A DNA stretch of 64,000 nucleotides from Lingula anatina (taxonomy: Eukaryota > Animalia > Brachiopoda): assembly GCA_051362555.1 (NCBI GenBank), contig JBPQGU010000016.1, positions 2,232,001 through 2,296,000 on the forward strand. Direction: 5' to 3'. Positions 1 through 64,000 of the stretch are shown here, piece after piece. The stretch's first letter is position 1, and each line of letters opens with the position of its first letter. A program made the translations under genes and the position numbers. The notes below the pieces were generated by a model that had not been told where the DNA came from, made no database searches, and worked only from the letters and a program-made list of their open reading frames with translations.

Positions 1-199
1 ATTAGTGAGTTCAGTAGGTGCGCCCACTACATGTATTATAAATATATATTTATTAAACCCTCTAAACTTTTTTCAGATTTAGCACACAAGTGTCACTAAC
101 CCTACACACAGATTTCTTCCTAAAAGCAGTCCTACTAGTAGGCCTACTGGCAATTTTCTCTCCAGCCTCAACTGAATGAGTTAATGATAATTCAGTCGC

Positions 200-485
200 C
201 ATATGCAGGTGGATGGTAGGAAAGATTTACATTTTATTTCCTATCCTTTTCCCATATTTTTCAATAGTTGGCACTTCAGCGGGTAACACGAAGCCTCAAC
301 ATGTTTCTCACATAGCTGCATCGTCTTCGACGGCTGATCAAAATCTTTACGTGCCACGCGAACAAAATTGATCCTTTGCCTTCTCAATGATTTTTCACCA
401 GAAAGCGATGGAAAGAAACTTCGTCAACAGAGCTCCTTTTGCATCCATACGCCACACAATAGCGTCTTTTGCCTCTCTTCAACAT
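200..485 (-). pseudogene. Decayed THAP zinc-finger ORF, probably from a DNA transposon
   Basis: Manual translation from ATG 485: MLKRGKRRYCVAYGCKRSSVDEVSFHRF, a 1-nt frameshift, then GEKSLRRQRINFVRVARKDFDQPSKTMQLCEKHVEASCYP. This fits the THAP C2CH pattern (CxxxxC...FHxFP...LCxxHF). Lower boundary approximate. Confidence 0.7.
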
Positions 486-1367
486 GTTTCACTTAGAATG
501 ATGAGAAATACAACCCGCTTCAAGCTCACAAACTATTCAGCAGCATGGCGGTGAAACGAGTGAAACGAGTCTACCAAATACATTACGTCATTTCCGTTTC
601 AGCGCCGGTTTTTTTTTTTTTTTTTTTTTTTTGCAGTCGCGTTTAGGTGCGATGTTTGGCATTATCGTCAGTTACAAGCTATCGTTCGGATCCGCAATAT
701 CCGGGAGAGGAATATTTAAAAAATACCTCGTCGGACTACATAAAAAATACGTTTCCACTGCTGTATTTCTTTAATAAATGGGTGGAAGACATTGTAACCG
801 CATTTAAGAATACTCCTGTCGCCTTTAATGGAATAACACGCTGCAACCAGTCCACCATCCCCCCTCCCTCGAAAGGCGAGACGCCTCTATCGTGCCAATC
901 ACGAAATGCCCTTTTCAGGGCACCCTATGTAGACCGGTATCTACTAATCTGATATTATGTAGGTGAGACACCTACCTTCCTATCAGAGACGATCTTTCCT
1001 CATAATAAAGGCGAGAAGCCTTACACACTCAAAAAGTCGCTCTCAACTATGCAAGGGGCGCTGTCAAAATACACGTCCTCAGAGGCCCAGCTCTGAATCG
1101 TGTTATTTTGGTAAAGTGGAATCTAACTAGGGCATGAGCCGACCACCCCCAACAAGTTTTGACTCGAGATTTAAGTGCATGTTAAAAAACACTTGATTTT
1201 CATTGCACAGACACATCAAAGCAATACAAATTTACATTATCCTACTAACTGATTTCCTTTCAGAGGCGGATTAAATTCGTCGACCCCCCACTATATATAC
1301 AAAGATACACTTAAACCCACTTAGTGATATGTCACAAGAAAACTAAAATGTACTTATTCATTACTTA

Positions 1368-1936
1368 ATGCCCCTATTTCACACAGACCACAAATCCCAC
1401 GAATCGCCAGGAATTGACAAATTTCAGGATTCGTGAGATTTTGCAAATTTTCTGGTCTAATTCGACACGCTGTACGATTCAGTTACGATACAGGTGCGAT
1501 AGTGTTACGAATATTCGTGGGATTCGGCTGGAATCGCACAAATATTGTCTCGAAATTTACAACGATTTTTTGGAATCGAGAATTCGTGGCCAAAATTTTG
1601 AATAGCTCAAAAACTTGCCACGAATTCACGATTGATCAAGAATTGCAAGAACTGACTACGATAATATACGAATCTGTTAAGAACTTCACGAACTGATTAC
1701 GATTCAACCACGAATCCTGAAATTTGTCAATTCCTGGCGATTCGTGGTCTGTGTGAAATAGGGGTATCAAAGTTTTTGCCACGAATTCCTGTTGGTCAAG
1801 AATTGCAAGAACTGACTACGATTAAATACGAATCTGTCAAGAACTTCACGAACTGATTACGATTCAACCATGAATCCTGAAATTTGTCAATTCATGGCGA
1901 TTCGTGGAATTCGTGGTCTGTGTGAAATAGGGGCAT
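1368..1936. mobile_element. MITE with long terminal inverted repeats and a duplicated right half
   Basis: Left end atgcccctatttcacacagacca...gaattgacaaatttcaggattcgtg is the reverse complement of ~1709-1765 and ~1869-1936. A ~160-bp internal direct duplication lies at ~1617-1766 and ~1778-1936. TA/TWA flanks. Confidence 0.85.
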
Positions 1937-1990
1937 TACTGGAAGAAAGTAGTCCTATCTAGAGGTACGCTGGCATAGAAAATTAGTAAT

Positions 1991-2227
1991 TTAGCTTTGA
2001 ATATTGCATTTTTCACAAACCATACATGAATGCACACGAATGCAGTCGATAGTCATTCCATACCAAAATACACTTTGTCTCAACTTAGAAAGCATCCAAA
2101 CTATCTCTTGATGACCTAAAATAACCGGGTCATATGACACAACGATAAGGCGACCTGTTGAAATCCTTTGGGTAATGCCAAAAGAGGGTTTAGCCTTGCT
2201 CATATCTGTTGTAGTTAAAAACTCCAT
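1991..2227 (-). mobile_element. Ty3/Gypsy LTR-retrotransposon integrase zinc-binding domain remnant
   Basis: ORF has GH...KLRQSVFWYGMTIDC...CEKC, matching the integrase H2C2 pattern (GH...RLRQRFYWxGM..D....CxxC). No flanking RT or integrase core is visible. Confidence 0.6.
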
Positions 2228-2793
2228 TTTTCATGGACAACAATGTTTGTAGCAATTGATTTTTTTTTTCAGATTTTATAGGGTGGTTATCAATTTTAAT
2301 CTATCTCTAGTGTACAGATTGGGTGCTGTTTCCCTAAATTTCGAAAACTGGATTTTTTTCCTTTAACGGTAATCACTAAAACAATGTTTTGTTTAATTTC
2401 CACTAAAATTTGCCCTTCAGGGTGTTTCCAAACGTTTAAAATTCACCCCGATGAGGTCATCAAATATGTATATGATTTACGGTGGGGCAACAGTTTATGC
2501 ATTCAATGAATGCAACGTTCAAATATGAATTATTAGAAATTGACTCAGAAACCTAAACAAGGGACCAATGGCTCCGTTACAAATAGGGTTAGAAACAAAT
2601 AAATACGAAAGACTTGCTTACTGTTTCGTTTTATTCGCACAGCATGTTTTGGAGATAGGAGTGTATGCCGTTAATACCTTATCATATTAACAAAAACTTT
2701 TTTATATTTATTTATTCATTTATTTCTTTATTTACTATTATAAACGAATGGTGATTTTACAAAGATTGGTAATACTAAGGGTATCTACTACAG

Positions 2794-4179
2794 GACACAC
2801 ATCCTTATGGTGAACAACCAGAAGCTTATGCTAAGGGGGATCACACCAACATTGTCGTCGTCGGGAAGACAGGGGTCGGAAAGAGTTCTACCTGTAATAT
2901 GATGGTGGGAAAAGCAGTTTTCAAAGCGGAAATGTATCCTACCAGTGTAACGGAAGACCTGTCATCTCACTGTGTCAAATTGCATGGACGCAACCTTCGC
3001 CTCATTGATACTCCCGGTCTTTTAGAAACTGCTTCGTTTAAAAGGTTTGAAGTTATAAAGAAAATCACGTCGAAATGCTTTAGTTTGCTCGACGGCGAGG
3101 AAGGTATCGATGCTTTCTTGTTTGTCATTCGCTGCGACGATAGTCCATCTCAAGAGGAAGTGAACGCTTTAATTCAGTTAATAACGTTGTTTTCAGAAGT
3201 CATTTTTGAATACATGGTTGTTGTGGCTACGCACAAGGACGAACTTGATAAGAACGGACAGTCAACAGAAAGTTTCAGAAGCAATCTTCCCGACAAAATG
3301 AAGACAATCCTTCAAAAGGCCGGAGGCAGAATGGTGTTCATCAACAGCGTCACCCGAAACAAGAATGAGCGTATAGGCTACGCCAAATCCATCATTAAAC
3401 ATGCTGATAGCATTGCAAGAGCTCATGAAGGTAAGAAATATTCCAATGAGGCGATCGGCCAAGCACGCAAGAAAAGACGAGAACTGAAAAAAAAATATCC
3501 TCACCTGAATGACGCCGGTATACAAGAGGAATTAGAAAAAGTGGTCCAGTCATATTTAACATCACAGTACTGGTGTTTCGACGGCTCTTCCACTGTGCGA
3601 CTAAGAGATGGGTCAGTCACACCAATGGCCAAACTATCTCCCGGTGACAAGGTGCTATGTGTTAGGGATAATGGCTTTGTTGGCTTCGAGGAAATCTTCT
3701 GCTTCAGTCATGCCGATGACAATTCTCAAACTATATATATCCACCTGCAGACCGCAACCGGGCAACACCTTCTCCTCTCTCACGGTCATTATATCCACGC
3801 TTCCTCCGATTCTACATCATTCCCATTTTCCCTGAAAGCCGCCCGTGATATCCGAGTTGGAGATGTAGTGTCCGTTTATCACCCTGAGACAACTGCCATG
3901 TTTATGGATGAAATTGTGTCAACAGGCACAAAGAAGGTCACCGGAGCCTTTTGCCCTCATACCATGAGCGGCACCATCATCGTGAATGATATTTTGGCCT
4001 CGTGTTACACCGATGCAGTAAGTCCTCAGATGGCGAGAAAATTGCTCATTCCAGTCTGGTGTCTATACAGGTTGCTTCCGGTGCATGTGTCTGCGCCTGT
4101 GTTGAAAGATGGCGTTTCAAATATCTGTAAAATATTAAGCGCGACGAAGCAATATTTAAAAAAGTCTTTACAAAATTAG
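2794..4179 (+). CDS. GIMAP/AIG1-family GTPase fused to a C-terminal Hedgehog-type Hog (Hint + SRR-like) domain; terminal exon, 5' exon not located
   Basis: The open frame extends upstream of the ORF-track Met to the acceptor ctacag|2794. It gives NIVVVGKTGVGKS (G1), SVT (G2), LIDTPG (G3), GIDAFLFVI (conserved box), THKD (G4) and FIN (G5). From 3574: CFDGSSTV...GDKVL...LLLSHGH...VGDVV...GAFCPHTMSGTIIVNDILASCY (Hint blocks), then a hydrophobic SRR-like tail. In-frame stops at 2770 and 2776 require an upstream exon. Confidence 0.92.
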   Translation, partial: DTHPYGEQPEAYAKGDHTNIVVVGKTGVGKSSTCNMMVGKAVFKAEMYPTSVTEDLSSHCVKLHGRNLRLIDTPGLLETASFKRFEVIKKITSKCFSLLDGEEGIDAFLFVIRCDDSPSQEEVNALIQLITLFSEVIFEYMVVVATHKDELDKNGQSTESFRSNLPDKMKTILQKAGGRMVFINSVTRNKNERIGYAKSIIKHADSIARAHEGKKYSNEAIGQARKKRRELKKKYPHLNDAGIQEELEKVVQSYLTSQYWCFDGSSTVRLRDGSVTPMAKLSPGDKVLCVRDNGFVGFEEIFCFSHADDNSQTIYIHLQTATGQHLLLSHGHYIHASSDSTSFPFSLKAARDIRVGDVVSVYHPETTAMFMDEIVSTGTKKVTGAFCPHTMSGTIIVNDILASCYTDAVSPQMARKLLIPVWCLYRLLPVHVSAPVLKDGVSNICKILSATKQYLKKSLQN

Positions 4180-4321
4180 CGGGCACGCTAACCACTATGA
4201 GTGACTTAATGTCTGTTGCAGGGAGCGGAATTCAATTGAATATCTAAGAGTCAAATGTCATATTTTTGTAAACATGAATAGCTACCCTGCAACTAAGGTT
4301 ATACTGATGCAGTTTGCTTTA

Positions 4322-6726
4322 CGGCTGTTTCACAATTAGGGGTTCAAAATACGTGTCACATTGAGAGAAAAATGAACTCTGATGCATTTGTTTAATTTAG
4401 TAACAGATAAAAAGAATAACAACTTAACTATGATATCTACAATTTTAGAACACAGTATTAATTACTTTTTGTGCTACGCTCAAATTAACAGAACGCCCCT
4501 TAGACTATATAATCTGGGGGTACGGACACCACACATTCAAGTAACTGATGCTTTTGTAACTGAAATATCATATTGTTTACCAGTTATTTTTGCCAAAATT
4601 CTAAAAAATATCAAACTAAAGATATAACAGCAGTACTTTAACCAAAAGGATACAAGTACATGTATTAATCAAAGAGTTTTTTAGAGAAACACCACAGCAC
4701 GTTTTTCAGTGGCTGCTGGAGCTTGGTTGTGTGTCATTCAGTTTGACTTTCATTCACCAGACTTTAATTTTAACTTTTCTTTCTGTTGCTTGACATTTTT
4801 CATTTATTCATTTTTTTTTTTTTTTTGGTTCAGTCTTGATTCCAGTTTTTTGGAGTCTTTTCTTCTTTTTCATCTCTCGTTAATTTGCACCTCTTGTTCT
4901 ACTGTTTTCAGGATTGTTGGGTCTCTGCTTCTCCTTAACTCTCTGTCAGTATGCCCCAATTTTTTTTCTTTACTTTAGTCTATCTTGCTGGACCAGCCTA
5001 GGATGATTCTTCATTTTTTTTTTTTTTTGCTTCTCTTCTATGTTACGCGCATTCAACGTATAACGTCTTCCTTACGTGCTTCAGCAAGATTATCTTTACG
5101 GATATTAGCTCTTTGACGTCTTTTTTTTTTTTTTTCAAATTATTTTTTGCTGAAGGTAAAATTTTCAGGATCCCTTTTTCTTTTCCCATTTGGCTTTTTG
5201 TTTATTGTCATCCTTATTTGATACTTCTGTTACGAATAAGCAAACGTCTTTAGTCTTTTTCACATCTATTTTATTTGCTTGTCATTGAAATTGTCACGTA
5301 GAAACTGAAATGAACAAAATACATCAAATTAAGAAATTATCCTTAAATTATGTTACAATTACAACTTATAAAGTTCTTATTAACTGTTTAAATTACTAAA
5401 TGATTCATAAAGTCTTACCTCATTGCGGGAATTAGTGACTTTTAATGATCAGAACATAACTATGATAAGCGTGTGCTCTAGTAAAAAAAGTAAAACGTTA
5501 TCTCCACCGATGTTGCATAACAGCTAAAACGGGCCAAACCTTAACAACTTCATTCACTGAGAGTATCATAAATGAACTGTTAACTATGCATGTATTAAAG
5601 TGTTCGTACCGCCTCAAAATATATCATATTCATTAATCCGTAGAATATCAATCCATATACAGTTTATTATTTTGCAATTAGCTATATTTGGCAATATATT
5701 CAAACCAATATTGTTCATTTTGAATGCAAAGAGTAGCATCTTTACTGATATTATTTCTTTGCAAAATCTCTTGCCTGACTCTAATTAATCAGTATCTCTT
5801 TATCGAATATATATTTATATACAATGTTTTTTCTTAACATCACAAGACGTGAATGCATTTTATATAGTCTTAAACAATATTTTGTACCATATTTTTACTT
5901 TTTATCATCATTGATACGTAGCCAGTTATCCAATGGTTAAGGTATAACTTGGGGGGTACGGACACTACAGTAGGGGTACGGACACTACATTTGGCACCAA
6001 ATTCTTGCATATCTTTTCATAATAAGGGGTTATGTGCTATTTTCTTCCTGCAAATTAAATGTCAGTGTAGACATTATAGAATAATAAAATCAGACAGAAT
6101 ATGCTGTGATTCCTAAATAAAAAGATTGGGGGGGGGGGGGGGGTACGGACACTACAAAAAGTAGGAGACACCAAGGGGCTCAATATAATGGTTACATATG
6201 CACAACTCCTTTATTATGTTTAAGTCATAACATGGTAAATTCATCGTATTATCACGTAGGTGATTTCAAAGTAATATTTGGCCTTATCAAATATGTTTTT
6301 TATTGCATTAACAAAAATAAGTGAAATGTGTATCAAAGCCCGTTTCTGCAAAATGGTTAAAATATATTTTTACTCAGAACATATCTTTGGAAGAACCTGC
6401 TAGAAGAGAAGACAGATGTTGTGGGAATTATAGACCAATATCATATTCACCATAAATCATTGACATAAAGAGCTAGTGCATCATCTTTATGACCTTAATT
6501 GCAAATGACCCACCGTAACAGCTAAAAATAGGTATTTTTGAACACATAATTGGCTATATTTTTGTAAATTGTAATCCGATTATTATATATATTTTTTTTA
6601 TTTTGCTCCAATCAACAGTGCATTTAATATAAGTCTATCAGAAATCTCCAATCATAAATTGTTAATTCATCAGACACTTGTAACATTAACCACATTTAAT
6701 TTTTCACCCTGATTGTGAAACAGCCG
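4322..6726. mobile_element. ~2.4-kb non-autonomous DNA transposon with TIRs and a 4-bp TTTA target-site duplication
   Basis: ttta|cggctgtttcacaattagggg at the left and ccctgattgtgaaacagccg|ttta at the right. Internal motif ggggtacggacac repeated at ~4516, 5951, 5972 and 6139. Decayed Lys/Arg-rich ORF on the minus strand at ~4680-5189. Confidence 0.8.
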
Positions 6727-8379
6727 TTTAAGATCGAAGTATTTTATATGTATATATCATCTGCAATCTGGACGTTGCGAACTTTCGCGACTGAGGATAT
6801 TGTACAGCACAATTTTACTATTTGATTATGTGATAGGGTTGTAATTCCAAAACACACTTTAGTGTACATTTCAGAAAACAACCTAGCAAAAAATGGCCCA
6901 ATTGTTTCATTTCATCAATTATGTGTGTTCCCAAAATTATATTTAGAAGTTGTAATTATATTCATAGAAATCCTATCATCGAAAATGGCGAACACGACTT
7001 CTATACAAGGCACAATCAACTTAAGAAATGTCACTGTATACCAAATAGTGTGTAGTTTATTTAGAATTATGTTATTGTCTTTAAACTAAAAGGTGAAACA
7101 ACTTATATTCCTTTGATGTTAGGATGTTGCGATCCTTTCATCTAAGCAATATGTATACCCAGGGAGCAAAGTTTGGTACGTCTCAACGGTATTGGAATAC
7201 GTGATTTTTTCACCAAATCTTATTTTCTCGAGAATATAGCAAATGTATATACGAACATATTATTGTTCGGCTCATTTATTTTGCCTTTTTTACCGGCGAT
7301 GCTGTACATTTTGAATTTTCTTTCTTAAATTTAAATCAACAAATTGTAACCGGAGATAAAAAGAGTATTTTGTCTCCCACTCCGAGTGGCAAGTTGCCAA
7401 AACAACTCTGACAAAGCTTATTTCCGTTATTGTAGGTTTGCTGCGGTAGATATTTTCAGAACTGGGAGCAATGTTTTTAGTATACCCTTAAATTTCAACC
7501 CGAATGCAGGTTCTCTTCTTGCAGGCAAAAAAATTCCTACAGTAAATTTATCTCAATTAGTGGTCAGGATTTAAATTGGGTTATAGTGATATTGCTCGTG
7601 ATAATATTTGGCCTTTGTATCAAGGCCAATTTACATATGTAGTGGCTTAGCTAAAAAGTACACGTTAACGGTATTAGTAATTGCTTTACCATAGTGACAC
7701 GTGTAATAAGCAAAAGACACTTAGTCTCACAGATCCAACTACATTTCTTGTCTACATGTTGCAGAATGTTTTGATTATTCTCATTCTTTTTTTACATTTT
7801 TTGTACTAAAATGTGTTTTGTACATACAACGACAAATAACACCACAAACGACAACCATTTCAAAACGCTCAATTAAGACTCTCTCTCTCTTTTTTTTTTC
7901 ATATTGAACCTGCTAACCCACTTGCACTTTTGACTTTTTTATATTCAGTTTGAATAATTTGCAATGAATACAGAATTTTTATATTCAGTTTGAAGTTGAC
8001 TTGATTTTCTACATGTGTTGTGCCATATTACTTTTTTTTTTGGGGGGGGGGGGGTCGGGACGAACTTTCAGTATAATATGTACTGTCACAACATTTGAAC
8101 GACGTTATGATTGGGTTTTGTTTATTGTTACTTTGATGATATCAGATATTGATGTAAGATTTATGTATTATCATTGTCAATACGAGTGCGCCAAATCTAA
8201 GAATTTATTAAAATGACTCATTAGTCATGACAAATATTAGTATCTTTATAAATAACTATGTACTATTAAAGGGATAATAACTCTTCGTTCTGGCCATATA
8301 ATGAATTTTCCTGGAGTAAACAGCAATTTTCCCATACTTACCAATTGTTAATGAATCTATTTTTACATTCAGAGTTAGT

Positions 8380-8382
<3 letters not shown>

Positions 8383-8420
<38 letters not shown>
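8383..8420. repeat. (TA)n microsatellite
   Basis: Direct reading. Confidence 0.95.
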
Positions 8421-8422
<2 letters not shown>

Positions 8423-9849
8423 CGAGTTTTCAGATAATTTTGTACCTGGATTAATTTTACTGAAATTTTATGGAAGGTTTGATTTTCTGGACGAGTAATT
8501 GGACTTCATGAAGTTGATTGATTCTGTTCATTACCTGATGCATAAGGAGAGTATTTGGTATATACATTATATATTGCATCAAATACAATTACACATTGAA
8601 AAATTGTTTTACTTAGTCTGTATATTATACAAGGAGCTAATTGTGTTATTACCGCGACGGTAAAATGCTGTTGTTAAGTTTTATAATGAACTATGAACGA
8701 ATTATACAATATGTACTCGATTTGGACGACGTATTCTTAAAATTATGGTAAATTGGAGTAGGTTTGATATTAATATAGAATAAGGACACAATGTCCTATT
8801 TGTAAATACATCGAACATGATTGCATGATTTATGTAATGCATCTCTTTCGACTTCGAGATAATATGAATTGCTTTGATAATTTATACATATTATGTTATT
8901 TAGTATTTGCTTTGCTTTAAAAAAAACAAAAGAAAAAGGGGTCTATATTGCGAAAGTTCAGAATTCGAATATCATTTTTTTGTAGAAAGGTTGTGTAATG
9001 TAAAATTTATGATCAACACTTTCACTAATTGTTATTTTTAATTAGATGGATCGAATAATTAAAAAGATATGCAGTTATTAACTGAGAGTTTTATTTCAAC
9101 AAGTGGACAAGATGTTTCTAAGTTAAGAAAAGATGGAAAAGCCAAAGTCACATTAAGTTTTATTTGACTGGTTTATTTCACAATCAAATTGTAAGGTAAT
9201 ACCACGTGCATAACACTTACCTGCTGTGTTTTGTATACGATCTAAGGATGAGCAATTCTATAATATTTTACGTAATATATTTTACATTATAATATTTTAC
9301 ATTTTCTTTATTGAAAACAAATCTCTTAGATATTACCTAATAAGAAAATATCGAATGGTGGAATGCAAAACGAAATGGAAAATCTCTGCTTATCACGTTA
9401 AATACAATGGAACGAAAACCAGTAAATGTGTGATCAGTAAGGAGAAATAGAGTACAAATATTGTAAATTTGTATGAAAAATAAGTCGATGAATAAATTTT
9501 TGAAGGCTCCAAATCATCTTTGTCGTATCTTTAACTTTCCTATCTGTTTTATTGTGCTTTCTTCTTACTTTGTAAAACTTGTTGCACAAATACAATACAC
9601 AGAATTCCTCTGATACTTGAAAAATATGTTTTTTCCCAATGCTGATCAATTACAATAACTAATTTTACCACATTATATAATGAAGACCTGGTATAAATTC
9701 TCAAAGTCGCCATCACCTGCTCAAATAAATGCGTTTTTTTTTCGTAAAATACACTGGGAAATTATCCATTATTCACTTTTGAATCCTGATGTCAAATTTG
9801 ACCCATGTGCTATTCACGACTTCAAAGTCTACAGTACCTTTAGAATTCA

Positions 9850-10691
9850 TTAAAATCGTTTCCTTCGTTTACAGACTGTCTGTCCATTAGTGAAATATTC
9901 CATTACCGAGATGCACTGGTAGATGTCCCACAACGATGCTTCCTCCTTAAATAAAATAGTATTAATGGAAATAAACCCTACAGTCATAATAATAAAAACG
10001 CTTTTTAACTCGAAATTTTATTTAAAGTCCTCATATCCCGGTTAAATGTACAGAAAAGAGTACACAATAATCAGCAGACAATTAAAGCAAAAGAAAAGTT
10101 GATTGTATTGAGAAAATTGAAAAATTGAACAAAACCGACAAGATTTGTTTTTAAAAATTAACAGACCTTTAAAACAGTGGGGACAAATTGAGTTAATCAT
10201 ATTTTACGTTCAGAAAAAAAAATGGAAAGAACTGTAGCAAACATCACTTTCAGAATGCACGAACATCATGCAAATTAAAAATAAAAATATAAATAAAACA
10301 CTGGGGGGAGGGGGGGCAAAATTAACCCAAAAGTAATTTGAAATAATTGTAGCAAACATTACCTTCAGTATGCATGGTGTTGCTTGTTCGCTCATAATGT
10401 CGGACCATTCCTCGCAACTTCTCCAAAACACATGGTATCTAACTGGGCAAGAAGAGCGCTAGCCAGAGCCGTCCTCTCGTTCCCCTTTTCACCGACAAGC
10501 ATCTTGTTTAAGTGTTCAATGTAATCTGCAAAGTAATAAAAATCATGAATTTATTTAGATTACAGCTTTGGAATGATCTGCAGCGAGTATTGATTTAGTA
10601 AGTGGGGAAAAACAAATCTACGTGATGCTAATGTGACAGTGTTAACAAAAGGAATGCACTGTGTCTTACCATCAGCTGTAGGTTCCGCCAT
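9850..10691 (-). pseudogene. Possible small three-exon gene with a 1-nt frameshift; weak profilin-like resemblance
   Basis: Exons 10691-10670 (MAEPTAD, GTAAG donor), 10525-10363 (tttgcag acceptor, GTAAT donor) and 9945-9850. Phases reconcile only if one base is missing in exon 2. Confidence 0.3.
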
Positions 10692-12042
10692 CTCTGTTGT
10701 TTACGTCTGTGACCTTTTAAAATATCGCACCTTTGACCTCGATAAGGGATTCAATCGCGTCATCGGGTCGAAAGCGGGGATGTTTAAACCGCGTGGGTTT
10801 GAGGAGTGACATGAGATTTGTCTACTGACTGTCAGGCAGCTGCTGAATCAGACAGCTGCTGGGCCATGAAAGCGAACGGACGTTAAAGAGAAGGTTTATC
10901 CAAATATGCACATAACCAACTATAAAAAAACACTAATTTTTACATTAAGAGACAAATAAAGCACATAATTTCAGCATTATTTTAGTGAGACGCACAAAAA
11001 AATGCGTATCCATAAGTGTAGATTAAATATTATATATAACCGGTTTTGCTTTCACTATAGCTAATTACCCAAGTGAATTTTATATTATGAAATTGTCAAT
11101 TCAAAATGTTTATTCTTTGTGATAAGTGTTCCCACCTATCGGTAGATGTAAGCATTCATATGCGACATACTATATAATGCGTGACTTTCTCGTTTCATAA
11201 TGCCCCCGTTTTATATCAAAGTTTTGCAGGGTGTGTCACAAACCAGTATTGATTTAAGACAGGTCACCGAAACGGTTCCCTTCGTCAATCACTGGCAAAA
11301 TGTGGTGGCAGCGGTGTGTTACAACCCACTTTGAAAAAATTGCGCAATTTGAAAAAAATTTTTCAAATCGCGTCAAAAATGGGACAAAGTCAACGCGATT
11401 TGAAAAAATATTTCAAATTGCGTTAAAATCGTGGACAGACTCAACGCAATTTTCAAACGTAGTTTTCAAACGTCTAGTATTGTATATTCGTATATTCAAA
11501 ATTTTCATCATTTGGTGAAGAAAAAAAACATCTTTGAGGATATACATTGATGTAATATCGAAAACGGTTACTCATGGGCAGATACTTCGACTGCAAATTT
11601 AAGCATTCCGTTGTTTGACTACAGCAAATAATAACATGGCGAAATATATACATATAGAGACACATCTCTGAAATATCTTTATTTGAACGGCATATTCAGT
11701 CAATATGCCGAAATTTACACCAGAGTGACATACTGTATGCGTCACAATACAGTTACAAAAAATTACAACCGGTAGTCGGCAGTTAAGTTCACTGCTACTG
11801 ACAGAGTCAGCATTTCAAAAACAGGTAATAAATAAATAAACAACAATTAAGCCAGCGGTCGATATACAAGTCTGTATCCCCCAGAAAGCCGCAGGTCAAC
11901 ATGGGGGTGTCCAATAACCGGTTCCAATACCCCAACTGTGCTCGATGGACACCACAATTCCGGTTTGGTGACAAGGTTCCAAAAGGTCACAGCAAGGTCA
12001 CAATAAGGTCACAATACGCTACTCCAGGTCAACGCACTATTT

Positions 12043-12366
12043 TCATTCGCCAGTTTGAATATCTGGGTCTTTATATATGCTTTCGTCCCCAGAATCCCGC
12101 ATAGATAATATCAAGGTCACCACACGGTACCCAATCACCAATAAAAATGGCGAAAGGTCAATCAGCACGAGAAGTGCTATAGCTATGTACTTTAATGATG
12201 GGTGGAGTATGTCTGGGCTGAGGGGTATAATCCATGCCACTCCGACGTTAACGCCAATGACCAGTATAATGATAACAACGAAGAGAAGACTTGCACAAAA
12301 TGTACTTCTCTTGCTGCGCCCGCTCGTAAGTAGGCGGTTTTCATCTGAAGTTTCAGATGGGAACAT
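12043..12366 (-). CDS. Small two-TM membrane protein of unknown family (paralog 1, 107 aa)
   Basis: Two hydrophobic stretches. Shares N-x3-AWIIP-x-S, P-x-L[KR]Y[IL]A and D[LF]SPF[LI]LVI with the ORF at 15093-15365. Confidence 0.75.
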   Translation of the reverse strand: MFPSETSDENRLLTSGRSKRSTFCASLLFVVIIILVIGVNVGVAWIIPLSPDILHPSLKYIAIALLVLIDLSPFLLVIGYRVVTLILSMRDSGDESIYKDPDIQTGE

Positions 12367-12383
12367 TTTGTCATTAATATACT

Positions 12384-12572
12384 GTCTGAGTAATGTTGTC
12401 TTGTCTGAGTAAGGTTGACCTACGGTCTGAGCAATGTTGACCTACGGTCTGAGCAATGTTGACCTACGGTCTGAGTAAGGTTGACCTACGATCTGAGCAA
12501 TGTTGACCTACGGCCTGAGTAATATTGACCTTCCGTCTGGGTAAGGTTGACCGTCTTCGTAATGTTGATCTC
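12384..12572. repeat. 22-bp tandem minisatellite (~7-8 copies) just upstream of the paralog 1 start codon
   Basis: Repeated unit gtctgagcaatgttgacctacg with variants. Confidence 0.9.
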
Positions 12573-15092
12573 CTCCCTGAGTTGAGTCTATTATCTTACC
12601 CTGCCTTGTGGCAAGACATATAGTACATACACCGACACAGTTGATTCCTCATGAGAATGCTGATCAGAAGTATTGATTTGCATTTCCAGATAGCGCGCAA
12701 TTTTGCTTTCGGTTTTCTTCTTTGTTCGTTGAGCAAAGTCCTGTGTTCTTTATAGTATTCACATTTCCAGTTGACTAGCTGGATGCATACTGAAATTACT
12801 TTGACACTGACTGGCGCTCGACCTTGTACATCTACACTAGGTTAATACAGTCTTCCTGTGAAATCTGAAATTCATTGATATTTATTTGTCGTTTTTTATT
12901 TTTGTTAACAAAAACCCATGATATATTATATGTTCAATACTGATAATTTGTTATCTGTAAATGACTAAATAAATAATATTCAATTAATAGTCAAACCACT
13001 CCCTTCTGTGTTCTTTATTTAACTTAAGTGTTAATATTTATGGAGAGGGTTGAAGATTTTGGTATTTTAAACCAGAAAGGGAAAAACATCCAAAATAAAA
13101 TATTTCACTTTTTAAGGGAAAACCAAATGGAAAACGCTGGTACAGGTACCCGTGACAACAGTGATGAGAGTCAAAGAAAATTAGCCTAATACTTTGGTAG
13201 ATGTATGTTGAATGAAAATGATAGACTTCTAAATTGCTACTGTGATGGTACAAATCCCTTATTTAAACATACATTAAATGCATCTGTTAACATTTATCAC
13301 ATCGCATTCTCTGCGTAAATAATCCATATGCAAACAAGCAGGCGATGTCAAACATGACTCAAACGGGGACTCGACGCTGTGTCTTTGCTACACATATGTT
13401 ATGTTTATGTTTAGTATGGGGGGGGGCATTACCATCTTCCAAAACCACAATCCACACCTTCCAAAATGTTCACTTGCTATTAGCCAGATATGTGTTTGAG
13501 TCTAATTATTGTCAAAATTCTCTACTTTGGAAATTTTGGAACGGAATATCATTATTCAGTTGACCTCTAGTATGGAGAAGCTGGTCATTCAAGACACAAA
13601 AATACCGACGGTAAAACGTGGAGGGTGTGCAGCAAAAATATGTTATGGGTGGACAATGGTTGACAGCCGTGGTTGCACGTGACTTAATATATTCTAAGTG
13701 TTTATTTTATTAAGTGTTCAGCATTTGGCTTAAATACGTGAACAGGATCTCCTGACAGCCCAAGGTCCAGTGATTTGAAATAACAAGTGCACTTGTATTA
13801 CAGTATTATACATCCATCTGCGAAGCGAATAATTCGCATAGTGAAATTCTTTACAGTATTACACGCCTAGAAGTATAAAAGAGCAGCGCCTTAATAGATG
13901 TAATACCAACGTCATACAACATGTTTACTTACTTCTATGAAATGTACCAGGATTCATGAATGCTGTGCCCGAAGTCGGTCGTCTACCAGCCAACCATATA
14001 CCAGGGAAGATATTTGTGAGATTTGTATACAGATTAGATCAAAACACAGATACATGTAGTCCAAGGTTTACCTCAGTGGTCGAGAGATGGTTTTGACTTC
14101 TTCAGTGTTTTTGTATCGACCCGCCACAAATCTTACAATTCTAGGCGAAAATCGGGGAAATCAGTGTCATTACAAGAAAACAGGAGAAATCTCGCTGGTC
14201 TCTTTGGTCACATTGACCTGTCACTGAAAGCGTCCAATATCCACTTTCTCCAGCACAGCTACAGCGCGACTAAGATCTTAATTACACCACGTGATCTTTT
14301 GCTAGCCACAAGCGTCTATGTTCAGTGACAATAAATCACGCGTGAGCACGAAGAGGTGAAGTGGAGTCCCTTACACGCGTCTCCAACCACAGACAAGATA
14401 ATAACGTTTAATTCATTATGTGGTACATATTGGTGTTACGTGCAAGAGAGTCCCTGTGATACAGGATCCTGTTCACATTGATTTGAACAAGTAAGCATTG
14501 TCCTGGTTTTCAGATAGTTTGACCCACTTACGTCACGCTAACCATACCCTGTACGGATCTAATGGACCCTCATTTTTTTCCTTTTTGTTTTTTTTTTCAC
14601 TTAAATATAGTGTAGTACACATTGGGCGGATACAGTGCCTGGGTATTCCCTGGTACATAGAGGTGCAATCAATTTCTTGGGTCTGATTGATATTTATTCA
14701 AAGTAGATTGGATTTTTTTTCAAAAATATTCCTGTTTTAGGCTTCAGCTTTTTCGTCTCTTTTATTTTATCTTATTTCATTCTGGATATATAAGTCATTT
14801 AATAATCATTTTCTGATTGATTATTAAATGAATTAATTTGGTTAATATACAAACAAGTCATCTCGTGGTCACAAATCCATATCAAGGATCACATCCACAC
14901 AATTGAATAGTAAAATGAGTTAAAATCATAAAATCTAGGTGCACATAGGTGTTGTGTTGTTGATATCTTAAAATCCAAGTTTTCGATGGCCGTCATTTTT
15001 TATTGCCCACAGTTTTTCGATTAATCAGTGAGTAACGCAATATATGTATCATGCTGGCATATACAGCAGTGCATCAGCCCCGTGCACTCTGC

Positions 15093-15365
15093 CTAGTAAG
15101 TTTTCAAAACATCTTTAATAGCCACCGCAATCACTAGGATAAACGGCGAGAAATCCACTGCTATCACTATGACGGTTGCTAGATATCTTAATGCTGGGTA
15201 TGACACGCTGTACGGAATTATCCAAGCAAACACTATGTTGATGACAATTACGCCCAATATCAGAGCAATCCGCGAAATAAAAGACCAGTTCACCCTTGAC
15301 CTTGACGTAAGCCTTCCTCGATGCAGTGACATCTCGACGTCACCGGTGCTTGCTGAGAATTCCAT
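15093..15365 (-). CDS. Small two-TM membrane protein of unknown family (paralog 2, 90 aa)
   Basis: Same motifs as 12043-12366. Candidate upstream acceptor gtccacatag near 15461. Confidence 0.75.
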   Translation of the reverse strand: MEFSASTGDVEMSLHRGRLTSRSRVNWSFISRIALILGVIVINIVFAWIIPYSVSYPALRYLATVIVIAVDFSPFILVIAVAIKDVLKTY

Positions 15366-16372
15366 TGCTTTTGTTTTGGTTTGGTGAGTGACGTCAGTGA
15401 GTAGATGACGTTCTACATGGTGATGTCACCGTTCAATGCTCCTCTGCTACTCGGAAGGTTCTATGTGGACAAAATACAACAAAGTGTTACTTACTCCCTG
15501 ACAGTGAGTTAAAATAGATCACTAATCATTATTAGTTTGTTGAAGACTAATCGAAAATGTAGGCGCTATGAGTAGAATTAATTAATTAATTAATTTTTAT
15601 TTACTCAAACTTTTTTACTCCGAAGTTTATATATTTAAAAACATCGCCAAGTAACTCCTCTCAAATATCTTATTAACAGAAAAAATCGTGAAGATATCTT
15701 CATTTATGCACCTGCTCCGACAAACTCAAATCTTAACAAGGTGAAATGCAAATTACAAGCTGAGCAATGATTTATGTATGAATAAATACTGGATAGCTCC
15801 CTAGTCACACGTTTTAACTGTGAGGTTATTTAGAGCATGGTACATTAAAATGCGTCTCTACTTGATAATATGACATGTTAAATAGGCACAGGGAGTTTTG
15901 CACCAAAATTTTAACTTTCCTCATAAGTTTACCTCTTTCTCACGAGTGTATAATCCACCTACATTAGTTCTAGAAGCAGCCTAAGCCATTCAGACCTCCT
16001 TTAGTTTTCCTGCTATTACAAAAGGAAATATCGACTACGTGTTTTTATTTGAGAGAATTTACCGTTTTTCAAGGTCTAAGTTGGTAAAGATAAGCACAAT
16101 GAAACTTTAGAGAATTTTCAAATAAAATGGGATATTGGGACAGTTTCAAATGCGCATAAGACACTTTTAATACGAATACAAGAAAAAAACGCCCTGCACT
16201 CCCCTCCCTTCCTGGACAGTTCCTTCCTTCTTGGACTTTACTTCTTTCGGATTTTTTTGTGCCGGGATAACCTTATCGAATTCCTTTGCGTCCTTGCTAG
16301 CTTGTCATACTACGGCAAAACATGTTGTTTTGAACACAACACACACACGACCCACAACGCAGACCGAGGAAC

Positions 16373-16377
16373 AGAGA

Positions 16378-16447
<70 letters not shown>
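16373..16447. repeat. (GA)n microsatellite
   Basis: Direct reading. Confidence 0.95.
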
Positions 16448-16459
<12 letters not shown>

Positions 16460-16957
16460 TAGAGAGAGGGCCAGTGGGAGCGAAAGTGGCAATTAAAGAA
16501 ATGAAGACACTTTCTGTTCATGATAACTGAACCTACATTTGTTACCAAGTGCCCGTGCCCTCGAAAAGGTTATCTCTGGTAAATCCTCCGCAGTACGACC
16601 TTCAGAGCGTCCCCTGTCAACTATCACTTCTTAATGCATGGATCTGTACTTAACAAATTGCTGGACACGTATGCTGGTACACTATGGTGCACGTGTTTTG
16701 AAATAAAGAATGCTTCGTCAAGTCGAACCAGTTATCCTTTATAATCCCCATAGTTTCAATTTGGTTTTATGTACACAGAGGAAAATCGCAAAGAAAGACG
16801 CAAGGTACATGTAATTTAGTTTAACGACGCTGTTAATAACGATAATTGCATCCCGTCTGTATACATTATGGGGGAGGGGGTACTAGTACGTGAATAAGTA
16901 ACCATATAATCGCAGAGCTGCCATATAAGAAAGGGTACAACGTGATTTTTACATGAC

Positions 16958-16988
<31 letters not shown>

Positions 16989-17054
16989 AAAACAAAAATT
17001 CCGGATCCGTCGGAATTCGAAAAAGGCAAAGGCTGCTCGCCTACAATTTATAAA

Positions 17055-17091
<37 letters not shown>

Positions 17092-17320
17092 AAAATAATG
17101 GTGCAAACAATTTTTCGTTAGTGCGTAGACTCTTACGCAATGATAATCAAATGCGCAATAGTTTATTTACGTAACAGTTATAACCCTGATTATAACCTAG
17201 TTAGATATGGGTTATGGGGTGTCCCTATCGGTCACATATTTTCAGGGTCAAAAAGTCCTTAAGTTATAGCGAGTACACAAGATACGCTTAGTTAACATCT
17301 AGTTCATCGAGGGGCGGTGT

Positions 17321-18940
17321 ATGGACTGTATACCCAGGTATCTCTCCAGCAATATGATGCAGTACCCATTGTATGTAGTATTATGGGTGGCATTGCTGCA
17401 CGGGAGAAGCGCCTGTCTTGGTGCGAAGATATTCATGTTGCCGTACACGCAGGTGTTCAACTCCCGGACGCTGAACATGGAGAAAATCGCCCGTCTTCTC
17501 ACTGACCGCGGCCACTCGGTCACAATGATGGTGGCTGACCACTACAAACCACGGACAAACATTGGCGGCGTGTCGCTGGTCAGATTTGAGACACCCAAGC
17601 TGGAGGTGAACAAAGCGGGGGAGTTGGCCTTGGATACGACCATGAGCTCTGTTTACGAGGGTCTCGAGAAGATGATGGCGGCAATGGACGAGATGGAAGA
17701 AGCTTTCTGCCTTTTTTTATTAAGAAACGAAACAATGTTGCAAGAATTGAAAGCGACCAATTTTTCGTTGTTTCTCTTTGACTTGGTCAATTTGGGATCT
17801 GGTCCCCTACTAAACGACTTTTTAGAAATCCCGTCCATTGCATACTCCAATTTAGGATTCTGGGACCCGTGGCACGTGTTTCGCCAGCCGGTGTTTAAGT
17901 CCTTCACACCGGCCATTCCCGGGGGCTACTCCGACCACATGACGTTTTGGGAAAGACTCCACAATTCCGACATAGAAAACGAAGTCAACGATTGGCTAGA
18001 CAAGAAAATAGAACGCACAGATGCCATGGTGTTGGAGTATTTTCCAAAGAAGCCTTGGCCCCCCATGAAGAGAGCATTTGAAAGAGTTTCTCTGATGATT
18101 GCCGCCAATGTCGACTTCGCTCTGGATTATCCCAGACCGGTCATGCCTCACGTTAAACCAATCTCTGGACTTCTTTGGACACCACCCAAACCTCTGCCAA
18201 AGTTTTACCAAGACTTAATGGCGTCTAGGCGTCATGGTGTTGTCGTGATGAGTTTCGGTACCTTAGTAGCAGAACTTACCGAGGAGATGGCGGAAGGCAT
18301 CGCAAGAGTGTTCGCCAAACTACCTCAAACTGTCATCTGGAGATACAAGGGACCTGTTCCGAAGTCTCTTGGGAAAAACACGCACCTGGTCGACTGGTTT
18401 CCACAAAACGATATCCTTGCGCACCCTGCCACGAAACTCTTCATCACCCACTGTGGGGTCAGTAGCACATGGGAAACCCTGTATCACGCCGTCCCCGTTG
18501 TGGCTGTCCCGTTAATTTGGGATCAGCATCAGAACGCCAGAAAACTCACAGACAGGTGCAAAATTGGAGTATCTCTCAGCTTCCTGACTTTCACTGAGGC
18601 GGACTTCGAGAGCGCCATACAAAGAGTTCTTAACAACAGGACATACAAGGACAACGCCGTTAAAATATCCGCGCTTTTAAAGGACCAACCCATGTCGGGC
18701 CAAGACCAATTGCTGTTTTGGATAAACTATGTTATACGTCACAACGGGACCCTCCATTTTCACTCCCAGGCTTCCTACAATCTTAACTGGTGCCAGTATT
18801 TCTTAGTTGACATTATTGCCTACAAGATAGCAGTTATATGTTTACACTACATCTTTGTGTTAGCCAGTGCACTTTTGTTTTGGAAATTACTAAAATACAC
18901 ATGGTTTTTATATTCAAAACAGAAGAAAAAAGCAGTTTGA
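17321..18940 (+). CDS. UDP-glycosyltransferase (GT1/UGT family), intronless, 539 aa
   Basis: Signal-peptide-like N terminus, RGHSVT, UGT signature WFPQNDILAHPATKLFITHCGVSSTWETLYHAVPVVAVPLIWDQ, C-terminal TM helix and dilysine ER-retrieval tail KKKAV. The true start may be a downstream Met. Confidence 0.96.
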   Translation: MDCIPRYLSSNMMQYPLYVVLWVALLHGRSACLGAKIFMLPYTQVFNSRTLNMEKIARLLTDRGHSVTMMVADHYKPRTNIGGVSLVRFETPKLEVNKAGELALDTTMSSVYEGLEKMMAAMDEMEEAFCLFLLRNETMLQELKATNFSLFLFDLVNLGSGPLLNDFLEIPSIAYSNLGFWDPWHVFRQPVFKSFTPAIPGGYSDHMTFWERLHNSDIENEVNDWLDKKIERTDAMVLEYFPKKPWPPMKRAFERVSLMIAANVDFALDYPRPVMPHVKPISGLLWTPPKPLPKFYQDLMASRRHGVVVMSFGTLVAELTEEMAEGIARVFAKLPQTVIWRYKGPVPKSLGKNTHLVDWFPQNDILAHPATKLFITHCGVSSTWETLYHAVPVVAVPLIWDQHQNARKLTDRCKIGVSLSFLTFTEADFESAIQRVLNNRTYKDNAVKISALLKDQPMSGQDQLLFWINYVIRHNGTLHFHSQASYNLNWCQYFLVDIIAYKIAVICLHYIFVLASALLFWKLLKYTWFLYSKQKKKAV

Positions 18941-19049
18941 TATAAATAATGCATATATTTTATTCCACGAAATTAATTCGTATGATGGCCCATACAAAAA
19001 TATACCCTTTCCCAAAAATAGCATAGCAAAATTAGCTCATTGGCTTAAA

Positions 19050-19052
<3 letters not shown>

Positions 19053-19114
<62 letters not shown>
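19053..19114. repeat. (TA)n microsatellite
   Basis: Direct reading. Confidence 0.95.
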
Positions 19115-19117
<3 letters not shown>

Positions 19118-19504
19118 AACATCAATTATGTTATAACAAGTAGAAAATTTTATTGGCATATGCCAATTTGAAACTATTCTATCAATTAATTAATTAATCC
19201 AAAATTTGCAAATCTAATTTGCATCTTCTGATAATCCATATAAAGGCATTTTCTCTCAAACATATCTTGAACCAGCCCAAGTCAAAGGCACAAAATAACA
19301 TTTATAGTCTTTTACAAAAAATAAATCTGATGCATAATTACGTAAATGCCACTCAATTTCAGTGATTTAAATCTGACAATCTCTGGCAAAAATGATCAAT
19401 TATATTGTTTTTTTTAATTGAAATTGTATTGTTTTGTTACTTCTTTTTTGCTGTCAAATACTGGATAAATCACTTTTGCACTTCTTTAAAAACTAGTCAA
19501 CTTT

Positions 19505-27156
<7,652 letters not shown>

Positions 27157-28014
27157 ATTCTCCTGTACCCTGGACACCCCTCTTTCAACCGTGGAGCCTG
27201 GTTGACCTAGATTCACTAAAAGATGACCTAGTTTTTGTAAGATCGCTTATAATATGCTTAAAACCTTGAGACAAAGTGAACATCTTGACCCAAAACGATA
27301 TATTTAAACTTCTCAAATGACAGATACTGGCTATTATAGGCCATTTTTATTCATTTTTATGAAATGTGCATGAACTTTGATTTCATTGTTTTTAATGTTT
27401 TAGGTGGCTTCACCACATGTGTCGTACCTCTTCGTAGCTCGCCATTGTTTTTTGGTAGGAATGTTTTGGATGTAAAATTTCTTGACCAATTTCAGTCGGG
27501 TTAGGAGTAAGTACGTGTTAGAGACCATACATGCTTTGTTTCGATACTTAGCCAGGTGATTATTTCCTTTTATGCTTTGGTGCAAATATCAAGAAACATG
27601 CAATCATGTAAATATTGTTTACACAGATGAATTGAATTGAACATTGTTTTTCTTGACATACAAAAAACATTGTCAGCGTGTTGTACATGCACATGTTGCG
27701 ATGTAGTAGTAATGTTGATTGTTTCCCCTACAGCTGTGGTAAAATTATGTTAAAAATAGAAAACACGTGGTATGTGCATGTGTCAACAGGTTTCATTTCT
27801 TGATCATGTAAATGTTGCTGTCAGACAAAATAATAAATGATTAAGCCCAGTCACAAATAATTAAAGTACAAGTATTTGCTTTTATACAAGATTAACTATT
27901 TCTCTGGTTATTTATCAATCTCAACATATATAAGTGTATGGCAGTTTATTTCAGCTCTTGTATTACATTTTCACCTCACTGTTCTTGCATTTTTCCAGAC
28001 ACCCTGTTACCACC

Positions 28015-31000
28015 ATGCGACTTCTGACTTTATACAGAGGGGCGCGTCTTCTGAGAAACACTACCACTCTCAGGGTGCAACCTCAACAGCGATACCTGTC
28101 ACATGGTGAGGGATTGGTCTTGTCTTAAGAATTGCCCTCTGGTGGACATGTTGTATCTTTTGAGTGCTATCTACTGGTTGTAACTTGTTTTCATTTTCAC
28201 TTTCACTTTTACAACTAGCCCATTTACTAAGATAAGAAGATTTTGTATTTAATGTTTTTATTATTATATCTGTTGTAATGGTCACATTGGGTCATTTAAC
28301 TGCCATCTCTGACTATAGCTTCACTTCAGTTTCACTTGCCCCTTTAATCAACATCTACCCCAGGCTTAGAAAACTTAAACTGACTGGTGAAACAAAAACA
28401 AGCAAAAGACATCACAAAATGGAAAAAATGAAAAGGTGTATAGGGTTTGAAACTTGTTAACAATACTTATACAGGGAACACTTGCTCTGTGAAAAATATT
28501 ATTATTAAGAAACAAATTCCTCTGTTCCAGGACTTCTCCAGTACTCTAGGGAGGTGTCACAAGCCTTGCAAAACGACATCCCAGTGGTAGCCTTGGAGAG
28601 CACGATCATAACACATGGGATACCATTCCCACAGAATATACAGTAAGCTATCATAACACATGGGATACCATTCCCTCAGAATATACAGTAAGCACTGTTA
28701 TAACACATGGGATACCATTCCCTCAGAATTTACAGTAAGCACTGTTATAACACATGGGATACCATTCCCTCAGAATATACAGTAAGCACTAACATAACAC
28801 ATGGGATACCATTCCCTCAGAATATACAGTAAGCACTATCATAACACATGGGATACCATTCCCTCAGAATATACAGTAAGCACTATCATAACACATGGGA
28901 TACCATTCCCTCAGAATATACAGTAAGCACTATCATAACACATGGGATACCATTTCCTCAGAATATACAGTAAGCACTATCATTACACATGGGATACCAT
29001 TCCAGTGATTGCGAAAGCCGTCGGACCACGGCCATATGCCGGCAAAAGTTCTGTGGGCTGGAAAACCCTTTTAACTCATCGGCCCACATGTCCGACGGAC
29101 TAAAGTCAGTTTCTTTAACAGACACCTCGCCTCATATTTGAATTTATCGTAAAGCTCTAAGTACGCACTATTCGCAAGTAAAACTTTAACTTGCGCCATA
29201 CTGGCGCGTTTTGTAATAAAGGTCTACGTACATTATGATGTCGCTTGAAGTGTGCGTAGCGATGGTGTGAGGGCTGACATGTGACCCGTTTCACAAAAAA
29301 ATGTATCGAAACTGAAACAACTACAGGTCAATGAAAAACGTACTGCTCAAGACTCTGAAAACAGGCCGCTCAAACTGCTTACGACTGGCCACGCGCGGAC
29401 CTCTGAGAACACCTAACTACACGTGCTGGGTAAACAAGTATGGCTTCCGTCGGACTGCATGTTGAGTAAACGATAAGTGAAAAGGAGAAATATTCATTTG
29501 CTTTTTAGATGGGTGCTCTTAACTAATTTTAACGGATATTTTAAGTCATATTGCGCCTTTAGCGGTCAAAATGAGGGACAACATCATTTTCCATGCGGAA
29601 AATCCGCAATGGCACAGTCAGGGTGCAAAACTGTCCATTACAGTATATTCATCTAAACTTTAGTCCTAGATATTGAATAAAAATTCTTTTCAGACTCTGG
29701 CCCGTAGCCAGGGATGGTTCAGGGGTTTCGAAAGAACCGCCTCTTATGCTGACAAAAGGTCCGCTCTTGGTAAAATTTGATCTAGGTACATGGCGTTTTT
29801 ATGGAAAAAGACCCTCCCCCCCCCCTTTTAAAATTGCTGGCTACGGGCCTGCTATGAGAGCAATAGCTTTATTTTACAATAAAAATGGGATTTGTCTACC
29901 TTTTCCATGTAGTGCAATTATTTGGCATAGTGCAATTATCAATTCTGAAGATTTTTCCATTAGGTACTGTACAATTTTTCAGACAGTATGTTTATTTTGG
30001 AAGATTTTTCCACACACTACAATTATTTAGGACTTCAGATGTAGCATTAAGCCTTTTTTCATTGATTTTAATCATATAAAAAATATTGAAATACAATGAA
30101 TTTTCTTTAAATAATTCACGGCACACATTTTTAAAAAATGGCACACTTTTTTTGACCAAGTGGGCCAAAATGGCCCGACCAGATTTTGACCCAGGACAAT
30201 CCCTGCTAACAGACAAGCATTTTTCCAAGAGTGAAAATCTAAAAAACGTTACAAAAGTTGGAAGCTCCACTTCACTATGACTTACGTTTTAATTTAAGTC
30301 AAAAATTGGAATAAAATTTACAAAGGATACATGATCTTGTGTTAAAAGATTAGAAATTAAGATAGGCAACCCAGATGTAAAAAGGATAAAACTTAAATGC
30401 CAGAAAGCAACCAAAATGAAAGACGTTTAAACTTAAACCTTTAAACATCCTATTACATCTGGCCTGAAAATTAAAAAGCAACGATTTAAAATGCCAGACA
30501 ATAATATTCATCAAAAATGAAGTGAAAATATACAGCTTGATTATTTTGTTGTGGGCCGGTAAAAAAAGGTGTGGGCTGACAAAATTTAATTTGCTCCAGC
30601 CCACATGTCTGGTAAGTTTTCAATCTCTTTCGCAATCACTGCCATTCCCTCAGAATATACAGTAAGCACTATCATAACACATCGGACACCATTCCCTCAG
30701 AATATACAGTAAGCACTGTCTTAACACACGGGATAAACAGTAAGCAACTGGGAAGATGATTAATGTTGAATAAACAAAGATGGGAAATAGAAAGGGGCTG
30801 GGAGGGGTTTCAGGGAGCTCCCCCCCCTTCTCTCTCTCTCTTTTCCCTTCACACCCACAAAGTTACATTAAGGGTGGCTTGATTCCACCTCCATCTTGAT
30901 TTAACAGATAACTAATATTTTGATACTTAGTCTACATTTTACACAGATATCATCTGCATACTTTGATTGCACATAAGAGGGATGCAGAATAAATTTCCTG

Positions 31001-32875
31001 AATGAATCCTTGTCTCAGTTTGAACAAAATGGGTGACTGCATTACTTTGTGCAGATACAGTAAGAGCTCAATCATTACAACTGGGAAAAATTATCTATTT
31101 TTCAGATACACGATTTTTGGAATTGCCGCTTTTACTGTAAAGAAGAGAGGTTGTCTGCTTTTCAATTATGATGCTACCACTCAGTAGGAATGTTCTAATT
31201 TTAAGAATTTGTTATTCAAAAAATACAGTATCTGTAAAATTTACAATTTTCCTCTTTCAAATGATTGTCCCATTACCGCAACATTAGTTTATTGCTTTCT
31301 CTACAGGATGGCAACAGAAGTGGAGGACGTTATCAGAAATAATGGAGCTGTTCCTGCCACCATGGCCATTATGGAGGGGAAGATACAAGTGGGTGAGTTA
31401 ACATTATGTTTCTAGTTTTTATAGGGGACACAAGAGATTTTATCTTGGACACTTTGGGACTGAAAAATTTGTTTGATTTACATGATGATTTGAAATAGGC
31501 AATGTCCGTATTTTTCAGCTAATATTTAAATAAGAAAAATGCATTCATTCTACAAGATATATTTGCTATTGAACAATTTATTTGAGTCGCAGATAATGAG
31601 TTATCTAAATCTTCTGTGCACGCTTGGGATGCTGGTCTAAGAATATAAAGTCCAAAGCAAAAATAGTCACTGTTGCCATTAATTAAACATGTACAGCTGC
31701 AATTTTCATCTGCATCAAGCATTACCATGAAACTGGGGATGGACAGAGTGTTTGTAAACTATTCCATGTTAACTTAATACTCACCACAGATAACACTGAC
31801 CATATCTTGATAGAAATGTCTTTGTCATCTCGCTGTATAATGTGCTTACATTTCACTCTTTAGGTCTGGATGGGGATCAGCTTGAAAGTCTGACTAAAGA
31901 GGGCACCAGTGCTGTCAAGACATCCCGTAGGGACATGGCTTGGGTTTTAAGTCAGGTAAACCACAGGGCTGTAAAAACTAGGACATTTGAGAGCATAAAT
32001 AATATCTTTAACCTTAGTAAGATGTGTAAGACCAGTGTCACCTTAGAATGAAATATCATATTGGAACTGCCCTACTAACCCTCCCACCCCTCCTGGGCCC
32101 CTCTCCTTTCTTGCTTTTGTATGCTGAAATTTCATGTAAAGTAAAGAGACATTCCCTCCCTCAAGGTAAAGATAAATTAGTGTGGCAGTCTTTACTTTGT
32201 GAGTCGGATCAAGTGCAAATTAATGATCATGACTGTTATTTAGTTTACCTGAACACAATGAAGAAAAAGATTGTTTGCACAACCTCCATCGGATGAGACT
32301 AATTGATGTTATAAGAATTCTTTATACAGGGTACATATTACAGCAGTGCATGAAGGAAAGTTAATTTAGATTGAAAATGCACTGGTGGATTAAAACAAAA
32401 TATTGTTTGATTAATTTTTAAGATCAATATTATTTATTTATTTATTACTTGTCTTCAGGGTTTCACAGGTGGTCTGACAGTGGCTGGCACCATGATAGCT
32501 GCCCACAAAGCCGGTATCCAGGTGTTTGTGACAGGGGGCATTGGTGGAGTGCACAGGGGAGCCGAGACATGTGAGGGGCAACACACACACACACGTACGC
32601 ACGCACGCACGCACACACACACACACTCTCTCTGCTGGTATCCAGGTGTTTGTGACAGGGGGCATTGGTGGAGTACACAGGGGAGCTGAGACATGTGAGG
32701 GGCAAGACACGCACGCAGGCATGCGCACATGTACCCACACGCACACACACACACATTAAAAGTTAGCATCCAGGGTATTAGTGTTCACAGAGAAACTTAG
32801 ATGTGTAAGTCTGGACATTGATTCACTAGCATGTGTACACTTTCATTCTCTCTCTTCCTCTCTCTCTCTCTCTCT

Positions 32876-32918
<43 letters not shown>

Positions 32919-35900
32919 TCTTGATCTCTCTCCCTCTCTTTCTCCCTATCATCTCCATCACACAAACTGCACATTATGTATACATTAACTTTCTGTTTGT
33001 GTTTAGACTCTGCTGAAACGAAGAGAAACCATGTAAAATGTTCTGTATATATCCCAGCACTGTGTCTAGAAACTGCTCATAAGTAAGACATACCATACAG
33101 ATTACTTATATATCCCAGTCCTGTTTAGAGACTGCTTAAAAAGGAAGTCAAACCCCATAAAATGTGCTGTATGTATATTGTAGCCCTGTGTCTAAAGTCT
33201 ACTAAAAAGAAGACAAACCCTGTAATATGTACTGTTTTTATTTTAGCCCTGGACATCAGTGCTGACCTGACAGAGCTTGGCAGGACACCCATCACAGTGG
33301 TATCTTCAGGGGTCAAGTCTATACTGGACATTGAGAGAACATTAGAATACTTGGTACGTGAGAATTAGGGCTCACTCCTATTGAAGCTACTGGTCAACAT
33401 AGATTGATCTAACTCTGTCGGGACTCTCGCTGAATACAACAAGTTAAACAGATTAACAGGCATCCTCTTGTTTTCAGTGTACTCATATATATTTACCAGC
33501 TTCTCTGTAATCTACTCAATACCAGGAGGTGTTAATCTGTGAAATTCATTGCATTCAGCAAGAGGCCCAGCAGAGTTGGATCGATCTTTGTAAACTGATA
33601 GGTCCAATGGGATAAGGCTTTAAATTTGATATGTGACCTTGGAGTACATGGTACATGGGTCTTGAATATGATTTTTGAACTTGGTGTTTTTGGATCATTG
33701 CTCTTAAATTGGATCCATGTTTCAATGAATTATAAAATGTTTAGCTAATTTGAGCAAAAGTTAGGTTAATAGTCGGCTCATAAGGCTTGTCAGCATTCTT
33801 CGCCATCTCCCTCTATCTTTTGCTGCTGTGCCAGCTTCGCCCCATGTCTGCCCCTTCAGTTCTTTTTGCTCAGCTTCGGCATTTTTTCTCCTTCCCTCAG
33901 GTGCCCATGTCAAGACTAATTTGGAGTTGTTGTTCTATGTTTTTTTTTTTCAAGTGGAAAACTGTTCATAATAATACAGTTATCTTCTCCATAAATTCAT
34001 TTTCAAAATTCTAGGAGACTGAAGGTGTTTGTGTGGCTGCCTTTGGCCCCAGCACCCACTTCCCATCCTTCTTCACTCCGCGGAGTGGTCACCATGCTCC
34101 CCACAGTGTGAATTCCCCCGCTGAAGCTGCCAGAATGATATGTAAGTAGTACAGGCAGTTCCAGATGGTTCAGCCTGATCACAGGCAGAAAACGAGGTAT
34201 CAGAAGCCTGAAATCTGACACAAGCATGTATTTTACAAAATTTTATCAATGATAAAAAAAAAACTTGTGCTACCTATAATGATGCACTTGATATGAGTAT
34301 GTGGTAACTCGCCCCCTTCTTAAATTCCACTGTCAGTTTTTACTGGTTTGAATAAGTTTTGTCAAGTTTCAGAACAAGCAGGGCAATATTCTTCTAAGAG
34401 ACCATTTGCAGACCCTATCGTACGAACTTTGGTTCAAACTATCTCCAAAGGGATTCTCGCTTAATTGCAATTAACTTGGGCAGCTGAAAGCAATTTTGTG
34501 AGAGACCTCGTGGAGATGGACCGATCCTGTTAGATCCATCTAGGGATGGGAACCCAGTCTAAGTCAGTTTAGACATCAAATTATCCATATTGTGTGCTGT
34601 GAACACTCAGTAATTTTAAACACCCATACATGTGTTATAATATGCCATTTTTCCCCTCCAGATACCAGCCTGCAACTAGAGTTGGACAGTGGAGTACTTA
34701 TAGCAGTTCCCATCCCTGAAGATGACTCCGTGTCACATTTAGAGATTGAGCAGGACATTCAGAACGCTATTATAGAGGCAGAGTAAGTATGGAATGTATT
34801 GATAGGTGGGCAGTGTTTTTATTTTATTTTTAATAATATTTTTTGCTCCAAACTCAATAATTTTAAGTTAATATGGAGCCTCTGGTGATAATAATTAATG
34901 TCATTGTAGAAGGGGAGTAAATTTTGTTTTTAAAGATCTCTGTTGCCAGTTTCCATATTCTTCTGCATTAATTTTCAGGTTATTGTATTTTCTAGTTGGA
35001 AGAAAGCGTGAGAGAGAAAGCATGACCTTAGGAAGATAAAGGTGCTGAAAATTTAATAATGATTCTCCAATTTTGTTTTGATTTTAGACATAAAAACATC
35101 AAGGGGAAAGAAGTGACACCTTACCTGTTAAAGAGGGTACATGAAATGACACAGGGAGACTCCTTAAGAGCCAGTATCCTTGGCACCTTTTTATTGAAAT
35201 ATGAAAAAAAAGGCATCCTGTGTATTAAATATTCTGAGAAAACTGTCTGTATTGAAATAGTCTTAAAGTTTATGTTGAAAAAAAGTGAAACATGCCAGTA
35301 TCATGTACACATAGATACATGTTGACATATAAGTAAATTATAGGTGATAATTTTCTTAATTTTAATTTATTTTATTTCATTAATACAGGAAAAATGTTTT
35401 CCTTTGTCTCTAACAGAAATGGGAAGTTCATGTTAAAGTGAATCTTATACCCCATTCACACTACGCTCGGTTATCCCGATAAGTTGCGAATTGGGTCATA
35501 TTTCGAATAAATGCAGTAGTGTGAACGCAAGAGAATGTTCAAAATCCTGCAAGCGAGGTGGATTTCTAAGCGCGATCCGAATAACTTACCGGAATCGACA
35601 CCTGTACAGATCTTACTGCCCATGTGTGCAGATAAGTGCGGGTATCTATGAACGCTTGTTTATTACTTTAGCGATTGCACCAAACGTATTTGGAGGTCAC
35701 CACTCACTACAACATGAGGAAACATAAACTTATTTTGCCATCTTTAAATTCTTATACTTCTCAAGAATGCTGGAATGTCTTTTGAGTTGCATTTGTCATC
35801 ACAAATTTTTGTTGGTATTTCAAGATTTCCTGTGCAGCGCATGCGCGAGTGTTCAAAATAGGAAGTTAAACCTGAAATTTTCAACGTGTGATTCAGTTTT

Positions 35901-38900
35901 GCTTCGCTTGTGTAAACGCAATACCGAATCGAATTCCTCACGAAAAATTCGAATTATAGAAATGCACATTTTTGCAACTGTAGTGTGAGTGGGATATTAT
36001 TTGTGCTCCTTTCCTTTTGTGAACCTGTGAATTTAGGTGGTCCACTTCAGTCATGCTGAGGATAAAGTTAAAAATTTATATTCTTAGTCTATTTCCTTTA
36101 CAAGTCTCTCAGATATGGCTCTAATAAGAAACAATGCAGACATTGGCAGCAAAATTGCCATAGAATTAGCAAAACTCCAAAACCAAAGTTCTGGCCACCA
36201 GAGGCCGACACCGCAGCCCAGGTCAGCAGGAAGTTTGCATCCAGCACCATCTGGTGGGGAGCAAGGAAGGCCTGTTAGTTGACATGTAGATTAGATTCAG
36301 AACTTGATTATATGTAATTTGACCAATCACTAACTAAAACCACAATGCCTTTGCTAATTATTTTTAGAAAAATCATGTTGACTACATTTAAATGTTATGT
36401 TCAATTTAACACCCTTTTAAAGTCGATTTCCCTACTTACTTGATTTCCTTTTATTTAAGTTTGAATAATCTGAATGTTGTTTGTTTCTGAGTTGATTATT
36501 TGTCATGGGTAGTTGACATGTTAGATTTATGGGGACAGCTTCATGAAAAGTGGAGTATCATCATGTTTAAAAAATTGGCAGATGTATTTTAAATTCATAA
36601 TAGGAATAATTTAAATAATACGAATATGCCAGTCATAAGCCATCTTTGATTTTTCTGTATATTTCTGAGGGTTGATGAGATATGTGCAGCAAGGCAATTA
36701 ACTGGACAGGTGATGTAATATGTTTATTGGTGCTTGTTTTGAGATAACCATTGGGAAGAGAATTTGTGATAAAGAAAATGCAAATTTGATATATTTAATG
36801 TGTGGAGTGCAAAAAGAGAGACACAGAGATAAGTGATTAAAAATAGATGAAATACCATTGGAAAAAAATAGTTATTCTATTAAATTAAACCTAAGTGTTT
36901 CCATATAGAAATTATAATATGATATTTCTTTGCTTCGATTTATAATACCTAGTGCCTCAAATGTATTTCAGGTTTTGTATGCATTTTACATCTCAGGTGG
37001 GGAAGACAATCTGACTCATACGTACACAGCCAAAATGATTTTTTTTTTCTTTTTTGAGAATGCCAAAGGATACCTTGTCTCTTATATCAATCTCAATGCT
37101 TTAGATAATAAAGCACTAAATTTAAAATGTTGAGTGCCATAATGGAATAAATGACTTATACAAGTTATAAGCTAGCTTGATAACGAAAAAAATGGATTAA
37201 GGTAAGATAAACAATTTATGCACTTCTTCTATAATTTGGTTTTTGAAATAGTTTTGTTTTCAAGATGATGTTAAGATATTTGTGAAGCGGGATAGAATTT
37301 AGTTTTCTTTTCAAGTATAATATTATATTTTCCCCTTTCAAAACCACTTAAAGATTCATTTTGGGGACCGTGATGTGGATATTTTCTAAAGATCATCCGT
37401 GATAACTTCTTAATGTTAACAAGTCTGTGTGTAACACGTTGTTTCATGTATCACTTGTGGTTGATTTGTAAAAAATAGTAAAGATATGGGTCAAACCTGT
37501 CTTAGGCCCCATTCAAATTAGATGATCCAAGTACTAACTGATCCGCCGACTAAATGTGGGCAACCGCTCTTCAAAAGAAATGCTGCTGATTCTGGATGGT
37601 CTCTCCGCCTCCACATGGGCCATCTCTGCAGGTGGCTAGAAATTAAACCTCGGAGCGGAGATCTAATCCGTTTAATGGTGCATGTGGAGGCGGGGAGACC
37701 AACTAGAATCGCCATCATCTCTTTTGAAGTGTGGTTGCCCATATTTAGTCAGCAGATCAGTTAGTACTGGGATAATCTATTCTGAATGGGGCCTTACTAA
37801 AAGAAAGTAAATTAATAAGATTTAAAATATATATTAAATGTTCAAAACATTTTAATGTTGGTAGTGTTTTAACCTTTACATCATGTCATCACAAGCAAGA
37901 CAATAAAATGAAACTTAAATGAAAATTGTTAGTAATATTCTTTTTCCAAGCTACTAAACAAATTTGTTAAGTTGTAAAAGTAACAAATGGTAGGGATTAA
38001 GATTTGAAATGAGTGGTAACTTTAGCAATCTTTTAAGTTAAAATTATTAATATTAAGCTAAATACCAAAATTAATATTTTAGTTGATAAGTATTAAGTTG
38101 TTTCTTGTTCAGGGACCTATTTCTTGTACACTATTTTTGAGAGTATATTTAAAAAATGCTTTTTTTATTAACATATGTTTCTCATCATATACCTGAGGGA
38201 ATTAACAATATTATGTTTTTAAGGATGTATGCCATAACTTGAACTACACCCTACTGTCGATATCTTTATCAAACAATAAAAGATTTTAATCAACTGAAAA
38301 TGTTTGTACTTTTATGTTATTTCTTTTAAAACTGACTTGAAGTTGACAATAGTCCTGTAATCATACTTGACAGAGATTTAAAAATGCCTTTCAGTGGCCC
38401 AAATAATGTTAAACACAGTTTTTGTTTAAAAAATGCAATTATGCTCTGCAATTTGGAGTCGCAAGTCGGGTGACAAAGGGGGGGGGGGGGGGGGGGGGGG
38501 ATAGTGGATACCTGATTTGAGAAGCTCTTGTTGGACAAAATCTGTGAATATTTGGTGCGGGTTCTTTTATTATCCCCAGAAATGTCACAGTAACAGTTAT
38601 GTCTTGAGGCACAGCCAACTTCAGCATTCACCCTCGTATAAGCTGTGATGGAAGTAGCCAATAGCAAGTGACTACACATTCGGGGCTAGTCATAAAAGGC
38701 CTACAGGGAACAGTAAAATAACACAAAAAGATGGAAGAGTCACAGAATAAGACCTGGATTTGCCAATGAAGTCCTACATGGAACAGTTGGAGGAGGAGAA
38801 GCACACGGAAGAAAAGAGATGTGAGGATATGATTCTAGACAGATTGGACAGTTAAACAACTGGGTATAACCATAAGGAAGGTAGAAGAAGATAAGAGGCA

Positions 38901-41900
38901 TGGTAGCTGCTGGTTGTAGTGGTTGGATCTGGACACATACATGTACTAATATTGCACTGAATAAACTAACATGGTGTTGAGAATGTCATCCATCAGTCCT
39001 GCACAGTATAGCGAGAAGAACACCTACAAATAACACCAAAAAGTGGAATAGTGCTGAACTTTTTAGTTCTTATCCAAGTACAATGATAGTTATTACTAAA
39101 ATATAATATTATAGTTATTATTAATATAGTTATTATAATATAGTTATAGTTATTATAAATATACTCAAATCATTGGTGCTATTACACTGGTGCTGGGATT
39201 CACATGGCTCGAATTTGCTATTTGCATTTCATATATCATTCCACTTTCAGGCTCATACCAAAGAAATACTTCAAATGCTTGAAATAGGACAGGTTTAAAG
39301 AAAAAGGTTCTTCATTTCTTATTTCAGGTCGTTATAGGTGGCACCATTGTAGATTTCACAATCACCGCCACAGACCCCAATCTCAAGGAAGATGGTGGAA
39401 GCTACCCTGGTCACATGAGGCAGTCGTTTGGTGGAGTCGGGAGGAATCTAGCGGATGGATTAGCTCGCCTTGGCTCCAATCCTTTCTTCATATCGGCCAT
39501 TGGTACAGATGGGCATGCCGAGTCCATGTTGAACTACTGTAGTCACATGGTAACAATCAGGTTTTATTTTTGGGCTTGCTTATTTTTTCCTTCATTTTTC
39601 AATCAAGAAAGTCATTGATTCTTTGCTCTCCAATTTGTTGGTTCCTACATTGATTGGCTAGTTTCACAAAAGAGCTATTTTCCAAAAAATGAGTCTTAAC
39701 ATTTATATACAAAAGTTAGTCTGCTTCAGGGTATTAAAGTACTTTAAATTTTAGGCTATAGCTTTTTCTAGGTAAGTGGTCCCATATAATGTTTTGTTTA
39801 TTCATTTATTTATTTATGAAAATTATTTTCATGCAAAATTTTATGTTAAATTTGTTGTCTCTCTTTTTCTTCTCTTGGCGGAGAGAGATTGGTCAGTAGT
39901 TTATTTTCATTAAAATACAAAAACTTCACAATATTTTAACATTAAATTTTGATACTTATTCAAGGACTGCAGTGGTATAGCGCAGCATGAGACCTACTCC
40001 ACTGCCACCTATTGTGCAATTCTAAGACACAGCGGTGAGTTGATGTATGGTGTGGGTGACATGGAGATTCATTCCACCATCACACCCAAATACGTGAGTA
40101 CAGTAACTCTTTAATTATCACTACTGTAAAGTATAAAATGATATCAAATTTAACACATTAAATCTTCATCCAAGAAGAGATTATTTATTACAGCTGGCCA
40201 GGACCTAGTATGTTTATATAGTCTGACTCTTACAATTCCTGGATCACTTTCTACAATTAACCTCTCAACTGCCTCCCTCCATACTGACATTTTGACCCCG
40301 TTCTCAGTCATGTATCTAAAATATACCTATATAAGTGAATACGCACACATTCAAGATACCACGGTAACCCTGATATTCTGATGAGATGTTATTATGCAGA
40401 ATTCAGAAATAAAATTCCACAATTACAAAATTGTGTTAAATGTTAATCTAAACATAGATAATGTCATGAAAACTCAGGATTCCATGGTAATATGACATAG
40501 TTTTAACGATTTAAACAATTTATTATATAATAAATTTTTATTCACAGATTGCCAGATACGAGGCCAAGCTGTGTCAAGCTCCCATAGTTCTTATTGATGG
40601 AAATATCCCAGAATCCTCCATGGAATATGTCTGCAACGTCTGTGATAGCAATCAAGTACCAGGTAAATGAAAAAAATACCCTGCTGTCTTTTGTTTGGTT
40701 TATTTCTTCATGAAGTATTACTAGTATGGGTAAGGTAAACACTGCCATCTAGAAACCGTAGTGCTGAGCCCCTGTAGATGATGCATCTTAGGAGATGGCA
40801 ATATTAAAGAAGGCCATAACTTTTTATGTACAGACACAGATGTGTCTGTACATATTGCCATCACCGGCGTCTGTCGTCGCCATCGCCGGTGCCGTGCACT
40901 TTTATTTTAGGGGTAGGCTATACGTATTTTAATTCAAATTTTAATTTAAATGTTCAAATAGGATTGAGTTTATGAAATTACAATCTCAGAAGAAAAGAAG
41001 TCTGAGTGTGCGTTTGAGAGAGAGAGAGAGACAGAGAGGCAGTACCTCTACTTAAAAGAAAAAAACTGTAACACTATATTGTATATGTTTACTATTCCTT
41101 TATTTACATTTGCTTATAAAATGTTTTTTCTGGTATGAAATGCTTCTGACAAACTTGACTTCTGTTCTCAGTTAAATAAAAAAAACGAAACATTTTAGGA
41201 GAAGAAAAATATATCTAGTACAAGCAGTATAAGTTGGTAAAAATATGAATATTTCCATAGATATATTGAGTCTACTAGTGTTCTATCTACATATGCTACA
41301 TATTCCATTCAGATGTGTTGACGAGTAGTCCAACAGTTTTTTCATTCAAAATATGGATAAAAACATAAGTAATGTCTTACAAGGTCATATTCTATTACTA
41401 CCTATTCTAAAACATTCAGCTTTGCTTTGTTAAACTAATGCCTAAGGGATAAGACATATATACAAATAATACAAAGGTTCATATACATTTTGCATTTCAT
41501 TTGTCAATTCCTCTTAAAAAAAGCACCCATGAACATTGTTTTATTCACAGTAAAATATCAAAATTGCTCACATATATTTCATGTGACAAATGTTTTTTCT
41601 TGTTTATACAGGGGTGTAAGTAGGGCACTTTTTCACCCATTTTATGGGTTTTCGCAATCTTTCCAGTAAATATTCTGTTGCAAAGTCACTGTCTCCATTT
41701 CAAGTGTCTGGGTGAAATATTTTGAAGCTTTAAAAATATTTACATTACACTTTTGGTATAAAAATCTACAATTATTCTACATGATATTAAACAGCAACAG
41801 TCTTGGAAATTGCCTCACTTTTTACTTCATCTCTGTCTTTGTCTCATCAGACAATTGAGCTCTCGTTAAAAGCATCAGCATCCCAGAGAAAAGAGCCAAA

Positions 41901-44900
41901 AATGCAGACAAGACAGCAAGTCCAAAAGACCATGACACACGGTTGTTGTCAGGGTCTGGCATCCAGGTGCGACCATCTTTGGTTATGGTTCCAAAAACTG
42001 TGACGATGATTCCTTCTAGTAATGCTGTAAAAGAAAACAACCAAGTGTTTCATTATAGCCTTTTTGTATGAATTGTTTATCCTTTTATAATTAAAATGTA
42101 TTATTTTTATCTACATTATTTTTCATGGCTGCATTAGTTTTACTCTTTAGTTATTTCAGTAAATCTTTACTGAACTCTTGCGTATCTTTCAATAAAAAAA
42201 TCTCATTTATTACCACTTTGGCACAAAGGGCTTTAGTTTTTTCCTCCAATCTTGTGCCACCCCCTTTGTGAGAAGTTTGTGAATTTCAAAAAGCTAATGA
42301 ACTTTATATAAAGAAGTTTGAGAATCAGTCTCAGTGGAGGTTGATGGCAGGTGTAAGGGTTTTCTAGTTCTTTAATCTGTATACACAACCTGAGCTCCCC
42401 CCCCCCCCGCCATAATAAATAGGTAAATAATTAAAATAGATAATAGTGATAATAATAATAATAATCTGAGGAGCATTCAATTCTGCCCAATGGTTGTAAT
42501 TTACTAATATTAGTCACAAACTTGCTGCTGTACTTATTTCCCCTAAGCTCTTAGGGCTTGGTTATCTATTTCACCACCCTTCCGTATCTTCCAGATTTTC
42601 TTTTCCTGTCCCTAAATTTACAAGGTGATAATGGTGGTTTTATTGTGTCTGTGCACACCTTCAAAGACCCCCCCCCCCCCCACCCCCAGATAATTCTAAC
42701 CAACCACTTTCTAACCAGCCCGTCTCAGTGCAGGTGATGGCAGGCAGTGTTTGCTGCAGTTACGTATTCCACATGAGCTCTTGGGGCTTTCCCCAAATTT
42801 CTACTTATCTTCCCTAAATTCACAGGATGATAAAGGTGGGATAAGTGTGTCTGTGCACACTTTCAAGTCCCTGCCCCCTACAATTATTACTAATCAGCTA
42901 TTGCTACTGACCCAAATCTTTAAAGTTATCAAGTACAAACCTGCAGCAATGCTTATTCCTCCTGAGATTTTTAATGCTGAGCTATCTGTCTCACAGCACT
43001 GGAAGAGGAAGCCTCCCTCTGCAAAGGAGGCAGTCATGAAGACAAACACGGCAATCAGACTCAGGTACTGGCAGGCGATGAACCACGCTGTGAAAGAGAT
43101 GTAACAAGAAAGTCAATTAAATGAGTACCAAAATAAATGTTGTTAGCCATCCAGTAGAATAAGAATGATAAAAATGAATGATTCTGATACTGGAACCTGC
43201 ATTATGTCAGTTGTTAAATGTAAGTTCCAGTATCAGAGTTATTCATGTTTATTAAAGTGAATTAAAATTAGGATTAGATGAAAAGTTCAAAATAGAATTA
43301 AGTCCCAACTCAAGTTTTATTTAACTACAACACTACTGTTGTCTATGACTATAACATGTGTACAATAGCATTAATAATATATAGCAGATACTAATAGGCT
43401 AACCCAGGCTTCAATAGAATATTGACATGTATAATTTAACAATAATTGATACATTAAAATGAAGTAGGATAATTTGATTGAACTTGGCTGTGATTCATTT
43501 CACAAAGCATAAATATAAAATTAATGTAGTATACATCTTTATAGATGAATAACACCTTATATCTAAAGACATGGTTGAAATTAAGTTTTTTCCCAATTAT
43601 GGTATAGATATCATTAATCTACAGTGGGATTTTATTGCAGGTTGATAAGAAAATCAATTTGCATTTTAATCAAGATATTTGACCAGTGACTCACACCTGT
43701 TGATGCAGGTTGAATTTGGGGTCACTCATGACAGTGAGACTTAAAGTCTTTACAACAAACTCATTGAATTTAACAGGCATTTTTACACCATTTATAAGAC
43801 ACAATTTAAATTTTTTACAACAGGTATCATTTTGAAGAAAAGGTGTTATATTTAAACCTGAGTAGTGTATTATTTGTAGTTTTGAAGTGAAACAAATGCT
43901 GTTTTTTTGCCAGTATCTCCTGGTGAAAAATTCAGAAATAACATCCACTTTCACTAAACACATTTTACATTGTGCACAAACTCATAATGACCTCTCTTGT
44001 CATATATTTCAGTATATATCCCTCAATACTCACGTGGCATTAAGTGGTCTCTCATCCACCAGTATTCTGGAGAATAAACCCACCAACATCCACTGTAAGG
44101 CTTGGCTAACAGGTCATCTGGGTTTCTGTAATTGTCCAGGCAAAACTCCCACAGTCCACACCGCACAAAGCCATGGCTGTCTCTAATGTCTGATTTCTCA
44201 TACCAGTTAGGGGTACAGAAGCCTACTATGTTGAAAAGTAGAGCTAATAGGCTTAATGCGAAGCCGATGTAAAATGTAGCGTTGGACCCCATCTTTAAGT
44301 CTCCAAATTCAAGATGGTGGCCTCCTTCTATGGCAGTTGAGGGGGGAGTGCAGGTCTTTGGGACTGATGGGTAATTCATTATTGTTTGGTAATTTTGAAA
44401 TTTTGTTTTAAGATTCTGCAGTTGGTATGTATTTAGGATCGACCAAAATTGTCATATGTACAATTGATATGGTTTTATTTCTTTGATATTTCATGTTTTA
44501 TTAGATTTATTCTGACTATGGCAGTCATTAAGTCCTGAGTTTATCAATCCCATGAGACCTTTTTTCACCTGGCCATGACAAACATACCTGGCTGCCATTT
44601 TAATGAGATCATAAACTGGGTCACTTGTATTCCAGCTGGAGGGGTGACAGGTTGTGTCACCCTGTAAACACCAGATAAGGATATGATTGGTTTATTACCC
44701 AGGCTTTAAACTTTATCAGTTACTGCAGTTAAAGTTAGGCAAGTGCTGTAAACAATGTGATACAGATTTGTGGGGAAAAATTGGCCAAATATTTTATTTA
44801 TTCATCCATTTCATTTTTGTTTTTTTATTTTTTGTACTGACAACTAATTTGTTTGGAATTAAGACTTAAACAGTGTTCTTATAAACATGGGTGCAAATTC

Positions 44901-47900
44901 AAGAAGTGCATATTTAAAAATAGGGTTCATACCCGTATTGTTTCTGAACGTAGCCAGGTGTATTCAAGTAGAATTGGAACATTTCCAGACTGATTGTAAA
45001 CTGTTAAATGATGGATAAAACCAGTTTTATTGCTCTTGTGTGTGGGATGAGTGGACAAGCCAGGATGTGGTAAAAATAATTATTATTACGCTGTTTGATC
45101 TGAATATAATTAAACATAACGCTCTGTAGCATCTTAAATTAATGAAAAGCAAACATCACGTTCATTTTACAAAAGTCTTTTTATTTTACAAAATGTATCT
45201 ACATGGCGTCAAGTCATCTACAGCAACCCTACTTCATAGTAGCATTAAAATAGGCATGATTTACATTGTATAGACCCCTCTGCTTACTATCTAATATTAC
45301 GTATTGGCTGAATTTGGGCTGAGGGATAATTATCTGGTAATTGCATGCTTTATTCAAACAAGATCAATTAAATCTATTTCTCAAAACAAACTTCCATTTG
45401 TAGACAAAATCCAAAAAAGATGACTTATACATTCTCAAAATCAAGCTAATTTAAGATTAATGTCAAAAAGTATGCTTTGATTGGGAGAAACTAAAATGAT
45501 CAGTTCTGATTCTGGAATAAGAAATAGAAATAAATGAAATGTTTGGAATAAGTGATCAGGTACCAGACTTGTGACCCATTTATCTTCATTCAGAAATCAG
45601 TCGCAAGCAACTAACTAAACTCATATACATACTAAGAATAGCACGTAAGAGCTAAAATAATTATCAGAACATGTCACTTAGTAGCAAACTATTATATATA
45701 TATATCAAAACCCTGATGTTTTTTACCTAAGTTTTCAAAATAAAAATGTAAAAAGGAATGCAAATGAAATTTGCCATTGTCACATATTGAGAGAAACAAC
45801 TTGAGAAATATCTCGGAAAAGACAGCTGTTAGCTGTCAATATTTCTAGGTACTTTGACCTATAATTAGTGCAAATTATTATTTTAACTCAAGAGATTATA
45901 TCTCAGCTATGAAAGACTAGTCAATCCTAATGATTATGGTAACTAGTATTTAATATGATACAGTAATATATGTGAGGCTTTCAAGTAATATACACAGTTC
46001 TGAGTTACTCTTTGGGTTCTGCATTGCAGGCAGTTTTTTTTGTACAATTGTTCAACTTTTTTTTACAGAAATATGGCTTGGTTCAAAGATAAGCACATTA
46101 AACCACATTTAAGTATTTCAAGTATAGAATGTGTAAGAAAATATTTTGAACTACCATTTTTATTTTTCATAGTACAAGATTTGCAGGTCATCTCATCGTT
46201 TTCAGGTAACTTTAAATGGCACAACTTGTTTCCTTGCAGAACTTGTTTTGAATGTTGGTCCCCTTTTTACATATGAATCAATAACATGCAGAAATTTTTC
46301 TTAAACAAATCGCCATATGTATTGTATAGACAGAAAAATTCTGTTTGTGACGTAAACACGTCTCAAATGGTTAAATCTTTCACTATAAGCATTTAATTAG
46401 AAGTTGAGAAATAAGAAAATTAATGTATCTTATAGAAAACTTGGTAGTCTAAGAACAAATATACATATTTTTACTATCCATGTTGCCATGGCTCCACATA
46501 TACATTGTACTAAAAGTTACGGAAATATGTACAACTAAATAAAATGCAACCAGTGAACATATATAGTGAAAAAATCCACGAGAAATGTTCTAAAAAGGAA
46601 TATATGGGTCTTTATGAAAGTTGCGAATATTCAGAAAGAACCAACATTAAATGTATTATAAAACAAAATTGCTATTTAAATACAGTTTCCATGTGAATAT
46701 TTGTAGAATTTGAAATGGTGAATTGTGTAGAAAGTCCTAAATGGTAATATTTAAGTCCCCCCGTCAGTATCTTGGACACCAGTTAAACTTTTATTCAGAG
46801 TATACTGTGAGGTCTTAATTGCCATGTAACACCCAGTCATGACATCTTGAGGGGTCTTAAATGCCATTTATAATCCAAAAAAACATTTACATATGAGGAG
46901 GTGGGATTGTTCCCATGTTAAAAGAGTTCGGGTCCTTCTTAACCATTCGTGACAGTTTGGATCCGGCCATCGCAAGACCGCATCCTGCGAAACATGCAAC
47001 GAATCCGGAGAGCACGGCAAAGGCGTAGGACCATGACAGGTAGTTGAAGTCAGGGCGCGGCATCCAGGTGCGGTCACCGCTGAGGGCACCAAATACAATC
47101 ACCACCATTCCTTCTATGATACCTAGGCAAAGGGAAAAAATAGATACAGACTAACTATTTGGTTAAATTGAGTAGGTTTATCTGTCGGGTATTAATCACT
47201 GTAGAAATTTTCAGAAAAAAAAATTTTTTTGAAGAGTATTTGAATCTCTGTCGTGCCCATTTGTCTGCCTCGTAGAGTAACGACATGCCAAAAGGCAAAA
47301 TAAAACATTGTATGAGTTCAGTTGAGGTTTCTTGACTATGGGTTACATATTGTGTGTTCACAACACAAGTAGCACAAAAAATCTTGGCTATCTCAGTGCT
47401 TGGTCTTTCAAAAAGGGGAGGATGCTGAGCTGACTTACCACTAGGTAGCAGCTAGCAGTCATAGCATTTTAACAATATGTAGTAAAAAATCGATCTGATA
47501 AGGATACGTACAATTTATAAGGTTAGGGCTTCCTAAATGCACAGGTCATAAATTTATAAATCTAGTCAAATATTAGGACCAGAATTAATCACATGGCTAT
47601 ACTTACATGCACAAACCATCAAGAAAGCTGACAGGTAAATAGAGGGAACCTCAAGCGTTGTGGAGCAACATCTCATGTAGTAGATACTTTGAATACACAA
47701 AGCCAGGAGTTCTAGAACCAAGGCAGATACTGATAGCCACTGGGCGGCAATGAACCAGGCTGGAATGAGAAAAAATGTGATTTTATTTAATAAAATATTT
47801 ATAATACTTTGGATACACAAGACTGAGAGTTCAAGAACCAAGGAAGACAAACACTGGACAATAATGAACAAGCTAGAACAATTAAAATGCAATTATAGCA

Positions 47901-50900
47901 TTTAATGAAATGTTTAAGATAATTTGTAATAGTAAGTGTAGTAAGAGCAATTGTAAATGATGAACAATTTTCATGTGCGTCGGCATGCTGTGTAAGCGAT
48001 ATCATTGATAAGAATTACAAAAAGTGAAAAAGTATGTGAGCAGCATTTAATAATTTGGGGGGAATATCTGTAACATCACTTACAGACATTAAGTGACAGT
48101 GAACCATGCTTTAACAACAGAAAAATGCAAAGTAAAATATCTAAACATGACACTTATCAAATATCAGGAAAAATCATTAGCTGGAAAAGCATCATGTTAA
48201 AATGATTTTTAAAAAATTATCTAACTTGATGTTTCTGATAGAATTGGTTTCATTTAGACTCTATCTGGTAGAGGTTAGTGTAGTATATGAAGTGTCAACC
48301 TCATATAATACTTTTCAAACATTTTAAAACTCAGCAAGTTGATTTTTTTTTCATCTGCTCTAATCTAATAGTTTTTGGCAGACCCAAGAAAAGCTGGTCT
48401 AGTTGTCTTCTGTAGAGATAAGTGCCTATTTAACACTTTCACTGTATCATGTTAGCTCATATATTATGTATCGTTTTTCAGTAAAAAAAATATGTTGTGA
48501 TTTCAATTAATCAGCTGTCTAAGTGCCACAAATATTTTAAAGAATTCTGGTTTTCATGAATTAATCTCTTCAGATTTTATATTTAAAGAAGCAGAGTTCT
48601 TAAAATTTCAAACTTCTCTTTACTTCCTAAATAGCAAGCAGCCATTTTGAATTCCCAGCAACTGACTCACAGTTAAAAACAAAATCACACCTTGACCTAA
48701 TTTTACCTGCGGGTATAACAAACACTAGGTTTGCTTATATTCCAATGCATATAATATAAATAAATATATTAATATATATTTTTTCAAAGTCAGTACTTAC
48801 GTGGCATAAGAAACTCCCTAATGTTGAAGTATTCTGGTGAATAAACCCACCAGCATCCAACATAACTTTTAGCAAGGTAATCCTGTGGGTGAGTGAAGGC
48901 GTTGAAGCAGAATTCCCATAATCCTGCTCTCAGAAAATCGCTCTGCGTTCTCTCCCATGACTGTATCCAGTGAGGGCTACAGAATGCCACAACGTGGAAG
49001 ATGAGAGCTATGAAAGTGAGGATAAAACTTGCTATAAAGACTGGACTCTCATTTCTCCCACCATTCGCCATCTTGGATTCTCTGTCCTCTGTCTCACCTG
49101 TACAGGTGGGTGGACAGGTAGATTTGAGGGAGAGGACAAGGAAAATTATAAATCTTGTATTCTTTTATGTTTTATGATGAAAGTTATTTATGACACACTT
49201 TTAACATAAAATCCTATGCATTTTTAGTGATTTTATTGGAAATATTCTGTGGTATTAGCCTAGTTTTGTCATATTTATTGAAAAAAAAAAATTACCCTCT
49301 GTCTCCCCCTATAATTGAGACCTGCTCTACCTGTTGATTCACTTGCATGGCGGTTAAAGTGAAAATGAGGCTGCCAGACATTAAACAAGGAATGTGGGTC
49401 CACTGATTAAGTGGAGGGGGTGACAGGTGGTTCTGAATACACTGCCAGGTAATACTAAAAAAGGTAATAATAAAAATAAAATTAAGTGTTGGGGGCCAGG
49501 ATAGCTGAATCTCATCTGGAAATATATAGTCATTATAAACAGGTTAACATATTTTAATTAAAATAAATTTAAAGGAGTATACCCAACATTTGTATCCTGC
49601 TGAAGCAATGCCAGGGGTTTTATATGAAAAAATTAGTGATTATACAATAAGGTCGCGCGACAAGGTTATTTTCAGTTGCACCCTGGATTACGCACGCTTG
49701 CTCCGCATGGTGTCGCCTGTGGTGGGGGGGCAGCACAGCCCATATGGTTACTGTGGCGAAGGTGACAGGTACTTCCAAACATTTTTTCATAACTGTCATT
49801 TTTCCTCATTCTATTCATGAATTTGATATTTACGGCAATTGAAAATGTGGCACCGGCAAAAGTGAATCTTGGTGCGTTGACAGGCCGCACAGGTGTCCCC
49901 AATTAACCGCCGCCAAAGAAGAGACCCCAAGCATTAAACAACACAACCTGTAGATATTGGAAATTTGGCGAAAGTTAAACAACTGAGGCTTTATTAGATT
50001 TGGGCAGAAATCGAGAGGAATGTCCAGTGACATGCCAAACCCCTAAGTTCAAGTCTTGGCCCTTGACACCAGTAACGCACCCCTTAGTCAAGAATCTGAA
50101 CAAATCGATGTTGGGCAGGTATGCTCTATTTTCTACAGGCGTTTTGTGATTTTATCAACTTGATTGTCAAGTGCCAGACCTTTTCTTCCCAGGTACTAGT
50201 AGCAAACTTTATCAGATAACAATCTGACACTAGCCAAGCTGCACTAAAGGCGCTGTAAACTCAGTTATCATTGCTGTCATCTTTACCTGTATCTTTACCG
50301 CTATTATGCCAGTGGTACGTTTGATACATTTGAGTAAGGAAATATGCTTTAATGCTTATGTTCATTTGTAATACGTTAGCATCAACCTGTTAATAAAAAC
50401 TTGGAAACTTTCAATGTTATTACACAATAACAGTATAATGATGGGAGATGTTATGATTAAATGCTTAGAAGAATAATAAAAACAAATTATGTGAAATATA
50501 AAATGAATTGATTTTATTTGGGTTATTTATTTATTTATTTCAAACCAATTAATTATCAAACATGAAGCTTATTTTTAGAAACATTCGCAGATATATGAAA
50601 TATAACCCTGCTGGTACACAGATCTACAGTTCTAAAATGCAAATACCAAGTACCTTTCACACACCACTGATGAGATGTGAATAATCATATGTATAAAGTA
50701 GTAAAAATATCACAAAATGTGTGTAAGCAAGATATTTCTGCAAGTAACCTCATTAATCAGTCAGGAAACTTCATAATGCACCCAATAAATGTAGAAATTT
50801 GAGCCAGAGAAATTCTACATACAGGCATGACAGATTTACCATATATTGCCACCAACCCTTAACTGAATGGGCATTGAAAGAACAAAGTGAGTCTCCCTCC

Positions 50901-53707
50901 CATTAAAAATGAAAAATAAAAATAAACAAATAAAAAACAGATACTGTCATTCTTAATACTGAAAAACAATGGCACCTTGCAGCCTTCACTGCCTCACTAT
51001 TTGCAGACAATGTTCTAGTCACTGTAACTGTATACTTTTGAGGCATAGATGCAAGAATAACTTCTTTGAAGTATATTGTGAAGGTCTCTTTTGTCATAAA
51101 TCTGCCATGTATAACCTGAATGTACTGTACAACAATTCATTCCGCAGCAGCTTGTCTTAGTAAGGACTCAACCAGTTTGAAAACTTGTGGCATAGCTTCA
51201 GGGACAAGATCACACCATCTATCTTTGCTGTGATGATGGATCTACTAGTACATTATCTATGCCTTGTTCTCCTAGTTTCTCTAATACCATTTCCCCTGAT
51301 CTATGCTCACATCAATCTCTACAGCTTTACCAACTGCTACACAGTTTTTACATCTGAAAGTATAAAGCAAATTTGTAATAAAGCACTATCAATTTACTTG
51401 TTAGATATTGATTTGAGGGCAAGAGAAAAATGCAGAAACCTCATATCATAATCAAGATAATTGAAAATCAAATATGCATAATCAAATTAATAGCTTTAAT
51501 TGTACATAGTCATACTACTGATAATTTAATCTTTTAAACTTCAGCATAAATTTCTCTTGTTAAAGCATAGCCACTTTATCAAAATGTGTTTGAAAAAATA
51601 ATAATAATAATGATAACAAAAATAAACAACCTGCACACAAGATGGAACATGGAGGTCAATTGCCACAAAATAAGTTGATTTGTACTTGGTAGCCTGAGAA
51701 ATAGTATCAGGTATTAATTTGAGCAGTAAATTGAGTAATAATACCACAGAGTTAACAATGACACAAGCATATGGTGTTGTGTAACAAAATTCATGCATTA
51801 CTTGCTGTGGCAGTGTCCTCCTCAACCTATCGTGCACTGCAGGTTTTGATTTTCAATGTCATCAAAAATTTTTATTGTTGTTAGTTTGATTTATGTATCT
51901 GCTATTCAAATAATATCCTTTGGAAAATAACTTACTGATTTAATTATGCTTTTGCAACATGAAATTATCAGTAACTTTCCCGGTTCACGTGTATACAGTA
52001 CCTTGTTATCAGTGCTGCTCTTTTCTCCCCAACTCGCCACTGACAGGCTAACCACATTGTTTCAAAACAACGTTGGTATGCTCCTTTACTTTTGGTGTTG
52101 GCAGTTTCGCCCTGGGGACATCGTTTTTGGTTAAAAACAACGTATCGTTTTCACCCATCTATGCTTTGCTCGTGTACAAAATGTCCGCTTGCTGCCCCCC
52201 AAGGGAAAAATCGTAGCACGTGGGTAGTTACGCAAGACCTGTGACGTATAACGCGCGCAAGGTTATTGTAAATGCCTAAAGAACTTTCAGATGAGAAAAA
52301 GATATATTATTCTGTATAGGAGTTCATTTATTTATTCTTTATTTTTTATTAATTTCAGTATTTATTGTTAATTTTTAAAATTTGTTTTTAATGCTGAAAG
52401 CAGTGTGAAATTTCATGGCATTTTGGCATTATATTTTGTATTAAAATGGACAGTACTAATGAATATTGACTTTACATTATTTGGATAATAAGGATAAAAA
52501 AACAAAAAAATGTACTGTGTAATATTTTATATTTTTAACTAAAAGTAGATTCCTCATATGAAGGAGGTTACGTTTTCCTCATATGAAGGAGGTTACGTTT
52601 TCACCCCTGTTTGCTTGTTTGTCTGTCTGTCATCAACATAACTCAAAAAGTTATAGACCAATTTTGATGAAATTTTCAGGAACTATCAGAAGTGGGCCAA
52701 GGAACACATGATTAGTATTTGGTGGTGGTCTGGATCAATAATCAATCAGTAATCAATAATAATAAAAAAATTGCTGCCTTGGTCTGCACTCTCAGAGTGC
52801 TTTTCTAGTTTTACTAAAACGAATCATGCATAAAAAAATTAATTTTTATCTTGAATTTTCTCCATCCCATGTAGCATCATAATTGAATTGTTTTATTTTA
52901 TTCTACCTGTCAGTGATCACTTTTAAGTAAAAGTCACAACTTTTTTCTTTTCCAGTATGGTTTGACCCCACTGACCTCCACAAGGCAGAGAAGCCATTTC
53001 ACAGCGATGCCTTCACCAAGATCACATATACGTCCCCGAATATAAATGAACTGAGACACATGAGGCGGGGGTTGATGGGAGGGGCAGGGGAGATTGAAAC
53101 AGGTGAGCAGGGAATGGTTTCGAAAATTCCAGATGTGTCTGGCACGCCCCCTTACAAAGCAACATGAACAGCATCATGAACTATGAAGCTTTCCCGACTT
53201 AACCCAAGTACTTTAAGTAACTCCTTGGGGATTCTCACTAAATTGCTTTCAGTTCAAGCAGATTTCATGTCTGACCCCCCCCCTCCCCCCCCCCCCTCCT
53301 CCCCCCCCCCCCCCCCCCCCCTTCATAACTTAAAGTACCTGGATAAAGTGGGGAAAACTTAATGGTCCATGATGTTGTTCATATTGCTTTGCCAAGAGGG
53401 CTTGGTTGACAACTAAGCTGATTACATTGACTGTGCCCTAGCTAGAATCCCCGCTGAGATAGATATATAACCTGGGAGAAGTCAGGACTCCTTATTTACT
53501 ATAATTTTGTCATTATTATTATTATTATTATTATCGTAGGCGGGGATCAGTCAAGGCTCTCTATTTCCTATTGTTAATAATAATAATGATAATATTGTTA
53601 TTATTATACCCTCAGGCTAGACAGATGACTAACCTCTGAACGCCTTGCTAGATTTATTATGTATTATTATTATCAGAGGCTTGGATCAGTCAGGACACCC
53701 TATTTAC

Positions 53708-53744
<37 letters not shown>

Positions 53745-54805
53745 CCCTCAGGCCGAACAGATGACTTACCTCTGAATGCCTTGCTAGAAGAAAGTGTGGA
53801 GATATGCAGACAGTTAATAGAATACATTCCAAACATCTTAGTGACTTTAGGAAAGCATGGTATTTTACTGTGCAGGAACACTAGCCAAGACAATCCATTC
53901 CCATACAAAGGAAAAATTGTGCCAGTAAGTAATGCTAGGTACATACTTTATTTTAAAGTCCATTTTTATTATTATTATTTTTTTTTTAAATATTTTTTAT
54001 GTACAGATAATGTTGTATCTGTACTTATAACCCTGACCAAAACATGTGGTACTTGTCAGGTACATATTAAGTCTTATTACAAGCACTTGTCTGTACATTT
54101 GACAGCCTTTTCTAACTCATCGCAGAACCATTCTCGCATTTTGAAGACTACCACTTCTAAGTGCAAAGTGAGTATGTAGTTTACATGAATTCCAAATTTA
54201 ATTCTAGTAGTTTTTAATGTGTTGCATAATAGGCAATGATGGTAAGGCATTATGATTAAAGGCATACTCTACACATTTTAAACATGCTTTCGGTATTGCA
54301 AATCTTCTCAACTTTCCAAATTCAGACCTAAATGAAGAAAAAAACCCTCACATTAAGTATCTGAGTTCAATGTTTCCTTCTGAAGGAAAAAGGAAAACGG
54401 CTAAATTATCCACTAGCGATGATGTCATGGATTCCCCCTCTCCCAAGCACACCAATCCCAGCAGAGCACATTAAATCTTGGCTTGCTTTCAATTGTGTCA
54501 TGCAATATTTCAGCCGCCACTAGGATCATCTGGTTGTGAATGTTTTCTTACATTAAAATGAGATGATGTATTGACTTGATAAATAATGGCTGAATTGTGG
54601 CAAGCATTTGTGAAGGTGATGTGTCACATAATTTGTGTACTGAAATATTTATTTCTGATTATCTGTTGTGACAAGAGCTAGCTTAATTTTTCTTTCCCTT
54701 TTCCAGTCTGAAGGAGCATTGACTGCCATGTATTGTCCAGCATATGCACAGGGCCAGCAACCGGTGCCCCTGGTCAGTGTATCTGGAGCTGGAGACAGGT
54801 AGAAA

Positions 54806-54844
<39 letters not shown>

Positions 54845-54984
54845 ACAGGGCCAGCAACAGGTGCCCCTGCATCAGTATGTCTGGAGCAGGAGACAGGTGG
54901 AAATAAATAAATAAGTAAATAAATAAACAGGGTCAGCAACAGGTGCCCCTGCTCAGTGTATCTGGAGCAGGAGACAGGTAGAAA

Positions 54985-55015
<31 letters not shown>

Positions 55016-55662
55016 ACAGGACCAGCAACAGGTGCCCCTGCTCAGTGTGTCTGGAGCCAGAGATGGGTAGAAATCAATCAGTAAATAAAAAGGAACTAAC
55101 TATAAGGTAAATGAATAAAATTAAAAGCTGTGTTTTAAGGTGAAATTCTGATATCCAAACATTTTTAATTGCACAGCTCTAGCTGTCACTGTGACAACAT
55201 GTTGTAATTGTTCCCCATCTGACATCATTAGAAAGTAGCAACAATTATTAAATAGTTATTATGTCAATACTTGCTATTGTATTAGAGTAATTGTCAAATT
55301 CATTGCATGTGTGTGTGTGTGCACATGCATAGGATAGATTTTTAAATGCACAGGAATAAAGATCATAAAGGTTTTCTCAAATAATTTTAAAACTTGCTTT
55401 ATACTGTTCCGCTTTACGTACTTTTTTTTAGTCTTTTCTATAATATTATTGTTTTTTTTTTTTCTTGTTTCCCAGTATGGTGGCAGCCATAGTCTACAGT
55501 TTACTTAGAGACATTCCAGCTGCAGACTGTATCAAATATGGACTTCTTGCCGCTACCCTCTCGCTACAATCTCATCATGCAATAATACCCAGCATGCACC
55601 AGAAGTTACAGGAACACAACATCAAGGACATGTGCTGGAGAGACAGTCACTTAGAGATATAA
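28015..55662 (+). CDS. Bifunctional pseudouridine-metabolising protein (PsuG/IndA pseudouridine-5'-phosphate glycosidase + PfkB-family pseudouridine kinase), 17 exons, ~719 aa
   Basis: Exons 28015-28105, 28531-28642, 31307-31392, 31864-31955, 32459-32570, 33247-33353, 34015-34141, 34662-34782, 35088-35173, 36113-36273, 39328-39549, 39965-40093, 40548-40662, 52956-53102, 53752-53924, 54707-54798, 55476-55662; phases sum to 2160 nt. PsuG motifs [48 protein letters not shown]. PfkB motifs [28 protein letters not shown]. Confidence 0.93.
29003..30641. mobile_element. Non-autonomous hAT-like DNA transposon (1.64 kb) with 15-bp perfect TIRs and a 6-bp TSD
   Basis: ccattc|cagtgattgcgaaag ... ctttcgcaatcactg|ccattc. 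Neighbouring repeat units show the empty site (ataccattccctcag). Confidence 0.9.
29697..29851. mobile_element. Small MITE nested in the hAT-like element
   Basis: ctggcccgtagccag ... ctggctacgggcctg inverted termini; no clear TSD. Confidence 0.65.
32877..32916. repeat. (CA)n microsatellite, preceded by (CT)n
   Basis: Direct reading. Confidence 0.9.
35174..36112 (+). other. U12-type (minor spliceosome) GT-AG intron 9 of the pseudouridine gene
   Basis: 5' splice site GTATCCTT at 35174. Branch-like TTTCCTTTAC at 36092-36101, 11-12 nt from the AG. The spliced frame gives [13 protein letters not shown], typical of PsuG. Confidence 0.85.
35448..35996. mobile_element. PIF/Harbinger-like MITE
   Basis: tta|taccccattcacactac ... 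gtagtgtgagtgggata|tta; imperfect TIRs and TTA TSD. Confidence 0.75.
37505..37793. mobile_element. PIF/Harbinger-like MITE
   Basis: tta|ggccccattcaaattagatgatccaagtactaactgatc ... gatcagttagtactgggataatctattctgaatggggcc|tta. Confidence 0.85.
38690..38930 (+). mobile_element. Degraded 3' end of a LINE (RTE-like)
   Basis: Fragments translate as [10 protein letters not shown]...GRK..CEDMI...DWT...IRKVEED, resembling RTE ORF C termini; frameshifted. Confidence 0.45.
41822..44292 (-). CDS. Claudin-like (PMP22/claudin superfamily, invertebrate type) protein B, 3 exons, ~202 aa, nested in an intron
   Basis: Exons 44292-44034, 43087-42941, 42024-41822 (609 nt). W-GLW-C-C loop motif (TPNW...GLWEFC...GCWW), [14 protein letters not shown], four TM segments. 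An in-frame upstream ATG exists at 44379. Confidence 0.88.
46887..49071 (-). CDS. Claudin-like (PMP22/claudin superfamily, invertebrate type) protein A, 3 coding exons, ~219 aa, nested in an intron
   Basis: Exons 49071-48801, 47759-47607, 47122-46887 (660 nt). SPHW...GLWEFCF...[32 protein letters not shown]. Same intron positions as gene B. Confidence 0.9.
52549..52808 (+). mobile_element. Non-autonomous Helentron/HINE (DINE-1-like) element
   Basis: aaggaggttacgttttcacccctgtttg, (GTCT)n microsatellite, aactcaaaaagtt core, 3' hairpin gcactctcagagtgc followed by ttttctag. The first 26 bp are duplicated. Confidence 0.7.
54766..55073 (+). repeat. Tandem copies of the exon 16 3' end plus donor plus (TAAA)n (three extra copies)
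   Basis: acagggccagcaac(c/a)ggtgcccctg...tctggagc(t/a)ggagacaggtagaaataaataaa repeated four times. Confidence 0.9.
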
Positions 55663-56056
55663 AGACTATGATCACCTGAATACCACTTACAGAGAGTGGA
55701 GACCTCCACCAAGGCAGCTCAAGTCAATTAACATTCTTATTCGGTTAATAATTGGTGAATTAATTAATAGAGAGAGGAGACCTGCACCAAGGCAGCTCAG
55801 ATCAATAAGTATTAATTAATAAGTATTAAGAAGTATTGTAATTTATTAATTAGTGAATTAATTAGTAGATTAACAAAAAATAACCAATTATTATGTTAAC
55901 CTATATCTATAACATATAAAACGTATAATAATACAACATATTAATAGACTATAAATGACTATTTTGGTGGGTTCAACAAATTGGGTTATTTCTGTATTCT
56001 GGTTACAATATTCTATCTGAGTCTCTGGTGTACTGGTCTCTACAACTTTCTCAACC

Positions 56057-56225
56057 CAGGGGCGGATTTAGGCCGTCTTCTGGGTCTTTCGGAAGACGGT
56101 CAGATTTTCAAGTTTATACATTGACAGGTATCTATTTTTTCTGTCGGAAGACGGTCAAGAACGGAGGATGGATCAACAAAGACAATTTGGAAGACTGTCA
56201 GAAAATATATCTGGATCCGCCCCTG
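56057..56225. mobile_element. Small hAT-like MITE with a 5-bp TSD
   Basis: caacc|caggggcggat ... atccgcccctg|caacc. Confidence 0.8.
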
Positions 56226-58305
56226 CAACCTGTGCCATCAACCTTGTTCCTTTTAACTATTTCCTTCAATCATATTCTCTCAAATGCCAGCTATGGTCAG
56301 TTGCTACCTTTTTATCTAAAATGCAGGGAGTTACATGTATGTGGGAGGCTGTCCTAAATCTTATTGGTTAATCTTAGTTTGATGGACAGGTGACTCTGGT
56401 CACCTGACTTGTAATTATTTAAGTTGGTTTAATTACAACCGGTTTCTTGAAAGAAAAATTATTCCGTGTCAGTTTTTAAAAACAGTATAACTGTAATCAC
56501 TGGCTAATTATCATGAACATTAAGTTGTCTGTATCTACTAACAGAAAAAAGAATGATTTAACTGATGAAATTAGGTGCTTGGCCATAAGAGAACCAATTG
56601 ACCTGGTGAGGATTGGTGAAGTTCATGTATTGATGCAAGTAAGAAATTTATTCATGAGTTAGGAATAAATTACAAAAAAATTTTTTGTAAGAGAGTTGTA
56701 GGTCATGGCTCACATAGTCTCTTTGAGTTCCAGTTTTCACCTTGGTAAGTGGTGGTATATTTCGTGTAAATAGAATAAAAATGGTAAAAACTAAAAAAAA
56801 TATTTAACCTTATAAACATTAAAAAACAATCATTTGGTTTGCCACAGATATACAGTGTATGTAGAATTCAGGTAGACACCGCATGGGTGAATTACACCCC
56901 ATCAACCTATTGTACACAGGTAATAATATAACAGTTGATGAATTTGTTTTTGGTGCAAAATTTGTCATATATAAGATTGCATGTAAACTGAGTTGGACAT
57001 ATCATATCTGTGTGAGCTAAACAAACGAACGGCACACGGGTCAGCGATTACAAGTGCAGATACTTACATGTGTATCCAAACTGCCACTCTCTGTGGCAAG
57101 GTATAGTTAAAAAGTTAAAATATATTTATTTTCGTGACAATACCGAATATATACAAATATAATACACAATACAATGATATGAATATATATGCATCGGCCC
57201 AGCCCTGTGGGCTTACAAAGTCACCTGTTTTAACAATAATTATATAGCAACTTCTTTACGTATAACTTCTTTACGTATAAATTTCCCATTTGATAGGTAC
57301 CTGTACCTGATCAACTTCCCTTCTGCGGCTCCGGAGCACCTCCGCTGTATTGGACCGCTGTCAAAATATATTGTATTTTAACGAACCATTTTAGACCAGC
57401 TTTATGATTTTAATCAAAAGTATTTAAATACTATTCGTCAGAGAAAATGACAAATAAAAATTTTAGAACTTGAAATGCGAAAGCAACTCTGAGTGAGAAA
57501 AACTGTGGTGTCCGTTCATGCACGGCCATGACTCAACTTATCGATAATAAATAACAAAGTTCTATTTTTTTTATTTCATTTTATTGAATTTTAAAGCTTG
57601 TTAAGCAAGGAGCAACCTGTCCAAATTCTAAATACGCTTATATCCCCTTTGTCAATTAACATTTTAACTACGATATGTAGAGAAATATGTGTGTAAGCCA
57701 TATCACAGTGCAGTTTCATCACGTTACTCTGGCATTACCAGAAACTAAAATATTAAAAGGCCCACATGAATAGAGAAAGGATCTGCCACTATCTGTACGA
57801 TGCGTCTATATGGTATTTGCTCTCTCTCTCTCACCCCTTTATACAGACATGATGGCAGAATAGTTACAAGAGGATTCACATAATAAATTTGAAGAGTATT
57901 CGTGAAATGTAGAACCACATATTACACGTAAAATCAGCCAGTGGCTTCAATCTTGATAAGGCCTACATGAGATAATTAGCATTTTCACGTCATGTTATAC
58001 ACGTAAGAAAGTCACTTCAAGCGCCGTGTGCGATATCGATGATAAATAAATAAATAATCGACACGGTCGATAAACTTAAGGAGCAGGGCGCAAACTTGTG
58101 ACAGGTAAACCTGTAGTTATGGCCGCTGCTGCGTAAACTTTCTCAAATGCACTGGCACAATGATATCGTTAAGGAATAAGACTGAAACACCGTCAACACT
58201 GAATTAAATGTATGGATCAGATATTCATGAATAGCCTAGCTGTTCTTCAGTATGCACGATATTTTTATGCCATTATCAAGTCCTGGTGACAAATAGAGAT
58301 ATTTC

Positions 58306-60897
58306 CTAAATATGAAATATCGTTTTAATTGTGAAAGCTCCTATCATTGATATTGTCAGTATTACTGCAATGAGCATGACGTTACGGCCAAACCGCTGCA
58401 TGTCTCTAGGGAGAAGATAGCAACTGAATTCCACCGTAAGGTGGAACAACACGTACGATATAATCAAATAAATCACAGTTGAGAAGGCGAGATTTAGAAG
58501 CGGATAACCTGGAATATACCCTATAAGTTCTTTTGCGTTTGACTGCAGGTAGACGTGTAGCTGACTGAGATAAGTTTCAAGGGTAATTTTCCCCAGAAAC
58601 GCAAACAAGTTTAGATAGTGTGTCCTCGCTACTGGGAATAAGTTCCTGAGCACTATGAAAATAAGGATTGGGGTCCAGGAGGTGTACGGATGGAGCGCGT
58701 TATATTCGTGTTTATCTTTCGTCATGACTTCTTCGTACCATATGATACCAATTACGACGGCCACGCCCGCCATGCAGAGCTTAATCCCAAGAGACGTGAG
58801 ACGCTCTCCCTTATAGGACGCTTTTTCATCCAACCAATTCATTAGATTTTCGTAGTGCGGATAGTTATAGGCGCACAGCATTCCAACAAAAGTCGCCCAA
58901 TGATCCAAACCGCCTCTGAACGCCCACTCGTGCATTAAGGGATAATTCCCGTTATGGAACTTTAGGATAATCCAAGCAGGGTAAAACACCTTCTCACATA
59001 CCCCAGGGACGTCGAATATGATCGCATTTGCCAAAGCGTACGCTGCGAATTTGATGAGCATCAAAAAGCGGTTCTGGTTCCACGAGTTAAATGTGCGCAT
59101 GAAAATATAGACCGTTAAGAACCAGTACGTATGCATGGCGCAGATGTAGTAATTCATGTACTCGTTGTCGGTCACTGCACACATCACGATGACCAGGAAG
59201 TTAAGACGGAAGAGCATCTTGAGCATGCGCCACAGGGAAAAGTCTTTCCGAACCCAGAAGAAAGAAAAATTGCCTGAAAAAAAGAATCACCAGCCTAATA
59301 CATGATTTGGCCAATAACCAAACCATTCTTTTTTCTCGTCGGGTGACAATGAATATGAGTGAATATCCATCTTGCAATATTTGGCGTTTGTCATCTTATG
59401 CATGATTCTAATAATGTAAAAATAGTGTTGACCTAAATTAGATTGTTTTAGTGTGTGTGTGGAGAAATGATTTTGATTTTCCATTTGACTGAAAGGAAAC
59501 CCATAGTTAAGTTATTTGTGAGTGATCAGCCGTCTCAGAAACAGACCTACCGAAGCCTGTCATCCAGACATAGGCCGCGATGTACACGCGAATCCAGTTG
59601 TACCATTCCTTGGCGGCGAAGTAGTGGTACCATACAAACATCACCTGCATCCATCCTTTCCATTCTTCCGTCTGGTCCCTGTAAATGACATTGAGCGCCA
59701 CATGATTAAATTACCTTGTACTGTTACCAGAAATGTCTTGATGTGAAATAGTTTTTGTATTATCCATGACCCGTGTAAAGCACGCAGTCGAATGTTGAAG
59801 GCCTTTTGGCACAGGGTTGATATACATCATGATTCATAAATGTAGGTAAAACTACATTGTGCCTTCTTTAAAGTTTTGATTTCTTTTTACCAATAATAAG
59901 TTTCTTGTAGCATTTAGTTCCTTAGGGATAAGTTGGAGACAATGATTGAGATTCAGAAAATAACGGGATTCAGAAAATAATAATAATCAAAGTTGTACCT
60001 GTTTATCAGTTTATCAGCGGTTGGTGTGACGGTAAATGCACTTGCCACCAGGAACAAAAGAAACACCAGGAACAGAAACGTGTCTCGTACATAAACTCTC
60101 TCGGTGGCCGGAAACACCTGGGGAATGGAAAAGAGAAATGAAAGAAATCACGTGGTTAAGGCGCAGTCAGTACGTGGTCAATTCAAATATGAATACCACG
60201 TGCACATTGCTCTTTGCATTGTATAAATGACTATAACATTTAATACGGTATCAAGCTGAACCGTGTGTAAAGGCACAAAGGGTGAAGGTCAAAAAAAGTC
60301 ACGGCGTTCGAGTACATACACAAGTACAGGTAAAGGCTGCTATAAAAGAAAAATAATTAACGGTCCGCCTACCTTTCTGTAATCACAAAGATAAAAATAC
60401 ATCATGATGGCCCCAAACACCATCACGTATTTCAAAAAGTCGTCAAAAGAACATGGCGGCTTCACGCTTGTGAACGTCTTGTCGTTGCTCTTTAATTTCC
60501 CGCCATTTGGGAATTGTCCGTTATTTGGCTGTGTACTACTGACCACCACCATGTCAACTTTAACGCTATTGGATTTATTAGTTTCCCCACATATTTCAGT
60601 GCCGTTCTCTAGTTTTGTCAAAGTATCCTCAACTGCAGTCTTATGGTCAGCGGGCTGACCCTCTTCCCCTTCATCCTCAGCCTGCTTCGCTTTAATCAGG
60701 CCATCTTTTAGTGTAGGGGTCGTTTGGGTATCACGTTTACCCCGACAACGCCGTATCAACCACACCGCCCCGCATACCACCCATATGAGAAACAGAGCTA
60801 GCTGTTGGAGGGTGATTTCATGGCGGGGATAGAAAAAGACCGCCTTTGGTGTCGTTGAAGTGTTCTCTGCAGCTAAATTCGTCTTCAACAAGTCCAT
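58306..60897 (-). CDS. Cas1p-family multi-TM O-acetylation protein of the RWA (Reduced Wall Acetylation) type, 4 exons, ~579 aa
   Basis: Exons 60897-60373, 60117-59999, 59678-59551, 59273-58306 (1740 nt). Motifs [53 protein letters not shown]. Confidence 0.9.
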
Positions 60898-63158
60898 GGT
60901 GTGTCTTCGGCTTCTCCGATTCTAATTTGTTTTAATAATGGCGTAAATGGTTAATTGTGAAATATTTGTAGTGTGATCCACATGCCTCTACCTGGCGTGC
61001 GCACTGCTACTCCTTTTTTTTTCTTTTTGCCAGGACAAGATTAATTCCGCCAATCAAAGTCAATAAATAACTGATTAGTACAGCTAGCATTTAATAATAC
61101 CATCGTTGCCGGCCGCATTGTTGACTCGTGTAACTAAGTCACCCATAGTCCTCATATGGCCGATGTTTCTTCAGCCGTCATCTCTAGAAAAATATGTATG
61201 ATATACGTTTATTATTTTCAGTATGATCCATTTTGGCAATGTTTGAGACCAACAAGCTTAAACTATTCCCTTTGACGTGTCATCTGTCGTTTGTATCACC
61301 TATTGCCTCTATATAAACCGCTATGTTCTGCGAAATAGGCCTAATATGCTGGCATCGTAGGCTGAGTAGTTAAAATATTAATGCAGGCATTTGCTTGAAG
61401 GCAAAGTGAGCGCAATAAATAATACAGTGAAACAGATTTCTGTTCGTATCAGCTTGAAGGCAGAGAGAGAGAGAGAGATCAAATAAGCATTGCTCTGAGG
61501 CACAGAGAGAGGTGGTGGTGATGATGGCGACGCACTTTAATAAAATAGATGCCGTATACCCGCGTTAAACAATAAATATATACCGACCACGTAAGCACTC
61601 CAGTCTCTACTATTCTTCAAACCTTGCCCCTACCCCCCTAGCTTTACTTATTGGCAACTGAAATTAAATGCAAAAGAGCGTCTGGTGTGACAGCAATGGT
61701 GGTCGGCTAGGGACCGTAGTACGTACCCCATACGATGACATTTGTCCCAGATACTAACCCCAATACTCCGACTAACCCTAACCTGTATAATCATATGGGA
61801 CCCCGGACTTCAATTCCTAGGAATTAAGCGAATGAGAGAGAGAGAGAGAGAGACAGAGAGATGGCCAGGATGATAATGATGATAAAAATCGTACTCGCAC
61901 ACCTGTTTAGTATGCGCCGAATAAACATCATGTTAAACACTCCAGACCCCACCCAGCAATAACAGCATTGATAGGTAAATGACATTATATGCACAGGAGC
62001 TCCTGGCACTTTGTACCAAATGGCGACATCTATATTCTTTTCAAATAGTCATCATACGTACCTAAAATCGTGGCAGCCACGCTGCGTTTAGGTGCTTGAT
62101 CTAACAAAATAAGTAACGAGTTATATACGATTTAGATATTAAGTATATTCTTACCTAGACCCCAGGAGACAGAAGATTACAACGGTGCCTGCAAGTTCTA
62201 TCCCTACTAGTAGTCAGCCAAGTAGTTTGTCATATCGTCAGGAGGAGATCGTATGCAGACGATATCTTCTCCGAGTCGTAACACGCCCTCTGACACAGTC
62301 GACGTGGCTCTGTATATGCGTAGATCAGTATTTGCCTAGACTGGCTGCACTCACCCATAACGCTCCACCCAATACTGTATTTAACGCCCATCAATGAAGG
62401 ATTATATCATTACTGGTAAGATATACCGGTACACGGTGAGCACTCACGTAGTGGCTGTGTATCATTTTTTTTTTTTTTTTTTTTTTTTGAGACCCAAGGA
62501 TTGCAATTCATACAGTATACGTATATACATATTAAATTTATGGGTAGCATGTAGTACTACATGTAAATGGAGTGTGCTACTTCCTATATGGTTTATTTAT
62601 TGCTGCTGCTCTAAATTATAACTGAAAGGGATGACAACGCTTCATTTTGGCAGGAAAATTGCCATAAAATGGATTTTCTTGGTGCAAACGACAATTTTCC
62701 CATACTTTCCAATTCAAAGAAAGTTGATTGTTATATTTTTTTATGTGTTTTATTGTAATTATCTCTAAAGATATTATTATGGGGCGTAACAAGGTCCACG
62801 AGGTATGATGGCAAGTACAGACTCCAGAATAATTGCGATAATTGCCATTTAATTATTTCCTGTTAAAACGGGATATATCCATAAGTGTTGCTTACAATGT
62901 TTTCAATGTGGAATTTTGAATCTCATATGAACAGTATCTATCCTTTTAATCAATTCTGTTTATGCATGCATTTGTTACATAATAATTTATTCATCTAATT
63001 ATTTTATTCTATTAAATTTTAAGTTTTTAAAAATATTAATTGTTTTTCATTTATCTGTTGCTGAATACATTTTGCTTTTTGTTTGTTCTCGTATTTATTT
63101 ACTAGTGTTCACATTAACTTGAAAAGTGCTATAATTTTGATCTGTGCCCATATTTCTT

Positions 63159-63190
<32 letters not shown>

Positions 63191-64000
63191 ATTATTTTTA
63201 TTTATTTATTTATTTTTTAGTCTTGAAAAATACTTGAAATTCCTGTAAGCCTTGCAAAGGGCTTGTGTTCTATTATTATTGTCACTGGGAAGCATTGGGA
63301 TTTGATTATTAAACAATTTGTCATAAAATCACTTCAAATCGTGTGGTTTTAACTGAATAGAGACAATAATTTGCAGACGAAGAGGATACCCCTTTTTCGG
63401 AACGTCATTTTATTTCGTTCTTGTTTTTTGGTTGTTTATAACCTGCGATGCGTCGTCTATGTGTAATAATATAAAGTTTATGTGAAATAATGTTAATAAG
63501 CCATTTTCCTTCTGGTATGTGCACTTATAAATATTAGTAAGTTCCCCTCCTTTACTTTAATTAGTCCCTTAACATAGTAGTTCCTCCCAAAGTCACTGAA
63601 TTTGCATAATGCACTCATGCACAACAGACACCTGTTGAATTGTGTTAGTTGCGACTGAAAGGGATGTTCTTTCTCAACCGACACAATCATGTGTAGCTGT
63701 ATGTCAACTGTCTCAACTATATCATTTGATGCTTTTATAACTTATAACCGATTATACAAAGAAATAGTCGAAATGGAATTTATTAATAATCATGGAATTA
63801 TATGATTATATGATTACGATGTAAATGGACAGACTGAAAATTTAGGCGAGGAAGAAACCTTCTGAAGTCCAATCCTCTACCATATTTAGCATGACCATCG
63901 GCCAGAAAAAAAAAATAAATAATAAACATACTCCATTTTTTGTTCATTTGCCATTTAACATTATACTCTGCTAGCCGTAAACCTAACTTTTTTAATAGAT

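Follow-up and report, generated by a model that had tools for sequence, protein, structure and literature searches.

An AIG1/GIMAP GTPase joined to a Hedgehog-type Hog module in Lingula anatina: a candidate self-cleaving protein with a probable MACPF head

The exon at 2794-4179

The window analysed here, a stretch of 64,000 nucleotides of Lingula anatina DNA, contains a stop-to-stop frame of 466 codons at 2779-4179 on the forward strand, the second longest among its 10 frames of at least 130 aa. Within this frame one exon joins an AIG1/GIMAP GTPase to a Hog module of the Hedgehog type. The features of the exon are given below; P0036 and P0190 are two Lingula anatina relatives described in the next section.

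2792-2793, forward strand: likely splice acceptor AG, phase 0 (sequence; the BLASTP match to P0036 begins at the first exon codon)
2794-4179, forward strand: last coding exon, with AIG1 GTPase, helical linker, Hog module and stop (open reading frame, Pfam and homology)
2848-3492, forward strand: AIG1/GIMAP G domain (Pfam PF04548, E 3.6e-42; GIMAP7 3ZJC, E 1.7e-21)
2863-2886, 3007-3018 and 3229-3240, forward strand: G-domain motifs P-loop, DTPG and THKD (alignment to GIMAP7)
3142-3144, forward strand: Ser in the conserved box, where most GIMAPs have Arg (column counts)
3493-3573, forward strand: helical linker up to and including Trp(-1), predicted to become the C-terminus (P0190 model, helices 610-625 and 631-647)
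3574-4008, forward strand: Hint domain (Pfam; Drosophila HhC alignment; P0190 model)
3574-3576, 3709-3711, 3778-3780, 3787-3789 and 4003-4005, forward strand: Hint residues Cys1, His46, Ser69, His72 and Cys144 (HhC alignment)
4009-4176, forward strand: SRR-like tail of 56 aa, an amphipathic helix-loop-helix (hydropathy; P0190 model; column counts)

A sequence-only reading had described a single exon with AIG1, Hint and a 56-residue tail, and the frame and the Pfam profiles bear this out. AIG1 covers aa 24-238 of the frame (144.5 bits, cut-off 27) and Hint aa 260-459 (E 4.2e-34, 118.4 bits, cut-off 29.7), both far over their cut-offs. Its placement of the junction Trp at 3571-3573, of Cys1 at 3574, of the ASCY end at 4008 and of the 56-aa tail is likewise correct. 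It overlooked that no start codon precedes the P-loop. The earliest Met of the exon is aa 41, downstream of the P-loop; with none ahead of it, the exon belongs to a longer gene as its 3′ part, and 5′ exons are needed. Homology makes the exon start at 2794 likely, as the P0036 alignment begins at residue 371, which corresponds to the first exon codon, and the AG at 2792-2793 lies at the boundary where relatives pass from a MACPF/helical part into the GTPase. A 43-nt intron between an ATG at 2748 and position 2793, giving an in-frame start, was set aside as unsupported. No second copy of the exon was found within the window by tblastn.

Four RNA runs from the same species (X1, X4, X7 and X9) were mapped on positions 1-8000 at 90% likeness. 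X7 and X9 cover the frame thinly, with bin depths of about 0.4-13, and of about 0.1-3 over the Hog part, and X1 and X4 have almost no reads on it. None of the 13 splice joints listed falls inside the frame, although splicing could escape notice at such low depth. Fixed differences from the window are present in the reads, for example at 3249 in 19/19 reads of X7 and 16/16 of X9, which places their origin in another allele or a paralog; a loose read end at 3355 also resembles a paralog. Thus a close allele or paralog of the frame is expressed.

Other features of the window are a MITE-like repeat at 1366-1938, with 70-nt terminal inverted arms (94%), a 116-nt internal duplication and heavy coverage by RNA reads from other copies; a UDP-glucuronosyltransferase of 545 aa in one frame at 17303-18940 on the forward strand (Pfam UDPGT, E 3e-96); a claudin-like exon at 44023-44451 on the reverse strand with a weak Pfam Claudin_2 match under the cut-off (E 7e-5); and, at 58306-59286 and 60340-60921 on the reverse strand, an exon for a CASD1-like 10-TM acyltransferase (Pfam Cas1_AcylT, E 9e-59) and what is probably another exon of this gene, upstream of it.

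The GTPase and the AIG1-Hog family

A HMMER search of 1.84 billion cluster representatives was run with examination of the best 150 of 8,630 matches, 27 of which carry a Hog domain. The closest among the matches listed are both from Lingula anatina: P0190 (LOC106179620, 859 aa), identical at 328/458 positions (72%), and P0036 (XP_013384271.1, 841 aa), identical at 304/459 (66%). Together with the window protein they form a clade supported at 100/100 by IQ-TREE. A Pfam scan of 27 chosen matches returned AIG1 and Hint in 26 and AIG1 only in one. Among the 20/27 whose hosts were looked up are, besides Lingula anatina, the bivalves Potamilus and Tegillarca, the gastropods Haliotis, Gigantopelta, Physella and Bradybaena, sea cucumbers, a crinoid (Hog by custom profile) and lancelets. 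The nearest Atlas cluster is an AIG1+Hint cluster of Mucoromycota (59 members, score 0.93). For residue counts we used 27 non-redundant AIG1-Hog relatives, obtained from 32 rows by leaving out P0035, where AIG1 is missing, and four near-copies from the clusters.

Other searches returned little. With the whole exon as query, a word-index search yielded 34 matches, none with Hint, over a length range of 253-807 that left out the 841- and 859-aa relatives; with the Hog region as query, 1 of 533 candidates was a match, and this Hog protein lacks AIG1; and a metagenome scan yielded no relative among 201 pattern matches.

In a FastTree phylogeny all 28 fused domains lie inside one clade of 36 (support 0.967). 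An IQ-TREE analysis of 70 rows, comprising those 36 and a random 34 of the remaining 115, recovered a similar group at 83/31; it needed 6 label changes, where shuffling gave a mean of 22. The fused domains are clustered, but with IQ-TREE support of just 83/31 a single origin of the fusion was not adopted.

A PDB sequence search with the frame returned human GIMAPs and Hedgehog chains. The window GTPase shares with human GIMAP2, GIMAP5 and GIMAP7 the G domain and the C-terminal helices, and the P0190 model superposes on GIMAP7 with Z 28.4 and rmsd 2.0 over 232 residues. G1, G3 and G4 align with GIMAP7, and through the same alignment we take G2 to lie near 2944-2952 and G5 near 3340-3348. Unlike the human proteins, the window protein has no transmembrane anchor and has Ser in place of the conserved-box Arg. 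The two Lingula relatives have Thr and Met in this column, the remainder of the box aligns in the window GTPase, and among the best 150 of 8,630 matches the Arg is found in 17/27 Hog-fused and 87/123 unfused AIG1 domains. We take this Arg to be the arginine finger of GIMAP7; its loss predicts slow GTP hydrolysis. It is no strict requirement of GIMAPs, given coral GiMAPs without any recognisable conserved box.

The pairing of AIG1 with Hog has been described before in corals, snails, lancelets and a fungus, and by itself it is ordinary for the AIG1-Hog family. Hedgehog-like self-processing with lipid modification was reportedly proposed for GmGIN1 of Glomus mosseae by Requena and colleagues in 2002, so the mechanism suggested by the sequence-only reading probably has precedent. 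The novelty which that reading gave the pairing was overstated, as AIG1+Hint appears in at least four accounts (PMC2362128, PMC3723955, PMC7053062, PMC12373286). GmGIN1 is described as lacking a signal peptide and as carrying a bona fide Hog after its AIG1-like GTPase, the same order as in the window protein, with His46 in the same H-A-D context; it differs in being fungal and in having Gly at -1, and no MACPF head is part of its description in PMC2362128. Four Acropora AIG1+Hint sequences, for which splicing was supposed, are given in supplementary file S4 of PMC3723955, a snail AIG with a Hint domain in PMC7053062, and CARD+AIG1+HINT proteins of lancelets and fungi in PMC12373286. The Acropora, Biomphalaria and lancelet proteins have the two-domain core of the window protein, are presented in these sources as domain lists, and have CARD heads or none. 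Lancelet architectures are called unique to amphioxus among animals in PMC12373286; in contrast, our matches place AIG1+Hint also in a brachiopod, bivalves, gastropods, sea cucumbers (one with CARD) and a crinoid. CARD+AIG1+Hint is found in P0056, P0080, P0091, P0112 and P0117, and since P0056 comes from a sea cucumber, lancelets are not the only animals with this layout.

In a crude hydropathy screen of relatives from the best 150 of 8,630 matches, the N-terminus has no hydrophobic stretch in 27/28. The window protein is thus probably cytosolic rather than of the ER lumen, as the sequence-only reading had supposed. The only signal-peptide-like N-terminus among the 28 belongs to P0054 (Potamilus streckersoni, KAK3590788.1); it may reflect an artefact of the gene model or a variant that is secreted.

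The Hint active site and the adduct-recognition tail

The Hint match spans positions 7-210 of the 213 in the profile, reaching the SRR part. Drosophila HhC (1AT0, 6TYY) aligns with the window Hint over 145-146 residues at E ~1e-13 to 1e-14, and C1, H46, S69, H72 and C144 fall on Drosophila C258, D303, T326, H329 and C400, C144 being the Drosophila C143. The Hedgehog-like self-processing site of the earlier reading is therefore intact, with C1, S69, H72 and C144 joined by H46. Among the relatives from the best 150 of 8,630 matches, His46, His72 and S/T69 are each present in 27/27, C1 in 25/27 (one of the others is truncated and one has an aberrant junction) and C144 in 24/27; position 69 is Ser rather than Thr in the window protein and likewise in 20/27. 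The residue at -1, Trp and not Gly in the window protein, is variable across the family. The Hint domain is also the better conserved part of the protein: 124/145 residues are identical to P0190, as against 146/218 in the GTPase, and identities to the two Lingula relatives are 85% and 77% for Hint versus 67% and 65% for the GTPase.

Comparison of structures leads to the same fold. A single-sequence model of the window protein was unusable (pLDDT 37.8). The AlphaFold model of P0190, the 72% relative, built from a 31-row alignment, has block pLDDT of 77-96 over Hint and superposes on 1AT0 with Z 26.1 and rmsd 1.3 over 145 residues at 30% identity, and on 6TYY with rmsd 1.4. The window protein thus shares with HhC the Hint fold, C1, T/S69, H72 and C143, and a helix-loop-helix tail, and its His46 matches the engineered D46H variant 6TYY. 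It differs in having no Hedge domain, with AIG1 and the helical linker directly before Cys1 instead, in being probably cytosolic as opposed to entering the ER lumen, in its Trp at -1, and in not keeping HWY or the helix-1 H/F/R.

The general base of HhC, Asp46, is replaced by His46. According to PMC9163320, Drosophila Hedgehog D303A keeps DTT cleavage and loses cholesterylation, H329A and T326A impair both steps, and D303H (D46H) is active with a widened sterol range. A natural His46 appears in the supplementary alignment of PMC2362128 for GmGIN1, Monosiga hoglet, Trichinella Hh and Capitella Hh. The activity of D46H and the natural His of the Trichinella and Capitella proteins mean that the absence of Asp46 does not exclude the reaction. 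Because the adduct step requires position 46 and the thioester forms without it, the invariant His suggests selection on nucleophile activation.

The 56-aa tail has a hydrophobic moment of up to 0.60 and a best 19-residue hydropathy of 1.33, with no stretch of transmembrane strength, and the P0190 model has tail helices at 802-818, 821-828 and 832-858 (pLDDT 55-82). The SRR of SHH takes the form of a helix-loop-helix (PMC7242414, PMC7906309), and cholesterol transfer by SHH is reported to depend on H374, F377, R381, H433 and an aromatic residue at 435, Ala at H374, R381, H433 or Y435 blocking cholesterolysis (PMC7242414). The window tail has R, L and W at H374, F377 and R381, and S-N-I at HWY in a helix-2 register that was inferred from a Gly anchor. 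Relatives from the best 150 of 8,630 matches are closer to SHH in helix 1, with H374 in 22/27 and R381 in 21/27, have Leu at F377 in 26/27, and replace HWY by a Pro-x-Trp pattern (Pro 23/27, Trp 17/27). P0099 and P0072 are typical members, each with the His and Arg in helix 1 and the Trp in helix 2. The window tail departs from its own family in helix 2, and the Lingula relatives deviate similarly. Judged by these residues, the tail is an adduct-recognition region in Burglin's sense and not a canonical SRR. As the residues for SHH cholesterol transfer are mostly missing, sterol transfer is weakened for the window copy, and its transfer of cholesterol appears doubtful. The earlier proposal of a sterol or other adduct on the N-terminal fragment thus keeps the active-site set, H46 included, and loses the support of most residues that SHH requires in the tail (H374, F377, R381, H433, Y435).

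The probable MACPF head and the proposed self-processing

P0036 and P0190 have 370-390 residues ahead of the point where the window exon starts. These Lingula heads match those of the mollusc proteins P0099, P0055 and P0059 at ~1e-9 to 1e-13, and P0099 in turn matches stonustoxin alpha (E 7.7e-6) and beta (E 4.9e-4). A head profile of nine rows matches 4WVM_A at E 2.8e-9 (positions 11-337) and 4WVM_B at E 4e-8. Pfam MACPF matches are weak and under the cut-off (P0099, E 0.0015; P0055, E 0.0046), and the Lingula head alone gave no match to Pfam MACPF and no phmmer match to stonustoxin. In the Atlas, structural comparison of the P0190 1-390 model gives MACPF_SNTX clusters in rows 1-8 of the best 10, with TM 0.71-0.72 across 346-357 residues, and its best Atlas feature matches are MACPF-type at 0.94-0.95, in clusters that each have fewer than half of their members assigned to the family. 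In the P0190 AlphaFold model the head is of poor quality (block pLDDT 25-75), and the fold lists for that model hold no MACPF chain because GTPase and Hint folds filled them. Compared with the stonustoxin-type MACPF/CDC family (PF24674; 4WVM), the N-terminal 390 residues of P0190 match the MACPF domain and the helical part that follows; thioredoxin-like and PRY domains come after MACPF in stonustoxin clusters, and the relatives have AIG1 and Hog instead.

Among the best 150 of 8,630 matches, the head profile finds the domain in 9/28 Hog-fused relatives and in 0/123 unfused ones, leaving 19/28 Hog-fused relatives without a MACPF head. Seven of the nine had been in the profile seed; P0158 and P0119 are independent, at 1e-28 and 1e-27. 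No MACPF exon was found in the six frames of the window with the head profile (best E 0.63) or tblastn, so the head is either encoded before base 1 or absent from the window copy. We consider it quite probable, from the relatives, that 5′ exons before base 1 encode a stonustoxin-type MACPF domain of the window gene. The sequence-only reading had cleavage release the GTPase, which is incomplete in that the nearest relatives carry this head in front; the released piece would probably be a MACPF domain with the GTPase, not a lone GTPase. New here, besides the residue analysis of the active site, the tail and the GTPase, is the stonustoxin-type MACPF head in the two closest relatives and several mollusc proteins, from which its presence in the window gene is inferred. 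In the literature searched, whose coverage leaves out most subscription journals, we found no description of the MACPF-AIG1-Hog layout or of a self-cleaving mechanism for AIG1+Hint.

A mostly rotifer Atlas cluster, with AIG1 on 67% of its members, also matches the MACPF head at TM 0.69, and MACPF+AIG1 fusions may extend more widely than the Hog-bearing set.

Here we propose that the window exon would be the second half of a cytosolic MACPF-GTPase-Hog precursor that cuts itself at Trp/Cys1. Following Hedgehog chemistry, Cys1 would perform the N-S shift assisted by S69 and H72, the acyl group would then move to C144, the amphipathic tail would dock on a membrane and His46 would activate the incoming hydroxyl. 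The front part would be joined to a membrane lipid alcohol, anchoring a would-be pore-former on the membrane; the acceptor would likely be a sterol, not necessarily cholesterol. With GTP bound and hardly any hydrolysis of its own, the GTPase would serve as a scaffold, and the domain families suggest a possible role in cell-autonomous defence. That the Hog works like the Hedgehog C-terminal domain at least to thioester formation is quite probable, as is self-cleavage itself. Given cleavage, a lipid adduct has about an even chance, and cholesterol is not safe to assume. Self-cleavage combined with transfer of the front part onto a membrane lipid is thus held tentatively, at somewhat less than an even chance.

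A self-cut without any adduct we regard as possible though well short of even. The tail would then tether or restrain the precursor, and the thioester would be hydrolysed or thiolysed, a one-way switch that frees the GTPase together with its MACPF head. The residues that form the thioester are all there and the SHH cholesterol-contact residues are not; SHH mutants without helix 2 or the whole SRR are reported to cleave without cholesterol (PMC7242414), and bacterial polymorphic toxins to use Hint domains for release of toxin domains (PMC3417536). However, both tail helices are kept, as is His46 in 27/27 relatives (from the best 150 of 8,630 matches), at a position dispensable for DTT cleavage of Hedgehog (PMC9163320). 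Such family-wide retention is more than plain cleavage needs, unless His46 serves to activate water. A copy that is inactive in its Hog, or a silent or partial duplicate working, if at all, as an uncut GTPase with its tail on membranes, is unlikely. It would account for the bulky Trp at -1, for a tail drifted from both Hedgehog and the family consensus, for the lost conserved-box Arg, for 2.8 kb upstream without a 5′ exon and for the near lack of reads in 2/4 runs; against it stand a frame of 1.4 kb without stops, the retention of all five active-site residues, a Hint domain better conserved than the GTPase relative to both Lingula proteins, and a near-identical copy present in RNA-seq runs X7 and X9.

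The Hint fold is shared with inteins (Z 14-20.5), which end in a C-terminal His-Asn followed by Cys, Ser or Thr. The window domain terminates in the Hedgehog-type ASCY and not in His-Asn ahead of a nucleophile, and 1AT0 (Z 26.1, 30% identity) is closer than any listed intein (Z at most 20.5, identity at most 16%). An intein that splices the GTPase to the tail, as was suggested for coral AIG1-Hint (PMC3723955), is therefore very improbable.

Whether any Hog outside Hedgehog adds a lipid is an old question, raised for nematode Hog proteins in PMC2362128, and interception by cholesterol is restricted to Hedgehog proteins according to PMC7242414. The AIG1-Hog family offers a direct test case, being probably cytosolic, spread over at least 5 animal phyla and fungi, and naturally bearing His46, which in Drosophila HhC was introduced by engineering to broaden the range of sterols. 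A layout of MACPF, AIG1 and Hog in one protein would connect pore formation in invertebrate defence with self-cleavage and the attachment of a lipid. A more specific and less likely extension is that cytosolic defence proteins of brachiopods and molluscs arm a stonustoxin-type pore-former by self-lipidation: the Hog would meet the target membrane, His46 would ester-link MACPF-GTPase to its sterol, and the GTPase would scaffold the pore. If true, this would amount to sterol ligation of the Hedgehog type by a non-Hedgehog protein working away from the ER, its diverged tail choosing the lipid as the step that recognises the membrane.

In Hedgehog, C143 is reported to make a branched thioester (PMC12054796). 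The Branchiostoma AIG1-Hog proteins P0072, P0186-P0188 and P0064 have Thr in place of this branch-point Cys, which makes them a natural test of the branched-intermediate step.
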